In this document: in pieces, positions 1 to 64,000 of the stretch
How the letters are laid out: the number at the start of each line of letters is the position of its first letter
Numbering within the stretch: the stretch's first letter is position 1
NCBI GenBank assembly: GCA_041984925.1
Contig: JBHIXF010000012.1
Span: forward strand, 34,029-98,028
Direction of reading: 5' to 3'
DNA length: 64,000 nt
Source: Comamonas sp.
Lineage (GTDB): Bacteria; Pseudomonadota; Gammaproteobacteria; Burkholderiales; Burkholderiaceae_C
Made by a program: the position numbers and the translations under genes
The notes under the pieces: model-generated
Database searches by the model: none
What the model was told of the DNA's origin: nothing
The model's input: the letters and a program-made list of their open reading frames with translations, nothing else

Positions 1-29
1 ACCCCTACAGCCTATCTTTTGGAGACACC

Positions 30-638
30 ATGCAGGCTTTGCTCAAGCTATCAAGAGGGATCGACTGGCTCAACAGCCTGGTCGGTCGCTGGATCATCTG
101 GCTGATCCTGGCTTCGACGGTCATCAGCGGCATCAACGCCATCGTCAGAAAGGTGATGCACACCAGCTCCAACGCCTTCCTGGAGATCCAGTGGTATCTG
201 TTCGCCGCCTCGTTCCTGCTGGCGGCCGGCTACACCCTGCTGCAGGGCGAGCATGTGAAGGTGGACGTGATCGCCAGCCGCCTGTCCAAGCGCGCGCAGA
301 TCTGGATCGACATCTTCGGCTTCGTCTTCTTCCTGACCCCCATGGCCATCGCCATCCTGTGGTTCGGCACGCCCTTCGTGCTGCAGGCCATCCAGACGGG
401 CGAAATGTCCGGCAATGCCGGCGGCCTGATCCGCTGGCCCGTCTACCTGATGATTCCAGCCGGTTTTGCACTGCTTCTCGCCCAGGGCCTGTCCGAGCTG
501 ATCAAGCGCATCGCGTTCTTGCAGGGCCTGATCGACGACCCCACGGCCAAGAAGGGCGAGAAGACCGCCGAGGAAGACCTGGCCGACGCGCTGCGCACCC
601 TCACGGGCGCCAAGAACAAGAACGAACAAAGCGCCTGA
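30..638 (+). CDS. TRAP transporter small permease subunit (DctQ family)
   Basis: 202-aa hydrophobic ORF with a DctQ-like N-terminus (GIDWLNSLVGRWIIWLIL). It ends 18 nt before a DctM-type large permease, and DctP-type binding proteins lie adjacent. Confidence 0.85.
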   Translation: MQALLKLSRGIDWLNSLVGRWIIWLILASTVISGINAIVRKVMHTSSNAFLEIQWYLFAASFLLAAGYTLLQGEHVKVDVIASRLSKRAQIWIDIFGFVFFLTPMAIAILWFGTPFVLQAIQTGEMSGNAGGLIRWPVYLMIPAGFALLLAQGLSELIKRIAFLQGLIDDPTAKKGEKTAEEDLADALRTLTGAKNKNEQSA

Positions 639-656
639 GCCGGAAAGACCGACACC

Positions 657-2486
657 ATGGAATTCATCATCCACAACCTGGCCCCGATCATGTTCGCGGG
701 GCTGATCCTGTTCCTGCTGCTGGGATTTCCGGTGGCGTTCAGCCTGGGTGCCTGCGGCCTGTTCTTCGCCTTCATCGGCATCGAGCTGGGCGTGCTTCCC
801 GAGGCGCTGCTGCAGGCCTTGCCGCTGCGGATCTTCGGCATCATGCAGAACGAGACCATGCTGGCCATACCGTTCTTCACGCTCATGGGGCTGATTCTTG
901 AGCGCAGCGGCATGGCCGAGGACCTGCTGGAGACCGTGGGCCAGCTGTTCGGCCCCGTGCGCGGGGGCGTGGCCTTCGCCGTGATCTTCGTGGGCGCCCT
1001 GCTGGCGGCGACCACGGGGGTGGTGGCCGCCTCGGTGATCTCCATGGGCCTGATCTCGCTGCCCATCATGATGCGCTACGGCTATGACCGGCGCGTGGCC
1101 TCGGGCGTGATCGCGGCCTCGGGCACGCTGGCGCAGATCATCCCGCCGTCGCTGGTGCTGATCGTGCTGGCCGACCAGCTCGGCCGCAGCGTGGGCGACA
1201 TGTACAAGGGCGCCTTCGTTCCGGGCCTGATGCTGACGGGCTGCTACGCGCTGTTCATCGTCGCGCTGGCCATCTTCAAGCCCTCCATGGTTCCCGCGCT
1301 GCCGCCCGAGGCACGCACCCTGCGCGAGCCCGACGGCAAGTCCGGCCTGCCCTCCACGCTGGTGCTGACGGTGCTGTGCGTGGCGGCATCCTTGGTGGTC
1401 GGCCAGTACATGCCCCAGCTGCACACCTGGTGGTCGGGCGACGTGGTCGAGAAGGTGGCGCTGGACGAGACCATCGTCGTGTCCATGTGCTTCGGCGTGG
1501 CCCTGGCCTTCATCGCCGCCATGTTCAACAAGCTCACGGGCCTGCACCTGCTCAGCCGCATGGCCGAGCGCGTGACCTTCGTGCTGATCCCGCCGCTGCT
1601 GCTGATCTTCCTGGTGCTGGGCACCATCTTCCTGGGCGTGGCGACCCCCACCGAGGGCGGCGCCATGGGCGCGCTGGGCGCGGCCGTCATGGCCTTCGCG
1701 CGCGGACGCCTGAATCTGGACCTGCTCAAGCAGGCGCTGATGTCCACCACCAAGCTGTCGTGCTTCGTGATGTTCATCCTGATCGGCGCGACCATGTTCG
1801 GCCTGACCTTCCAGGGCGTGGACGGTCCCAAGTGGGTGGAAGAGCTGCTGGTGTCCCTGCCCGGCGGAGAGATCGGCTTCCTGATCGTGGTCAACATCAT
1901 GATCTTCGTGCTGGCCTTCTTCCTGGACTTCTTCGAGCTGTCCTTCATCGTGGTGCCGCTGCTGGCCCCCGTGGCCGAGAAGCTGGGCATCGACCTGGTC
2001 TGGTTCGGCGTGCTGCTGGCCGTGAACATGCAGACCTCGTTCATGCACCCGCCCTTCGGCTTCGCGCTGTTCTTCCTGCGCAGCGTGGCCCCGGCCAAGG
2101 CCTACATGGACAAGGTCACCAGGAAGATGATCGAGCCTGTGACCACCATGCAGATCTATGCGGGCGCCATTCCCTTCCTGCTGATCCAGCTGTTCATGGT
2201 GGCGCTGATCATCATCTTCCCGGGCATCGTCTCCAGCAACCTGGACAAGAAGGTGGAATACGACCTGGACAAGGTGCGCCAGGAGATGGAGGCCTCCATG
2301 CCGGACGCCATCGACTTCAACGACCCCATGTTCAGCGGCGACGGCGCCAACCAGTCGCCTGCGCCCGAGGCGGCGCCCGGCGAGCCTGCCGCAGCAGGCA
2401 GCGAGGACGATGCGCTCAAGGCGCTGCAGGAGCAGTTGCAGCGCGAGCAGCCGGCCACGCCGGGCGAGAGCAAGTCCGGCAGCTGA
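657..2486 (+). CDS. TRAP transporter large permease subunit (DctM family), extended form with acidic C-terminal tail
   Basis: 609-aa polytopic ORF with DctM-like blocks (MLAIPFFTLMG, GTLAQIIPPS, IGATMFG). It follows dctQ directly. The last ~85 aa are hydrophilic and Pro/Glu-rich. Hairpin plus T6 terminator at 2513-2538. Confidence 0.88.
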   Translation: MEFIIHNLAPIMFAGLILFLLLGFPVAFSLGACGLFFAFIGIELGVLPEALLQALPLRIFGIMQNETMLAIPFFTLMGLILERSGMAEDLLETVGQLFGPVRGGVAFAVIFVGALLAATTGVVAASVISMGLISLPIMMRYGYDRRVASGVIAASGTLAQIIPPSLVLIVLADQLGRSVGDMYKGAFVPGLMLTGCYALFIVALAIFKPSMVPALPPEARTLREPDGKSGLPSTLVLTVLCVAASLVVGQYMPQLHTWWSGDVVEKVALDETIVVSMCFGVALAFIAAMFNKLTGLHLLSRMAERVTFVLIPPLLLIFLVLGTIFLGVATPTEGGAMGALGAAVMAFARGRLNLDLLKQALMSTTKLSCFVMFILIGATMFGLTFQGVDGPKWVEELLVSLPGGEIGFLIVVNIMIFVLAFFLDFFELSFIVVPLLAPVAEKLGIDLVWFGVLLAVNMQTSFMHPPFGFALFFLRSVAPAKAYMDKVTRKMIEPVTTMQIYAGAIPFLLIQLFMVALIIIFPGIVSSNLDKKVEYDLDKVRQEMEASMPDAIDFNDPMFSGDGANQSPAPEAAPGEPAAAGSEDDALKALQEQLQREQPATPGESKSGS

Positions 2487-2512
2487 GCGCAGGCTCCCTC
2501 AAGGACAGCAAA

Positions 2513-2538
2513 GGCCCCGCAACCGCGGGGCCTTTTTT
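2513..2538 (+). terminator. Intrinsic terminator after the TRAP permease genes
   Basis: GGCCCCGC-AACC-GCGGGGCC stem-loop (8 bp) followed by TTTTTT, 27 nt after the dctM stop. Confidence 0.8.
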
Positions 2539-2576
2539 CGTTCGGACCCCAGCGTGCGCCGGTCCCCTGCGCTCAT

Positions 2577-2602
2577 GAAAAAAGCCGGGCAATGGCCCGG
2601 CT
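2577..2602 (-). terminator. Intrinsic terminator after the proximal TRAP binding-protein gene
   Basis: On the minus strand: AGCCGGGC-CATT-GCCCGGCT stem followed by TTTTTTC, about 30 nt after the stop at 2635. Confidence 0.7.
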
Positions 2603-2634
2603 TTGCTTGCATGGCGCCGAAAGGCGCCGTGCCT

Positions 2635-3717
2635 TCACAGCTTTTGCGCCGACATGAAGGCGTCGTAGCGCGCCTCGGCGAAGCGGAACCACAGCACCTC
2701 GTCGCGCTGGAAGTTGCGGTAGTCGGTGTAGATCTTCTTCCAGGAGGGGTTCTTTTCGGCCAGCTCCCCGTAGACCTGCATGGTGGTCTTGTAGGAGGCA
2801 TCCAGCACCGCCTGCGGGAAGGGCAACACCTTGGCCTTGCTGGCCACCAGCTGCTTGAGCGCACCGGGATTGCGCGCGTCATAGCGGGCCTGCGTGACCA
2901 CATGGGCTTCGTGCGCGGCCGCCTGCACCATGGCGCGCTGCTCGGGCGTCAGCGCAGCCAGGGCCTTCTGGTTCACGTAGAACTCCAGGTTCAGGCTGCC
3001 TTCCCACCAGCCGGGGTAGTAGTAGAACGGAGCCACCTTGTTGAAGCCCAGCTTGAGGTCGTCATAGGGGCCGATCCACTCGGCGGCGTCGATGGTGCCC
3101 TTTTCCAGCGCCTGGTAGATCTCGCCGCCGGGGATGTTCTGGGGCACGCCGCCCATGCGCTCGATGATCCGGCCGGCAAAGCCGCCGATGCGGAACTTCA
3201 GGCCCTTGATGTCCTCGGGCGTCTTCACTTCCTTGCGGAACCAGCCGCCCATCTGTGCGCCCGTGTTGCCGCCCAGGAAGTTGACGATGCCGTATTCGGC
3301 GTAGAACTCGCGCATCAGCTTGCCGCCGTTGCCATCCACCATCCAGGCCGTGAGCTGGCGCGAGTTCATGCCGAACGGAATGGCGCCGCCGATGGCGAAA
3401 GCCTCGTTCTTGCCGAAGAAGTAGTAGGGCGCGGTATGCGCGATCTCCACCGTGCCGTTCTGCACGCCATCGACCACGCCGAAGGCCGGCATCAGTTCGC
3501 CGGCCGCGTGGACCGAGACCTCGAACTTGCCGCCCGACATTTCCTTGATCGCCTTGGAAAACACTTCGGCCGAACCGTAGATGGTGTCCAGCGAGCGGGG
3601 AAAGCTCGATGCCAGGCGCCAGCGCACCGCCGCCTGTGCATGCACTGCCGGCGCTGCAGCCGCCGTCAACACCCCGGCCAGGCCGGCGTGCTTGAGTGCT
3701 TTTCTTCTGTCCATCAC
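2635..3717 (-). CDS. TRAP transporter substrate-binding protein (DctP family, COG4663-like), Tat-type signal
   Basis: 360-aa ORF. N-terminus MMDRRKALKHAGLAGVLTAAAAPAVHAQA (twin-Arg, AxA cleavage site). DctP-like core (GGKFEVSVHAAGELMP, YYYPGWWEG). Confidence 0.88.
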   Translation of the reverse strand: MMDRRKALKHAGLAGVLTAAAAPAVHAQAAVRWRLASSFPRSLDTIYGSAEVFSKAIKEMSGGKFEVSVHAAGELMPAFGVVDGVQNGTVEIAHTAPYYFFGKNEAFAIGGAIPFGMNSRQLTAWMVDGNGGKLMREFYAEYGIVNFLGGNTGAQMGGWFRKEVKTPEDIKGLKFRIGGFAGRIIERMGGVPQNIPGGEIYQALEKGTIDAAEWIGPYDDLKLGFNKVAPFYYYPGWWEGSLNLEFYVNQKALAALTPEQRAMVQAAAHEAHVVTQARYDARNPGALKQLVASKAKVLPFPQAVLDASYKTTMQVYGELAEKNPSWKKIYTDYRNFQRDEVLWFRFAEARYDAFMSAQKL

Positions 3718-3942
3718 TGTCTCCTCCTGGTATGCCCTGCATCAGGGCGTCAAAAAAAGGCCGGCCCACTCTTGGCGGGCCAGCCCACAAAATTCAGGAA
3801 TGCCACTTCCAGGGTGGCTGCCTGCCCGCCTGGAGTACAAAGGCCCGCCGCCCCCCTCGCGCAAGGCGGCAGGGGCGGCGGGCCGGGCAGGCAATGGTCT
3901 GTGGCATCAACCGTCCTGGAACACGAACGTCCGCGCTTCGGC

Positions 3943-5025
3943 CTACAGCTTGGCCGTGGTCATGTAGCTGTTGTAGCGGAACTCGGAGAAGCGCTCCCAC
4001 AGCAGTTGGTCGCGCTGGAAGGTGCGCAGGCTCTGGTTGATCTTCTTGAACATGGGCGACTTGGCGCTGTGCTCGGCCATGATTTCCATGACGGCCTTGT
4101 AGCCCGCGTCCATGAAGTCCTTGGGGAAGGCCTTGAGCTGGGTCTTGTCGGCCACGAGCTTCTTGAGGGCCACGGGGTTGTTGGCGTCGTACTTGGCCGT
4201 CATGTCGCGCGCAGCGACGTTGCACGCGGCATCGACCATGGCCTTGTACTCGGGCGACAGCGCCGCGTAGGCCTTGGTGTTGATGAAGAACTCCAGCTCG
4301 GCGCCGCCTTCCCACCAGCCGGGGTAGTAGTAGTAGGGCGCGACCTTGTTGAAGCCCAGCTTCTGGTCATCGTAGGGGCCGACGAACTCCACGGCGTCCA
4401 GCGTTCCCTTTTCGAGCGCCTGGTAGACCTCGCCCACGGGCATGTTCTGGGCGACCACGCCCAGCTTGAGCATGGCATCGCCGAACAGGCCGCCACCCAG
4501 GCGCATCTTCAGGCCCTTGAGGTCCGCCACCGACTTGATCTCCTTGCGGAACCAGCCGCCCATCTGGGTGCCGGTGTTGCCGGCGCTCTGGCTCTTGATG
4601 TTGTACTGCGCGTAGAACTCGTCCATGAGCTTGCGGCCGCCGCCGTGCTCCATCCAGGCATCCATCTGGCGTGCCGTCAGGCCGAAGGGCACGGCGCAGC
4701 CGAAGGCGAAGACGTAGTCCTTGCCGGTGAAGTAGTACGGCGCCGTCAGGGCCATCTCGATGGTGCCGTTCTGGATGCCGTCGACCACGCCGAAGGCGGG
4801 CATCAGCTCGCCGGCCGCGTGCACGGAGACCTCGAACTTGCCGCCCGACATGGCCTTGAGCGTCTTGGAGAACATCTCGGCCGAGCCGAAGATGGTGTCC
4901 AGCGACTTGGGAAAGCTCGCAGCCAGGCGCCAGCGGACCGCCTCCTGGGCGTGGACCGCGGGAGCGGCTCCCACAGCCAGCACGCCGGCGATTCCAGCAT
5001 GTTTGATGATCGAACGACGGTCCAT
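3943..5025 (-). CDS. TRAP transporter substrate-binding protein, paralog of 2635-3717
   Basis: 360-aa ORF collinear with the neighbouring SBP, sharing long identical blocks (SGGKFEVSVHAAGELMPAFGVVDG, YYYPGWWEG). N-terminal signal MDRRSIIKHAGIAGVLAVGAAPAVHAQE. Confidence 0.88.
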   Translation of the reverse strand: MDRRSIIKHAGIAGVLAVGAAPAVHAQEAVRWRLAASFPKSLDTIFGSAEMFSKTLKAMSGGKFEVSVHAAGELMPAFGVVDGIQNGTIEMALTAPYYFTGKDYVFAFGCAVPFGLTARQMDAWMEHGGGRKLMDEFYAQYNIKSQSAGNTGTQMGGWFRKEIKSVADLKGLKMRLGGGLFGDAMLKLGVVAQNMPVGEVYQALEKGTLDAVEFVGPYDDQKLGFNKVAPYYYYPGWWEGGAELEFFINTKAYAALSPEYKAMVDAACNVAARDMTAKYDANNPVALKKLVADKTQLKAFPKDFMDAGYKAVMEIMAEHSAKSPMFKKINQSLRTFQRDQLLWERFSEFRYNSYMTTAKL

Positions 5026-5236
5026 GAATGTCTCTCCGCTGTATGTAGTCAGTCAAAAAAAACGCACGTTCGCACGTGCATTCACACTGTATCAGGTGGT
5101 TTCGATTCTAAAAACGCCACCGCCGAGGAACGGACGGGGTTTTCCCCCCGTCACGGCCTGGCGGATGCGCCGCGGCTGCGACGCGGCCGCAGACCGCCTG
5201 CCCGTCCCCGCCCGCGCACCAGCGGCGCGGTGGCCT

Positions 5237-7117
5237 TCAGGCCGCCGCGCGCTCTGGCGCCATCTGGGCCCGGATCGAGGCTTCGATGCCCGCCGCGTCC
5301 AGGCCCTGCAGGGACAGCAGCCTGGCGGGGTCGCCGTGCTCGATGAAGGCGTCCGGCAGGCCCAGCTGCAGCACCTGGCGCGCGATGCCTGCCGCATGCA
5401 GCGACTCCGCGACGGCGCTGCCGGCGCCGCCCATGATGCAGCCCTCTTCCACGGTGACGATGAGCTCGTGCGTGGCAGCGACCTGGCGCAGCAGTTCTTC
5501 ATCGAGCGGCTTGGCCCAGCGCATGTTGACCACGGTGGCGTCCAGCGCCTCGCCTGCGGCCAGGGCCGGGTACAGCAGCGTGCCGAAGGCCAGGATGGCG
5601 ACCTTCTTCTTGGCCGATTCCCGGCGCACCTCGCCCTTGCCGAACGGCAGGCCCTGCAGGTCTGCCAGCGGCGCCACGCCGACGCCCGCGCCACGCGGAT
5701 AGCGCACGGCCACCGGGTGATCCTGCTCGTAGGCGGTCGTCAGCAGCTGGCGGCACTCGCGCTCATCGGCGGGGCAGGCCATGCTCATGTTCGGGACGCA
5801 GCGCACGAAGGCGATGTCATACGCTCCCGCGTGCGTGGCGCCATCGGCGCCTACCAGGCCCGCGCGGTCCAGCGCGAAGACCACGGGCAGCTTCTGCAGC
5901 GCCACGTCGTGGATCAGCTGGTCGTAGGCACGCTGCAGGAAGGTCGAGTAGATGGCGACCACGGGCTTGAGGCCCTCGCAGGCCATGCCTGCCGCGAAGG
6001 TGACGGCATGCTGCTCGGCGATGCCCACGTCGTAGTAGCGGCCCGGAAAGCGCTTGTGGAACTCCACCAGGCCCGAGCCTTCGCGCATGGCCGGCGTGAT
6101 GCCGACCAGGCGCTGGTCCTTGTCGGCCATGTCGCACAGCCACTGGCCGAAGACCTGGGTGAAGGTCTGCTTCGGGGGCGTGGCCGGCTTGACCAGGCCC
6201 ACGCTGGGATCGAACTTGCCCGGGCCATGGTAGGCCACGGGATCGGCCTCGGCCAGCTTGTAGCCCTGCCCTTTCTTGGTGACCACGTGCAGGAATTGCG
6301 GGCCCTTGAGGCTCTTGATGTTCTCCAGCGTGGGGATCAGCGAATCGAGGTCATGCCCGTCGATGGGGCCGATGTAGTTGAAGCCGAAGTTCTCGAACAG
6401 CGTGGCCGGCACCACCATGCCCTTGGCCTGCTGCTCCAGGCGCTTGGCCAGCTCCAGCAGCGGCGGCACCTGCTTGAGCACGCTCTTGCCCATGTCGCGC
6501 GCCTTGGCGTAGAACTGCCCGCTCATGAGCTGGGCCAGGTAGCGGTTGAGCGCGCCCACCGGCGGGCTGATGCTCATGTCGTTGTCGTTGAGGATGACCA
6601 GCAGGTTGGCATCGGCCACGCCGGCGTTGTTCAGTGCCTCGAAGGCCATGCCCGCCGTCATGGCGCCGTCGCCGATGACGGCGATGGCGCGGCGGTCCTC
6701 GCCCTTTTGCTTGGCGGCCAGCGCCATGCCCAGGGCCGCGGAGATGCTGGTGGAGGAATGGGCCGTGCCGAAGGTGTCGTATTCGCTTTCGGTGCGCAGC
6801 GGAAAGCCCGACAGGCCGCCGAGCTGGCGCAGCGTGGCCATGCGTTCGCGCCGGCCCGTCAGGATCTTGTGCGGATAGGTCTGGTGGCCCACGTCCCAGA
6901 CCACGCGGTCGTAGGGCGTGTCGAACACCGCATGCAGCGCCACCGTCAGCTCCACCGTGCCGAGGTTGGAGCTCAGATGCCCGCCGGTCTTGGAGACGCT
7001 GTCCAGCACATAGGCACGCAGCTGCTGGGCCAGGGTCTTGAGTTCGGCACGCGACAGACGCCTCAGATCCGAGGGATCGTCGATGGTCTGCAGCAGGGAG
7101 TAGGTGTTCGTGGTCAT
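5237..7117 (-). CDS. dxs: 1-deoxy-D-xylulose-5-phosphate synthase
   Basis: 626-aa ORF with the typical Dxs N-terminus ([14 protein letters not shown]), a TPP-binding block ([15 protein letters not shown]) and transketolase-like domains. Sits in the conserved xseB-ispA-dxs order. Confidence 0.95.
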
Positions 7118-7156
7118 GCTAGGTATCTTGGAGCGGCAAAGCCGCGATCCGTATTG

Positions 7157-8095
7157 TCAGTGGGTGCGGCGCACCACCATGTCGGCAAGGGCCGCCAATG
7201 CACGCGTGTCGGCCAGTCCGCTGCGCGCCAGGGCCGCATGCGCCAGGGCGCAGAGCTCGTCCGCATGGGCGCGGGCACGGTCCAGGCCCAGGAGCGAGAC
7301 ATAGGTCGGCTTGTCATTGGCCGCGTCCTTGCCGGCGGTCTTGCCCAGCGTGGCCGAATCGGCAACCACGTCGAGGATGTCGTCCACCACCTGGAAGGCC
7401 ACGCCCAGGGCCTGCCCGTAGTCGGACAGGGCCTGCCAGGCCCGGGAATCCACGCGCTCGTTGCAGGCCGCGCCCATGAGCACGCTGGCATGCAGCAGCG
7501 CCCCGGTCTTGAGCCGGTGCATCTGCCGCAGCTGGGACTCGCTCAGCTGAAGGCCCACGCTGGCCAGGTCGATGGCCTGGCCTCCGGCCATGCCCTGGGC
7601 GCCCGCCGCACGGCCCAGCAGGCGGCACAGTCGCGCCTGCAGCGCATCCGACATGCCTGCGGCCTCGTCCGGCCCGGGCACCAGCAACTCGAAGGCCAGC
7701 GCCTGCAGCGCATCGCCGGCCAGCAGGGCCGAAGCCTCGCCGAACTGCACATGCACGGTGGGCTTGCCCCGGCGCAGCACGTCGTTGTCCATGCAGGGCA
7801 TGTCGTCGTGCACCAGCGAGTAGGCGTGGATCAGCTCCACCGCGCAGCCCGCGCGCACGGCGGCGGACTCCAGGCCCTGCACGGCCTCGGCGGCGGCCCA
7901 GACCAGCAAGGGGCGAAGGCGCTTGCCGCCATCGAGCACGGCATAGCGCATGGCCTCGCCCAGGCCGGCCGGCGCGTCGACCCCCACCCATTGCGACAGG
8001 GCCTGTTCGGTGCGCCCCAGGCGCTGCTGCATCCAGCGCGGGAAATCCAGGGCCTCGGCGGCCGGGCAAGCGATAGGGTTCATCACGGCGCTCAT
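7157..8095 (-). CDS. ispA: (2E,6E)-farnesyl diphosphate synthase / geranyltranstransferase
   Basis: 312-aa ORF with both Asp-rich motifs (LVHDDMPCMDND and FQVVDDILD). Flanked by xseB and dxs. Confidence 0.93.
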   Translation of the reverse strand: MSAVMNPIACPAAEALDFPRWMQQRLGRTEQALSQWVGVDAPAGLGEAMRYAVLDGGKRLRPLLVWAAAEAVQGLESAAVRAGCAVELIHAYSLVHDDMPCMDNDVLRRGKPTVHVQFGEASALLAGDALQALAFELLVPGPDEAAGMSDALQARLCRLLGRAAGAQGMAGGQAIDLASVGLQLSESQLRQMHRLKTGALLHASVLMGAACNERVDSRAWQALSDYGQALGVAFQVVDDILDVVADSATLGKTAGKDAANDKPTYVSLLGLDRARAHADELCALAHAALARSGLADTRALAALADMVVRRTH

Positions 8096-8103
8096 GGCTG
8101 TCT

Positions 8104-8343
8104 TTATTCCTGGCTCCAGGGGGCCAGCGTGCCTTCATCAAGCACCTTGACCTGCTCCTGCACGGCGTCGAGCTGGCTGCGGCAGTAGGAAAGCAGCTGC
8201 GCTGCGCGCTGGTAGCCGCTCAGCATCTGCTCCAGCGGCAACTGGCCGGATTCGATCTGCACGATCAACTGCTCCAGTTCCTGCAGCGCGGCTTCGTAAC
8301 TGGTGGGCTCGGCAGGAGCCTTGGGGGCGGCAGCCTTGGGCAT
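8104..8343 (-). CDS. xseB: Exodeoxyribonuclease VII small subunit
   Basis: The start was moved to the internal ATG at 8343 (MPKAAAPK...), giving a 79-aa product with the XseB core ([36 protein letters not shown]). The stop lies 8 nt before the ispA start. Confidence 0.88.
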
Positions 8344-8679
8344 GAGGCGATGGAATGCGTTGTAGGGAACCGACGATTCTAGGCGCGCCCCCGCCGATGT
8401 GCTGCCAATGACCGGACAGCCCCTGCCGGCAACCGGGCACGGGCGCTGCAATACACGTACCCGGAATCCGGGAATAACCCCACAGCCTATAATCCCATTC
8501 CCCGTCAAACCGGCCCCTTGCCTGGGCATCCGGTCGGGCCTCGTGGCAGGCGCGGACCGCAATCGCGGTCAGGCACTGCATACCGTGAAGCCCGCCCACT
8601 CCCAGGAACGGCCGGTTTCGTTTTTCCATCCGCGCGCACGCGCACCCTCCCTGTGGGGAGTCTTTAGGTCAGGTCACCC

Positions 8680-9819
8680 ATGTCTGATTTAAGTCTTCAA
8701 CTGCAGCAGGCCGCAAGCCAACTACCAGTTTCCAGTTACTTCGACACGGCGCTGTTCCAGCGCGAGTTGGAGACCATCTTTCAACGCGGCCCGCGCTATG
8801 TGGGCCACCAGCTGGCCGTCCCCGAGATCGGCGACTACTATGCCCTGCCCCAGGAAAAGGAAGGCAGGGCGCTGGTGCGCAATGCCAGGGGCCAGGTGGA
8901 ACTGATCTCCAACGTCTGCCGCCACCGCCAGGCCGTGATGCTCAAGGGCCGCGGCAACCTGATGACCGAAGGCAAGGGCCATGCCGGGGGCAACATCGTC
9001 TGCCCGCTGCACCGCTGGACCTACAACACCAGCGGCGAGCTGCTGGGCGCGCCCCACTTCAGCCACGACCCCTGCCTGAACCTCAACAACTACCGGCTGC
9101 GCGAGTGGAACGGCCTGCTGTTCGAGGACAACGGGCGCGACATCGAGGCGGACCTGGCCGGCATGAAGCTGCGCGAGCAGCTGAGCTTCGAAGGCTTCGT
9201 GCTCGACCATGTCGAGATGCACGAGTGCCACTACAACTGGAAGACCTTCATCGAGGTCTACCTCGAGGACTACCACGTCGGCCCCTTCCATCCCGGCCTG
9301 GGCAACTTCGTGACCTGCGACGACCTGCAGTGGGAGTTCGCGCGGGAGTATTCGGTGCAGACCGTGGGCGTGGCGCCCGGATTCGGCCGCCCCGGCTCGG
9401 ACGTGTACCGGAAGTGGCACGAGGTGCTGCTGGCCTACCGCAATGGCGAGCTGCCCGATCGCGGCGCGATCTGGCTGACCTACTACCCCCACATCATGGT
9501 GGAGTGGTATCCGCACGTGCTGACGGTCTCCACGCTGCACCCGCTGGCCGTGGACAGGACGCTGAACGTGGTCGAGTTCTACTACCCCGAGGAGATCGCG
9601 GCCTTCGAGCCCGAGTTCGTGCAGGCGCAGAAGGCCGCCTACATGGAGACCTGCATCGAGGATGACGAGATCGGCGAGCGCATGGATGCCGGCCGCAGGG
9701 CCCTCTACGAGCGCGGGGACAACGAGGTAGGCCCCTACCAGAGCCCCATGGAAGACGGCATGCAGCATTTCCATGAGTGGTACCGCGGCGTCATGGGCGA
9801 CGCGGTTCCCGTGCGCTGA
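8680..9819 (+). CDS. Aromatic-ring-hydroxylating (Rieske non-haem iron) oxygenase, alpha subunit
   Basis: 379-aa ORF. Rieske ligands CRH...CPLH and the mononuclear iron motif EDYHVGPFH. No beta subunit, ferredoxin or reductase gene is adjacent. Confidence 0.85.
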   Translation: MSDLSLQLQQAASQLPVSSYFDTALFQRELETIFQRGPRYVGHQLAVPEIGDYYALPQEKEGRALVRNARGQVELISNVCRHRQAVMLKGRGNLMTEGKGHAGGNIVCPLHRWTYNTSGELLGAPHFSHDPCLNLNNYRLREWNGLLFEDNGRDIEADLAGMKLREQLSFEGFVLDHVEMHECHYNWKTFIEVYLEDYHVGPFHPGLGNFVTCDDLQWEFAREYSVQTVGVAPGFGRPGSDVYRKWHEVLLAYRNGELPDRGAIWLTYYPHIMVEWYPHVLTVSTLHPLAVDRTLNVVEFYYPEEIAAFEPEFVQAQKAAYMETCIEDDEIGERMDAGRRALYERGDNEVGPYQSPMEDGMQHFHEWYRGVMGDAVPVR

Positions 9820-10057
9820 CGGCCCTGGCTCCGGGATGCGGCCCGCCTTCATGGCGGGCCGCTTGCATTGGGAGGCCCCCGGCAGTCAGCGCCGCGCCGG
9901 CCTGCCGGGCATCCTGAGGCCGACCCAATGTCTTCGCCAATGCAATACAGTTGCCGCCACAGGCCCCGGCCAAGGCATTGACCTTGCGGGCGCCGGCAGC
10001 AACCGCCCCTTTCTTTTCCTTCAGCGCCGCGGCATCGCGGCCCACCCTATCGTTTCT

Positions 10058-10963
10058 ATGCAAGCCCTGTGGATGGTGGCGGCCGCGTTCATTTTTGCGG
10101 CCATGAGTGTGTGCGTGAAGTTCGCCTCCCAGGATTTCAACGCGGCCGAAATCGTCTTCTACCGGGGACTGGTCAGCATGGTGGCGCTGTGGTGGCTGGC
10201 ACGCCACCAGGGCATCTCGCTGGCCACGCGCTTTCCGCGCGAGCACGCCTGGCGCAGCTTCGTGGGCGTGACCTCGATGGGGGCCTGGTTCTACTCCATC
10301 GGCCATCTGCCGCTGGCCACGGCCGCCACCTTCAACTCGATGAGCAGCATCTGGATGGCGGTCTTCCTGATCGCACAGGGGCTGCTGCTGCGCCACCGGC
10401 TGCGCCGCGAGCCCGAGTCCCACGCCCTGCGCGCGCTGCCGCCGTTTCCCTGGAGCCTGGTGGCCACGGTGGCGCTGGGCTTCGTCGGCGTGGTCCTGGT
10501 GCTGCGCCCCAGCGCGGCACCGCAGGAGTTCGTGGCCAGCGCGGGCGGCCTGATCGGCGGGGTGTTCGCCGCCATGGCCTACATGCAGGTGGCCACGCTG
10601 TCGCGCATGGGCGAGCCCGAGGCGCGCGTGGTCTTTTACTTCGCGCTGGGCTCGGCCGTGGCGGGGGCGGCGGCCATGTGCTTCACGGGCGTGTCGGCCT
10701 GGCCGGGCTGGCGCGCGCTGTGGCTGCTGCCCGTGGGCGTGCTGGCCGCCGTGGCCCAGGTCTGCATGACGGCCGCCTACGCATCGGCCAGCAACAGCCG
10801 CAACACCCTGGTGGTGGCCAACCTGCAGTATTCGGGCATCGTCTTCGCGGCCCTGCTGAGCCTGGCGCTGTTCGGTGAAAGCGTGCCCCTGATCGGCTGG
10901 GCCGGCATCGCGCTGATCGTGGCCAGCGGCGCCCTCGCCACGGCGCTGCGCTCGCGCGGCTGA
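10058..10963 (+). CDS. EamA/DMT family transporter
   Basis: Start placed at the ATG at 10058 (MQALWMVAAAFIFAAMSVCVKF). About 10 hydrophobic helices with a duplicated EamA-type organisation. The upstream part of the ORF-track frame is non-protein-like. Confidence 0.8.
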   Translation: MQALWMVAAAFIFAAMSVCVKFASQDFNAAEIVFYRGLVSMVALWWLARHQGISLATRFPREHAWRSFVGVTSMGAWFYSIGHLPLATAATFNSMSSIWMAVFLIAQGLLLRHRLRREPESHALRALPPFPWSLVATVALGFVGVVLVLRPSAAPQEFVASAGGLIGGVFAAMAYMQVATLSRMGEPEARVVFYFALGSAVAGAAAMCFTGVSAWPGWRALWLLPVGVLAAVAQVCMTAAYASASNSRNTLVVANLQYSGIVFAALLSLALFGESVPLIGWAGIALIVASGALATALRSRG

Positions 10964-11044
10964 GGCAGCACGCGGAAGCATAATGGATCGGTTTTCTGCG
11001 GCGCGGGCGCCCTCGGCCCGTGCCGGTTTCCGGAGTCCGCATCC

Positions 11045-11950
11045 ATGACAAGCAACACCTCGTTCCAGACCCTGATCTCCGTCCAGGAGCTGGCCGCCCT
11101 GCAGGCCGGCGGCCGCCCGCTGATGGTCTTCGACTGCAGCTTCGACCTGGCCCAGCCCACGGCGGGCAAGGCGCAGTACCTGCAGGCCCACATCCCTGGC
11201 GCCGTCTTCGCCGACCTGGACCACGACCTCAGCGCCAGGCACGGCGCCCTTGGTGCGCACGGCAGCGTGGCGGCCAGCGGGCAGGCCGCCTCGGGCGGGC
11301 GCCATCCGCTGCCCAGCCGCGAGCGCTTTGCCATGTGGCTGTCGGAGATCGGTTTTTCCAACGACATGCAGGCCGTGGTCTACGACCGCAATGCCGCCAA
11401 CTACTGCGGGCGCCTGTGGTGGATGCTGCAGTGGGCCGGCCATGCCGACGTGGCCGTGCTCGATGGCGGCCTGCAGGCCTGGCAGGCCGCGGGCCAGCCC
11501 GTGGCCTCGGGCGAGGAGGTCGCGCGCTTCCAGTCCAATTTCGAGCTGCAGCCCCCATTGCAGCAGCTGGTGACGGCGCAGCAGGTGCTCGATGCGCTGG
11601 GCAGCGCCGGCCAGACCATTGTCGATGCGCGCGCGCCCGCACGCTTTCGCGGCGAGGTCGAGCCGCTGGACCCGGTGGCAGGCCATATCCCCGGCGCGCT
11701 CAACCGCCCTTTCTCCGAGAACATCGCCGCCGACGGCCGCTTCAAGCCCGCCGCCTTGCTGCGCGCCGAGTTCGAGCAGCTGCTGGCCGGACGCGATCCG
11801 GCCAGCGTCGTGCACCAGTGCGGCAGCGGGGTCAGCGCCCTGCCCAACCTGCTGGCCATGCGCATCGCGGGGCTGCCGGCCGCGCGGCTGTTCGCGGGCA
11901 GCTGGAGCGAATGGTGCAGTGACCCGAAGAGGCCGGTGGAGCGCGGCTAA
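11045..11950 (+). CDS. sseA: Sulfurtransferase, tandem rhodanese domains (3-mercaptopyruvate sulfurtransferase type)
   Basis: 301-aa ORF with two rhodanese-like halves. The active-site loop CGSGVSA matches the CG[ST]GV MST-type motif. Confidence 0.8.
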   Translation: MTSNTSFQTLISVQELAALQAGGRPLMVFDCSFDLAQPTAGKAQYLQAHIPGAVFADLDHDLSARHGALGAHGSVAASGQAASGGRHPLPSRERFAMWLSEIGFSNDMQAVVYDRNAANYCGRLWWMLQWAGHADVAVLDGGLQAWQAAGQPVASGEEVARFQSNFELQPPLQQLVTAQQVLDALGSAGQTIVDARAPARFRGEVEPLDPVAGHIPGALNRPFSENIAADGRFKPAALLRAEFEQLLAGRDPASVVHQCGSGVSALPNLLAMRIAGLPAARLFAGSWSEWCSDPKRPVERG

Positions 11951-12251
11951 TTCAGCCTATGGGCAGGGCCGAATCGACGCACAATGAGAACGCGATGTCA
12001 AAAACCCGGCACTGCCATCCGCCCTGCCCCGCCTGCCTGCGTGCAGTGTCTCCGCGTCCTCCCTTGCTTACGGCTCCTGTAAGGAAAAACTGACAAGGCA
12101 CCTGACACAACCAGACACGCCGCGCAGTGCTGCCCCGACTTCAGCGCCAAAGGCCCCTCCTACACAATTCACTCCAACAGATCGCAACAACTTGAACGAC
12201 TGGTTACCAGGATGTTGCGGCACCGAGATGCTTTGTGCAAATGAGGGTCCT

Positions 12252-12578
12252 ATGAACAACGAACAGCTGCTTGCCGAAATCCGTGAAGCCAACCTCACCT
12301 ACCTGATGTTGGCCCAAACCCTGATCCGCCAGGACAAGGCTGAGGCCGTGTTCCGGCTGGGCCTCAACGAAGAGTCCTGCGATCTGCTGGCATCGCTGTC
12401 GGCGGCCCAGGTGCTCAAGCTGGCATCGCGCAACACCTTGCTGGCCAGCTTCCGCGTTGACGACGAAATGGTCTGGAGCCTGCTGACCAACCACAGCAGC
12501 AACAAGATCGGCAACGGCGCGACCAACACCCTGCATGCCAACATCCTGATGGCAAGCCGCGTCTCCGAAGTCCTCTGA
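12252..12578 (+). CDS. flhD: Flagellar master transcriptional activator FlhD
   Basis: 108-aa product from the ATG at 12252 (MNNEQLLAEIREANLTYLMLAQTLIRQDK...LGL...LASLSAAQVLKLA). flhC follows 28 nt later. Confidence 0.92.
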   Translation: MNNEQLLAEIREANLTYLMLAQTLIRQDKAEAVFRLGLNEESCDLLASLSAAQVLKLASRNTLLASFRVDDEMVWSLLTNHSSNKIGNGATNTLHANILMASRVSEVL

Positions 12579-12606
12579 TCCATCCGAAAGAACTCCGGAG
12601 CCCGCC

Positions 12607-13149
12607 ATGACCGCAGCCGCCAAAAGTGTCCTGAACGAATCCAAGCAGATCGAGCGTGCCGCCATGCTCATCGCCATGGGCGCCCGCATGCAGGTGCTCG
12701 AATCGGAGACGACGCTGTCCTATGAGCGCCTGATCAGGCTGTACAAGGAAATCGCCGGCAAGTCGCCGTCCAAGGGCCAGCTGCCCTTCTCGACCGACTG
12801 GTTCCTGACCTGGCAGGAAAACATCCACAGCTCGCTGTTCCTGAACATCTACGAATACCTCTCCAAGGGCGCCGAGCTCGACCCCGTGGAGCAGCTGACC
12901 AAGGCCTACCGCCTCTACACGGAACAGATCCAGTCCGCCGAACTCGACCCCCTGCTGTCGTTCACGCGTGCATGGCGCCTCGTGAAATTCGTGGACGCGC
13001 AGATGCTCACGCGCACCCAGTGCTCGGTCTGCAAGGGCCAGTTCGTGACCGAGCCCTACGAGAACGAACGCCACTACCAGTGCGGCCTGTGCAATCCGCC
13101 CGCACGCGCCGGCAAGAGCAAGAGCGCCGGCTCCCTGATGCTGCATTGA
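12607..13149 (+). CDS. flhC: Flagellar master transcriptional activator FlhC
   Basis: 180-aa ORF with the FlhC core (IERAAMLIAMGARMQVLESET) and the C-terminal Zn-binding cysteines (CSVCKG...CGLC). Confidence 0.93.
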   Translation: MTAAAKSVLNESKQIERAAMLIAMGARMQVLESETTLSYERLIRLYKEIAGKSPSKGQLPFSTDWFLTWQENIHSSLFLNIYEYLSKGAELDPVEQLTKAYRLYTEQIQSAELDPLLSFTRAWRLVKFVDAQMLTRTQCSVCKGQFVTEPYENERHYQCGLCNPPARAGKSKSAGSLMLH

Positions 13150-13155
13150 CGCCGT

Positions 13156-13180
13156 GGCGCCGCCCTGGGGCGGCGCCTTT
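13156..13180. terminator. Hairpin between convergent flhC and the EIIC-EAL gene
   Basis: GGCGCCGCC-CTGG-GGCGGCGCC (9 bp) followed by TTT. It lies in the 30-nt gap between the two stop codons. Confidence 0.55.
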
Positions 13181-15267
13181 CAGGCTGCGGCGCAGCCTGC
13201 CGCGAACTGCGGGATCTGGTCGCCGGGCATGGCGCGGCTGAAGTACCAGCCCTGCACCAGCAAATCGCCCTGGTAGTGCAGGGTGCGGTACTGGGCCTCG
13301 GTTTCCACCCCTTCGACGACCACGCCCAGCTGCAGGGCCTCGCAAAAGCGCAGCAGGCCGTCCATCACCAGCGCGCCCTTGGCATGCTCCAGCGCCACGA
13401 CGAAGCTGCGGTCGATCTTGATCACGTCCACGTCGAACTGGTGCAGGTAGCTCATGGATGAAAAGCCTGTGCCGAAGTCGTCGATGGCCACCTTGGCGCC
13501 GAAAGCATGCAGCCGCCCGATGACCGCGCGGATGCTGTCCACATCCTTCATGAGCGCCTCTTCGGTGATCTCCACGCCCACCCGGCCGCGCGCCGGGGCC
13601 AGCACGTGAAGCAGGCGTTCGCAGTGCTCGGGCGAGCTCAGCGTGGCACCCGACACGTTGATGCTGATGGGCAGCAAAAAGCCCTGCTCCTTCCAGAGCC
13701 GGCTCTGGCGCACTGCCGCGACGGCCACCCACAGGTCCATCTCCCGCATCAGCCCGGCCTCGGCCAGCCAGCGCAGAAAGCTGCCGGGCGGCTGCAGCCG
13801 CCCCTGCGGATCACGTGCGCGCAGCAAGGCTTCGCAGCCCAGGCAGCGGCCATCGAGCGCGATCTGGGGCTGGAACTCCAGATGGAACTGGTATTCGCTG
13901 ATCTGCCGGATGTGGGCGAACATGGTCTCGCGCAGCGCCTGGGCCTGGTGGGCATGCACCAGCGGATCCTGGGCCAGCAGCCGCGCATCCTCGGGCAGGC
14001 GCGAGAACGTGGTGTCCAGCGCATGCAGATGGATGGGACCGTCGCCGTCCCTGAGCCGGTCGATGGCGCGGACATACGGCGCATAGACCATGACCCCCAG
14101 CACGATCAGCCCCAGTTGCAGGGCCACGGCCGCCACGTCGCCGCCGGTGCTGAAATAGGCGTTGAACACCACGGGCGAGTTCAGCGGCAGCGCCATGGTC
14201 GCCGGCGCGACCCAGCCGACCTGCACCATGGCCAGCGCCAGCACCAGATTCATGGCCGGCGCCAGCAGGAAAGGCACCAGCAGGCGCCGGTTCAGGATGA
14301 TGGGCAGGCCGAACAGCAGGATTTCGTTGACGTTGAGCAGCGACATCGGCAGCGCGGCCAGCGCCACCATGCGCAGGCCGCGCCCCTTGCAAAAGGCCAG
14401 AATGGCCAGTACCAGCGACAGCGTGGCCCCCGCGCCGCCGATGAAGACAAAGCAGCCCATCAGGCCGCCGGTGAGCGCCCAGCGCGGGGCAAGGCCTTGC
14501 GCGAGGTCGGCGGCATTGGCCAGCACGGCCTGGTCCAGGGCCTGGAAAAAGGGCTGCATGGCGTAGTAGCCCTGGATGCCGAAGAACCACAGCGTGGAGT
14601 TGAGCAGCGCCAGGGTCAGGCCGCTGCGGTAAGGGGTCTCGGGCGATGCGATGCCGTGCAGGAACTCGGTGGGCGCCCGCACCTCCAGCAGCTGCTGCAC
14701 CCCCACCAGGCCGGCGACGAGCAGCAGCGCGACGGCCGCGCCGGGAATGACCAGGTTCATCACCTCCTGCACGTTCTCCGAAATGAAGCCGCCGCGCGCG
14801 ATGCGTGTCCAGCGCTGGCTGCCGAGCCGGGCCATCAGCGGCACGGTGACCAGGGGCGAGACGATGGCGATGAACAGCACCAGGGTGGAGGCCGCGCGCG
14901 GATGGCCTGCGAGCATGTAGTCGGCCACCTGCACATGGGCGATGCACAGGAAGGTGATGGGCAGCCGCGGCAGGTGGTAGCGGATGGTCAGCATGTAGCC
15001 GATGGAGGCGGCCACCAGCATGGGCATGATGCTGCCGATGGCGTCATGCAGGCCGGCCAGCGCCTGGACCAGCCAGGGCGGCAGGCCTGCCATCTGGCCC
15101 AGGGCCGACAGCATCATGAAGGCTGCCGACAGCAGCAGGCAGGGCACCAGCCACAGCAGGCCTTCCCGGATGGCCCGCATGGAGTCGGCACCCGCCAGCG
15201 TGGCCAGCCGCTGCGACAGAAACAGCTGCAGGTCCGGCCGGGCCGGACGCGGCGTCATCTTGCCCAT
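13180..15267 (-). CDS. Membrane-bound cyclic-di-GMP phosphodiesterase: PTS EIIC (ChbC/cellobiose-type) domain fused to an EAL domain
   Basis: 695-aa ORF. The N-terminal ~430 aa align by eye with ChbC blocks (LWFFGIQGYYAM, FVFIGGAGATLSLVLAIL, NVNEILLFGLPIILN). The C-terminus carries a full EAL signature (GCEALLRA, ISINVS, EITE, IDDFGTGFSS, KIDRSF, EGVETE, QGWYFSRA). Confidence 0.85.
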   Translation of the reverse strand: MGKMTPRPARPDLQLFLSQRLATLAGADSMRAIREGLLWLVPCLLLSAAFMMLSALGQMAGLPPWLVQALAGLHDAIGSIMPMLVAASIGYMLTIRYHLPRLPITFLCIAHVQVADYMLAGHPRAASTLVLFIAIVSPLVTVPLMARLGSQRWTRIARGGFISENVQEVMNLVIPGAAVALLLVAGLVGVQQLLEVRAPTEFLHGIASPETPYRSGLTLALLNSTLWFFGIQGYYAMQPFFQALDQAVLANAADLAQGLAPRWALTGGLMGCFVFIGGAGATLSLVLAILAFCKGRGLRMVALAALPMSLLNVNEILLFGLPIILNRRLLVPFLLAPAMNLVLALAMVQVGWVAPATMALPLNSPVVFNAYFSTGGDVAAVALQLGLIVLGVMVYAPYVRAIDRLRDGDGPIHLHALDTTFSRLPEDARLLAQDPLVHAHQAQALRETMFAHIRQISEYQFHLEFQPQIALDGRCLGCEALLRARDPQGRLQPPGSFLRWLAEAGLMREMDLWVAVAAVRQSRLWKEQGFLLPISINVSGATLSSPEHCERLLHVLAPARGRVGVEITEEALMKDVDSIRAVIGRLHAFGAKVAIDDFGTGFSSMSYLHQFDVDVIKIDRSFVVALEHAKGALVMDGLLRFCEALQLGVVVEGVETEAQYRTLHYQGDLLVQGWYFSRAMPGDQIPQFAAGCAAA

Positions 15268-15383
15268 AATCTCCCACCTTTTCAGCAGGAGTCATGCGCC
15301 CCTGTTGGGCTGCATCCTACAACGCACGCGCGTGCCGCCGCGACCACATTCTGCAAGACGGCGACCGCAGGCCGCCGCCGCGC

Positions 15384-18236
15384 TCAGCCGGTGTTGCGCA
15401 CGCCGGCGGCAATGCCGTTGATGGACAGGTGGATGCCGGTCTTGATGCGCTCGTCGGTCTGTCCGCCGCGCCAGCGGCGCACCAGCTCGACCTGCAGGTG
15501 GTGCAGCGGGTCGATGTAGGGGAAGCGGTGGCGGATGGAACGCGCCAGCGCCTCGTTGTGCGCCAGCCGCTGCTTGTCGCCCGTGATGCGCGCCAGCGCA
15601 TCGACCGTGCTGTGCCATTCGGCCTCGATGGCGCTGAAGATGCGCCGGCGCAGGCGCGCGTCGGCCACCAGGTCGGCGTAGCGCGAGGCCAGGTTCAGGT
15701 CGCTCTTGGCCAGCACCATGTCCATGTTGGACAGCAGGGTGCGGAAGAACGGCCACTGGCGGTACATCTTCTGCAGCAGGGCCAGCTGGGCCTTGCCGTC
15801 CTTGCCCGGCTGCTCGATGAAGGCCTTGACGGCCGCGCCGAAGCCGTACCAGCCCGGCAGCGTGAGCCGGCACTGGCCCCAGCTGAAGCCCCAGGGAATG
15901 GCGCGCAGGTCCTCGATCTTCTGCGAAGGCTTGCGCGAGGCCGGGCGCGAGCCGATGTTCAGCTCGGCGATCTCGCGGATCGGGGTGCTGCTGAAGAAAT
16001 AGCTGGTGAAGCCGGGCGTTTCATAGACCAGGGCGCGGTAGGCGGCCATGCTGGACTCGGACAGGAAGGCGGCCGCATCCAGGAAGGCGCGCGTGGCCGG
16101 CTTGGTCGGCTGCAGCAGCGTGGCCTCCAGCGTGGCCGCCACCAGGGTCTCCAGGTTGCGCCGCCCGATCTCGGGGTTGGCGTACTTGGAGGCGATGACC
16201 TCGCCCTGCTCGGTCAGGCGGATCTGGCCGCGCACCGTGCCCGGCGGCTGGGCCAGGATGGCCTGGTAGCTGGGACCGCCGCCCCGGCCCACGGTGCCGC
16301 CCCGGCCATGGAACATGCGCAGGCTGATGCCATGGCTGTCGGCCAGCTCGTCGAACAGGCCCACCAGCGCGATCTCGGCGCGGTACAGCTCCCAGTTGCT
16401 GGTGAAGATGCCGCCATCCTTGTTGCTGTCGCTGTAGCCCAGCATGATGTCCTGCTCGCCGCCACTGCGCTGCACCATGGCGGCCACGCCGGGCAGCTGG
16501 AAATAGCGGCGCATGATGGGCGCCGCGCTGCGCAGGTCGCCGATGGTCTCGAACAGCGGCACCACGATCACGTCGCAGACCGCCCCGTCGTCCAGCGTGC
16601 CCCGCAGCAGGCCGGTCTCCTTTTGCAGCAGCAGCACCTCCAGCAGGTCGCTGACCGACTCGGTGTGGCTGATGATGCAGTGGCGGATGGCCTCGGCCCC
16701 CAGGCCCGCGCGCAGGCGCCGCGCGGCCTCGAAGATGGCCAGCTCGCCCCGCGCATGCGCGGAGTACTCGGCCCCCACCACGCGCAGCGGCCGCGCCTCC
16801 TCCAGCAGGCGCACCAGCAGGGCGCACTTGGCGTCTTCCTGCAGGCCGCTGTAGTCCGGCTCCAGGCGCGCGGTGGCCAGCAGCTCGGCCACGACCTCCT
16901 CATGCTTGTCCGAGCTCTGGCGCAGGTCCACCGTGGCCAGGTGAAAGCCGAAGACCTGCACGGCGCGCATCAGCGGGCGCAGGCGCTGGGTGGCCAGGGC
17001 TTCGCCATGGTTGCGGCTCAGCGACTCGTCGATGACCCGCAGGTCGGCCAGGAACTCCTGCGGCGAGGCGTAGGCATTCTGCGGCGCCACGGCATGGCGC
17101 GCGGCCTCGCCGCCCGTCAGGTCCTTGAGCGTAGCGGCCAGGCGGGCGTAGATGCCGGTGAGCGCGCGGCGGTAGGGCTCGTCCGAGCGGTGCTCGTTGG
17201 TGTCGGGAGAGCGCTCGGCCAGGGCCTGCATCTCGGGCGTCACATCGGCCAGGCGCTGGGACAGCGACAGCTCGCCGCCCAGGTAATGCACCTCGCGCAG
17301 ATAGTGGCGCAGCGCCACGTCGGCCTGGCGCGACAGCGCCAGCTCCAGGCTCTGGGCCGTGACATTGGGATTGCCGTCGCGGTCGCCGCCGATCCAGTGG
17401 CCCATGCGCAGGAAGCTGTGGATGGGCAGGGTGTTGCCCAGTTCCTGCTCCAGCTGGGCATAGAGCTTGGGGATCTCGCGCAGGAAGGTGGCCTCGTAGT
17501 AGGACAGCGCGTTCTCGATCTCGTCGGCCACCGTGAGCTTGGAGTAGCGCAGCAGGCGCGTCTGCCACAGCTGGCTGACGCGGGCGCGCAGCTGGGCCTC
17601 GTTGCGCTCCAGCTCGCGCGGGGTCAGCGCATCCTTGGCGCTGTTGTACAGCTGGGCGCGCACCAGGATGTCCTCGCGGGCGGCCAGCAGCTGGGAGATG
17701 TCGCGCTCGGCCACGAGGATGCTCTGGCGCTGGACCTCGGTGGGGTGGGCCGTGAGCACCGGGGCCACATAGCTCCTGGCCAGGGTCTGGGCCACGGTGC
17801 CGGCCGAGATGCCGGCCCAGCGCAGCCGCGCCAGGGCCACCTCGATGCTGCCCTCCTGCGTATTGCCCGCGCGCTCGTGCACGGCGCGGCGGCGGATGTG
17901 GTGGCGGTCCTCGGCCAGATTGGCCAGGTGGCTGAAATAGGTGAAGGCGCGGATCACGCTGACCGTCTGGTCCGTGGTCAGGCCCTTGAGCAGGCGCTTG
18001 AGCGCGCGGTCCGCCGTCTCGTCCGCATCGCGGCGAAAGCTCACCGACAGCTGGCGCACCTGCTCGATCAGCTCGAAGGCCGCGACGCCCTCCTGCTCGC
18101 GGATCACATCGCCCAGAATGCGCCCCAGCAGGCGTATGTCCTCGATCAGCGGCAGGTCCTTGTCCGCCTTGCGGACGGGTCTGTCATCGCGCCTGTCTTC
18201 ACGCTCGGTGCTCTTGCGGGGGGCGGTGGCCATCAA
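15384..18236 (-). CDS. ppc: Phosphoenolpyruvate carboxylase
   Basis: 950-aa ORF with Ppc signatures ([33 protein letters not shown]-terminal NTG). Confidence 0.96.
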
Positions 18237-18345
18237 CGAATCTCCTGGAAACGGTCAGAGTGTCGGTTTGCTTGGGCGTCGGTCCGGTGCCGCAGCGTTA
18301 TTGCGGCGCAGCATGCTAGCATTGCCCGTTACCCCGAGACCTTTG

Positions 18346-19284
18346 ATGAATACCAAATCACCGCTTCCCCACCCTGTCGTCATCGCCACGCGCGAGAGCC
18401 AGCTGGCCCTGTGGCAGGCCGAGCATGTGCAGGCGCTGCTGCGGGAGCGGGGCCATGAGGTCGAGTTGCTGGGCATGACGACCAGGGGCGACCAGATCCT
18501 GGACCGCACGCTGTCCAAGGTCGGCGGCAAGGGCCTGTTCGTCAAGGAGCTGGAAGTGGCGCTGGAAGAAGGCCGCGCCCACATCGCCGTGCATTCGCTC
18601 AAGGACGTTCCCATGGAGCTGCCCCAGGGCTTCTCCCTGGCCTGCGTGATGGAGCGCGAGGACCCGCGCGATGCCTTCGTCTCGCCGCGCTACGCCACGC
18701 TGGCCGAACTGCCGCAGGGCGCCGTGGTGGGCACATCGAGCCTGCGCCGCCAGGCCCTGCTGCAGGCGCTGCGCCCCGACCTGCGCATCGAGCCGCTGCG
18801 CGGCAACGTGAACACCCGCCTGCGCAAGCTCGATGAAGGCCAGTACGACGCCATCGTGCTGGCCGCCGCCGGGCTGATGCGCCTGGGCCTGGCCGAACGC
18901 ATCCGCATGAAGTTCGATCCCGCCGACATGCTGCCCGCCGCGGGCCAGGGCGCGCTGGGCATCGAGATCCGCGCCGGCCGCGAAGACCTGGCAGCCGCCC
19001 TGGCCCCGCTGGCCCACCCATCCACCTGGCTGACCGTGACGGCCGAGCGCGCCGTCAGCCGCTGCATGGGCGGCAGCTGCTCCATGCCGCTGGCCGCCCA
19101 CGGCACGTTCGATGGCGACCTGCTGCGGCTCGATGCGGCCTGGGGCGATCCCGAAGGCCGCCTGCCCCTGGTGCGCGTGCACGGCAGCGCCACGGTCACC
19201 GACTTCGCCTCGGCCGATGCCCTCGGGCAGCACGTCGCCAGCCTGCTGCAGGCCGCGGGCGCCCGGCCGGCCACCGCTTCCTAG
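18346..19284 (+). CDS. hemC: Hydroxymethylbilane synthase (porphobilinogen deaminase)
   Basis: Start at the ATG at 18346 ([28 protein letters not shown]). HemC blocks are present throughout. Divergent from ppc. Confidence 0.94.
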
Positions 19285-19297
19285 CCAGCGGGCCGAC

Positions 19298-20119
19298 ATG
19301 CCGCCACGCGTGCTCGTCACCCGCCCGGCCCACGATGCGGCCGCCTGGGTGGATGCGCTGCAGGCCCGCGGCCTGCGGGCCCAGGCGCTGGCGCTGATGG
19401 CCATAGGGCCCTGCCGCGGCGAAAGCGCCCGGCAGGCCCTGCAAGCGGCCCGCGCCACCCTGTACGAAGGCCAGGGCTACCGCGCCGTGATGTTCGTCAG
19501 CGGCAACGCCGTCCAGCATTTCCTGGGCGCCGCGCCTGCCTGGCTGCCAGCATCCACCCGCGCCTGGACGCCGGGCCCCGGCACCGCGAAGGCGCTGCGG
19601 GCACTGGGCATTCCCGAAGAACAGATCGACGGCCCGCCGCCCGACGCAGCGCAGTTCGAATCGGAAACCCTGTGGCAGCGCGTGCATGCGCAGATCCGCC
19701 CCGGGGACCGCGTGCTCATCGTGCGCGGCGGCAGCTGCGCCGGCGCCCCCACCCCGGACGCCGCGCCGCTGGCCGCCACCGCCGGCGCCGGCCGCGACTG
19801 GCTCGCGGCCAGGCTGCGCGATGCCGGAGCCGAAGTCGAGCTGCTGGCGGTCTACCAGCGCGTGCTGCCCGAATGGGATGCCGCGCAGCGGCAGCTGGCG
19901 CAGCAGGCAGCCGCCGATGCGACGGTCTGGCTTTTCAGCAGCTCGGAATCCGTTGCCAATCTGCAACAGCTTTTGCCAGGCCAATCCTGGCGGCAGGCGC
20001 GAGCGCTCGCTACGCACGAACGCATCGCGGCCCAGGCGCAGCGCATCGGCTTCGGATATGTCAAGCAATGCCGCCCCGCACTGGAGGACGTGGTTGCGTC
20101 GATAGAATCGCTGGCATGA
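19298..20119 (+). CDS. hemD: Uroporphyrinogen-III synthase
   Basis: Start at the ATG at 19298 (MPPRVLVTRPAHDAAAW), 14 nt after the hemC stop. The length and position in hemCDXY fit HemD. Confidence 0.85.
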   Translation: MPPRVLVTRPAHDAAAWVDALQARGLRAQALALMAIGPCRGESARQALQAARATLYEGQGYRAVMFVSGNAVQHFLGAAPAWLPASTRAWTPGPGTAKALRALGIPEEQIDGPPPDAAQFESETLWQRVHAQIRPGDRVLIVRGGSCAGAPTPDAAPLAATAGAGRDWLAARLRDAGAEVELLAVYQRVLPEWDAAQRQLAQQAAADATVWLFSSSESVANLQQLLPGQSWRQARALATHERIAAQAQRIGFGYVKQCRPALEDVVASIESLA

Positions 20120-21267
20120 GCTCTGACGCCGCGCAAGACCGCCCCATTTCACCGGACAAGACGACAGCCTCCCCCCCTGCGGCAGTGGACTTTGCGGCAG
20201 GTTCGGCCCAAGGCGGCGCCGCTGGCGCGGCCCCCCGGCAGGTGTCCCCTGCACTGGTGTATGGCCTGGGCGCCGTGGCGGTGGCGGCGCTGATCGCCTG
20301 CGGCATGCTCTGGCAGCGCCTGGGCAACATCCAGGAGCAGCTGGCGCGCCAGTCGGCGCAGTCGGGCTCGCAGGCGGTCGAGGCCCGCACGCTGGCGCGC
20401 GATGCCCAGGACCTGGCGCGCGACAGCGCGGCCCGCACCTCGGTCATGGAGGCGCGCATCGCCGAGCTGTCGCTGCAGCGCACCCAGTTCGACGAGCTGA
20501 TGCAGAGCATGTCTCGCTCGCGCGATGAAAACCTGGTGGTGGACATCGAGTCGTCGGTCCGCATGGCCCAGCAGCAGGCCGAACTCTCGGGCAGCCTGCA
20601 GCCGCTGGTGGCCACGCTCAAGAACGCGCGCCAGCGCATCGAGCGCGCCGCCCAGCCCCGGCTGGCGCCCGTGCTGCGCGCGCTGGACCGCGACCTCGAG
20701 CGCCTGGCGCGCATGAGCGTCGCCGACACGGCCGGCCTGCTCACCCGCATCGAAGACCTGGTACGCCAGGTCGACGACATGCCGCTGCTCAACGCCGTGG
20801 CCCAGACGCGCGCCGGCCGCCAACGTGCCGTGCAGGGCAACGGCCCCCGCCCGCCCGCGGAGCCTGCCATCGAAGGCAATCCCACCGAATGGCGCTGGTG
20901 GCGGGCCTGGGGCGAGCGCGGCTGGACGGCCGTGCGCGAAGAGGCCGGAGACCTGGTGCGCGTCAGCCGCATCGACCACCCCGATGCCATCCTGCTGGCG
21001 CCCGAGCAGGCCTACTTCCTGCGCGAGAACCTCAAGCTCAAGCTGCTCAATGCGCGGCTGGCGCTGCTGTCGCGCCAATGGGAGGCCGCCCGGGCCGATC
21101 TGGCCGCCACGGGGGCCGCAGTGAACAAGTACTTCGACCCGGCGGGCCGCCGCACGCAGATCGTGCAGGCGCAGCTGCAGCAGATCCAGGCCAATCTGCG
21201 CACGGCCGAGCAGCCGACGCTCGACGAAACACTGGCAGCCCTGGCCACGGCCGCGGCCGGCCGCTGA
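20116..21267 (+). CDS. hemX: HemX-family protein (uroporphyrinogen-III C-methyltransferase-like membrane protein)
   Basis: The ATG at 20116 overlaps the hemD stop (ATGA). One TM segment (LVYGLGAVAVAALIACGML) is followed by a long coiled region, as in HemX. Confidence 0.8.
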   Translation: MSSDAAQDRPISPDKTTASPPAAVDFAAGSAQGGAAGAAPRQVSPALVYGLGAVAVAALIACGMLWQRLGNIQEQLARQSAQSGSQAVEARTLARDAQDLARDSAARTSVMEARIAELSLQRTQFDELMQSMSRSRDENLVVDIESSVRMAQQQAELSGSLQPLVATLKNARQRIERAAQPRLAPVLRALDRDLERLARMSVADTAGLLTRIEDLVRQVDDMPLLNAVAQTRAGRQRAVQGNGPRPPAEPAIEGNPTEWRWWRAWGERGWTAVREEAGDLVRVSRIDHPDAILLAPEQAYFLRENLKLKLLNARLALLSRQWEAARADLAATGAAVNKYFDPAGRRTQIVQAQLQQIQANLRTAEQPTLDETLAALATAAAGR

Positions 21268-21282
21268 GGCAGGGAGAGACGC

Positions 21283-22590
21283 ATGCGTGCAGCCCTGTGG
21301 TTGATCGGTTTGTTCGGCATGGCCGTCGCGGCCGCCTTGTTCGCGGGCTCCAACCAGGGCACGGTCACCCTGTTCTGGGCGCCTTACCGGCTGGATCTGT
21401 CGCTGAATCTGGCGATTGCGCTGACCGTGCTGGCCTTCGTGCTGCTCTATGCGGCGCTGCGCGCGCTGTCGGCGCTGCTGCGGATGCCGCACCAGGCCCG
21501 GCGCTGGCGCAACCAGCAAAAGGAGCGCGCCATGCACCAGAGCCTGCTGGAGGCGCTGTCGCACCTGCAGGCAGGGCGCTTTTTGCGCGCGCGCAAGTCC
21601 GCGCTGGCCGCGCTGTCGATGGAACAGTCGCTGGCCGACGCCCACGCCGCCATCCCGCATGGCGCACGCCTGCGCGCCGCGGCCCACATGGTCGCGGCCG
21701 ATGCATCGCACGCCCTGCAGGACAGCCCCCAGCGCGACGCCCACTGGCGCGAGGTGCTGGCCAATGCGCCAGCCCAGGGCAGCGCCCAGGAACAGGAAAT
21801 GCGCGAAGGCGCCCAGATGCGCGCCGCGCGCTGGGCCCTGGACGACCGGGATGCGGCCGACGCGCTGCGGCGCCTGGCCGAGCTGCCCCAGGGGGCGGCA
21901 CGGCGCACGATTGCGCTGCGCATCCGCCTGAAGGCCTCGCGCCTGGCTGGCCTGACATCGACGGCGCTGGACACGGCGCGCCTGCTGGCCAAGCACCGCG
22001 CCTTCTCGCCGGCCGCCGCGGCCAGCGTGGTACGCGGCCTAGTGCTGGAGAGCATCCAGGAGGCGCGCGACACCACGCAGCTGCAGCAGTTCTGGCTGTC
22101 TCTCGACAGCGAGGAGCGCGCCATGCCCGAGATCTCGCTGCCGGCCGCCTCGCGCCTGATCGCCCTGGGCGGCGAGCCCGCCCAGGCGCGCGCATGGCTG
22201 CAGCCCGTCTGGGAGCACCTGCTCAGCCACCCGGGCCCGCGCAGGGAGGCCCACCTGCCGCGCCTGGTCCAGGCCCTCGAAAACTGCCTGGACGGCCTGG
22301 ACGGCGCCTGGCTGGCGCGCATCGAAGCGGCCGCCACCGCACAGCCGCGCGAGCCGCGCCTGCAGTACCTGGCGGGCATGGCCTGCGTGCAGCGCCAGCT
22401 CTGGGGCAAGGCCCAGCAGCTGCTGCTGCGCGCAGCGCCCCATCTTCAGGAAAGTGCGCTGCGCACCCGCGCCTGGCAGCGGCTGGCCCTGATGGCCGAA
22501 CACCGCGGCGACGCAGCCGCGGCGGCCGATGCCTGGAAGCAGGCCGCGCAGGCCGTGGTCGTGCTGCCCGCCGATCCCGCCCGGCCCTGA
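21283..22590 (+). CDS. hemY: HemY-family protein (TPR-containing membrane protein)
   Basis: 435-aa ORF. HemY_N-like start with two TM helices (MRAALWLIGLFGMAVAAALF...LNLAIALTVLAFVLLYAAL) and Ala/Leu-rich TPR-like repeats. Last gene of hemCDXY. Confidence 0.8.
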   Translation: MRAALWLIGLFGMAVAAALFAGSNQGTVTLFWAPYRLDLSLNLAIALTVLAFVLLYAALRALSALLRMPHQARRWRNQQKERAMHQSLLEALSHLQAGRFLRARKSALAALSMEQSLADAHAAIPHGARLRAAAHMVAADASHALQDSPQRDAHWREVLANAPAQGSAQEQEMREGAQMRAARWALDDRDAADALRRLAELPQGAARRTIALRIRLKASRLAGLTSTALDTARLLAKHRAFSPAAAASVVRGLVLESIQEARDTTQLQQFWLSLDSEERAMPEISLPAASRLIALGGEPAQARAWLQPVWEHLLSHPGPRREAHLPRLVQALENCLDGLDGAWLARIEAAATAQPREPRLQYLAGMACVQRQLWGKAQQLLLRAAPHLQESALRTRAWQRLALMAEHRGDAAAAADAWKQAAQAVVVLPADPARP

Positions 22591-22785
22591 ACACGCGGCC
22601 GCCAGCGCGGCGGCCTTCATCTTTTTTGAACTGAGCCGTCAATACCGCTGAACTCTTTTGGATTTGCCGCTTCCTACACTGCAATCCGTACGCAGTGCAC
22701 GAAGCCCCGGCCGAACGCGCTGCATTCTTCGCCAGGCAGGGCCCCTTTTCCGGGGCCCTGAACGGTTCCAACGCCTGCCCCATCC

Positions 22786-23379
22786 ATGACAGAGTCTCCA
22801 GCCAGCGCCGCAGTCCCCGACAACCACCCACTCGCCGCCGGGCGCTACACCGGCGTGGCCATCGCCGCCCACTGGCTGCTGGGCCTGGGCCTGGTCTGCG
22901 CACTGGCGCTGGGCTGGTACATGACGGGGCTGCCCTTCTCCCCCTCACGCCTGAAGCTGTACAACTGGCACAAATGGCTGGGCATCAGCCTGCTGACCCT
23001 GAGCCTGCTGCGCCTGCTGTGGCGCCTGACGCACCGCCCGCCCGAGCTGCCCGCCGCCATCTCGCGCGCCATGCCGCGCTGGCAGCACTGGGCCCACAAC
23101 GGGACCCATCACGCCATGTACCTGCTGTTCTTCGCCGTGCCGCTGCTGGGCTGGGCCTACAGCTCGGCCGCGGGCTTTCCCATCGTCTTCCTGGGCGTGC
23201 TGCCCCTGCCGGACTTCGTGCCGGCCAGCCCCGCGCTGGCCGAAGCCATCAAGCCCCTGCACGGCTGGGCGGCCTGGGCCCTGGTCGTGCTGATCGCCAT
23301 GCATGTGGGCGCCGCCCTCAAGCACCAGTTCATCGACCGCGACGGCCTGATCTCGCGCATGCTGCCGGGCCGCGCCTGA
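22786..23379 (+). CDS. Cytochrome b561 family protein (CybB-like)
   Basis: 197-aa ORF with four TM helices and conserved His positions (IAAHWLL, WHKWLG, HHAMYLL, IAMHVGAALKH). Followed by two YceI genes, a common arrangement. Confidence 0.85.
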   Translation: MTESPASAAVPDNHPLAAGRYTGVAIAAHWLLGLGLVCALALGWYMTGLPFSPSRLKLYNWHKWLGISLLTLSLLRLLWRLTHRPPELPAAISRAMPRWQHWAHNGTHHAMYLLFFAVPLLGWAYSSAAGFPIVFLGVLPLPDFVPASPALAEAIKPLHGWAAWALVVLIAMHVGAALKHQFIDRDGLISRMLPGRA

Positions 23380-23461
23380 CCCCCTTCTCCAGCCCGGGCC
23401 GGCATCCCGCCGGCCCCAGCCACCCCCCGACCGAACCTCTGTGACCACAAGGAGTCTCGCC

Positions 23462-24034
23462 ATGCGCTTTTCCTCCACACTGACCACCATCGCCCTCGCC
23501 GCTGCCGCCCTGGCCAGCCAGGCCGCACTGGCCGAGCAAAAGCTCGTGCCCGCCCAGAGCGCCGTGAACTTCACGGCCAAGCAGATGGGTGTGCCGCTGC
23601 AAGGCCAGTTCAAGAAGTTCGACGCCCAGGTCCAGTTCGACACGGCCAGGCCCGAGGCCAGCAAGATCCGCTTCACCGTGGACACCGGCAGCGCCACCAT
23701 GGGCGCCAAGGAAACCGATGCCGAACTGCCCAAGGCCGACTGGTTCAACGTGGCCAAGTTTCCGCAAGCCGTCTTCGACTCCACGGCCGTCAAGGCGCTG
23801 GGCGGCGGCAAGTACCAGGTGGACGGCAAGCTCAACATCAAGGGCCAGGTCCAGAACGTGAGCATTCCCGTGCAGCTGGCCCAGTCCGGCGCCACCACCA
23901 CGGCCACCGGCACCCTGCCGCTCAAGCGCCTGCAGTTCAAGATCGGCGAAGGCGAATGGGGCGACACCTCCATGGTCGCCGACGAAGTCCAGGTCCAGTT
24001 CAAGCTGGCGCTCACCGGCGTGGGCAAGCTCTGA
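23462..24034 (+). CDS. YceI family periplasmic protein
   Basis: The ATG at 23462 is preceded by AAGGAG. Signal peptide MRFSSTLTTIALAAAALASQAALA. YceI-like blocks (SAVNFTAKQMGVPLQGQFKKF, GKLNIKG). Confidence 0.85.
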   Translation: MRFSSTLTTIALAAAALASQAALAEQKLVPAQSAVNFTAKQMGVPLQGQFKKFDAQVQFDTARPEASKIRFTVDTGSATMGAKETDAELPKADWFNVAKFPQAVFDSTAVKALGGGKYQVDGKLNIKGQVQNVSIPVQLAQSGATTTATGTLPLKRLQFKIGEGEWGDTSMVADEVQVQFKLALTGVGKL

Positions 24035-24081
24035 TCCCCGATTCGCACCGTTTCCATTACCGTCAACCAAGGAGTCTTTCC

Positions 24082-24657
24082 ATGCGCACTTCCGTGTTTG
24101 TCCTGGCCATCGCCGGCCTGTCCGCCACCGCAGCCCAGGCCGCTCCCGCGACCTATGCCATCGACCCCACCCACACCTTCGCCACCTTCGAGATCGACCA
24201 CAACGGCGCATCGACCAACCGCGTGCGCTTCGACAAGAAGAGCGGCACCGTGGAATTCGACCGTGAGGCCAAGACCGGCAAGGTCGAGGTCGTGCTGGAA
24301 ATGGATTCGCTGAACTCGGGCACCGCCGCATTCGACAAGCACCTCAAGAGCGCCGACATCTTCAACGTGGCCAAGTTCCCCCAGGCGAAGTTCGTGTCCG
24401 ACAAGTTCGTCTTCGACGGCGACAAGCTCAAGGAAGTCACGGGCCGGCTGACCATCCTGGACAAGACCCAGCCCGTGACCATCAAGGCCAACAAGTTCAC
24501 CTGCTACCCCAACGCCATGCTGCAAAAGCGCGAGACCTGCGGCGGCGACTTCGAGGCCGTGATCGACCGCACCGCCTTCGGCGTGAACTACGGCGTGGAC
24601 TACGGCTTTCCCAAGCAAGTGCGCCTGGTGATGTCCATCGAGGCCGTCAAGCAGTAA
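24082..24657 (+). CDS. YceI family periplasmic protein (second copy)
   Basis: The ATG at 24082 is preceded by AAGGAG. It has a signal peptide plus AIDPTHTFATFEIDHNG and GRLTILDKTQPV blocks. Confidence 0.85.
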   Translation: MRTSVFVLAIAGLSATAAQAAPATYAIDPTHTFATFEIDHNGASTNRVRFDKKSGTVEFDREAKTGKVEVVLEMDSLNSGTAAFDKHLKSADIFNVAKFPQAKFVSDKFVFDGDKLKEVTGRLTILDKTQPVTIKANKFTCYPNAMLQKRETCGGDFEAVIDRTAFGVNYGVDYGFPKQVRLVMSIEAVKQ

Positions 24658-24693
24658 TCCCCGCGCCGCGCTGCGAAACGCCGGCGGATCCAG

Positions 24694-24727
24694 GCCCGTG
24701 CACCGAACCCGGTCACGGGCTTTTTTA
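24694..24727 (+). terminator. Intrinsic terminator after the cytochrome b561-YceI-YceI unit
   Basis: GCCCGTG...CACGGGC stem with inner ACCG/CGGT pairs, followed by TTTTTTA. Confidence 0.75.
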
Positions 24728-24745
24728 CGGGCCGGATTTGGAACG

Positions 24746-25153
24746 ATGATAGAGCCCATGCGATGGCGTTTCGATCCTGTTTCCCTGGCCTGGGCGGTGG
24801 CCCTTTTCATCCTGCTCGTGCTGCTGGCCACCGTCGGCGCACGCTGGGGCTGGGTGCGCAGCTTTGTCGGCGACGTGATGGCCGTCGCCTGGGTCTATGC
24901 CGTGTTCAAGACCTTCATCGGCGCGCGCGTGCTGCCGCTGGCGTCGGCCGCGCTGGGCGTGGGCCTGCTGGTCGAACTGGGCCAGTACCTGGCCTCGGCC
25001 TGGCAGCTGCGCATTCCCAACCGCGCGCTGCGCATCGTGCTGGGCAGCACGCCCGACTGGTGGGACGTGCTGGCCTATGTGCTGGGCTTCGCCGCCATCG
25101 TCGCGGCTGAAGCCGCGCTGCGGCCGCGCCGCCTGGAGCCCGGCACGCCATGA
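24746..25153 (+). CDS. Small integral membrane protein (DUF2809-like)
   Basis: About 135 aa with 3-4 TM helices. The start is placed after the upstream terminator, because the GTG at 24698 lies inside the terminator stem. The stop overlaps the next gene's start (ATGA). The family assignment is tentative. Confidence 0.55.
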   Translation: MIEPMRWRFDPVSLAWAVALFILLVLLATVGARWGWVRSFVGDVMAVAWVYAVFKTFIGARVLPLASAALGVGLLVELGQYLASAWQLRIPNRALRIVLGSTPDWWDVLAYVLGFAAIVAAEAALRPRRLEPGTP

Positions 25154-25539
25154 CACCGCCGATCTACCTGGGAAGCTGCCTGTGCGGCCAGGTCCGCTAT
25201 GAGGCGCGGGCCCAGATCAAGGCCGTCTCGCACTGCCACTGCGGCATGTGCCGCAAGGCCCACGGCGCGGCCTTCGCCAGCTACGGCGCCGTCCCTGTCG
25301 CGCAGTTCGCCATCACCCACGGCGCACGGCACCTGCGCACCTACCCATCCTCGCCGGGCGTGGAGCGCTGCTTTTGTGCAGGCTGCGGCTCCCCGCTGAC
25401 CTGGCAGCGGACCTCGGGCGAATTCTCCGGCTGGATCTGCCTGGCCCTCGGCACGCTCGATACCGGGTTCACGCCCGCCAAACAGCGCCATGTCCATGCC
25501 GATGCTCCCCTGCCCTGGCTGGACCTGCACCCCCACTGA
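25150..25539 (+). CDS. GFA family protein (CENP-V/glutathione-dependent formaldehyde-activating fold)
   Basis: 129-aa ORF with the GFA Zn-binding cysteine pattern (CLCGQV...CHCGMCRK...CAGCGSPL). Confidence 0.82.
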   Translation: MTPPIYLGSCLCGQVRYEARAQIKAVSHCHCGMCRKAHGAAFASYGAVPVAQFAITHGARHLRTYPSSPGVERCFCAGCGSPLTWQRTSGEFSGWICLALGTLDTGFTPAKQRHVHADAPLPWLDLHPH

Positions 25540-25678
25540 ACGGCGGCGGCGGCGGCCGCCGCCGCCACCACCGCGTCCGCCACGCACGGCCAGCCATACC
25601 CCTGGCTTTCCACCGAAATTTCATTTAGGTTAATCAATTACGAATAGTAGAATCACAACATCCACCAAGGAGACATCG

Positions 25679-26308
25679 ATGAACACCACCGCCCGTCCCG
25701 ACCTGTCCACCCTGCCGCCGCCCGCCGCCGTGCAGCAGCTGCACCACTACGCCTACAAGGCGCGCGATGCCGAGGAGACCCGCCACTTCTACGAGGACAT
25801 CCTGGGCCTGCCGCTCTACCACATCATCCAGAGCGACTACGTGCCCAGCACCGGCGAATACTGCCCCTACACCCACTTCTTCTTCCGCCTCAGGGACGGC
25901 TCCTTCATCGCCTTCTTCGACATCGGTGACGATGAAAAGGCCCTGCCCTCGCCCAACACGCCGCTGTGGATCAACCACATCGCCTTCCGCGTGGACACGG
26001 TCCAGGAGCTGGAGAACACCAAGGCCCGCCTGCAGGCCCACGGCATCGAGGTGCTGGGCGTGACCGACCACCACATCTTCAAGAGCATCTATTTCTTCGA
26101 CCCCAACGGCATCCGCCTGGAGCTGTCGGCCCAGCTGGCCGACGAGGTGCAGATGGCGCGCGAGAGCACCACGGCGCATGCACGCCTGAACGAATGGACC
26201 GCCCGCAAGGAGCAATGGCGCAAGGAGCGCGCCGAAGGCAAGGCATCGCAGCCGCTCAAGCCCCAGAGCAACGACCGCCCCGAGTTCGTGCCGGGCGCCG
26301 CGGCCTGA
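25679..26308 (+). CDS. VOC family protein (glyoxalase/bleomycin-resistance/extradiol dioxygenase fold)
   Basis: 209-aa ORF with a VOC-type beta-alpha-beta-beta-beta pattern (HHYAYKARDAEETRHFYEDILGL...NHIAFRV...YFFDPNGIRLEL). It carries a charged ~50-aa C-terminal extension. Confidence 0.75.
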   Translation: MNTTARPDLSTLPPPAAVQQLHHYAYKARDAEETRHFYEDILGLPLYHIIQSDYVPSTGEYCPYTHFFFRLRDGSFIAFFDIGDDEKALPSPNTPLWINHIAFRVDTVQELENTKARLQAHGIEVLGVTDHHIFKSIYFFDPNGIRLELSAQLADEVQMARESTTAHARLNEWTARKEQWRKERAEGKASQPLKPQSNDRPEFVPGAAA

Positions 26309-26384
26309 ATAAGACCCGGAGAACAGACTGGCGGACGGGGTCGGTAGAATCCCCGTCAAACCGTCATCCATTGCGCAGTTGCAG

Positions 26385-26413
26385 ACGGCATCCCTTCACC
26401 GGATGCCGTTTTC
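26385..26413 (+). terminator. Intrinsic terminator after the VOC gene
   Basis: ACGGCATCC-CTTCACC-GGATGCCGT (9 bp) followed by TTTC. Confidence 0.7.
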
Positions 26414-26447
26414 ATTTGCCATTTGCCAAATTCCCCGCAAGCAAGCC

Positions 26448-29360
26448 ATGAGCGACACCATTGCCCAGCCAGGCCTCGACAGCCTGTCCAAATCGTTTGA
26501 ACCCGCCGCCATCGAGGCCCACTGGGGCCCCGAGTGGGAAAGGCGCGGCTACGGCGCGGCCGGCGTGCGCGGCACGGGCCGGGCGGACGCATCCCAGCCC
26601 TCGTTCTCCATCCAGCTGCCGCCGCCCAATGTGACGGGCACGCTGCACATGGGCCATGCGTTCAACCAGACCATCATGGACAGCCTCACGCGCTACCACC
26701 GCATGAAGGGCCACAACACGGTCTGGGTGCCGGGCACCGACCATGCGGGCATCGCCACGCAGATCGTGGTCGAGCGCCAGCTGCAGGAGCAGGGCATCGC
26801 CAGCCGCCACGACATGGGCGCCACGCCGCCCGAGGCCCGCAAGAACTTCGTGAGCAAGGTCTGGGAGTGGAAGAACCACAGCGGCAACACCATCACCGGC
26901 CAGATGCGCCGCATGGGCGACAGCGTGGACTGGAGCCGCGAGTACTTCACCATGGACGACAGGCTGTCGTCCATCGTCAACGAGACCTTCGTACGCCTGT
27001 ACCAGCAGGGCCTGATCTACCGTGGCAAGCGCCTGGTGAACTGGGACCCCAAGCTGATGTCCGCCGTCTCCGACCTGGAAGTGGAGAGCGAGGAAAAGGA
27101 CGGCTCGCTGTGGCACATCGCCTACCCGCTGACCGACGGCTCGGGCCAGCTCGTGGTCGCCACCACGCGCCCCGAGACCATGCTGGGCGACGTGGCCGTC
27201 ATGGTCCACCCCGAGGACGAGCGCTACCAGGCGCTGATCGGCAAGACCGTGACCCTGCCCCTGGTCGGCCGCCAGATCCCCATCATCGCCGACGAGTACG
27301 TGGACCGCGAGTTCGGCACGGGCGTGGTCAAGGTCACGCCCGCGCATGACAACAACGACTATGCCGTGGGCCAGCGCCACGGCCTGCCGATGATCTGCGT
27401 GCTGACGCTGACGGCCACCATCAACGACGAGGCGCCCGAGAAATACCGGGGCCTGGACCGCTTCGTGGCCCGCAAGGCCATCGTGGCCGACCTCGATGCG
27501 GCAGGCCTGCTGGTCGAGACCAAGAAGCACAAGCTCATGGTGCCGATCTGCACGCGCACGGGCCAGGTGATCGAGCCCATGCTGACCGACCAGTGGTTCG
27601 TGGCCATGAACAAGGTCGGCGAAGGCGATGCCACCGGCAAGTCCATCGCGCAGAAGGCCATCGACGCGGTGGCCAGCGGCCAGGTGCAGTTCGTGCCCGA
27701 GAACTGGGTCAACACCTACAACCAGTGGATGAACAACATCCAGGACTGGTGCATCTCGCGCCAGCTGTGGTGGGGCCACCAGATCCCCGCCTGGTACGAC
27801 GAGGACGGCAAGGTCTACGTGGCCCGCAGCGAAGCCGAGGCCCAGGCCCAGGCGCCCGGCAGGACGCTGACGCGCGACGAGGACGTGCTGGACACCTGGT
27901 ACTCCTCGGCCCTGGTGCCCTTCTCCACCATGGGCTGGCCGAACCAGACGGACGCGGCCGACGACGACTTCAACCTCTACCTGCCCAGCTCCGTGCTGGT
28001 CACGGGCTACGACATCATCTTCTTCTGGGTGGCCCGGATGATCATGATGACCACGCACTTCACGGGCCGCGTGCCCTTCCGCCATGTCTACATGCATGGC
28101 CTGGTGCGCGATGCCCAGGGCAAGAAGATGAGCAAGTCCGAAGGCAACGTGCTCGACCCCGTGGACCTGATCGACGGCATCGCCCTGGAGCAACTGCTGG
28201 ACAAGCGCACCCAGGGCCTGCGCCGCCCCGAGACCGCGCCCCAGGTGCGCAAGAACACGCAAAAGGAATTCCCCGAAGGCATTCCCGCCTACGGCGCCGA
28301 TGCGCTGCGCTTCACCTTCGCGGCCCTGGCCTCGCTGGGCCGCTCCATCAACTTCGACAGCAAGCGCTGCGAGGGCTACCGCAACTTCTGCAACAAGCTG
28401 TGGAACGCCAGCCGCTTCGTGCTGATGAACTGCGAAGGCCATGACTGCGGACTGCTGCCCCATACCAAGGAGCAATGCCAGCCGGGCGGCGAATTCGCGG
28501 GCTACATGCAGTTCAGCCAGCCCGACCGCTGGATCGCCTCGCAGCTGCAGAAGGTCGAGGCCGAGATCGCCAGGGGCTTTGCCGAGTTCCGCCTGGACAA
28601 CGTGGCCAACGCGCTCTACGACTTCGTCTGGAACGAGTTCTGCGACTGGTACCTGGAAATCGCCAAGGTGCAGATCCAGACCGGCAACGAAGCGCAGCAG
28701 CGCGCCACGCGCCGCACCCTGATCCGCACGCTGGAGGCCATCCTGCGCCTGGCCCATCCCATCATCCCGTTCGTGACGGAGGAGCTGTGGCAGAAGGTGG
28801 CCCCGGTCGCCGGCCTGCCCGGCGAATCCGTGGCCGTGGCCCGCTACCCCGAGGCCCAGCCCGAGAAGATCGACGAGGCCGCCATCGCCTACGTGGGCCG
28901 CATCAAGCAGATGATCGACGCCTGCCGCACGCTGCGCGGCGAGATGGGCGTTTCGCCGGCCCAGCGCCTGCCGCTGCTGGCGGTGGCCGGCTCGCTTGAC
29001 GAGGCGCAGTTCCTGCGCACCAACGCCGCCGTGCTGCAAAACCTGGCCAAGCTCAGCGAGGTCAAGGTGTTCGACGACGAGGCTGCCTGGGCCGAAGCCG
29101 CCCAGGCCGCGCCCGTGTGCGTGGTGGGCGAGGCGCGCCTGGCCCTGTTCGTGGAGATCGACGTGGCCGCCGAGAAGGCCCGCCTGTCCAAGGAAGCCGC
29201 ACGCCTGGAAGGCGAGATCACCAAGGCCAATGCCAAGCTGGGCAACGAGGCCTTCGTGGCCAAGGCCCCCCCGGCCGTGATCGACCAGGAAAAGAAGCGC
29301 GTCGCCGACTTCGGTGCGACGCTGGCCCGCATCCGCGAACAACTGGCCCGCCTGGGCTGA
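26448..29360 (+). CDS. valS: Valine--tRNA ligase
   Basis: Start at the ATG at 26448 ([26 protein letters not shown]). HIGH-type motif ([14 protein letters not shown]), KMSKS, and a C-terminal coiled coil. Confidence 0.96.
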
Positions 29361-29367
29361 CAAACAC

Positions 29368-30255
29368 ATGAGCACCCAGACCCGTGTCCGCAAGGCCGTG
29401 TTCCCCGTCGCGGGACTCGGCACGCGCTTTCTGCCCGCCACCAAGGCTTCCCCCAAGGAGATGCTGCCCGTGGTGGACAAGCCACTGATCCAGTACGCCG
29501 TCGAGGAGGCCTACGAGGCCGGCATCCGCGACATGATCTTCGTCACCGGCCGCAGCAAGCGCGCCATCGAGGACCATTTCGACACCGCCTACGAGCTGGA
29601 AAACGAACTGGAGAATGCCGGCAAGCAGGCCATGCTGGAGCTGGTGCGCAGCATCAGCCCCGCCGACATGAACTGCCTGTTCGTGCGCCAGCCCCGCTCG
29701 CTGGGCCTGGGCCATGCCGTGCTGTGCGCCGAGCCGCTGGTCGGCAACGAGCCCTTTGCCGTGCTGCTGGCCGACGACCTGATGGTCGGCAACCCCGGCG
29801 GCCCCGGCGTGATGTCCCAGATGACCTCGGCCTTCCAGAAACAGGGCCGCTCGCTGCTGGCCGTGCAGGAAGTGCCGCTGGAGCAGACCCGGCGCTATGG
29901 CATCGTGGCCGGCGAGCCGGCCGGCGGCGCGCTGATGCGCATCGAGCAGATCGTGGAAAAGCCCGCGCCCGAGCAGGCCCCCTCGCGCATGGGCGTGGCC
30001 GGCCGCTATGTGCTCACGCCCGCCATCTTCGAGGAGATCCGCAACCAGCCCAAGGGCGTGGGCGGCGAGATCCAGCTGACCGATGCCATCGAGCGCCTGA
30101 TGGCCTCCGAGGCCGTCTACGCCTTCCAGTACCAGGGCAAGCGCTACGACTGCGGCAGCAAGGAAGGCTTTCTGCAGGCCACCGTGGAGCTGGCGCTGCA
30201 ACACGAAGACGTGGGCGCGAGCTTTCGCGAATACCTCAAGGCCTTGAGCGTCTGA
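29368..30255 (+). CDS. galU: UTP--glucose-1-phosphate uridylyltransferase
   Basis: Start at the ATG at 29368. The N-terminus [37 protein letters not shown] is the canonical GalU signature. Confidence 0.94.
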
Positions 30256-30272
30256 GGGCCGCGCGCCCATGC

Positions 30273-30300
30273 AAAAAGGCCTGCGCAAGCAGGCCTTTTG
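30273..30300. terminator. Bidirectional terminator between galU and the TusA-like gene
   Basis: AAAAAGGCCTGC-GCAA-GCAGGCCTTTT. The hairpin is flanked by an A-run and a T-run. Confidence 0.75.
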
Positions 30301-30318
30301 CGTGGCGCCGCGCCCGGT

Positions 30319-30546
30319 TCAGCGCCGGCGCAGGATGTGGATGAACTCCGCGCCCACGGTCTGCTGCTCCACCAGCTCGTTGCCGGTCTGCTTGGCAAAG
30401 GCCTGGAAGTCGCGCAGCGATCCCGTGTCCGTGGCCACCACCTTGAGCAGCTGGCCGCTGTCGAGTTCGGCCAGCGCCTTCTTGGCCTTGAGGATGGGCA
30501 GCGGGCAGTTGAGCCCGCGCGTATCGATTTCCTTGTCTACTTGCAT
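30319..30546 (-). CDS. TusA/SirA family sulfurtransferase
   Basis: 75-aa ORF with the DTRGLNCPLPILKAKKAL active-site Cys motif. Confidence 0.88.
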   Translation of the reverse strand: MQVDKEIDTRGLNCPLPILKAKKALAELDSGQLLKVVATDTGSLRDFQAFAKQTGNELVEQQTVGAEFIHILRRR

Positions 30547-30552
30547 AGTGCT

Positions 30553-31143
30553 TCAGTTGTTCTGGCCCAGGCCCGCGCGGCGCGCCGCGTTTTCCTCGGC
30601 AGTGAAGAATACCGGCTCGTGCCCTCGGCTCCTGAGCCAGTCGGCCAGCGCATAGCCGGTGCCGGCCGGCCAGCACTTGAGCTCGCCGAGCTCGTACATC
30701 CGGTAGTCCAGCAGCTCGGGCGACAGCCGGACCTCGCCCTGGGCCACCACATGGTAGGCGATGATGACCTGGTTCATGCGCAGGAACTCATAGGCCCCCA
30801 CGATCTCGCAGGAAACCACATCCAGGTTGGTTTCCTCCTTGACCTCGCGCGCCACGCCCTCGGTGGGCGACTCGCCGGCCTCCATGAAGCCCGTGATCAG
30901 CGCGAACATGGTCGGCGGCCAGGCCGCATTGCGCGCCAGCAGCACCTTGCCGTCGACCTCGACGATGGCGGCCAGCACGGGCGTCGGATTGTTCCAGTGC
31001 GTCCAGCCGCATCCGGGGCAGCGCAGGCGCGACACATCGCCTGCGTCCTCCGCCTGGACCACCCATTGCAGGGGGGTGGCACAGTGCGTGCAGTAGCGGG
31101 TTTCATAGTGCATGGGACTGTTCCTGGTTTTTTCGGCGGTCAT
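30553..31143 (-). CDS. NUDIX hydrolase with N-terminal zinc ribbon
   Basis: Nudix box GFMEAGESPTEGVAREVKEETNL, preceded by CTHC...CPGC. The start could also be the internal ATG at 31113. Confidence 0.82.
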   Translation of the reverse strand: MTAEKTRNSPMHYETRYCTHCATPLQWVVQAEDAGDVSRLRCPGCGWTHWNNPTPVLAAIVEVDGKVLLARNAAWPPTMFALITGFMEAGESPTEGVAREVKEETNLDVVSCEIVGAYEFLRMNQVIIAYHVVAQGEVRLSPELLDYRMYELGELKCWPAGTGYALADWLRSRGHEPVFFTAEENAARRAGLGQNN

Positions 31144-31176
31144 GGCCAGTCCGCCTGCGGCGGACCCGTCGCGGCG

Positions 31177-32082
31177 TCAGGCGGGGAAGACGCCCGTGGA
31201 CAGGTAGCGGTCGCCGCGGTCGCAGACCACGAAGACGACGGTGGCGTTGCGCTCGCGCTCGGCGATCTGCTGGGCCACCCAGCAGGCACCGGCGGCCGAG
31301 ATGCCCGCGAAGATGCCTTCCTCGCGCGCCAGGCGGCGCGCCATGTCCTCGGCATCGTCCTGGCCCACGAGCACGGTCTCGTCGATCAGCGAGCCATCGT
31401 AGATCTTGGGCATGTATTCCTCGGGCCACTTGCGGATGCCGGGAATGCGCGAGCCCTCGGCCGGCTGGGCGCCGACGATGCGGACGGCGGGATTCTTTTC
31501 CTTGAGGAACCGGGCCACGCCCGTGATCGTGCCCGTGGTGCCCATGGCGCTCACGAAGTGCGTGATCTCTCCGCCGGTCTGCTCCCACAGCTCGGGGCCC
31601 GTGGTTTCATAGTGGATGCGCGGGTTGTCCGGGTTGGCGAACTGGTCGAGCACCACCCCCTTGCCCTGGGCCACCATCTGGTCGGCCAGGTCGCGCGCAT
31701 ATTCCATGCCGCCGCTCTTGGGCGTGAGGATCAGCTCGGCGCCATAGGCCTTCATGGTCTGGGCGCGCTCGATGGACAGGTCCTCCGGCATGATCAGCAC
31801 CATGCGGTAGCCCTTGATCGTGGCCGCCATGGCCAGCGCAATGCCGGTGTTGCCCGACGTCGCCTCGATCAGCGTGTCGCCGGGCCGGATCTCGCCGCGC
31901 TCTTCGGCGCGCCGGATCATCGACAGGGCCGGCCTGTCCTTGACCGAGCCGGCCGGGTTGTTGCCTTCCAGCTTGCCCAGCACCACGCTGCCACGCTCCT
32001 GGCGAGACTGCGCACCAATGCGCTGCAATGCCACCAGGGGCGTGCGGCCGATGGTGTCCTCGATGGTCGGATAAATTTTCAT
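31177..32082 (-). CDS. cysM: Cysteine synthase B (O-acetylserine sulfhydrylase B)
   Basis: Near-collinear with the remembered E. coli CysM sequence (KLEGNNPAGSVKDRPALSMI, IEATSGNTGIALAM, GTTGTITG, CDRGDRYLSTGVF). Start at MKIYPT (32082); an upstream ATG at 32100 is also possible. Confidence 0.92.
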   Translation of the reverse strand: MKIYPTIEDTIGRTPLVALQRIGAQSRQERGSVVLGKLEGNNPAGSVKDRPALSMIRRAEERGEIRPGDTLIEATSGNTGIALAMAATIKGYRMVLIMPEDLSIERAQTMKAYGAELILTPKSGGMEYARDLADQMVAQGKGVVLDQFANPDNPRIHYETTGPELWEQTGGEITHFVSAMGTTGTITGVARFLKEKNPAVRIVGAQPAEGSRIPGIRKWPEEYMPKIYDGSLIDETVLVGQDDAEDMARRLAREEGIFAGISAAGACWVAQQIAERERNATVVFVVCDRGDRYLSTGVFPA

Positions 32083-32121
32083 AGCCTTACACTGTGCCAT
32101 AATTCGCCCCTGCGCTCAGTA

Positions 32122-32206
32122 GCCCGGGTGGTGAAATTGGTAGACGCAGGGGACTCAAAATCCCCCGCCGCAAGGCGTGCCGGTTCGATTCCGGCCCCGG
32201 GCACCA
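32122..32206 (+). tRNA. tRNA-Leu (anticodon CAA), CCA encoded
   Basis: 85 nt: acceptor GCCCGGG/CCCGGGC, anticodon loop CU-CAA-AA, long variable arm (CGCCGCAAGGCG), T-arm GCCGG-TTCGATT-CCGGC, 3' ACCA. Terminator at 32266-32289. Confidence 0.95.
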
Positions 32207-32265
32207 TCGCTTTGATGCTATCAAAGCAATAGCTACAGGCGCATCATAGGATCAACCGTTGCCGC

Positions 32266-32289
32266 AAAGACCCGCCAGGGTCTTTTTTT
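32266..32289 (+). terminator. Intrinsic terminator after tRNA-Leu
   Basis: AAAGACCC-GCCA-GGGTCTTT stem followed by a T-run (7 consecutive T at 32283-32289). Confidence 0.75.
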
Positions 32290-32491
32290 ATGCCCGTCCA
32301 TCTTCGTGGCTGCTTTGGCAGCCCGGCCGCAGGCGGCTTGCCCGGCTTGCGCCAGGCCCAGCTTCGAATGCCTTACGGGTCCGGCGGCATCGCAGGCGTG
32401 CTAACCTGGGCATTGCTTGAGAAGGGTTGGACTTCCACCCAAGTTTGCACTCACCTTCCTCATCCAGCCCCCCAACCACCCCGGAGAAGGC

Positions 32492-32890
32492 ATGCAACAC
32501 CCGCTCGAGTACTTCCTTTACCGCAGCAAACTGGCCCCGGGCACGGACGCAGCCTGCGTCGCCAGAATCATCAAGACCGCCAGGCAATTCAATGCCGAAG
32601 CCGACATCACCGGCATGCTGGTCTTCGATGGCGAGAATTTTTTCCAGTATCTCGAAGGTGTGCCGCATCAGCTGTACCCGCTGATCGAGGCCATCGCCCA
32701 GGACACGCGGCATGTCGGCTTCACGCCCCTGGAGCGCAGCCCGTGCGCCAGGGGGCGCCGCTACGGCGGCTGGTCCATGGCCTACCTGCAGCTCGACGAT
32801 GCCAGCGGGCTTGCCGAACTCGCCGAGCTCACGCCCACCAGCGCATTGGGCAAGATGGCACAGCTGGCAACGCTGGTCGATGCCCATTGA
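32492..32890 (+). CDS. Short BLUF-domain blue-light photoreceptor
   Basis: 132-aa product from the ATG at 32492 (GGAGAAGG upstream). BLUF signature residues: FLYRS (Tyr), FN...ADITGML, FFQYLEG (Gln), DTRH, GGWSM (Trp/Met). Confidence 0.88.
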   Translation: MQHPLEYFLYRSKLAPGTDAACVARIIKTARQFNAEADITGMLVFDGENFFQYLEGVPHQLYPLIEAIAQDTRHVGFTPLERSPCARGRRYGGWSMAYLQLDDASGLAELAELTPTSALGKMAQLATLVDAH

Positions 32891-32957
32891 TTGCCACCGC
32901 CCCATCCACGTCCCAAGCCCCCAAACCAGGGTATAATGCGCCCCCTGCGCTCAAAGA

Positions 32958-33022
32958 GCCTGGGGATTCGGAGTCCTGGCATGTCGATCATGCCGCCGAT
33001 GGGACTGCGGCCCTGGACACCA
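32958..33022 (+). ncRNA. Candidate tRNA-like small RNA (degenerate cloverleaf ending ACCA)
   Basis: The element follows TATAAT at 32932-32937. Its leader nearly copies the tRNA-Leu leader. A 7-position acceptor-like stem (one mismatch, two G-U pairs) closes three hairpins. The 3' end reads ACCA. Terminator at 33032-33073. No canonical D- or T-loop sequence. Confidence 0.4.
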
Positions 33023-33031
33023 GATGATGGC

Positions 33032-33073
33032 CAGCCGGAAAAGCGATCGCTGCTTTTTCGGCTGTTTCTTTTT
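33032..33073 (+). terminator. Intrinsic terminator after the tRNA-like element
   Basis: CAGCCGGAAAAGC...GCTTTTTCGGCTG (about 13 bp) followed by TTTCTTTTT. Confidence 0.75.
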
Positions 33074-33463
33074 CGCCCCGCGGCTGCCGCATCAGTGGCC
33101 GCGCACCTCCTGCCCGAACCTGCCGCCCTGCCCCAGGGCGCGCAACGCATCGCGGCCTTTCCGTCGACACGAATCCACGCCCCATCGCCTTGGGCGGGAT
33201 GTCCCCTGCGCGCCTTTCACCGAGAATCAGGAAAAGCTGTGCACAACTTCACCTGCCGGCAGCCGGAGCGACGCGCTTGCGCGCACAGGACAGCCCGCCT
33301 GCATCACCGCGCAAGCCTGCCGATGCGAGCATGCATTGGCCCAGCCCTTGTGCATTTTTCTGAAATTCCATATTGAAATCAAACACTTGAAAATTTGACT
33401 TCTTTCCAGGCAGCAGGCACACGCGCTGCTTCTCCCTCGGACCAGGTCGCCGGAACACCCATG

Positions 33464-33492
33464 AAAAAAAGCCACCCTCGGGTGGCTTTTTT
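33464..33492. terminator. Bidirectional intrinsic terminator
   Basis: AAAAAAA-GCCACC-CTCG-GGTGGC-TTTTTT. Confidence 0.75.
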
Positions 33493-33652
33493 CTCCACAG
33501 AGCCACTGGACAACCCTGTGGATAGCATGTTCGGAACAAGTGAACAGCGCTTGCAAGTGCCTGCATTCACAGGAGCGCAGGTGGCCTGCCTTCAAATCGG
33601 GCAGCGCGCATTCCAAGGGAAAACCCCAGGCCTGCGAGGCGGCTTCCCCGTC

Positions 33653-33868
33653 CTAGCTGCGCCGGATCTGCGCGCGGCCAGCCTCCGTGATGTGCCATTG
33701 GCGGCTGCCATCCAATGCCACGAGTCCACGCTCCAGCAGCCTCCGGGACAAATGCTCCCGTGCGGCGGTCTCCAGGGACACGGGCTCGCCCATCTCCAGT
33801 TTCTTGAGCACTTCCAGCTCGTCCACGGTCGGCTCGTAGACTGGTGCGTGATAAATGGTTTCGGCCAT
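33653..33868 (-). CDS. Hypothetical small protein (71 aa), possible mini winged-helix
   Basis: The ATG at 33868 is preceded by GAAGGAG. Product MAETIYHAPVYEPTVDELEVLKKLEMGEPVSLETAAREHLSRRLLERGLVALDGSRQWHITEAGRAQIRRS. I recognise no family. Confidence 0.5.
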   Translation of the reverse strand: MAETIYHAPVYEPTVDELEVLKKLEMGEPVSLETAAREHLSRRLLERGLVALDGSRQWHITEAGRAQIRRS

Positions 33869-34058
33869 CGCAACTCCTTCGCAATTCAATGTCTCATGCC
33901 CGTCGACTCTCGGGCACGCATCCAACATAGCCTTGGCCGCGGGGCCGCGCAATCGGTGGCCGCACCTTTTTTCGCGTTGTGGGCGATGATTGCACGCTTT
34001 GCGGCGATGTCCCACAAGCAGGGCAGCCGCAGCACCCGCCCAGGAGTTCGCGCTTCCC

Positions 34059-34439
34059 ATGCTCTACGCCATCACCGCCTTGTTCGCCTTTCAACTGCTG
34101 GGCGAAGCCATCGTCCAGCTCACGGGCCTGCCGCTTCCCGGCGCGCTCGTGGGCACCTTGCTGCTGCTGGCGGCGCTGCTGGCCCATGGCCGCCTGCCCG
34201 AGCCGCTGGAGAAGGTCGCCGGCGTGCTGCTGCAGAACATGATGCTGCTGTTCATCCCCGTCATCGCGGGCGTGATGCTGGAGTTCGACCGGCTTTCGCG
34301 CGAATGGCAGCCCTTCGTGATCGCCTGCATCGCGGGCGCGGCCATCACCTTCCTGGCCACGGCCTTCACTTTCCGCTGGTGCCTGCAGCGCCAGCGTGCC
34401 CGCGAGGAGGCGGCCGCCAGCCGGGGGGAGAAGGCATGA
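34059..34439 (+). CDS. lrgA: CidA/LrgA family holin-like protein
   Basis: 126-aa product with four TM helices. The N-terminus MLYAITALFAFQLLGEAIVQLTGLPLPGALVG is typical of LrgA. The stop overlaps the lrgB start (ATGA). Confidence 0.85.
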   Translation: MLYAITALFAFQLLGEAIVQLTGLPLPGALVGTLLLLAALLAHGRLPEPLEKVAGVLLQNMMLLFIPVIAGVMLEFDRLSREWQPFVIACIAGAAITFLATAFTFRWCLQRQRAREEAAASRGEKA

Positions 34440-35170
34440 GCGCGCCGTCCACCCTCTGGCAGTCGCTGGCCGGCAACGCGGCGACGGCCCACCTGCCCTG
34501 GCTGGTGCTGACCATGGCGGTCTACCTGGCGGCCATGGCGCTGTACCGGCGCAGCGGCAACCACCCCTTGCTGATCCCGGTGTTCACGGCCGTGGTCGTC
34601 ATCGTCGGCGTGCTGCTGGCCACGGGCACCTCCTACGCCAGCTACCGCAGCGGCGTCTCGCTGCTGGGCCTGCTGATCGGCCCGGCCACCGTGGCGCTGG
34701 CGATTCCGCTGTATGCCCAGCGCGAGCGCATCCGCGCGCTGTGGCTGCCCATCGGCGTGGCCCTGGCCGTGGGCTGCGTGGTGGCACTGCTGTCGGCGCT
34801 GCTGATCGGCTGGAGCCTGGGCGGCTCGGTCCAGACCCTGGTGGCCCTGGCGCCCAAGTCGGCCACCATTCCCATCGCCCTGCCCATGGCCGAGCGCTTC
34901 GGCGGCCCGGCCTCGCTGGCGGCCGTGGCCGTGGCCATCACCGGCATCGCGGGCACCATGATGGCGCCGCTGCTGATCCGCCTGGTGCGCAGCGAGGACC
35001 CGGCCGTGCAAGGCTTTGCGCTGGGCCTGACGGCCCATGCCATCGGCACGGCGCGCGCCCTGCAGATCCACCCGGCCATGGGCGCCTTCTCGGCCCTGGC
35101 CATGGGCCTCAACGGCGTGGCCACGGCCGTGGTCATGCCGCTGTGCCTGGCCGTCCTGCCGTGGTTTTGA
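34436..35170 (+). CDS. lrgB: LrgB family protein
   Basis: 244-aa polytopic product (LLIPVFTAVVVIVGVLL...APKSATIPIALPMAERFGG...GLTAHAIGTARA), matching LrgB blocks. Confidence 0.85.
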   Translation: MSAPSTLWQSLAGNAATAHLPWLVLTMAVYLAAMALYRRSGNHPLLIPVFTAVVVIVGVLLATGTSYASYRSGVSLLGLLIGPATVALAIPLYAQRERIRALWLPIGVALAVGCVVALLSALLIGWSLGGSVQTLVALAPKSATIPIALPMAERFGGPASLAAVAVAITGIAGTMMAPLLIRLVRSEDPAVQGFALGLTAHAIGTARALQIHPAMGAFSALAMGLNGVATAVVMPLCLAVLPWF

Positions 35171-35290
35171 AGAGCAGCGCGGGTTTTCCCCAGAGCCACC
35201 CCCACAAGCCTGTGGACAAGCCCCGCCAGCCCCAGGGATAAGTCGGTTAAGTGGTTGTCATCGTTGAACAATCCATAGCCTGCTTAATTT

Positions 35291-36238
35291 TCAGGCAGGC
35301 CGGTGCTCACGGGCGCGCTGCTGCAGCCATGCCGAGAACACCCGCAGCGCCGGTGCGGGCTGCGCATCGGGGGCCAGCGCCGGCGTGACCAGGTAGTAGG
35401 CACGGTTGCCGCGCAGCGGCTGGGGGCAGGCGATGATGAGGTCGCCGCGCGCCAGTTCCTGCTCGATCAGCATGGGCGGCATCAGCGCCACGCCCAGGCC
35501 CTGGCTGGCGGCCACGGCCAGCATGGAGAACAGCTCCAGCCGCATGCCGTCGAGCGCGCGCGGCGCGGCCACGCCCATGGCATCGAACCACTGCTGCCAG
35601 CCGTAGGGCCGCGTGCTTTGCTGCAGCAGCGGCATCTGCGCCACGATCTGCGCTCCCACGGGCAGCCAGGCGCGGCCCGGCTCGCGCGCCTGGGCCGTGG
35701 CCAGCAGCTGGGGGCTGCACACGGGCACGACCTCCTCGTCCATCAGCCACTGTGCCTGCACACCGGGCCAGCGGGCCACCTGCTCGGGCGTGCCCGCGTA
35801 CAGAGCGGCATCGAACACCGTGTCGGCAAACAAAAAGGGCCGGGTCTGCACGTCGATATGCACCGTGACCTCGGGGTGCTCGCGCGCCAGTTGCGGCAGG
35901 CGCGGCAGCAGCCAGCGCGTGGCGAAGGTGGGCACGGCGGCCAGGTTGAGCGGACCGCCCTCGCCCTGGTGGGCCATGATGTCCAGCGTGTCGCGCTCCA
36001 GGCCATGCAGCCAGCGCGAGACCTGCTGGGCGTACTGGGTGCCCGCCTCGGTCAGCCGCACGCCGTGGCGCGTGCGCCGGAACAGCGGCACGCCCAGGAA
36101 TTCCTCCAGCGCGATGATCTGGCGCGAGACCGCGCTCTGGGTCAGCGACAGCTCCTGCGCGGCGCGCGTGTAGCTGACGTGGCGGGCGGCCGATTCGAAG
36201 CAGGCCAGGGCTTGGGTGGAGGGCAGGGCTCTACGCAT
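35291..36238 (-). CDS. LysR family transcriptional regulator (GcdR-like, divergent from gcdH)
   Basis: 315-aa ORF with an N-terminal HTH ([28 protein letters not shown]). Its divergent position relative to glutaryl-CoA dehydrogenase matches the Pseudomonas gcdR-gcdH arrangement. Confidence 0.85.
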
Positions 36239-36433
36239 GACTCATGCATTCAACGCATTCCGATGCCGCACATCATAGGGAATAACCCGCAGCAGCGATT
36301 CCATACATGCGCTTTCCGCATTCATGGATGCACAAACATCGTTTGCATGCGCGGCAGGGCCGCTTCTAAGATGCGGCGCAACAACGCCTCATGGCCCCCG
36401 GCCTCTTTGCCCTTGCCTTCGGAGATACGACAC

Positions 36434-37630
36434 ATGGCCCGCAACAGCTTCCAATGGGATGACCCCTTCCAGCTCGACCAGCAACTGAGCGACGACGAGC
36501 GCATGATCCGCGACGCGGCCCATGCCTACTGCCAGGAGCGCCTGGCTCCGCGCGTGCTGGAGATGTTCCGCCACGAGAAGACCGACATCAGCATCTTCCG
36601 CGAGATGGGCGAACTGGGCCTGCTGGGCCCCACCATCCCCACGCAGTACGGCGGCGCGGGCCTGAACTACGTGAGCTATGGCCTGGTCGCCCGCGAGATC
36701 GAGCGTGTGGACTCGGGCTACCGCTCCATGGCCAGCGTGCAAAGCTCGCTGGTGATGGTGCCCATCAACGAATTCGGCACCGAAGACCAGAAGAACAAGT
36801 ACCTGCCCAAGCTGGCCAGCGGCGAGTTCATCGGCTGCTTCGGCCTGACCGAGCCCGACCACGGCTCCGACCCCGGCAGCATGTCCAGCCGCGCCTACAA
36901 GGTCGACGGCGGCTACCGCCTCAAGGGCAACAAGATGTGGATCACCAACAGCCCCGTGGCCGACGTGTTCGTGGTCTGGGCCAAGGAAGTGACCGAGGAC
37001 GGCCATGTGGGCGAGATCCGCGGCTTCATCCTGGACAAGGGCATGAAGGGCCTGTCGGCCCCGGCCATCCATGGCAAGGTGGGCCTGCGCGCCTCCATCA
37101 CGGGCGAGATCGTGATGGACGACGTGTTCGTGCCCGAGGAGAACGCCTTCCCCGAGGTGCGCGGACTCAAGGGCCCGTTCACCTGCCTGAACAGCGCGCG
37201 CTTCGGCATCGCCTGGGGCGCCCTGGGCGCGGCCGAGTTCTGCTGGCACACGGCGCGCCAGTACACGCTGGACCGCAAGCAGTTCGGCCGCCCCCTGGCC
37301 GCCAACCAGCTCATCCAGAAGAAGCTGGCCGACATGCAGACCGAGATCACCCTGGGCCTGCAGGCCGCGCTGCGCGTGGGCCGCATGAAGGACGAGCACC
37401 AGAACGTGATCGAGATCACCTCGCTGATCAAGCGCAACAACTGCGGCAAGTCGCTGGACATCGCCCGCATGGCCCGCGACATGATGGGCGGCAACGGCAT
37501 CAGCGACGAGTTCGGCGTGGCCCGCCACTTGGTCAACCTCGAAGTGGTCAACACCTACGAGGGCACGCACGATGTGCATGCGCTGATCCTGGGCCGCGCC
37601 CAAACAGGCATCGCAGCTTTTTCAAACTGA
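36434..37630 (+). CDS. gcdH: Glutaryl-CoA dehydrogenase
   Basis: 398-aa product from the ATG at 36434 ([22 protein letters not shown]...[17 protein letters not shown]...[14 protein letters not shown]). Acyl-CoA dehydrogenase fold with GCDH-specific blocks. Confidence 0.92.
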
Positions 37631-37808
37631 CCCCCTGAGGCGCTTCGCGCCTTCCCCCTTCTCGCTTCGCGGAGGGGGACGACGCCCTCGCCGCGAGGCG
37701 GCTCTTGCTCGGCGTCCCTCGCCTTGGGCCGCGCCCGCTTTTATGTGAAGCGGGCAATGCATGACTATCGGCCAGGCAGTGACGGCGCAACCAAACTCCC
37801 TGTTTTCC

Positions 37809-39056
37809 ATGTCCTCCACATCCTCCGCGCCGGCTGCATTGGCCGGCATCAAGGTGCTTGATCTTTCGCGCGTGCTGGCCGGGCCCTGGTGCACGCAGAC
37901 GCTGGCCGACCTGGGCGCCGACGTGGTCAAGGTCGAGCGGCCCGTGGCCGGCGACGACACGCGCCACTGGGGCCCGCCGTTCCTGGCGCGCGACGATGGG
38001 CAGGCCACGCAGGAGGCCAGCTACTTCACGGCCTGCAACCGCAACAAGCGATCGGTCACGATCGACATGTCCACGGCCGATGGCCAGCAGCTGATCCGCC
38101 AGATGGCGGCCGGGGCGGACGTGCTGGTGGAGAACTTCAAGGTCGGTGGCCTGGCACAGTACGGCCTGGACTACGACAGCCTCAAGGCGCTCAACCCGCG
38201 CCTGATCTATTGCTCGGTCACGGGCTTCGGCCAGACCGGCCCGTATGCCGAGCGCGCGGGCTACGACCTCATGGTGCAGGCCATGTGCGGGCTGATGAGC
38301 ATCACCGGCCATGGCGACGGGACGCCCGGCGGCGGGCCGCTCAAGGTGGGCGTGGCCGTGATCGATGTCTTCACGGGCCTGTATGCCAGCAATGCCATCC
38401 TGGCGGCGCTGCATGCGCGCCAGAGCTCGGGCCGGGGCCAGTACATCGACATGGCCCTGCTCGACGTGGGCATGGCCGTGCTGGCCAACCAGGCCGCGGG
38501 CTTTCTGGCCACGGGCGAATCGCCCGTGCGGGCGGGCAACATCCACCCCAGCCTGGCGCCCTACCAGGACTTCGCCACGGCCGACGGCAACGTGCTGCTG
38601 GCCATCGGCAACGACGGACAGTTTGCCCGCTTTTGCGCCGCCATCGGCGAGCCGGGCTGGGCGCAGGACGAGCGCTTCGCCACCAACACGGCACGCGTGC
38701 GCAACCGCCAGGCCCTGCTGGAGCGGCTGGTGCCCGCCATGAAGACGCGCGGCACGGCCGAGTGGATCGCGCTGCTGCAAGACAAGGCCGTGCCCTGCGG
38801 CCCTATCAACACCGTCGCCCAGGCCTTCGATGATCCGCAGGTGCGCGCACGCGGCATCCGCATCGAGCTGCCGCGCGAGGGCGGCGGCGGCATCTCGCGC
38901 ATCGGCGGCGTGGCCAGCCCCATGCGCCTGAGCGATACGCCACCCGTGCTGCGCAGCGCGCCGCCCGCCCTGGGCCAGCATACCGACGAGGTGCTGGCCG
39001 AGCTGGGCCTGGGCCCCATGGCCATCCAGGCGCTGCGCTCGCGCGGCGTGGTCTGA
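37809..39056 (+). CDS. CaiB/BaiF family III CoA-transferase (glutarate CoA-transferase-like)
   Basis: GIKVLDLSRVLAGPWCTQTLADLGADVVKVERP and a central Asp-containing block typical of family III CoA-transferases. Follows gcdH. An alternative start lies at 37761. Confidence 0.88.
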   Translation: MSSTSSAPAALAGIKVLDLSRVLAGPWCTQTLADLGADVVKVERPVAGDDTRHWGPPFLARDDGQATQEASYFTACNRNKRSVTIDMSTADGQQLIRQMAAGADVLVENFKVGGLAQYGLDYDSLKALNPRLIYCSVTGFGQTGPYAERAGYDLMVQAMCGLMSITGHGDGTPGGGPLKVGVAVIDVFTGLYASNAILAALHARQSSGRGQYIDMALLDVGMAVLANQAAGFLATGESPVRAGNIHPSLAPYQDFATADGNVLLAIGNDGQFARFCAAIGEPGWAQDERFATNTARVRNRQALLERLVPAMKTRGTAEWIALLQDKAVPCGPINTVAQAFDDPQVRARGIRIELPREGGGGISRIGGVASPMRLSDTPPVLRSAPPALGQHTDEVLAELGLGPMAIQALRSRGVV

Positions 39057-39155
39057 CCCCCTGCATCACAGGAAACGCCTTACGAATCCCGTCTTCTTCC
39101 ACCCGCCGGTGCCTCGCAACAAACGTTCACAACATCCATTCACGGAGACAACACC

Positions 39156-40130
39156 ATGACTCACACTTCCCGCACCGCACTCGCCGGCATCCTGGGCGCC
39201 CTGGCGCTTTCGGGCGCCGCCCATGCCCAGGGCTACCCCACCAAGCCCATCAAGCTGCTCGTGCCCTTCGCGGCCGGCGGCACCACCGACCTGATCGCGC
39301 GCATCGTCGCCGAACCGCTGGGCCGCGCCCTGGGCCAGCCCGTGGTCGTCGAGAACAAGGGCGGCGGCGGCGGCAGCATCGGCGCAGCCGAGACGGCACG
39401 CTCTCAGCCCGACGGCTACAGCCTGGGCATCGCCACCGTGTCCACCACGGCCACCAACCCCGCGATCAATCCCAAGATCCCCTACAACGTGCTGACCGAC
39501 TTCACGCCCATCGTGAACATCGCGGCCACGCCCAACATCATTGCGGCCAACCCCAAGTTCCCCGCCAGGAACTACCAGGAGTTCCTGGCCGAGGTGAAGA
39601 AGAACCCGGGCAAGTACTCCTACGCCTCGCCCGGCAACGGCAGCATCACCCACCTGATGATGGAGATGTACAAGCTGTCCACCGGCACCGACATCACCCA
39701 CGTGCCCTACCGCGGCAGCGGCCCGGCGCTGAACGACGCCGTCGCCGGCCAGGTCCCGCTGATCTTCGACAACCTGCCCTCGGCCCTGGGCTTCGTCAAG
39801 GAAAAGCGCCTGGTGCCCATCGTGGTCGCCGCCCCCCAGCGCCTGGCCGCCCTGCCCGACGTGCCCACCTTCAAGGAAGTGGGCCTGGCGCCCGTCAACC
39901 GCATGGCCTACTACGGCATCGTCGGCCCCAGGAACCTGCCGCGCGACATCGTGGACAAGGTCAATGCCGCCACGCGCAAGGTGCTGCAGGACCCGGCGAT
40001 CAAAAAGCGCATCGAGGAGACCGGCTCGCTGATCGTGGCCGACACGCCCGAGCATTTCTTCGAGGAGATCAAGGCCGAGTACGCCGTCTACAAGGACGTG
40101 GTGCAAAAGCAGAATCTGACGATGGATTGA
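39156..40130 (+). CDS. Bug family (TctC-like) tripartite tricarboxylate transporter substrate-binding protein
   Basis: 324-aa ORF with a signal peptide, then YPTKPIKLLVPFAAGGTTDLIARIVA and VPYRGSGPALNDAVAGQVPLIFDN, classic Bug motifs. Confidence 0.9.
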   Translation: MTHTSRTALAGILGALALSGAAHAQGYPTKPIKLLVPFAAGGTTDLIARIVAEPLGRALGQPVVVENKGGGGGSIGAAETARSQPDGYSLGIATVSTTATNPAINPKIPYNVLTDFTPIVNIAATPNIIAANPKFPARNYQEFLAEVKKNPGKYSYASPGNGSITHLMMEMYKLSTGTDITHVPYRGSGPALNDAVAGQVPLIFDNLPSALGFVKEKRLVPIVVAAPQRLAALPDVPTFKEVGLAPVNRMAYYGIVGPRNLPRDIVDKVNAATRKVLQDPAIKKRIEETGSLIVADTPEHFFEEIKAEYAVYKDVVQKQNLTMD

Positions 40131-40175
40131 GCCTGCGCGTCACCCACCGACCCTCCCCGCCACGGCGGGGATTTT

Positions 40176-41054
40176 TCATGGTGCGCCCTGCCCCGGCGCC
40201 AGCAGCGCATCGCAGGCCTCGCACAGCCGCTCGGCCAGCCGCCGGCCCGGCGCCGACAGCTGGGCGCGCACATGCAGGGCCACCTCCACATCGGGTACGG
40301 GAGAGAAGCCGGCCACGCCATCGAGCAGGCGATGGCCGGGGCCGACCAGCCGGCGCGGCAAAAGGCTCACGCCCAGGCCCTGCTCCACGGCGGCCTGCAG
40401 GCTGGCCAGGCTGGCGCTCACATAGGCCAGGCGCCAGCGGCGGCCCGCCGCATCCAGCGCGTGCGTCATCTCGCGGCGGTACAGGCCGCCCTGCGCGAAC
40501 ACCGCCAGCGGCAGCGGCTCCTGTGCCTGGCAGGGGTGCAGCGCGCTGTCGATCCAGGCCAGCGGCTCGGGCCAGCGGGCCAGTCCGGCGGCGCTGCCGC
40601 TGCGCTGCTTGACCAGGGCCAGATCCAGCTCACCGGCCTGGAACTGCTGCCAGATCCCCTGCGACATGCCGCTGGCCAGCTCCAGCCGCAACTGCGGCTG
40701 GGCGCGCGCCAGCGCGGCAAAGGCCGGCATCAGCGCATGGGACGCGAAGTCCTCGGGAACGCCGATGCGCAGCGCCGTTTCGGCGGCGCCCGCCAGCTGC
40801 CCGACGGCCTCGTCCATCAGTGCCAGGATGCGCTGCGCATAGGCCAGCAGGCGCTCGCCCTCGGGCGTGCAGGCCACATGGCGCCCGCTGCGGTCCAGCA
40901 GCGTGCACCCCATCTGCTCTTCCAGCCGGCGGATCTGCTGGCTGACGGTGGACTGGGTCAGGTGCACGCCCGCGGCCGCGCGCGTGAAACTGCCGGTTTC
41001 AGCGACGGCGCAGAAGCTGCGCAAGAGAACGGGGTCGATGGAGGATGCAGGCAT
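40176..41054 (-). CDS. LysR family transcriptional regulator
   Basis: Start at the ATG at 41054 (MPASSIDPVLLRSFCAVAETGSFTRAAAGVHLTQSTVSQQIRRLE). Divergent from the deaminase/MFS pair. Confidence 0.85.
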   Translation of the reverse strand: MPASSIDPVLLRSFCAVAETGSFTRAAAGVHLTQSTVSQQIRRLEEQMGCTLLDRSGRHVACTPEGERLLAYAQRILALMDEAVGQLAGAAETALRIGVPEDFASHALMPAFAALARAQPQLRLELASGMSQGIWQQFQAGELDLALVKQRSGSAAGLARWPEPLAWIDSALHPCQAQEPLPLAVFAQGGLYRREMTHALDAAGRRWRLAYVSASLASLQAAVEQGLGVSLLPRRLVGPGHRLLDGVAGFSPVPDVEVALHVRAQLSAPGRRLAERLCEACDALLAPGQGAP

Positions 41055-41154
41055 GGCGGGTTGCGCCGGAAGGCGCCGGATCAGTGGACTTGTCACTGCA
41101 ATGCATTTGAACATTTCATTTTCAAATTCCATGGCAGCCCCCTAGACTGCCGCC

Positions 41155-41616
41155 ATGCAAGAACAGCAACACATCCGGCTGCTGCGCCAGGCCGTGCAAC
41201 TGGCGCGCGACAACCGCCTGCGTGGCGGACGGCCCTTCGGCGCGGTGCTGGCGCGCGAAGGCCAGATCCTGGCCACGGGCGTCAACGAAATCGTGCAAAG
41301 CCACGACCCCAGCGCCCATGCCGAGATGCAGGCGCTGCGCGCCGGCACGCGCGCCCAGGCCAGCGCCAGCCTGGCCGGCTGCGCCATCTATGCCAGCGGC
41401 CACCCCTGCCCCATGTGCCTTTGCGCCCTGGTCATGGCGGGGGCCGAACAGGTCTTCTTCGCCTTCGACAACGCGGACGCCCGCCCCTACGGCCTGTCCA
41501 GCGAGGGCGCCTACCAGCGGCTGCGCCTGCCCCTGGCACCACCGCCTCTGCCGCTGACCCGGCTGGACACGGGCATCACGGCAGCCCAGCTCTATGGCGA
41601 TGCGCCCTGGGCCTGA
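41155..41616 (+). CDS. Nucleoside/guanine deaminase (CMP/dCMP deaminase zinc-binding family)
   Basis: 153-aa ORF with HAEMQALR and the PCPMCLCAL zinc ligands. Confidence 0.85.
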   Translation: MQEQQHIRLLRQAVQLARDNRLRGGRPFGAVLAREGQILATGVNEIVQSHDPSAHAEMQALRAGTRAQASASLAGCAIYASGHPCPMCLCALVMAGAEQVFFAFDNADARPYGLSSEGAYQRLRLPLAPPPLPLTRLDTGITAAQLYGDAPWA

Positions 41617-42844
41617 AGCGAGGGGCGCCCTCGCCCCGCCGCGCGGCGCCACCTCCCCATCCACGCCCGCCATCGGCGCCGCACTGTGGCTGGCGACCGT
41701 GGTGCTGGCCACGCTGAACCTGAGGCCCTTTCTCACCGCCGTGGGGCCGCTGGGCCCGCAGATCCAGTCCGCCACGGGCATGGGCCTGTCCGCCCTGTCC
41801 TGGCTGACGCTGCTGCCGATGGCGCTGATGGGCATTGGTGCCTGGCTGGCCCCGGCGGCCTTGCGCCGGCTGGGACCCCGCCGTGCCATGGCGCTCTCGC
41901 TGGCGGCGATCGCCCTGGGCTGCGCGCTGCGCGCGGCCGGCGCGGACGCCGCGATGCTGCTGGCCACGGCCGCGCTGTGCGGCGCGGGCGTGGCCCTGGT
42001 GCAAGGCGTGCTGCCGGGGCTGATCAAACGCCAGTCCCCCACGCGCATGGCGCAGATGATGGGCCTGTACTCGGCCGCGCTCATGGGCGGCGGCGCCCTG
42101 GGCGCCCAACTGTCGCCGCTGGCCGTGCAATGGGGGCTGGACTGGCGCCTGGCGCTGGCCCTGTGGGCCCTGCCCGCCTTGCTGGCAGCGGCGCTGGCGT
42201 GGCATGCGCTGCGCGCACTGCCGGGGCCGGCCACCGCACCGGAGCGCACCGGCTGGCTGCGCCGCCGGCCGCGCACCTGGCTGCTGATGGCCTGCTTCGG
42301 CCTGGTTAACGGCGGCTACGCGGCCCTGGTGGCCTGGCTGGCGCCCTTCTACCAGGGCCTCGGCTGGAGCCCCGCGCAAAGCGGCGGCCTGGTCGCCCTG
42401 CTGTCCGTGGCCCAGGCCGGCGCGGCGCTGGGCCTGCCCATGCTGGCGTCCCGCCGCCTCGACCGCCGCCCCTGGCTGGGCTTCGCGCTGCTGTGCCAGG
42501 TCACAGGCCTGGCAGGACTGGCCTGTTGGCCCGACGCTGCGCCCTTGCTCAATACCGTCGTGCTCGGCATCGGCCTGGGCGGCTGTTTCGCGCTGATGAT
42601 GGTGGTGGCACTGGACCACCTGCCCCATCCGGCACAGGCCGGCGCTCTGAACGCGCTGATGCAGGGCGGCGGCTTCATGATCGCGGCCATGGCCCCCCTG
42701 GCCGTTGCACTGCTGCACCAGGCCACGGGCGGCTTTCGCGCCGGCTGGCTGGCGCAACTGGGCGCCGTGCTGGTGGTCTGCGTGCTGGTGGCGCGGCTCG
42801 CGCCTGTGCGCTATGCGCAGGCAATGCGGGCGCCGGCCGCCTGA
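41594..42844 (+). CDS. MFS transporter (CynX/cyanate-transporter-like)
   Basis: About 12 TM helices with a CynX-like first helix and loop (LATLNLRPFLTAVGPL). Overlaps the deaminase gene by 23 nt; the start is uncertain. Confidence 0.75.
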   Translation: MAMRPGPEARGALAPPRGATSPSTPAIGAALWLATVVLATLNLRPFLTAVGPLGPQIQSATGMGLSALSWLTLLPMALMGIGAWLAPAALRRLGPRRAMALSLAAIALGCALRAAGADAAMLLATAALCGAGVALVQGVLPGLIKRQSPTRMAQMMGLYSAALMGGGALGAQLSPLAVQWGLDWRLALALWALPALLAAALAWHALRALPGPATAPERTGWLRRRPRTWLLMACFGLVNGGYAALVAWLAPFYQGLGWSPAQSGGLVALLSVAQAGAALGLPMLASRRLDRRPWLGFALLCQVTGLAGLACWPDAAPLLNTVVLGIGLGGCFALMMVVALDHLPHPAQAGALNALMQGGGFMIAAMAPLAVALLHQATGGFRAGWLAQLGAVLVVCVLVARLAPVRYAQAMRAPAA

Positions 42845-42850
42845 TTGCCG

Positions 42851-44077
42851 TCAGTGCGCCGGGGCCTGGAAGCCCGCCGACCAGCGCACGAAGGCCCAGG
42901 CGCACCAGACCAGGCCCAGCGCGATCAGGCCGCCGCCGATCCAGCCGATGTTCTGCATGCCCGCCTGCATGCTGACCTGGCTGCCCAGCAGCGCGCCGCC
43001 GCCAATGCCGATGTTGAAGATGCCCGAGAACATGGACATGCCCACGTCGGTGGCATCGGCGGCCAGCTTGAGCACCTGAGACTGCATGGCCAGCGCGAAG
43101 CAGATCATGGCGATGCCCCAGACCGCGCTCATCGCATAGAGCGAGGCCTCATGGCCCGAGGCCGGCGCCAGCATCAGCAGGCTGGCCGACAGCACGCCGA
43201 TGGCGGCCAGCAGGAAGCCGCGCGGATGGCGCAGGCCCCACCAGCTGAACATCACGCTGCCCACGATGCCCATGCCGCCATACAGCAGCAGCACGGCCGT
43301 GGTCACGCTGCCCTCGAAGCCCGCGATGTCCTGCACGAAGGGCTCGATATAGCTGTAGGCCGTGAACTGGCCCGTGATCACCACCACCAGCAGGATGTAG
43401 ATGGACAGCAGCGCCGGGCGGCGCAGCAGCATGGGCACGCTGGACAGGTTGCCCGCGTTCTCGCTGGGCAGCAGCGGCAGCAGGCGGGCCAGGGCCACCA
43501 TCACGATGGCGGCCACGCCGCCCACGGCCAGGAAGGTGGTGCGCCAGCCCAGCCATTCACCGACGACGCGCCCCAGCGGAATGCCCAGCACCATGGCCAT
43601 GGAGGTGCCCGTGGCCAGCAGGCTCAGCGCCACGGCCTTCCTGCCCGGGGGCGCCACGCGCACGGCCAGCGAGGCCGTGATGGACCAGAACACCGCGTGC
43701 GACAGCGCGATGCCGATGCGGCTGACCATGAGCGAGGCAAAGCTCCAGGCCACGCCCGACAGCACATGGCTGGCGACGAACAGCGCGAACACCCCCATCA
43801 GCAGCCGGCGACGCTCGACATTGCGGGTCAGCAGCATGAAGGGCAGCGAGGCCAGGGCCACGATCCAGGCATAGATGGTCAGCATCAGCCCGACCTGTTC
43901 GGTGGGCATGGCAAAGCTGGCCCCGATGCTGCTGAGCAGGCCCACAGGCACGAACTCGGTGGTGTTGAAGACGAAGGCACCCAGCGCCAGAGCCACCACG
44001 CTGAGCCAGGCCTGGACCGGCGCGGGCGTGGAAGAAGCGGGGACGGAACCGGCGGCAGCGGAAACGGATGGGGGCAT
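42851..44077 (-). CDS. MFS sugar-efflux transporter (SotB/YdeA-like)
   Basis: Start at the ATG at 44077. [35 protein letters not shown] and [24 protein letters not shown] resemble SotB-family sequences. Confidence 0.8.
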
Positions 44078-44179
44078 GAAAGACCGTGGGGACTTTGTAT
44101 GTTGCAGCGCAATATTGTGCTGCGCCATGCGACGGCGTGATGTCGGCCGCCACGCCGCCCCCAGAGCCGCCAGGGGAAC

Positions 44180-44569
44180 TCAGGACGGCGGCAGGTGGCA
44201 GACGGCCTCGATGTTGTGGCCGTCCGGGTCCAGCACGAAGGCCGCGTAGTAGTCCGCGTGGTAGTGCAGGCGCAGGCCCGGCTCGCCATTGCAGCGCCCG
44301 CCCGCGGCCAGTGCGGCGGCATGGAAGTCATCGACCATGTTGCGGTTGTCCACCCGGAAGGCCACATGGACGGGTGGCGTGTTGGGCCCGCCGCCGCTGA
44401 TCCAGAAGTCGGGCTTGGGCGGCTCGCCGAAGCCCGCCGTGTCCGTGCGGCCCGTGACCTCGGCCGACAATTCCATGAGGATTTCATAGCCCAGCGGCGC
44501 CAGCGCGCGCGCATAGAAATCCCTGCTTCGCCTGAAATCCGATACCAGGACTCCCGTGTGGTCGATCAT
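44180..44569 (-). CDS. VOC family protein (glyoxalase-like)
   Basis: 129-aa product from the ATG at 44569 (MIDHTGVLVSDFRRSRDFYARALAPLGY...HVAFRV...FVLDPDGHNIEAV). Confidence 0.82.
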   Translation of the reverse strand: MIDHTGVLVSDFRRSRDFYARALAPLGYEILMELSAEVTGRTDTAGFGEPPKPDFWISGGGPNTPPVHVAFRVDNRNMVDDFHAAALAAGGRCNGEPGLRLHYHADYYAAFVLDPDGHNIEAVCHLPPS

Positions 44570-44638
44570 GGTGGTGCTCCCGCAGATAGGTGACAGGCAT
44601 GAGCATGCCATGCCGGCCGGCTGCGCACCACCCCGCAA

Positions 44639-45292
44639 TCAGTATGCGACGGTGAAGCGCTCGCGCAGGTGCAGGTTTTTCTCCAGCGCATCCACCAGGG
44701 CCACGGCCAGATCGGCGGCCGAGATCGTGCCGGGCTGGCCATCGGCCTGCATCAGCGGCTCGTCCTTGCCCGTGCGGTACCTGCCGGTGCGCTCGCCGTG
44801 CTCGCCCAGGTGCAGGGCGATGGGCGGGCTCAGCATCGTCCAGTCCAGGGCCGTTTCCTTCTGGAGCTCGGTCAGCGCATCGCGCGCCGCCGAGGCGCCG
44901 GGCCTGATGGCCGCCGGGAACTCCGGCGTGTCGACCAGTTGCCTGCCGGGCGCGACGTAGAGGCTGCCCGCGCCGCCGACCACGAGATAGCGCTGGACGC
45001 CGGCCGCCTTGGTGCCCGCCACGATGGCGCGCGAGCCGCGCATGAAGTCTTCATAGATCTCGGGATTGCCCCAGCCCGCGTTGTAGGCGCTGACCACGGC
45101 ATCCGTGCCGGCCACGGCGCGCTGCACGGCGGCGGCATCCAGCACATCGGCCTGGACGGCCTGCAGGTGCGGCTGCGCTGCCAGCCGGGCGGGATCACGC
45201 ACCAGGGCCACCACCTCATGGCCGCGTTGCAGCAACTCCTTGAGCACGGCGGAACCCACGAAGCCCGTCGCGCCGATCAATGCCACTTTCAT
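44639..45292 (-). CDS. NAD(P)H-binding protein (NmrA/atypical SDR family)
   Basis: 217-aa ORF with Rossmann motif MKVALIGATGFVGSAVLKELLQRGHEVVALVRD. Confidence 0.85.
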   Translation of the reverse strand: MKVALIGATGFVGSAVLKELLQRGHEVVALVRDPARLAAQPHLQAVQADVLDAAAVQRAVAGTDAVVSAYNAGWGNPEIYEDFMRGSRAIVAGTKAAGVQRYLVVGGAGSLYVAPGRQLVDTPEFPAAIRPGASAARDALTELQKETALDWTMLSPPIALHLGEHGERTGRYRTGKDEPLMQADGQPGTISAADLAVALVDALEKNLHLRERFTVAY

Positions 45293-45416
45293 TGCTTTCC
45301 TTTCAGGCGCCTGGGCGCCGTGTTCGACATGGCATCAAGGTTACGCCGTTCACAATCGTGGCGAAAGCCGGCATTTTTCGCCAACACCTTGAAGTGCAGC
45401 TTCATAATCAAGCACC

Positions 45417-46379
45417 ATGGACGACTACAGACGCATGGCGGTCTTCGCCGCCGTGGTGCAGCACGGATCGATGAGCGCCGCGGCGCGCGCCCTGGGCATG
45501 AGCCCCTCGGCCGTGAGCCAGCAGGTGCGCCAGCTGGAGCGCGAGGGCGGCGTGACCCTGCTGCACCGCTCCACCCGCCAGATCGCGCTGACCGACACGG
45601 GCGAGCGCTACTACCAGCAGTGCGCGGCCATGGCCCAGGCCGCCGCCCAGGCCCGCGCCGAACTGGCCGCCGCGCGCGACGAGCCCGGTGGCGAACTGCG
45701 CCTGTCGGCCACCGTGGGCTTTGCCCGCCACATCGCGCCCGCGCTGGGCGACTGGCTGGCCCGCCATCCGGCGTTGCGCCTGCACCTGGAAGTGGACGAT
45801 GCGCCCATCGACCTGATCCGGGGCCGCATCGACCTGGCGCTGCGCTTCGGCCGGCTGGCCGACTCGGGCTGGTCCGCCAGGAAGCTGGGTGCCATGAAAA
45901 ACTGGCTGTGCGCCTCGCCCGCCTGGGTACGGAGCCAGGGCACGGGCGCCGCCCTGCGCCACCCGGCCACCCTGGCGAGCGCACGCTGGCTGGGACTGGC
46001 ACGCGCGGGCCAGGGCCAGGTCCTGCGGATCGAGGCCCGACATGCGGACACCGGGCAAGCCTGCGGCCTGCAGATACAGCCCCATGTGGCCAGCAACAAC
46101 CAGTTGTCCCTGCAGCAGATGTGCGAGGCCGGCCTGGGCCTTGCCCTGCTGGGCAGCATGGACGTGACCGATGCGCTGGCCGAAGGACGCCTCGAACGGC
46201 TGCTGCCCGCCTGGGACTTCGGGGAGCTGGGCATCTGGGCCGTCACGCCGCAGCGCCAGGCCCAGCCGGCCAAGGTGCGCCAGGCCGTGGACGCGCTGCA
46301 GTCCTATCTGGCGCGGCTGGCCGGCGTGATCGACGTGCCGCCCGCGCCAGCGCAAAAAAGCCCGCCGAGGCGGGCATGA
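45417..46379 (+). CDS. LysR family transcriptional regulator
   Basis: 320-aa ORF with HTH FAAVVQHGSMSAAARALGMSPSAVSQQVRQLE. Divergent from the NmrA-like/VOC pair. Confidence 0.88.
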   Translation: MDDYRRMAVFAAVVQHGSMSAAARALGMSPSAVSQQVRQLEREGGVTLLHRSTRQIALTDTGERYYQQCAAMAQAAAQARAELAAARDEPGGELRLSATVGFARHIAPALGDWLARHPALRLHLEVDDAPIDLIRGRIDLALRFGRLADSGWSARKLGAMKNWLCASPAWVRSQGTGAALRHPATLASARWLGLARAGQGQVLRIEARHADTGQACGLQIQPHVASNNQLSLQQMCEAGLGLALLGSMDVTDALAEGRLERLLPAWDFGELGIWAVTPQRQAQPAKVRQAVDALQSYLARLAGVIDVPPAPAQKSPPRRA

Positions 46380-46399
46380 AACGAAGGGAAGGCCGGGGC

Positions 46400-47530
46400 T
46401 CAGTCGAGGGCGGTCTTCTGGCCGTTCTTGAACACGCTCAGCGTGTAGGAAGGGTTCTTCATCTCGCCATTCTTCTCGAAGGCGATCTTGGAGGTCACGC
46501 CCGAATAGTCGGCCTTTTGCAGGAAGGGGATGTAGACCTTGGGATCCCAGGAGTTGGCGCGCTTCATGGCGTCGGCCAGCATCATGGTCGCGTCGTAGAA
46601 GTAGGGGCTGTAGACCTGGAACTGGCCGGGGAACTTGGCGTCGTAGCGCTTCTTCCACTCCAGGCCGCCGGGCATCTTGGCCAGCGAGGCGCCGCCATCG
46701 GCGCAGATCACGTTGTCCAGCGGCTTGGCGCCCGCGGCCACCTTGGCCAGCTCGGGCACGCACAGGCCGTCGCCGCCGAAGTACTTGGCATCGTTCATGC
46801 CCAGTTGCGCCATCTGGCGCAGCATGGGGCCGGCCTGGCCGTACATGCCGCCGTAGAAGATGCCTTCCGGCTTCTTGGCCTTGATCGAGGTCAGGATGGC
46901 CATGAAGTCCGTGGCCTTGTCGTTCGTGAACTCCGAGGCCACGACCTTCACGCCCAGCTTTTCCGCATCCTTCTTGAACACGTTGGCCAGGCCCTGGCCG
47001 TAGGCCGTGCGGTCATCGATGATGGCCACGGTCTTGAGCTTGAGCGTCTGGGCCGCGTACTTGGCCAGCGCCGCGCCCAGGGCGTTGTCGTTGGCGATCA
47101 CGCGGTAGGTGGTGTTCCAGCCGGGCTTGGTCAGGTCGGGATTGGTGGCCGCGCCCGTGATCATGGGAATGCCGCAATCCTGGAAGACCTTGGACGAGGG
47201 AATGGCCACGCCGGAGTTCAGGAAGGCCACGGCGCCGGCGACCTTGTCGTCGCACAGCTTCTGCGAGGCGGCCGTGCCCTGCTTGGGATCGGCCACGTCG
47301 TCCTCGGCCACCAGCTGGAACTTGACCTTCTTGCCGGCGATCTCCATGCCCTTGGCATTGAGCTCGTCGATGGCCATGCGCACGCCGTTCTCGTTGTCCT
47401 TGCCGAAATTGGCCTGGGGGCCGGACACCGGGCCGATATGGCCGATGCGGATCACCTGCTCCTGGGCCATGGCCACGCCACCCATGCCGGCCACCACGGC
47501 CGCGATACACAACTTCCGGGACATCTTCAT
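46400..47530 (-). CDS. Branched-chain amino acid ABC transporter substrate-binding protein (LivJ/LivK-like), orphan
   Basis: 376-aa ORF with a signal peptide, then IRIGHIGPVSGPQANFGKDNENG and a periplasmic-binding type I fold. No permease or ATPase genes are adjacent. Confidence 0.85.
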   Translation of the reverse strand: MKMSRKLCIAAVVAGMGGVAMAQEQVIRIGHIGPVSGPQANFGKDNENGVRMAIDELNAKGMEIAGKKVKFQLVAEDDVADPKQGTAASQKLCDDKVAGAVAFLNSGVAIPSSKVFQDCGIPMITGAATNPDLTKPGWNTTYRVIANDNALGAALAKYAAQTLKLKTVAIIDDRTAYGQGLANVFKKDAEKLGVKVVASEFTNDKATDFMAILTSIKAKKPEGIFYGGMYGQAGPMLRQMAQLGMNDAKYFGGDGLCVPELAKVAAGAKPLDNVICADGGASLAKMPGGLEWKKRYDAKFPGQFQVYSPYFYDATMMLADAMKRANSWDPKVYIPFLQKADYSGVTSKIAFEKNGEMKNPSYTLSVFKNGQKTALD

Positions 47531-47676
47531 TGCGCACTCCTCAGTTGAAACAGAACGTCACGTTATTCCCGTCGCGCCCGCTTGGCAATGCGCAGTGACG
47601 GGGCCGCGACACTCGGCCCCCACTCAGTGTTTACGAGGATCCGCCCCGGCCCCAAGCTGTGATGGAAGGCCTGCGC

Positions 47677-48219
47677 TCAGGCGGCCCGGGCCTGGCCCAG
47701 CGCCTGCACCTGGGCCAGCTGGTCCAGCGCGGCCAGGCAGGCATGGGCCACTTCCACGCCCTTCTTCACGAAATGGGCGCGGAAGAACTCCACATGGTCG
47801 CCATGCTCGTGGAAGTCGCGCGGCGTGAGCACGGCCGAGAACACGGGCACCTCGGTGTCGAGCTGCACGCGCATCAGCCCGTCGATCACGGCCGAGGACA
47901 CGAACTCATGGCGGTAGATGCCGCCGTTGACGACCAGCGCGCAGGCGATGACGGCATCGAAGCGGCCGCTGTCGGCCAGCTTCTTGGCCAGCAGCGGAAT
48001 CTCGAAGGCGCCGGGCACGTTGAAGTGGCTGATGTTCTGCGCGGCCACGCCCTGGGCCTGCAGCTCGGCCTGCAGCGAGTCACGCGCCTGGTGCACGACA
48101 TCGGTGTGCCAGCTGGCGCAGATCACGGCCACGCGGCTGCGGGCCGCGACGGCCTTCCACGGCGTGCCCGGGGCCGTGCCGTGCGCGGAGAAGTTCAAGG
48201 AGACAGGAGTCTGATTCAT
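47677..48219 (-). CDS. ribH: 6,7-dimethyl-8-ribityllumazine synthase (RibH2-like, stand-alone)
   Basis: 180-aa product from the ATG at 48219. Lumazine synthase blocks (VPGAFEIPLLAKKLADSGRFDAVIACALVVNGGIYRHEFV, VPVFSAVLTP). Preceded by an FMN riboswitch. Confidence 0.85.
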   Translation of the reverse strand: MNQTPVSLNFSAHGTAPGTPWKAVAARSRVAVICASWHTDVVHQARDSLQAELQAQGVAAQNISHFNVPGAFEIPLLAKKLADSGRFDAVIACALVVNGGIYRHEFVSSAVIDGLMRVQLDTEVPVFSAVLTPRDFHEHGDHVEFFRAHFVKKGVEVAHACLAALDQLAQVQALGQARAA

Positions 48220-48330
48220 GGTGCTCTTTCGATAGGAGACTGATGAATCAGGGCGCGCGCCATGGCGCCGCATGGCGCGGCGCAGCCCCGGATGGAGCCC
48301 GGGACGGCACGCCTGCCATGCAGGTGCTGC

Positions 48331-48493
48331 GCGATCTCTTTCATCCGGACTGTGACCGTCGGCTCTGGCATCTCACCAGATCTGCTGACCCCGGCTGGCC
48401 TTGCGGCCGGCCGGGCGCTCGCGGGCTCCTGCCAGGCCCGACAAGGCCTTGCAGATACCGCCGGTGGGGAATTCCACCCCGCCCTGAGAACGC
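48331..48493 (-). promoter_or_regulatory. FMN riboswitch (RFN element) aptamer
   Basis: The minus strand reads GCGTTCTCAGGGCGGGGTGGAATTCCCCACCGGCGGTA...AGCCCGCGAGCGCC...GGTCAGCAGATCTGGTGAGATGCCAGAGCCGACGGTCACAGTCCGGATGAAAGAGATCGC. This matches the conserved RFN core and P1 pairing (GCGTTCTC/GAGATCGC). It ends 111 nt upstream of the ribH start. Confidence 0.92.
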
Positions 48494-48756
48494 TGCTTCG
48501 CGGCATGCCGACTGCACGACGCAAAGACAGGGGCCATTCTATCGCCGTGTGCAGGCTGCTGCAGCCCATGGCATCGGCGGCGCAGTCCCGCAGCCGGCGT
48601 GCGGCAGTTCCGACATCCGCCGCGCACCCAGGCCCGCACAATCTGCCTGTGCCCTGGCGCGGGGCCCATGCATCCAGCCGCCAGGTCAACCGCCGGAGCG
48701 GGTCGAACGTCATAGGAAAGACCCCCACAGGAACCGCGCCTTTGCCCGGACACACC

Positions 48757-49404
48757 ATGCCCCTGCATATCCACATCACCGGCGCACGTTTGCGCAGCCT
48801 CCGACTGCTGACCAGCATGGGCCTGGCCGCCCTGGTGTCTGCCTGCGCGGTTCCTCCAGAGGACTATCCGCGCGGCAGCTCGACCTACCCGGCCTACCCC
48901 AGCTATCCCGGCAGCAGCTATCCGTCCTATCCCAGCTATCCGTCGGGGGGCGTGATATATCCCGCCCAGCCCGTGTACCGCGACAGCGACTGGTACGAGC
49001 GCCAGCGGCTGGAGCGTGAGCGCGAGCGCCTGCACTACGAACGCGAGCGCATCCAGCAGGAGCGCATCATGCAGGAGCGCGAACGGCACAATTGGGACCG
49101 GGACCGCCAGATGCGCGAGCGCATGCAGGAACAGCAGCGCCGCGATGCCGACCGCCAGCGCGAGCAGCAGCAGCGCGACCAGGACCGCGAGCGCCAGATG
49201 CGCGAGCGGCTGCAGGAACAGCAGCGCCGCGACGCCGAGCGCCAGCGCGAGCAGATGCAGCGCGACCAGGCCCAGCAGCAGCAGCGTGACCGTGAACGCC
49301 AGCAGCGCGACCGCGACCTGCAGCGCGAACGCGAGCGCCAGCAGCGGGAGAGCCAGCAAACCGGCAATCCGTATTCCCCCCAGGACCCGCGCCATTGGCG
49401 TTGA
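48757..49404 (+). CDS. Low-complexity lipoprotein (Tyr/Pro-rich then Arg/Glu/Gln-rich)
   Basis: Signal peptide with lipobox (LAALVSAC), a YP-rich stretch (STYPAYPSYPGSSYPSYPSYP), then ~150 aa dominated by R/E/Q/D with an internal 29-aa tandem repeat. The ORF-track start at 48262 would overlap the riboswitch region and is rejected. Confidence 0.7.
   Translation: MPLHIHITGARLRSLRLLTSMGLAALVSACAVPPEDYPRGSSTYPAYPSYPGSSYPSYPSYPSGGVIYPAQPVYRDSDWYERQRLERERERLHYERERIQQERIMQERERHNWDRDRQMRERMQEQQRRDADRQREQQQRDQDRERQMRERLQEQQRRDAERQREQMQRDQAQQQQRDRERQQRDRDLQRERERQQRESQQTGNPYSPQDPRHWR
49105..49278 (+). repeat. 87-bp tandem duplication (2 copies) inside the lipoprotein gene
   Basis: Copy 1 (49105-49191) and copy 2 (49192-49278) differ at about 10 positions by eye. 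They encode RQMRER(M/L)QEQQRRDA(D/E)RQREQ... Confidence 0.85.
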
Positions 49405-49500
49405 GCCTCCGATGGACGGCGTCCCGGCTTTCGGGGCTGGCGCGATAATCGACGGACTACCGTGCCCATTGGCCACGTTTTGATGGGAAAGGAACCCGCC

Positions 49501-50169
49501 ATGCTCCGCACCACCGATGTGTGCCCGCGCCCCGCCCTGCGATGGACGCTGACTGCGCTGCTTGCAGGCCTGATGGCTGTGCAGGCCCACGAGGCCTGGG
49601 CGCAGGTGGTGCGCTGCACCGACAGCCGGACCGGACGCGTCACCTATACCAACGGCAGCTGCGGCGCGGGGGAGCAACGTGTCCAGGTGCAGGAGGCGCC
49701 CAGCGCCGAGGAGCTGGAGCGCGACCGCGCGCAGGCCGCCGCCGCCATCGAGCGCAAGAACCAGCAGCTGGCGCGCGAGGAGTCCGAACGCCGCGCACGC
49801 GCGCAGCAGCGCGAGCGCGAATCCCGCGAACGCGCCCAGGCCAGCCAGGCGCAGCGCGGCAGCGGGGACTCTCCTGCCTGCCAGCAGGCCAGGCGGCGCC
49901 TGGACGCCATCCTGGCCGAGTCCAGCCCCGACCCCGCCACCTGGGGCACGCGCAGCCAGGCGGCCCAGCAGCAGATGGAGATGGCATGCCTCGGTCCCCA
50001 GGCCTACGAGCAGCTGCAAAGCACGCGCGCGCTGCAGCCCAATGCCATCAACCGCCCCTGGATCGTGGCTCCGCCGCGTCCCCTGCCCCAGCCGCCCGCG
50101 GCCCCCATCACGGGCTGCAACGTCTTTCGCTGCTACGACCGCAACGGCGGCGTGCACCCCATTCCCTGA
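49501..50169 (+). CDS. DUF4124-like secreted protein
   Basis: Start at the ATG at 49501, signal peptide ending AWA, then VVRCTDSRTGRVTYTNGSC (DUF4124-type motif), an ER-rich segment and a Cys-containing C-terminus. Confidence 0.7.
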   Translation: MLRTTDVCPRPALRWTLTALLAGLMAVQAHEAWAQVVRCTDSRTGRVTYTNGSCGAGEQRVQVQEAPSAEELERDRAQAAAAIERKNQQLAREESERRARAQQRERESRERAQASQAQRGSGDSPACQQARRRLDAILAESSPDPATWGTRSQAAQQQMEMACLGPQAYEQLQSTRALQPNAINRPWIVAPPRPLPQPPAAPITGCNVFRCYDRNGGVHPIP

Positions 50170-50182
50170 GACCGGCGCCTGC

Positions 50183-51133
50183 TCAGCGCGCCGCCAGGCC
50201 CTGGGCCACGGTCGGATGGCGCAGGCGCAGGCCCAGCTCCCGCTTGAGCCGGCCATTGCGCAGCCGGCGCGACTCGCCCATGAAGCTCAGCAGGCTGGCG
50301 GGCAGCGCCTCTTGCGCCTGCGCGCGCGGCAGCCGCGGCGGCCGGGGCAGGCCGTAGAGGTCGGCCGCCAGGTCGAAGTAGTCGCCCATGCGCAGCTCGG
50401 TGTCATCGCTGGCATGGTAGATGCGCTGCGGCCGGCCGCGCCACAGCGCAAGCAGGCAGGCGCGCGCCAGGTCATCGGCATGGATGTGGTTGGTGTAGAC
50501 ATCGTCCTGCGCCTGCAGCACAGGCGTGCCGCGCAGCAGCCGCGCACGCGGCGTGCCGCCCTCCCGGTCATTGGCATAGATGCCGGGAATGCGCAGGATG
50601 CTGGCGCGCATCCCCGCGCGCCCGGCAAAGCGCACGGCGCGCTCGGCATTGGCGCGCCTTTGCGCGCGCGCGGTGGCGGGCGCGATGGTGCGGCTTTCGT
50701 CCACCCAGTCGCCACCGCAGTCGCCATAGACCCCCGATGTCGATGCATAGACCAGGCTGGCGGGCAGGGCGCGGCGGCGCAGCGCGCCCAGCAAGGCGCT
50801 GGTGCGCGGGTCCAGCCATTCGCCCTGGCTGCCGGCGGGCGGCCCGGGCGGCGGAGCCAGGTGCACCACCCGCGTGGCCAGGCCCGCCAGGCGCCGCAGC
50901 GAGGCAGGCGCATCCAGGTCGCCGGCCAGCGGCGTGATGCCGCGCTCGCGCAGCGCCTGCATGCGCGCGTGCGAGCGGGCCAGTGCCAGCACGCGCGGGC
51001 CATGGCGCGCCGGGGAGCCTCCTGCCAGCGCGCCGGCCACGCGCAGACCGACGTCGCCGCAGCCGATGATGAGCACCCGTTCACGTCGAAAGCGCGCCGG
51101 CAGCGCGCCCAGTGGGTTTTGGTTTGAGGGCAA
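50183..51133 (-). CDS. NAD-dependent epimerase/dehydratase-family (SDR) protein
   Basis: Rossmann motif VLIIGCGDVGLRVA near the N-terminus and a YxxxK-type region (STSGVYGD). No ATG is in range: candidate starts are TTG at 51133 or GTG at 51076. The longer ORF-track frame to 52393 is antisense to a real gene. Confidence 0.7.
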   Translation of the reverse strand: MPSNQNPLGALPARFRRERVLIIGCGDVGLRVAGALAGGSPARHGPRVLALARSHARMQALRERGITPLAGDLDAPASLRRLAGLATRVVHLAPPPGPPAGSQGEWLDPRTSALLGALRRRALPASLVYASTSGVYGDCGGDWVDESRTIAPATARAQRRANAERAVRFAGRAGMRASILRIPGIYANDREGGTPRARLLRGTPVLQAQDDVYTNHIHADDLARACLLALWRGRPQRIYHASDDTELRMGDYFDLAADLYGLPRPPRLPRAQAQEALPASLLSFMGESRRLRNGRLKRELGLRLRHPTVAQGLAAR

Positions 51134-51262
51134 AATCCAGGCCTGTTGCAAGGGCGGCCTGCCGTGCGCCGCGGATCGCGGCAGCGGCAGGCATGCCCGG
51201 GAAAGAAGAATGCGGCGCGCCCAGGGCGGCCCGCGCTGACGCCCCAAGGATACCGAGAGAAC

Positions 51263-52315
51263 ATGACCGAGATCGCCAACGCCTCCCACGAAATCACCGT
51301 ACAGCCCAGCGGCCGCGCCTTCAGCGCCCAGGGTGACGAAACCATCCTGTCGGCGGCCATCCGCGCAGGCGTGGGCCTGCCCTACGGCTGCAAGGACGGA
51401 GCCTGCGGCTCCTGCAAGTGCAGGAAGCTGGTCGGCCACGTCACGCATGGCGCGCACTCCGACAAGGCCCTGACCGCCCAGGAAGAGGCCGACGGCTATG
51501 TGCTGACCTGCTGCGCCACGGCCCGGTCGGCCGTGGTGCTGGAGTCGCGCCAGGTCACCGATGCCAGCGCCTTCCCGATCAAGAAGATGCCCGTGCGCGT
51601 GGCTGCGCTGGAGAAGAAGTCGCATGACGTGATGCAGGTGCGCCTGCAGCTGCCGGCCGCCGACAAGTTCCGCTACCACGCAGGCCAGTATGTGGAGTTC
51701 ATCCTGCGCGACGGCGCCCGCCGCGCCTACTCCATGGCCACGGCCCCGCATGTCCAGGACACGGCGCCGGGCCTGGAGCTGCACATCCGCCACATGCCCG
51801 GCGGCAAGTTCACCGACCATGTGTTCGCGGGCCTGAAGGAAAAGGAAATCCTGCGCGTGGAAGGGCCGTTCGGCAGCTTCTTCCTGCGCGAGGACAGCGA
51901 CAAGCCCATCGTCCTGCTGGCCTCGGGCACGGGCTTCGCGCCCATCAAGGCCCTGATCGAGCACATGCGCCACAAGGGCATCGCGCGGCCCGTGGCGTTC
52001 TACTGGGGCGGGCGCCGGCCAGAGGACCTGTACCTGGACGCCTGGGTGCGCGAGCAGGCCGCCGCCATGCCCTCGCTCAATTACGTCCCCGTGGTCTCCG
52101 ACGCACTGCCCGAAGACGGCTGGAGCGGGCGCACCGGCTTCGTGCACAAGGCGGTGATGGAGGACTTCGCCGACCTGTCGGGCCATCAGGTCTATGCCTG
52201 CGGCGCACCCATCGTGGTCGATTCGGCACGGCAGGCCTACGTGGAGCAGCGCGGCCTGCCCGCCGAAGAGTTCTACGCGGACGCGTTCACCTCGGAAGCC
52301 GACAAGGCTTGCTGA
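51263..52315 (+). CDS. Ferredoxin-NAD(P)H oxidoreductase, plant-type 2Fe-2S plus FNR-like domains (CDP-6-deoxy-delta-3,4-glucoseen reductase-like)
   Basis: 350-aa product from the ATG at 51263. 2Fe-2S ligands (CKDGACGSCKC...C), FAD site (RAYSMA), NAD site (LLASGTGFAP). Confidence 0.85.
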   Translation: MTEIANASHEITVQPSGRAFSAQGDETILSAAIRAGVGLPYGCKDGACGSCKCRKLVGHVTHGAHSDKALTAQEEADGYVLTCCATARSAVVLESRQVTDASAFPIKKMPVRVAALEKKSHDVMQVRLQLPAADKFRYHAGQYVEFILRDGARRAYSMATAPHVQDTAPGLELHIRHMPGGKFTDHVFAGLKEKEILRVEGPFGSFFLREDSDKPIVLLASGTGFAPIKALIEHMRHKGIARPVAFYWGGRRPEDLYLDAWVREQAAAMPSLNYVPVVSDALPEDGWSGRTGFVHKAVMEDFADLSGHQVYACGAPIVVDSARQAYVEQRGLPAEEFYADAFTSEADKAC

Positions 52316-52416
52316 GCGCGCCCCGGGCCCGCACAGATCAAGCTGCGCGCAGAAAAATTGCTTCACATACCTGCGCCCGGCCAGGTGCCGCAATTTTTTT
52401 GCACAATAGCGCCCCT

Positions 52417-53385
52417 ATGAACCGTAGAAACAGCCTTCTCTCGGTCATGGCGGCCGCTGCTGCCCTGGCCTCCCCGCTTGCCCTGGCGCAAGAGCCCATC
52501 CGCCTGATCGTGCCCTACGCGCCCGGCGGCCCGATCGACATCACCGCGCGTGCGCTGGCCGAGCGGGTGCGCGACTCCCTGGGCGTGGTCATCATCGACA
52601 ACCGGGCCGGCGCGGGCGGCAACATCGGCGCCGACGCCATCGCGCGCGCCACGCCGGACGGCCTGACCATCGGCATCTCCGCCACGGCCACCCATGCCGT
52701 CAACCCCTGGCTCTACACCAAGATGCCCTATGACGCGGGCAAGGACTTCGCGGGCATCACCCAGATGGTGCGCGTGCCCAATGTGCTGGTCATGAATGCG
52801 GCGCGCGCGGAGCAGCTCAAGATCCACAGCGTGGCCGACCTGATCGCCTACGCCAAGGCCCACCCCGCCAAGCTCAACTACGGCAGCGGCGGCAATGGCA
52901 GCGCTGGCCATCTGGCCGGCGAGATGCTCAAGCAAAAGGCCGGCATCTTCGCGCTGCACGTGCCCTACCGCGGCGCCAACCCCGCCCAGCTGGCGCTGCT
53001 GTCGGGCGAGGTGGATTTCAACATCGACAACCTGGCCGCCGCCGCGCCCAACATCCGCTCTGGCAAGCTCAAGGCCCTGGCCGTGACCTCGCTGAACCCC
53101 AGCCCGCTGCTGCCCGGCGTGCCTGCGCTGTCCAAGACCTTCCCGGGCTTTGCCATCGACACCTGGTGGGGCCTGGTCGCTCCCGCCGGCACCCCCAAGC
53201 CCGTGCTGGACAAGCTGAGCCGGGCCTTCTCGGAGGCCCTGGCCGCGCCCGAGACCAAGACCCGCTTCGAGCTGCTGATGGCCGAGCCCGTGGCCTCGAC
53301 CCCGGCCGAGTTCGACCGGTTCATGGCCGCCGAGCGCGCCAAGTACCAGCCCATCGTCAAGGCCTCGGGCGCAAAAGTCGATTGA
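52417..53385 (+). CDS. Bug family (TctC-like) substrate-binding protein
   Basis: Start at the ATG at 52417, signal peptide, then IRLIVPYAPGGPIDITARALAE and VPYRGANPAQLALLSGEVDFNIDN. Confidence 0.9.
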   Translation: MNRRNSLLSVMAAAAALASPLALAQEPIRLIVPYAPGGPIDITARALAERVRDSLGVVIIDNRAGAGGNIGADAIARATPDGLTIGISATATHAVNPWLYTKMPYDAGKDFAGITQMVRVPNVLVMNAARAEQLKIHSVADLIAYAKAHPAKLNYGSGGNGSAGHLAGEMLKQKAGIFALHVPYRGANPAQLALLSGEVDFNIDNLAAAAPNIRSGKLKALAVTSLNPSPLLPGVPALSKTFPGFAIDTWWGLVAPAGTPKPVLDKLSRAFSEALAAPETKTRFELLMAEPVASTPAEFDRFMAAERAKYQPIVKASGAKVD

Positions 53386-53401
53386 CGCACCCGGATCCGT
53401 G

Positions 53402-53438
53402 AAAAGGCCGCGGCCGCCACATGGCGCCGCGGCCTTTT
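53402..53438. terminator. Bidirectional terminator between the Bug SBP gene and folK
   Basis: AAAA-GGCCGCGGC...GCCGCGGCC-TTTT (9-bp stem). Confidence 0.7.
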
Positions 53439-53462
53439 GGCCTTTTGGCCTTTTGGCCTTTT
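53431..53462. repeat. Octanucleotide microsatellite (GGCCTTTT)x4
   Basis: Four perfect head-to-tail copies. The first copy forms the 3' half of the terminator stem plus its T-tract. Confidence 0.95.
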
Positions 53463-53477
53463 GCATTGGGGAAGGCT

Positions 53478-53975
53478 TCAAGCGCCGCGCCGATGCCAGC
53501 CGGCCGCCTCGGCCAGGCGGATGCCCTGCCCTTGCACCGCCCGCAGCTGAGCAGGCGTGACGCGCTGCGGCGCGATCTCGGCCAGGGGCACCAGCACGAA
53601 GGCACGCTCGTACATGCGGGGATGCGGCACGCACAGGCGCGGCCCGTCCAAGCGCTCGTCGCCCCACAGCTCGATGTCCAGGTCCAGGGTGCGCGGCGCG
53701 TTGCGGTAGGGCCGCTCGCGCCCGGCCGCCAGCTCGATGGCCTGCAGTGCGTCGAGCAGCGCCAGCGGCGCCAGCGTGGTGCGCACGGCCGCCACCGCAT
53801 TCAGGTAATCGGGCCCGCTGGAGTCGACGGGTGCCGTGCTGTAGAGCGAGGACACGGCCACGAGGCCGGTGTCCGGCAGGCCGGCGATGGCCTCGACGGC
53901 CCGGGCCAGGGCCTGGCCCCGGTCACCGAGATTGGCCCCGAGGCCGATCGCGACCCAATCGCCCGCTTCAGTCAT
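53478..53975 (-). CDS. folK: 2-amino-4-hydroxy-6-hydroxymethyldihydropteridine diphosphokinase
   Basis: Start at the ATG at 53975 (MTEAGDWVAIGLGANLGD). HPPK blocks (PDYLNAV, RTLDLDI, VPHPRMYERAFVLVPLAEI). The start overlaps the pcnB stop by 8 nt. Confidence 0.9.
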   Translation of the reverse strand: MTEAGDWVAIGLGANLGDRGQALARAVEAIAGLPDTGLVAVSSLYSTAPVDSSGPDYLNAVAAVRTTLAPLALLDALQAIELAAGRERPYRNAPRTLDLDIELWGDERLDGPRLCVPHPRMYERAFVLVPLAEIAPQRVTPAQLRAVQGQGIRLAEAAGWHRRGA

Positions 53976-55554
53976 CGCCGCCCGTGGCGGCGCCATCACC
54001 GCCGCCCTGGGGCTTGCGGCGCCGGCGCCTGCGCTTCTTGGGCGCAGCGCCTTCTTCGCCAGCGGCCTGCGGCAGTGCCGCGGCCTCCTGCGCGCCGGCT
54101 TCGGAGACGTTCACGCCTTCGCGCGGCTGCCTGGCCTTGGCCACGCGGTGCACCTTGGGCTCGGCGCTGCGCTGGCGCGCGCGCTGCTCGTCGCGGGCCT
54201 GGGCGATCAGGTCGTCGCGGCGCGCATCGTCGGCGTTCTGGAATTCCTGCCACCAGCTGGCCAGGCTTTCCTCGACTTCGCCGATGTCGGCGCGCAGCCG
54301 CATGAAGTCGAAGCCCGCGCGAAAGCGAGGCTGGGCCACCAGGCCGAACGGCGTGGCACCGGTGCGCTTGTCGAAGCGCGGCTGCATGACCCAGATCTCG
54401 CGCATGTCGGCCGCCAGCTTGCCCCGGCCCGACACATCGCCGATGCGCTGCTCGAACACCTCGTCAATCGACTCCTGCAGTGCCGGAAAAGGATGCTGGC
54501 GCTGGTTCAGGCGCCGCTCCCAGCCGGTCTTGACGTCCTGCCACAGCACGCAGGCCAGCAGGAAGCTGGGCGCCACGGGCTTGCCTTCCTCGACGCGGCG
54601 GTCCGTATCGGTCAGCGCCGCCTGCACGAAGGGATGGTCGGCACGCTCGACCACCACGTCCAGCAGCGAATAGATGCCGCGCGCCAGTCCCAGGCCGCGC
54701 AGCTGCTCGATGGACGCCAGCGCGTGGCCGGTCTGCAGCAGCTTGAGCATTTCGTCGAACAGGCGGCTTTGCGGCACATCGGCCAGCAGCGGCTCGCATT
54801 CGATCAGCGGCTTGGCGGACTTGGGCTCGATCTTGAAGCCCTTGCCCTGCAGCTTGGCCGCGAAGCGCACGGCGCGGATGATGCGCACCGGGTCCTCGCG
54901 GTAGCGCGTGGCCGGGTCGCCGATCATGCGCAGCACGCGCTTCTTGGCGTCGTCTATGCCCTTGTGGTAGTCGACCACGATCTGCGTGCGCGGGTCGTAG
55001 TACATGGCGTTGATGGTGAAGTCGCGGCGCGTGGCGTCCTGGTCCTGCGGGCCCCAGACGTTGTCGCGCAGCACGCGGCCGCTGGCGTCCACGGCATGCT
55101 GCATGCCGGCCAGCTGGGCCTTGCTGGTGCGCTCGTTGCCGCTGACGGCCTCGGCCGCGCTGTTGTCCAGGAAGGCGCGGAAGGTGGAGACCTCGATGAC
55201 CTCGTTCTCCCGGCCCCGGCCATAGACCACGTGCACGATGCGAAAGCGCTTGCCGATGATGAAAGCGCGGCGGAACAGCGCCTTGACCTGCTCGGGCGTG
55301 GCATTGGTGGCCACGTCGAAGTCCTTGGGGCGCAGGCCCAGCAGCAGGTCGCGCACGGCGCCGCCGACGATGTAGGCCTCGTAGCCCGCCTCCTGCAGGG
55401 TCTCCACCACGTCGATGGCACGCCGGTCCACGAGGCTGGGGTCGATGCCGTGCACCTGCACCGGCACTTCCTCGCGCTTGCCGAAGCGCGGCTTGCGCGA
55501 ACGCGGCGCGGCCGGTGTCTTTCCGAGCAGCTTGTCGATGAATGTCTTGATCAT
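53968..55554 (-). CDS. pcnB: Poly(A) polymerase I
   Basis: Start at the ATG at 55554 (MIKTFIDKLLGK...). Nucleotidyltransferase core (YIVGGAVRDLLLGLRPKDFDVATNATPEQV) and a basic C-terminal tail. The pcnB-folK order is conserved. Confidence 0.93.
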   Translation of the reverse strand: MIKTFIDKLLGKTPAAPRSRKPRFGKREEVPVQVHGIDPSLVDRRAIDVVETLQEAGYEAYIVGGAVRDLLLGLRPKDFDVATNATPEQVKALFRRAFIIGKRFRIVHVVYGRGRENEVIEVSTFRAFLDNSAAEAVSGNERTSKAQLAGMQHAVDASGRVLRDNVWGPQDQDATRRDFTINAMYYDPRTQIVVDYHKGIDDAKKRVLRMIGDPATRYREDPVRIIRAVRFAAKLQGKGFKIEPKSAKPLIECEPLLADVPQSRLFDEMLKLLQTGHALASIEQLRGLGLARGIYSLLDVVVERADHPFVQAALTDTDRRVEEGKPVAPSFLLACVLWQDVKTGWERRLNQRQHPFPALQESIDEVFEQRIGDVSGRGKLAADMREIWVMQPRFDKRTGATPFGLVAQPRFRAGFDFMRLRADIGEVEESLASWWQEFQNADDARRDDLIAQARDEQRARQRSAEPKVHRVAKARQPREGVNVSEAGAQEAAALPQAAGEEGAAPKKRRRRRRKPQGGGDGAATGGDD

Positions 55555-56252
55555 GGGGCTTCGCCAAACAGGTCCAGTATGCGCCAGCCCCGTTCGCGGG
55601 CCAGGGCGCGCAGCCGCGCGTCGGGGTTGGTGGCCACGGGGTGGTCCACGCGTTCGAGCAGGGGCACGTCGTTCCAGGAGTCGCTGTAGAAGAAGCTCTC
55701 CACACCGCTCCAGTCCAGGCCGCGCGCATCCAGCCACTGCTGCATGCGCTGCACCTTGCCTTCGCGCATGCTGGGCGTGCCCAGGATCTCACCCGTGAAC
55801 CAGCCCGCGCCATCGCGCTGCAGCTCGACGGCGATCAGCTCCTGCACGCCCAGCGCACGGGCGATGGGGCGCGTCACGAATTCGTTGGTGGCCGTGACGA
55901 TGATGATCTGGTCGCCCGCCTGCTGGTGCTCGCGCAGCAGCGCCAGCGCCTGCGGGCGGATGGCAGGCTCGATCACCTCGCGCATGAAGCGCGCATGGGC
56001 CTGCTGCGCCTGCTGGGCGCCGCGCCGGCAAAAGGCCTCGGTCGCAAAGCGCACGTAGTCGTGCACGTCGAGCGTGCCGGCCTGGTAGTGGGCGAAGAAT
56101 TCGGCATTGCGCCGGCCGAACTCGGCGGGGTCGGTCCAACCGATGCGGGTCGTGAACTCACCCCATTCATAGTCCGAGTCGAGCGGCAGCAGGGTGTGGT
56201 CCAGATCGAACAACGCCAGCCGCGGCCGGGGTTGCTTCTGTTCAGAGGTCAT
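55551..56252 (-). CDS. HAD-IB family hydrolase (phosphoserine-phosphatase-like)
   Basis: Start at the ATG at 56252. DxD motif LALFDLDHTLLPLDSDYEW, then VTATNEF and YSDSWNDVPLL. The stop overlaps the pcnB start (ATGA). Confidence 0.85.
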   Translation of the reverse strand: MTSEQKQPRPRLALFDLDHTLLPLDSDYEWGEFTTRIGWTDPAEFGRRNAEFFAHYQAGTLDVHDYVRFATEAFCRRGAQQAQQAHARFMREVIEPAIRPQALALLREHQQAGDQIIIVTATNEFVTRPIARALGVQELIAVELQRDGAGWFTGEILGTPSMREGKVQRMQQWLDARGLDWSGVESFFYSDSWNDVPLLERVDHPVATNPDARLRALARERGWRILDLFGEAP

Positions 56253-56294
56253 GCAGTTCCCAGAAAAGGCTGGACCCCGGCGCGGCACTCGGGC

Positions 56295-57002
56295 TCATTC
56301 GGTTTCCAGCATGGTCTTGAGCAGCGGAATGGTGATGGCGCGCTTGTTGCGCAGGGCAAAGCCGTCGAGCATGTCGAGCAGCTGCATCAGGCTGCCCAGG
56401 TCGCGCGAGAAGCGCTTGAGCATGTAGTCCATCACATCGTCGCCCAGAAAAACGCCACGGGCATCGGCCTCCTGGCGCAGCACCGCGCGGCGCGCGGTCT
56501 CGTCGAGCAGCTGCAGCTGGAACACATGGCCCCAGCCCAGCCGCGTGCGCAGGTCCTCGCGCAGCTTGAGGTCGGCCGGCGGCAGCGGCCCCGCGCCCAG
56601 CACCCAGCGCGGCGAGCCCGTGGCCGGACTGGTGGCGTTGACGAACCAGTTGAAGGCACGCGCCTGCTGCAGCGGCGTATAGATGTCCACGTCGTCCATG
56701 AGCACGGCGGCCCAGCGCTCGTCGAAGGGTGGCGGAAACAGCGTGGTCGCATCCATCCAGCCGACCATGGCGCCCTGCTCGCGCAGCGCCTCGCGCACGG
56801 CCTTGAGCAGATGCGTCTTGCCGGAGCCGGACTCGCCCCACAGGTAGGTGGGCACCGGCGCGCGCGCCGTCTGCATGCGGCCATCGCCCACCCAGTGGCG
56901 CAGGTGGTCGATCACGGCCTCGTTGGGGCCGACGAAAAAACGCGACAGCGTCGGGCTCGACGCCATGCTGATGTCCAGGGCCAGCTGCTTCATCCGCGTC
57001 AT
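56295..57002 (-). CDS. hda: DnaA regulatory inactivator Hda
   Basis: Start at the ATG at 57002 (or 56993). Walker A-like GESGSGKTHLLKA and a DnaA-domain-III-like fold. Neighbourhood with purM and a perM-like gene as in E. coli. Confidence 0.88.
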   Translation of the reverse strand: MTRMKQLALDISMASSPTLSRFFVGPNEAVIDHLRHWVGDGRMQTARAPVPTYLWGESGSGKTHLLKAVREALREQGAMVGWMDATTLFPPPFDERWAAVLMDDVDIYTPLQQARAFNWFVNATSPATGSPRWVLGAGPLPPADLKLREDLRTRLGWGHVFQLQLLDETARRAVLRQEADARGVFLGDDVMDYMLKRFSRDLGSLMQLLDMLDGFALRNKRAITIPLLKTMLETE

Positions 57003-57315
57003 ACGCGCAGAGCCCCCCTTCCTGGATCCAGGCGGGTTCCGGCGGCAAGGGCTGGCAAAAGAATCGGCTGCGGCATTGAGATGAAAGCAGAAACGGGCCT
57101 GCGGCGGCACGGGGCCGCGGCAGGCATACGGAGCCCCGGTCGACGGAGGCAGCGCACGGGATTTTAGTCTGCGCGGCGGGCCCTATGGCGGCGGCAGGGT
57201 CGGCCGGTGGGCCGAAAACCCCCTGGAAGCCCCCGTGCAGCCACCGCTTTCGGGGCGCTCGCCGTAGAATCCCGGGGTTTCAGCCCGACCTTCGGGCCCA
57301 CGCACCGAACCATCC

Positions 57316-58368
57316 ATGAGCTCTTCTGCCCCCTCCTCTACCCCGATCTCCTATAAAGACGCCGGCGTCGACATCGACGCGGGCGACGCCCTGGTCGAGC
57401 GCATCAAGCCGCTGGCCAAGAAGACCATGCGCGAAGGCGTGATGGCCGGCATCGGGGGCTTCGGAGCCCTGTTCGAGGTGCCCAAGCGCTACAAGGAGCC
57501 CGTGCTGGTCTCGGGCACCGACGGCGTGGGCACCAAGCTCAAGCTGGCCTTCGAGTGGAACATGCATGACACCGTGGGCATCGACCTCGTGGCCATGAGC
57601 GTCAACGACGTGCTGGTGCAGGGTGCCGAGCCCCTGTTCTTCCTCGACTACTTCGCCTGCGGCAAGCTGGACGTGGACACGGCTGCCGCCGTGGTCGGCG
57701 GCATCGCGCGCGGCTGCGAACTGTCGGGCTGCGCACTGATCGGCGGCGAAACCGCCGAGATGCCCGGCATGTACCCGGCAGGCGAGTACGACCTGGCGGG
57801 CTTTGCCGTGGGCGCCGTCGAAAAGTCCAAGATCCTGACCGGCCAGAACGTGGCCGCCGGCGACGTGGTGCTGGGCCTGGCCTCGGCCGGCGTGCACTCC
57901 AACGGCTTTTCCCTGGTGCGCAAGTGCATCGAACGCGCCGAAAGCCAGGGCGCACTGCCCGCCACGCTGGACGGCAAGCCGTTCAGGCAGGCCATCATGG
58001 AGCCCACGCGCCTGTACGTGAAGAACGTGCTGGCCGCCCTGGAGCAGCACCCCATCAAGGCACTGGCCCACATCACGGGCGGCGGCCTGCTGGAGAACAT
58101 TCCGCGCGTGCTGCCCGAGGGCCTGGCCGCCCACCTGGACGCCGGCAGCTGGCCCCAGACGGAACTGTTCGCCTGGCTGCAGAAGACGGCCGGCATCGAC
58201 GCCATCGAGATGAACCGCACCTTCAACAACGGCATCGGCATGGTCATCGTCGTTCCCGCCGAAGCGGCCGCCGCCACTGCAGCCACGCTGCAGCAGCTGG
58301 GTGAAACCGTCCACACCATCGGTCGCATCGCCGAGCGCGGCGCCGGCCAGCCGGTCGAAGTCCGCTGA
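57316..58368 (+). CDS. purM: Phosphoribosylformylglycinamidine cyclo-ligase (AIR synthetase)
   Basis: 350-aa ORF with [53 protein letters not shown]. Confidence 0.95.
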
Positions 58369-58386
58369 GCATCGGCGGCGCAGCGC

Positions 58387-59451
58387 ATGAGCCAGCACCT
58401 GCCCACCACCACACCCGTCGCCCCCTCGCAGCCCGCGCCCACGCGCGGCGTGACATTGTCCAGCTACCTGCTGATGGCGGGCGCCCTGCTGCTGATCATG
58501 TGGCAGGGGCTGCTGCCGGGCATGCTGTGCGTCTGCGTGGGCTTCCTGGTCACGCGCAGCATCGCCGCGCTGCTGGCGCGCACCCAGCCCAAGACGCGCC
58601 GCGGCGTGCTGCCGCGCTGGACCCAGCTGGTCGCGGCCGCCATCGTCATCCTCGCGCCGCTGGCCCTGCTCAGTGGCGCCCTGTCGCATACGCGCACCTA
58701 CATCACCGACGCGCCCCAGCAATACCGCGAGCTGCTCGATTACCTCGCGCACACGGTGCTGGAGCTGCGTGAAAAGCTGCCCGCCGACATGGCCGAGCAG
58801 CTGCCCGACGGCGCCCAGGAGATCCAGCATCTGCTGGCCAGCTACCTGGCCGCCAAGGCCGGTGCGCTGGCCCATGCGGGCCGGGCCTGGCTGACGGGCC
58901 TGCTGTACGCCTACGTCGGCCTGATCATCGGCGCCCTGGCCGCCGTGCGGCCGATGACCGCGCGCCGTCCGCCGCTGGTGGCCGCGCTGCGCGAGCGCAT
59001 CCGCCTCCTGGGCCAGGCTTTCCGCCAGATCGTGGCCGCCCAGTTCTGGATCGCGGCCTTCAACACCCTGCTCACGGCCATTTTCCTGCTGGGCGTGCTG
59101 CCGCACTGGCAGCTGACCCTGCCCTACACGCCGGCCCTGATCACGCTGACCTTCGTGGCCGGCCTCGTGCCCATCGTCGGCAACCTGCTGTGCAATGCGG
59201 TGATCACCATCGTGGGGCTGTCCGTCTCGCCCGTGGCCGCCGCGGCCTGCCTGGGCTTTCTCATCCTGATCCACAAGGCAGAGTATGTGATCAACGCCAA
59301 GGTCGTGGGCCAGCGCACGCACATGGGCGTCTGGGAGCTGCTGGCGGTGATGTTCGTCGCCGAGTCGGTGTTCGGCCCGGCAGGCCTTGTGGCCGCGCCT
59401 TTGTTCTACGCCTACCTCAAGAAGGAGCTGGAGGCGGTGCGCCTGGTCTGA
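58387..59451 (+). CDS. AI-2E family transporter (PerM-like permease)
   Basis: 354-aa polytopic ORF. Size, topology and position next to purM/hda are consistent with PerM-family proteins. I did not identify specific motifs with certainty. Confidence 0.6.
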   Translation: MSQHLPTTTPVAPSQPAPTRGVTLSSYLLMAGALLLIMWQGLLPGMLCVCVGFLVTRSIAALLARTQPKTRRGVLPRWTQLVAAAIVILAPLALLSGALSHTRTYITDAPQQYRELLDYLAHTVLELREKLPADMAEQLPDGAQEIQHLLASYLAAKAGALAHAGRAWLTGLLYAYVGLIIGALAAVRPMTARRPPLVAALRERIRLLGQAFRQIVAAQFWIAAFNTLLTAIFLLGVLPHWQLTLPYTPALITLTFVAGLVPIVGNLLCNAVITIVGLSVSPVAAAACLGFLILIHKAEYVINAKVVGQRTHMGVWELLAVMFVAESVFGPAGLVAAPLFYAYLKKELEAVRLV

Positions 59452-59471
59452 GGCCAGGCCCGCGCAGCGCC

Positions 59472-60317
59472 TCAGAGTCCCTTGAGCCGCCGGATCACCT
59501 CGCGCACGGCCACGGCCTGGCTGCCGCTGCGCGTGCCCAGAAAGCGCTCCAGGTCCTCCAGTGCGCGCTCGGTCACGCCCCATTGCGCGTAGGCCAGGCC
59601 GCGGTCGCGCAGCACCTCAGGCATGTCGGGACGCAGCACGGCCAGGCGATTGAGCACGGCCACCAGCAGCGGCCAGTCGCGCCGCGCATGGTGGATTTCC
59701 TGCAGGTTGCGCAGCATGCGCTCCAGGATGTCGCGCGGCTGCGCCGCCTGCAGGTACAGGCCCAGCGGCGCGGCCTCTTCGGGCGGCACACCCGCGTTCT
59801 GCCAGAACGGCTCCAGCCGCTCGGCCAGGTTGCCCGCCGAAAACGACTCCCCGGTCAGCGGGTCCATGACCACCTGCCCCTGGGGCAGGCGCAGCTTGAC
59901 GAGAAAATGGCCGGGAAACCCCACCCCCTGGGCCGGCAGCCCGATGCCGGCCGCCAGTTCCAGCCAGACCAGCGCAATGCTGACGGGAATGCCGCGCCGC
60001 GTCTGCAGCACATGGTGGATGTAGCTGTTGGCCGGGTCGTAGTAATCGTTGAGATTGCCCGAGAATCCCAGCTCGCCGTAGAAGAACTGGTTGAGCACGC
60101 GCAGGCACTGCAGCGGATCGGCCTCGCCCGCCAGGCGCTGCGTCAGGCGCACCTGCAGCCGGTCGAGTTCGGCATTGGCCGCCTGAAGGTCCAGGTCGGG
60201 CATGGCATCCTGGGCAATGCTGATGGCGGCCTCCATCAGGGGAAGCCCCTCGTCGGTCTGCACGAGGGCCGCGAAATACTGCAGGGCCGTCGGCTTGTGG
60301 TCGTAACTCCAGCTCAT
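59472..60317 (-). CDS. SirB1 family protein (transglutaminase-like N-domain plus TPR)
   Basis: 281-aa ORF. N-terminal region (DLDLQAANAELDRL...LNQFFYGELGFSGNLNDYYDPANSYIHHVLQTRRGIPVSIALVWLELA...GFPGHFLVKL) is typical of the SirB1 N-domain. Confidence 0.8.
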   Translation of the reverse strand: MSWSYDHKPTALQYFAALVQTDEGLPLMEAAISIAQDAMPDLDLQAANAELDRLQVRLTQRLAGEADPLQCLRVLNQFFYGELGFSGNLNDYYDPANSYIHHVLQTRRGIPVSIALVWLELAAGIGLPAQGVGFPGHFLVKLRLPQGQVVMDPLTGESFSAGNLAERLEPFWQNAGVPPEEAAPLGLYLQAAQPRDILERMLRNLQEIHHARRDWPLLVAVLNRLAVLRPDMPEVLRDRGLAYAQWGVTERALEDLERFLGTRSGSQAVAVREVIRRLKGL

Positions 60318-60383
60318 GGTGCTTTATAGATGGCAGCGTCCGGTCCCGCAATCGTGCGGACGATGAAGCCCCGCACGGCAGCG

Positions 60384-61949
60384 CTAGCGGCGCAGCAGTT
60401 CGCGCAGCTTCAGGCCCGCGGCCCATAGCGCGCCGAAATACAGCAGCGCCGATGCCAGCAGCATGGCGGCCAGCAGGCCCGCGCGGCGCCAACCGTCGGC
60501 GCGCAGCGCAATCCAGTCGAAATGCTGGCTGCCCCACGTCAGCAGCACGGCCAGCAGGCTGCTGGCGGCAATCACCTGCAGCGCCAGTTTCCACCAGCCA
60601 GGCCTGGGACGGTAGACACCGCGCCGCAGCAGGCCGAAAAGCAGCCAGCCCGCATTGACCAGGGCCGCCAGGCCGATGGACAAGGCCAGGCCCGTGTGCG
60701 CCAGCCAGGGCACCAGCACCAGATTCAGCAACTGGGTGATGACCAGCACCACGACGGCGATCTTCACGGGCGTGCGGATATCCTGGCTCGCGTAGTAGCC
60801 GGGCGCCAGCACCTTGATGGCCACCAGGCCCACCAGGCCTGCGCCGTAGCCGATCAGGGCCAGCGCGATCTGGCCCACATCGCTGTCCCGCAGCTCGCCA
60901 CGGTGAAAGAGCGTGGCCACCAGCGGCTCGGCAAAGGTCAGCAGGCCCACGGCGCAGGGCACGGCCAGCAGCACCACCAGCCGCAGCCCCCAGTCGAGCA
61001 TGGACGAATAGCGGTCCGCATCGCCTGCCGCCTTGGCCGAGGCAAGCTGCGGCGTCAGCACCACGCCCAGCGCCACGCCCAGCAGCGCCGTGGGAAACTC
61101 CATGAGGCGGTCGGCATAGAACAGCCAGGTCACGCTGCCCGGCTGCATATACGAAGCGATCTGCGTGTTGATCATCAGCGAGATCTGGGCCACGCCCACG
61201 CCCAGCAGGGCTGGCGCCATCAGCGCCAGAATGCGGCGCACGCCCGCCATGTTCCAGGCCGTGCGCAGGGCCGTTGCCGAACACCCGATGCGCGGCAGCA
61301 GGCCCAGGCGCACCAGCGCGGGCAGTTGCACGCCAAGCTGCAAGACCCCGCCCAGCATCACGCCGCCGGCCATGGCGTAGATGGGCTCGATGCCGCGGGC
61401 CGCCAGCCAGGGAGCGCCCCACCAGGCGGCGGCAATCATGCTCAGGTTCAGCAGCACCGGAGTGGCGGCCGAGACCGCGAAACGCTTCCAGGTGTTGAGC
61501 ACGCCCGCCGACAGCGCCACCAGCGACATGAAGCCGATGTAGGGAAACATCCAGCGCGTCATCAGCACGGCGGCGTCATAGCCCTCGGGCGACTGGCGCA
61601 GGCCGCTGGCCAGCAGCCACACCAGCAGCGGCGCACCCAGCACGCCCAGCACGCAGGTCGCCACCAGCACCCAGAACAGCAAGGTGGCCACGTGGGAAAT
61701 CAGCTGGCGCGTGGCCTCTTCCCCCTCCCGGGCCTTGGTGGCGGCCAGCACCGGCACGAAGGCCTGGCTGAAGGCGCCTTCGGCAAACAGGCGGCGGAAC
61801 AGATTGGGAATACGGAACGCGACGTTGAAGGCGTCGGTCAGCGCATTGGCCCCGAACATGGAGGCCATGAGCAGATCGCGGACCAGCCCCGTGATGCGGG
61901 AGGCCAGCGTCAGCAGGGAGACGGTGGAGGCGGCTTTGAACAGTGACAC
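60384..61949 (-). CDS. murJ: Lipid II flippase MurJ
   Basis: GTG start proposed at 61949 ((V)[67 protein letters not shown]). 14-TM MviN/MurJ pattern. Divergent from rpsT, as in many proteobacteria. Confidence 0.92.
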
Positions 61950-62063
61950 CGTGCGAAGTGTATGCGCAGGCACGGTGCGCCGGCCCCGCCGCCGACAGCG
62001 ATTGCACTCTGTAGCAACACGGCGGGCGCCGGAGGGCCGCCAGGCCCCGCCAAAAGCCGCGCA

Positions 62064-62072
62064 TGCTATAAT
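62064..62072 (+). promoter_or_regulatory. Candidate extended -10 promoter element of rpsT (TGcTATAAT)
   Basis: TGCTATAAT lies 46 nt upstream of the rpsT ATG. TATAAT hexamers are rare in this 67% GC sequence. No clear -35 element. Confidence 0.45.
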
Positions 62073-62117
62073 CCCGCGCTTCGCCGACAACATCCTCAGA
62101 CACTAGGAATACATACC

Positions 62118-62417
62118 ATGGCATCCAAGCCCGTAAAGAAGAACCCCCGCCTGGCATCCGGCCGCAAGCGCGCACGCCAGGACGTCAAGCTCAACGCAGC
62201 CAACACCTCGCTGCGTTCCAAGTACCGCACCGCCGTCAAGAAGGTTGAAAAGGCCGTCCTGGCTGGCGACAAGGCCAAGGCAACCGAACTGTTCGCCGCA
62301 GCCCAATCCGTTCTGGACACGATCGCCGACAAGGGCATCTTCCACAAGAACAAGGCCGCTCGCGACAAGAGCCGCCTGTCCGCCAAGGTCAAGGCCCTGG
62401 CAGCAGCCGCCGCCTGA
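62118..62417 (+). CDS. rpsT: 30S ribosomal protein S20
   Basis: 99-aa basic product [47 protein letters not shown]... Terminator at 62487-62512. Confidence 0.95.
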
Positions 62418-62486
62418 CCCACTCAGGCAACCGCACGGATGGCTCCGGCCATCTGCCGTTTGTAACGGGTGCGCTGTCAGCGAATG

Positions 62487-62512
62487 AAAAAACCGCCTCC
62501 GGGCGGTTTTTT
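62487..62512. terminator. Bidirectional terminator between rpsT and the SDR gene
   Basis: AAAAAA-CCGCC-TCCG-GGCGG-TTTTTT. Confidence 0.8.
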
Positions 62513-62552
62513 CATGGCCGGGCCGCTTCAGGCTGCGGGCGCACCGGCACGC

Positions 62553-63647
62553 TCAGAACCAGCCATTGCTTCGATACCAGTCCACGGTATCGGCCAGGGT
62601 CTGCCTGACCGGGCGAAACACCAGGCCCAGCTCGCGTTCGCTCTTTTGCGGATCGAACCGGGTGCGCCCCGCCTCCCGCGCCATCAGGCGCACTGTCGCC
62701 AATCCCAGCAGCACCGGCTTGCCGGACAGGCGCGCATAGGCTTCCTGAACACAGGCCAGCAGGTACAGCACGGGCCAAGGCAGCTTGCGGGTGGGCACGG
62801 CCATGCCACCCGCCTCGCCCAGCAGGGGGATCAACTCCTCCATCACCATGTGGCGCCCGGCGGCAAGGTAGCGCTCTCCGGGCCGTCCGCGCTCGGCTGC
62901 CGCGATATGCGCCAGCGCCACGTCACGGGCATCGACCACGGAGAAACTGCTCGGCACCAGCCCCGGCAGCCTGCCGCGCGCCACGTCATTGACGAGTTGG
63001 CCGGCCGACGTCGGCCCCCTATCGCCCGGTCCCCACATCCAGCCAGGCAGCACAAAGCAGGCCCGCATTGGCGGATGCGCCTGGACAAAGGCGCGCACCT
63101 CGGCATCGGCCAGCATCTTGCTGCGGTAGTAATCGTCCGCGTCGGACAGCCGGCGATCACAGGTTTCGTCGATCAGGGTCCCCGGCGCGCCGTCCAGAAC
63201 CGCAATGGATGACGTCTGCACGAAGCATCGCACGCCCGCCGCATGCGCCGCCGCAATCAGGGCGGCCGAGCCGTCCACATTGATGCGCTTGAGTTCAGTC
63301 CAGTGGCGCCCGCCCTTGTAGCTGTCACGGAAATAGGCGGCGGTATGGAACACGGCATCGCAACCCTGCAAGCGGTCCGCAAAGGCGGCGACATCGGCCA
63401 TGTCACCTTCCACCACCTGGACCAGAGGCAGATCTTCGAACTGGCTTCGCGCCTTGTCCATCGACCTCGCAAGCGCACGCACGGCGATGCCCCGCGCCAC
63501 CAGCGCACGCACCAGATTGTTGCCCAGCAAGCCCGTGGCACCGGTGACGAAGACCTGCCGCAAAGAGGCGCCGGGCGCGGGGAGCGTGGATTCGAGGGAG
63601 GCCGGAGGGACGCTGGGTCCGTCTTGGCACGAGGTCTGGTTGTGCAT
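62553..63647 (-). CDS. NAD-dependent epimerase/dehydratase (dihydroflavonol-reductase-like extended SDR)
   Basis: Start at the ATG at 63647. Rossmann motif VFVTGATGLLGNNLVRALVARG and a YxxxK region (YYRSKMLAD). Confidence 0.82.
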   Translation of the reverse strand: MHNQTSCQDGPSVPPASLESTLPAPGASLRQVFVTGATGLLGNNLVRALVARGIAVRALARSMDKARSQFEDLPLVQVVEGDMADVAAFADRLQGCDAVFHTAAYFRDSYKGGRHWTELKRINVDGSAALIAAAHAAGVRCFVQTSSIAVLDGAPGTLIDETCDRRLSDADDYYRSKMLADAEVRAFVQAHPPMRACFVLPGWMWGPGDRGPTSAGQLVNDVARGRLPGLVPSSFSVVDARDVALAHIAAAERGRPGERYLAAGRHMVMEELIPLLGEAGGMAVPTRKLPWPVLYLLACVQEAYARLSGKPVLLGLATVRLMAREAGRTRFDPQKSERELGLVFRPVRQTLADTVDWYRSNGWF

Positions 63648-63685
63648 GGAAAACTCTCTGGAAGATGCCGGCAAGGCAGGTTATT

Positions 63686-63763
63686 TCAGATAACAATTGA
63701 TATTCGGATACCCGATACTATCCTTGCCACTGTCATCGAGTCAACTCAGATACCAATCGATAT
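63686..63763. promoter_or_regulatory. Candidate TetR operator region: two 18-nt direct repeats rich in GATA/TATC
   Basis: TCAGATAACAATTGATAT (63686-63703) and TCAGATACCAATCGATAT (63746-63763) are 16/18 identical and 60 bp apart. They lie in the AT-rich divergent intergenic region between the SDR and TetR genes. Confidence 0.4.
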
Positions 63764-63769
63764 CCCAAA

Positions 63770-64000
63770 ATGCCACATCACCGCCTGACACGAGAAGAAA
63801 GCCAGGAGCAGACCCGCCAGCGCCTGATCGAAGCGGCCTGCAAGCAGGTGGCCGAACGCGGCTTTGCCTCCACCACGGTGCGTGATATCGCCAAAGAGGC
63901 TGGCTACACGCAGGGCGCGTTCTATTCCAACTTCGAGAGCAAGGAAGACCTGCTGCTGGACCTGCTGCGCGAGCACAAGGCACAAGAGGCCCAGCGCATC
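63770..64000 (+). CDS. TetR/AcrR family transcriptional regulator (5' part; runs off the window)
   Basis: ATG at 63770, open to the window end: MPHHRLTREESQEQTRQRLIEAACKQVAERGFASTTVRDIAKEAGYTQGAFYSNFESKEDLL, the canonical TetR N-terminal HTH. Not in the ORF track because no stop lies within the window. Confidence 0.85.
   Translation, partial: MPHHRLTREESQEQTRQRLIEAACKQVAERGFASTTVRDIAKEAGYTQGAFYSNFESKEDLLLDLLREHKAQEAQRI

Follow-up and report, generated by a model that had tools for sequence, protein, structure and literature searches.

A probable second copy of tRNA-Leu(CAA), decayed and seated on the ancestral tRNA-Leu terminator, at the border of an insertion in Comamonas sp.

In the 64,000 nucleotides of Comamonas sp. 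DNA analysed here (the window), part of the tRNA-Leu(CAA) gene occurs twice: its -10 box and leader, together with the 5' strand of the acceptor stem, are found again at 32932-32964, within a short promoter-to-terminator unit that lies 41 nt 3' of the stop codon of a BLUF-domain gene. This element very probably originated as a duplicate of tRNA-Leu at the border of an insertion, and it is read here, with slightly better than even confidence, as a decayed second copy of the gene that stands on the original terminator and perhaps serves as a lineage-specific small RNA. No description of the locus or of the element was found in the literature.

The tRNA-Leu locus and its insertion

The layout of the locus is explained by comparison with relatives. 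The ancestral order is cysM, promoter, tRNA-Leu, a 10-nt trailer and a terminator, and the same trailer and terminator lie directly 3' of tRNA-Leu in the empty sites L003, L005, L122, L154, L156, L166, L175 and L222; L003 is Delftia acidovorans, and Comamonas composti is also among the empty-site loci. In the window, and also in some relatives, an insertion (816 bp in the window, 32207-33022) separates tRNA-Leu from this terminator, starting directly after the 3' end of the tRNA. An earlier reading of the window, made from the sequence only, had overlooked both that the terminator after the element is the ancestral tRNA-Leu terminator and that 32207-33022 is an insertion beginning with a phage-arm relic. 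The parts of the locus are the following:

32076..32121, + strand: promoter of the intact tRNA-Leu (TTTTCA, 16 nt, TGTGC-CATAAT; promoter scan) and its 18-nt leader
32122..32206, + strand: tRNA-Leu(CAA), the intact, functional proximal copy (ARAGORN; Rfam RF00005, 53 bits)
32207..32265, + strand: left-arm relic of a temperate phage or integrative element targeting tRNA-Leu, with decayed TAGGCGCA-type repeats
32266..32292, + strand: intrinsic terminator brought by the insertion and now ending the tRNA-Leu transcript (terminator scan)
32492..32890, + strand: BLUF-domain gene, cargo of the insertion (Pfam PF04940, E=1.7e-22)
32927..32957, + strand: copy of the tRNA-Leu -10 box (TATAAT, 32932-32937) and leader gcgccccctgcgctcaaaga
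32958..33022, + strand: 65-nt body of the element, comprising 5' acceptor strand, interior and diverged tRNA 3' end
33023..33074, + strand: ancestral tRNA-Leu trailer and intrinsic terminator (terminator scan; empty sites of relatives)
33075..33231, no strand assigned: conserved non-coding block 3' of the terminator (80-95% identity within the clade, in 40-nt bins)

The sequence of the proximal tRNA-Leu(CAA) is the same in most of 80 related loci. Its promoter and leader stretch, in which CATAAT (32098-32103) stands 18 nt 5' of the tRNA, overlaps the start of the divergent cysM gene, and the motif ctgtgccataat at this promoter is kept across Comamonadaceae loci. On the other side of the tRNA, positions 32207-32268 match the attP left arm of the viral contig L277 at 41/62 positions, and similar arms are found 3' of tRNA-Leu in L007, L011, L017, L062 and L079 as well as in many IMG/VR contigs. 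The terminator at 32266..32292 is kept as aagaccc..gggtcttttttt in L004, L203, L205 and L206.

Occupied sites have left and right modules in common around a variable cargo, which consists of BLUF in the window, DUF333 and BLUF in L203 and L204, ParE/HTH, DUF333 and BLUF in L205 and L334, and H-NS in the L004 group and L221 (the L220 contig ends ahead of the cargo), while L206 has none. The BLUF gene is absent in L003, L004 and L206; in the window, it is not separated from the element by a terminator. No integrase gene was found in the 816-bp insertion, which holds BLUF only, or in the relatives' cargo of DUF333, ParE/HTH or H-NS; the ORF adjoining attP in phage L277 has a Phage_integrase match that is sub-threshold only. 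The 3' end of tRNA-Leu is borne by 104 viral contigs, and in many contigs with a non-tRNA upstream flank (attP/attR-type) the identity extends a further 28-36 nt, most often 32-34. The att core derived from viral contigs measures about 57-59 nt (GGGACTCAAAAT... to CCA), and its repeat at the far border of the insertion is recognisable over the last 16 nt in the window (13/16) and over 28 nt in L220/L221. A metagenome scan relied on the terminator pattern, which is too unspecific; among the matches listed (120 stretches), five were Delftia-like, all of them empty sites. Exact look-ups with two CysM start variants gave no match.

The element and its likeness to tRNA-Leu

The recurrence of promoter, leader and 5' acceptor strand, which had been noticed from the sequence, withstands scrutiny. 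The exact 12-mer CCCCTGCGCTCA is found twice, at 32107 and 32942, and the score that the local alignment ATAAT.CG(C)CCCCTGCGCTCA has in the window is reached by 0/300 shuffles. The spacing is likewise preserved, since TATAAT stands 20 nt 5' of GCCTGGG at 32958, as against 18 nt in the intact gene. Wherever the 5' part of the element was compared, its best matches are Delftia tRNA-Leu promoters (25-26/30 positions), which bears out its derivation from a tRNA-Leu gene with -10 box and leader. A general promoter or discriminator motif of the genome was considered for CCCCTGCGCTCA and ruled out, since these are the only two sites in the 64 kb where the 12-mer stands with a -10 box; position 2561 has a near-match, the third, but no -10 box. 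The 3' ends, CCGGCCCCGGGCACCA and GCGGCCCTGGACACCA, do agree at 13/16 positions as had been proposed, but this match alone is at chance level in the window, where a chance 12-mer inside BLUF scores equally; homology of the element's 3' end to the tRNA is concluded from its position relative to the ancestral terminator. This terminator is as strong as the same reading had described it (a 14-bp stem at 33032-33064 followed by a T-run in the terminator scan) and is kept in all variants. The interior of the body is unrecognisable, with a likeness to the tRNA-Leu interior no greater than that of shuffled sequence, and contains a conserved 6-bp hairpin (GGCATG..CATGCC, 32978-32994). A small protein encoded by the frame starting in TATAATG was also considered and rejected: the frame has no ribosome-binding site, and the changes among variants are mostly non-synonymous.

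The element is almost certainly not a working tRNA, in agreement with the sequence-only reading. In the window, ARAGORN calls tRNA-Leu at 32122-32206 only and nothing at the element, and it calls no tRNA in L203, L205, L220 and L221. Rfam gives no tRNA-model match in 32850-33150 at E<=10, the sole listed match being CcsR1 (10.4 bits, E=7.1), at chance level and 3' of the terminator, and no match in L203, L206 and L220 at E<=1. Neither a D arm nor the T-loop sequence (GTTCRANYC) is present in the 65 nt. An ordinary tRNA or a member of a known RNA family was rejected on these grounds, no ARAGORN or Rfam match being obtained at gathering or permissive thresholds in the window or its relatives.

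Two further readings of the element bear on its fold and its source. It had been folded as a cloverleaf-like four-way junction whose CCA end was taken as a selected feature, and could accordingly be imagined as a working tRNA-like RNA that is cut by RNase P at 32958 to a 65-nt product ending in CCA; this product might serve as a primer, or else RNase P, the CCA-adding enzyme or a synthetase might take it as a substrate or be decoyed by it. A cloverleaf can indeed be drawn, with 91% of cells paired over four aligned rows (three distinct body variants), the leader and 5' acceptor strand are conserved best, and the arms could be interpreted as anticodon, variable and T arms of a D-arm-less class II tRNA. 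Energy minimisation nevertheless folds the 65 nt into a rod-like hairpin (z-score -1.6; 14/200 shuffles fold equally well), and the consensus fold of the variants is also rod-like. The CCA end reads CCG in L203, L204, L205 and L334. The acceptor pair 33-91 is an uncompensated C-A mismatch in the window, L203 and L205 (the column is gapped in L206), pairing in helix 4 reaches only 79%, and the T-like stem carries uncompensated mismatches and, in L203-type sequences, is broken. The cloverleaf with its CCA end is accordingly not upheld as the selected feature. With the T-loop sequence missing, tRNA models silent even at E<=10 and the junction wholly missing in sister lineages, this reading is improbable. 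Compensatory changes supporting the cloverleaf were sought in relatives and none was found, a result that is uninformative with three variants; in the rod-like consensus alignment, the three body variants differ mostly in loops and show one compensatory G-C to A-U pair. The RNAalifold covariation term is 0.06, and two pairs are broken in L206 (three variants). Because there are only three body variants, covariation cannot separate cloverleaf from rod. Still less credible, to the point of being nearly dismissed, is that the right module is the phage's or island's own right arm with an ordinary attR repeat, its likeness to the host promoter and leader being coincidental. Strings resembling AATAATCGCCC do adjoin the att core in phage right arms, and the 3' part of the element has GGGACTG, which resembles GGGACTC at the 5' edge of the att core; however, phage arms score at background (median 7, 90th percentile 8.4) as against 14.5-16 for Delftia tRNA-Leu promoters, which led to the rejection of a phage right arm as donor of the element's 5' part, the matched leader is specific to Delftia, and the module pattern was found in none of 2.9 million IMG/VR viral contigs in two pattern scans.

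Sequence change and variation among relatives

In the BLUF-carrying clade, the unit changes more slowly than adjoining silent sites. Between the window and L203, its closest relative, the module is identical at 86/96 positions (90%) versus 52/85 (61%) of the four-fold sites in the flanking BLUF and 71-aa genes (p=8e-6), and between L203 and L205 the values are 96/96 versus 77/96 four-fold sites (p=1e-6). L334 and L203 are identical at 150/150 positions (367/399 in BLUF), and three genomes whose BLUF genes are 8-13% apart have identical promoter and body (the 96-nt module). L220 and L221 show one mismatch in 64 nt versus 9.7% overall. Change is slowest from the -10 box through the leader to nucleotide 13 of the body, and the -10 box and leader copy at 32927..32957 is the best conserved stretch. 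This slower-than-synonymous change argues against free decay of the element. Divergence varies along the locus like a mosaic (87% identity at lrgB four-fold sites), and the window-L203 contrast taken against all four genes gives p=0.012 only, for which reason a recombination tract or a mutational cold spot may be at work. The conserved block also continues past the terminator, and some of the constraint may therefore bear on something other than the element RNA.

Sister lineages with the same promoter and quite different, shorter bodies had escaped the sequence-only reading. The Delftia sp. PS-11 group and the L220/L221 group retain the -10 box and have bodies of 35-42 nt, without the four-way junction and with an interior unrelated to that of the window. 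In L220/L221, the T arm and acceptor strand (GCCGGTTCGGTTCCAACCCCGGGCACCA) are still recognisable, together with the host trailer gagatgac; they retain GGTTCGGTTCC with a broken T stem. What the clades have in common is limited to the -10 box, discriminator and 3' end. The -10 box had been described as improved to consensus; this is true of the window, which has TATAAT, whereas all relatives have TACAAT.

How far these patterns reflect selection can be judged against a neutral explanation, according to which the element is a dead tRNA-Leu pseudogene whose -10 box and terminator persist for want of time, whose transcript is noise and whose apparent conservation comes from local recombination, gene conversion or low mutation. 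Such a relic is a serious possibility, held at clearly less than even. The bodies, shrinking from 65 to 35-42 nt, are wholly different between lineages, and three clustered body changes occur among near-identical PS-11-type genomes (3/19 mismatches over 5.2 kb fall within the body); the mosaic divergence and the lack of covariation support (three variants) and of a -35 element fit it as well, as does the absence of the unit from D. acidovorans and other relatives, which makes it dispensable. Against it stands the identity of the 96-nt modules in three genomes where the adjoining terminator differs (47/52) and the spacer just 5' of the -10 box cannot be aligned among relatives, since a recombination tract would need to end exactly at the module edges. 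TACAAT and GCCCCTG, moreover, are kept in all five variants (the window itself having TATAAT), and the module leader, identical in the window, L203, L205, L206 and L334, does not vary among four clade genomes, while that of the intact tRNA-Leu differs between the window and L206, the two clade genomes in which it is readable. The slow change in the BLUF clade agrees with the original suggestion that the element is not simply decaying; its transcription and any function are deduced from the DNA.

Origin and possible role of the element

The distal copy of tRNA-Leu would have arrived with the insertion. A temperate phage or integrative element targeting tRNA-Leu may have entered by Campbell-type recombination, its DNA bearing a copy of the host tRNA gene that started just 5' of the -10 box and that could have been acquired by aberrant prophage excision, as in specialised transduction. 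The outcome would be an intact proximal tRNA-Leu, a phage left-arm relic with a new terminator, the cargo (here BLUF) and a distal copy made of -10 box, leader and tRNA body, placed on the original trailer and terminator; being redundant, this copy would then have shed the D and anticodon arms as well as the T loop. A tandem duplication of the tRNA followed by phage insertion is an alternative route.

Displaced tRNA fragments, in the form of attL/attR direct repeats, reportedly border prophages and islands integrated at tRNA genes. The present locus resembles these: the inserted DNA starts immediately behind the tRNA 3' end, relatives have empty sites, a relic of the attP arm adjoins the tRNA, and the far border carries a diverged 3' end of the tRNA on the original trailer and terminator. 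Unlike an att repeat, the far-side copy also takes in the -10 box and leader of the host gene and the 5' strand of its acceptor stem; moreover, of the core of about 58 nt no more than 16 nt are left in the window and 28 nt in L220/L221, and there is no integrase gene. Aberrant excision followed by re-integration, the specialised transduction of the lambda dgal type, produces host-gene duplications that flank a prophage. Such a route would place a copy of a host segment on either side of phage DNA, with an arbitrary breakpoint; at this locus the breakpoint falls just 5' of the -10 box, which would account for the lack of a copied -35 element, although no phage structural or integrase genes survive at this locus and the route is a reconstruction.

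As regards expression, every variant has a -10 box at or close to the consensus (TATAAT/TACAAT), but the site was not called by the promoter scan. No -35 element is present or conserved at the TATAAT copy, nor is there a TG-extended -10, and the sequence 5' of the -10 box is not conserved. On balance the element is rather likely to be transcribed, and it may be a functional RNA, which is given a little less than an even chance. Its RNA would measure about 130 nt and consist of a rod-like or branched hairpin with a U-tailed terminator, and the element would also form the 3' end of any BLUF read-through transcript. Given its slower change than silent sites in the BLUF clade, it is judged most likely to be an expressed, lineage-restricted small RNA that descends from a tRNA gene.

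Several known RNAs offer partial parallels. DapZ, MicL and other type I 3'UTR small RNAs are transcribed from a promoter of their own close to the stop codon and use the terminator of the mRNA. Similarly, the element follows the BLUF stop codon closely, its terminator would also end the BLUF mRNA, its 5' part is conserved and its middle variable, and the terminator is U-tailed; it differs in that the unit is also present without an upstream gene (L206). The 3'ETS-leuZ of E. coli, a spacer RNA of a tRNA operon, likewise arises from a leucine-tRNA transcription unit, although the element stems from a duplicated tRNA gene and not from a spacer. Among eukaryotes, BC1, 4.5S RNA-H, tRNA-derived SINEs and mascRNA are tRNA-derived non-coding RNAs, and they resemble the element as copies of a tRNA gene in which transcription signals were kept and tRNA function was lost; those RNAs rely on internal Pol III promoters and retroposition, whereas the bacterial element is present in a single copy and has its -10 box upstream.

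A more specific and unlikely proposal is that a regulatory small RNA was recently born from the duplicated tRNA gene and is selected in one Delftia-related clade. The former tRNA promoter would have become its promoter, and the leader the conserved 5' seed of the RNA of about 130 nt. Being a copy of the tRNA-Leu leader, the seed is complementary to the 5' UTR of the divergent cysM (cysteine synthase) mRNA, with a predicted duplex of -34 kcal/mol, so that the RNA could act on cysM in trans; alternatively, its targets might be linked to the co-transcribed BLUF blue-light sensor. A trans-target scan of the window gave the antisense of the tRNA-Leu leader as the sole outlier, which is trivial because of homology, and the next matches fall within the expected extreme of 12,800 windows.

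If the constraint reflects function, the element would be a rare documented case of a bacterial small RNA gene derived from a tRNA gene duplicate, and since sister lineages present intermediate or alternative states of decay, the birth of such an RNA would be directly testable in culturable Delftia strains. If it is a relic only, it would be a clear example of integration at a tRNA gene stranding a promoter-bearing tRNA copy on the original terminator, and a caution against reading such fragments as new tRNA-like genes.

Layout of the locus and the insertion behind tRNA-Leu

Features of the locus (window positions):
31177-32100/32082, minus strand: cysM (PALP domain)
32122-32206, divergent from cysM: tRNA-Leu(CAA) (ARAGORN; Rfam tRNA, 53 bits), with promoter TTTTCA-16-CATAAT and TGTG upstream (promoter scan)
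32266-32285: 20-bp terminator after tRNA-Leu (terminator scan)
32492-32890: BLUF-domain gene (Pfam, E=1.7e-22)
32932-32937: -10 box TATAAT of the element, followed by a 20-nt leader
32958-33022: element body, 65 nt, from GCCTGGG to ACCA
33032-33074: element terminator, 14 bp plus T-run

The start of cysM is probably the ATG at 32082 (RBS taagg). The tRNA-Leu gene is 40 nt away on the other strand, so that here (32083-32150, minus strand) the cysM 5' untranslated region must run antisense to the leader of tRNA-Leu and perhaps also to the tRNA itself. Elsewhere in the window, an FMN riboswitch (RFN element, Rfam RF00050, 98.8 bits) lies at 48329-48495 on the minus strand.

A CysM scan with one genome per species yielded 80 Comamonadaceae loci, in nearly all of which cysM and tRNA-Leu(CAA) are divergent neighbours. 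The window stands nearest to Delftia, with CysM identities of 96% (D. acidovorans) and 95% (Delftia sp. PS-11). The ACCA end of the tRNA in D. acidovorans (L003) and Comamonas composti (L005) lies 10-12 nt ahead of the same terminator (AGCCGAAAAAGC..GCTTTTTCGGCT, T-run) that closes the window's element, an arrangement also found in the metagenomic Delftia contigs L122, L154, L156, L166 and L175 and in L222, a genome with an empty site. Since tRNA-Leu runs into the element's terminator in these relatives, this terminator and the short trailer before it originally closed the tRNA-Leu transcription unit, and the 816 bp at 32207-33022 are thus inserted DNA that separates the tRNA from its own terminator.

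The same scan revealed that in L016 (3410-3962, minus strand), L012, L020, L023 and L047 (Comamonas phosphati, Acidovorax soli and others) the cysM-adjacent tRNA-Leu(CAA) is split in the anticodon loop by an insert of ~240 nt resembling an Azoarcus-type group I intron (GTCAAAyTCGGCGAA .. GAAGGTGTAGAGA .. CCTAAGGC .. GCTATGG), with a Rfam Intron_gpI score of only 22.5 bits (E=0.0017). ARAGORN calls no tRNA at these interrupted genes, and an extra 5' tRNA half with promoter lies ~225 nt upstream.

Occupied loci, found via BLUF homologues and via the small gene downstream, have two common border modules with variable cargo between them: BLUF only in the window; DUF333 and BLUF in L203 and L204; ParE/HTH, DUF333 and BLUF in L205 and L334; an H-NS-family gene in the Delftia sp. 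PS-11 group (L004, L210-L219) and in L221; and none in L206-L209, while the contig of L220 stops before the cargo. After the ParE-like toxin/HTH antitoxin pair of the larger insertions (L205, 281-851; L334, 3566-3895, where a stop appears to interrupt the toxin frame), the aagaccc..gggtcttttttt terminator occurs a second time.

The left module (32207-32292) is identical at 41 of 62 positions to the attP left arm of the viral contig L277, a match that marks it as the remnant of an arm of a phage or integrative element. The 3' end of this tRNA is present in 104 IMG/VR contigs, and many contigs with a non-tRNA upstream flank (attP/attR-type) match 28-36 nt further 5', mostly 32-34, giving an att core of ~57-59 nt whose start is in the anticodon stem. 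These matches mark tRNA-Leu as a busy integration site, and the window retains the stump of one element integrated there. In insertion-bearing genomes, the first stretch 3' of tRNA-Leu (32207-32265 in the window; also L004, L203, L205) opens with a hairpin whose sequence varies with pairing kept (ctttgatgctatcaaag, ctttgacgctgtcaagg, cttgcagccatgcaag, cagctg..cagctg), followed by GCGCATC and a terminator; it would be the tRNA-Leu 3' trailer, in one transcript with the tRNA.

The right module as a probable remnant of tRNA-Leu

The sequence-only reading had described the element as a repeat of the tRNA-Leu promoter and leader, and this proved real: the two leaders have an exact 12-mer in common, and the score of their local alignment (ATAAT.CG(C)CCCCTGCGCTCA) was matched by none of 300 shuffles. 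The similarity that it had noted between the 3' ends also exists (13/16 identity), although alone it is not significant. An exact 12-mer, GGCCCCGGGCAC, likewise occurs in both the tRNA 3' end (32193-32204) and the BLUF coding sequence (32533-32544), which we judge to be chance, so that a repeated 12-mer says little by itself in the G+C-rich DNA of the window.

The right module occurs in five forms. Common to all are (a)aacaggN-TAYAAT and a GC-rich discriminator that closes with GCCCCTG; each form also has a body and a diverged tRNA 3' end, with host trailer and terminator last. Forms 1-3 (the window; L203/L204/L205/L334; L206-L209) have an identical 20-nt leader and bodies of 61-65 nt, whereas forms 4 (PS-11 group) and 5 (L220/L221) have a leader shorter by 10 nt and bodies of 35-42 nt. 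Form 5 still displays the tRNA-Leu T arm and acceptor strand (GCCGGTTCGGTTCCAACCCCGGGCACCA), with the trailer gagatgac as in L222. On its 5' side, the module agrees with the promoter-leader-acceptor regions of Delftia tRNA-Leu genes at 25-26 of 30 positions, phage arms being at background; the matched leader is Delftia-specific, and IMG/VR contains no copy of the module. In their interior, forms 1-3 resemble the tRNA no better than shuffled sequence does; alignments consistently set GCCCGGGGATTC on CGCAGGGGACTC of the tRNA, a placement that deletion of the D arm might produce.

Most simply, the distal unit would once have been a complete host tRNA-Leu gene, copied from a point just ahead of the -10 box, that the integrating element carried or bracketed and that decayed by different paths per lineage once the proximal copy was enough. 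Campbell-type integration of a circle with a host segment, as in specialised transduction, would explain why the copy begins at the -10 box without a -35 element. A tandem duplication of tRNA-Leu with later phage insertion may have led to the same layout. Tandem tRNA-Leu copies do occur in the family, as in Comamonas halotolerans (L015, 3613-3955, minus strand: tRNA-Leu, a tRNA-Met(CAU)-like gene, terminator, tRNA-Leu), and L018 (C. jiangduensis) has two tRNA-Leu copies with the same spacing. The locus can be placed among the familiar scars of integration at tRNA genes, with the unusual feature that its far-side copy holds the host promoter and leader.

Curvibacter and Hylemonella (L038 ~3778-3880, L057 ~3725-3825, L082 ~507-608, all minus strand) have a conserved element up to ~100 nt after tRNA-Leu, with no tRNA or Rfam call, in which two hairpins with genus-specific stems but kept pairing (GCGCAC/GTGCGC vs CGCACAC/GTGTGCG) precede a terminal T arm and acceptor strand resembling those of tRNA-Leu; this element, too, may be a tRNA-Leu relic that was retained.

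Constraint on the unit and its possible product

The cloverleaf proposed from the sequence alone was not supported: the best fold of the 65 nt is a rod-like hairpin (z=-1.6), no compensatory changes back the cloverleaf, and pairing in its T-like helix reaches only 79%. The tRNA detector and Rfam models gave no match even at E<=10, the element fails every defining test for a canonical tRNA, and the supposed CCA end is CCG in four genomes. With no compensatory cloverleaf changes and bodies unrelated between clades, a tRNA-like substrate or decoy is very improbable.

The claim of selection over decay was partly supported, within one clade. The window and L203 match at 29/31 positions of the -10 box and leader and at 57/65 of the body, compared with 78% for BLUF, ~58% with indels for the spacer just upstream and 52/85 at four-fold sites of two flanking genes (p=8e-6). 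L203 and L205 agree at 96/96 module positions versus 77/96 four-fold sites (p=1e-6), their terminators differing at 5 of 52 positions; L334 and L203 are identical over module and terminator (150/150; BLUF 367/399), and L220 and L221 differ at 1 of 64 module positions versus 9.7% overall. The module leader is unchanged in four clade genomes, while the true tRNA leader, readable in only two of the four, differs between the window and L206. Differences among forms 1-3 fall mainly in loops; one pair changes from G-C to A-U in a compensatory way, and two others are broken.

This slower-than-silent-site change argues against free decay. A functionless relic conserved for another cause is nevertheless plausible, if clearly short of even probability. 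The bodies are unrelated between clades, PS-11-type genomes that are 99.5% identical have three clustered changes in the body, and the promoter scan found no -35 element upstream of the -10 box. Divergence across the locus is a mosaic (lrgB four-fold sites 87% identical; p=0.012 for the contrast against all four genes), and conservation runs ~150 nt past the terminator. There, 33075-33300 is a conserved non-coding block with an imperfect inverted repeat (21-nt arms 33193-33213 / 33279-33299, 86% complementary) and gccttgggcggga and ctgtgcacaactt motifs common to the window, D. acidovorans and PS-11.

Transcription would start at the retained -10 box, or the element could be the last part of the BLUF mRNA, as there is no terminator between the two, and would end at the ancestral tRNA terminator; the predicted product is a structured RNA of ~130 nt unable to serve as tRNA. 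A trans-target scan of the window returned only the antisense of the tRNA-Leu leader, i.e., the cysM 5' untranslated region (predicted pairing with the element 5' region, -34 kcal/mol), a trivial find because the two leaders are homologous, and not kept in L206. Literature searches gave no description of the element, which is alike in layout to type I 3'UTR small RNAs. Overall, the initial observation was largely correct, its tRNA-like interpretation unsupported. In the BLUF-carrying clade, selection appears to keep the unit, most strongly over the first 40 nt, as in small RNAs that have a 5' seed; that the unit is such a selected small RNA is our tentative prediction, held at a little under even confidence.
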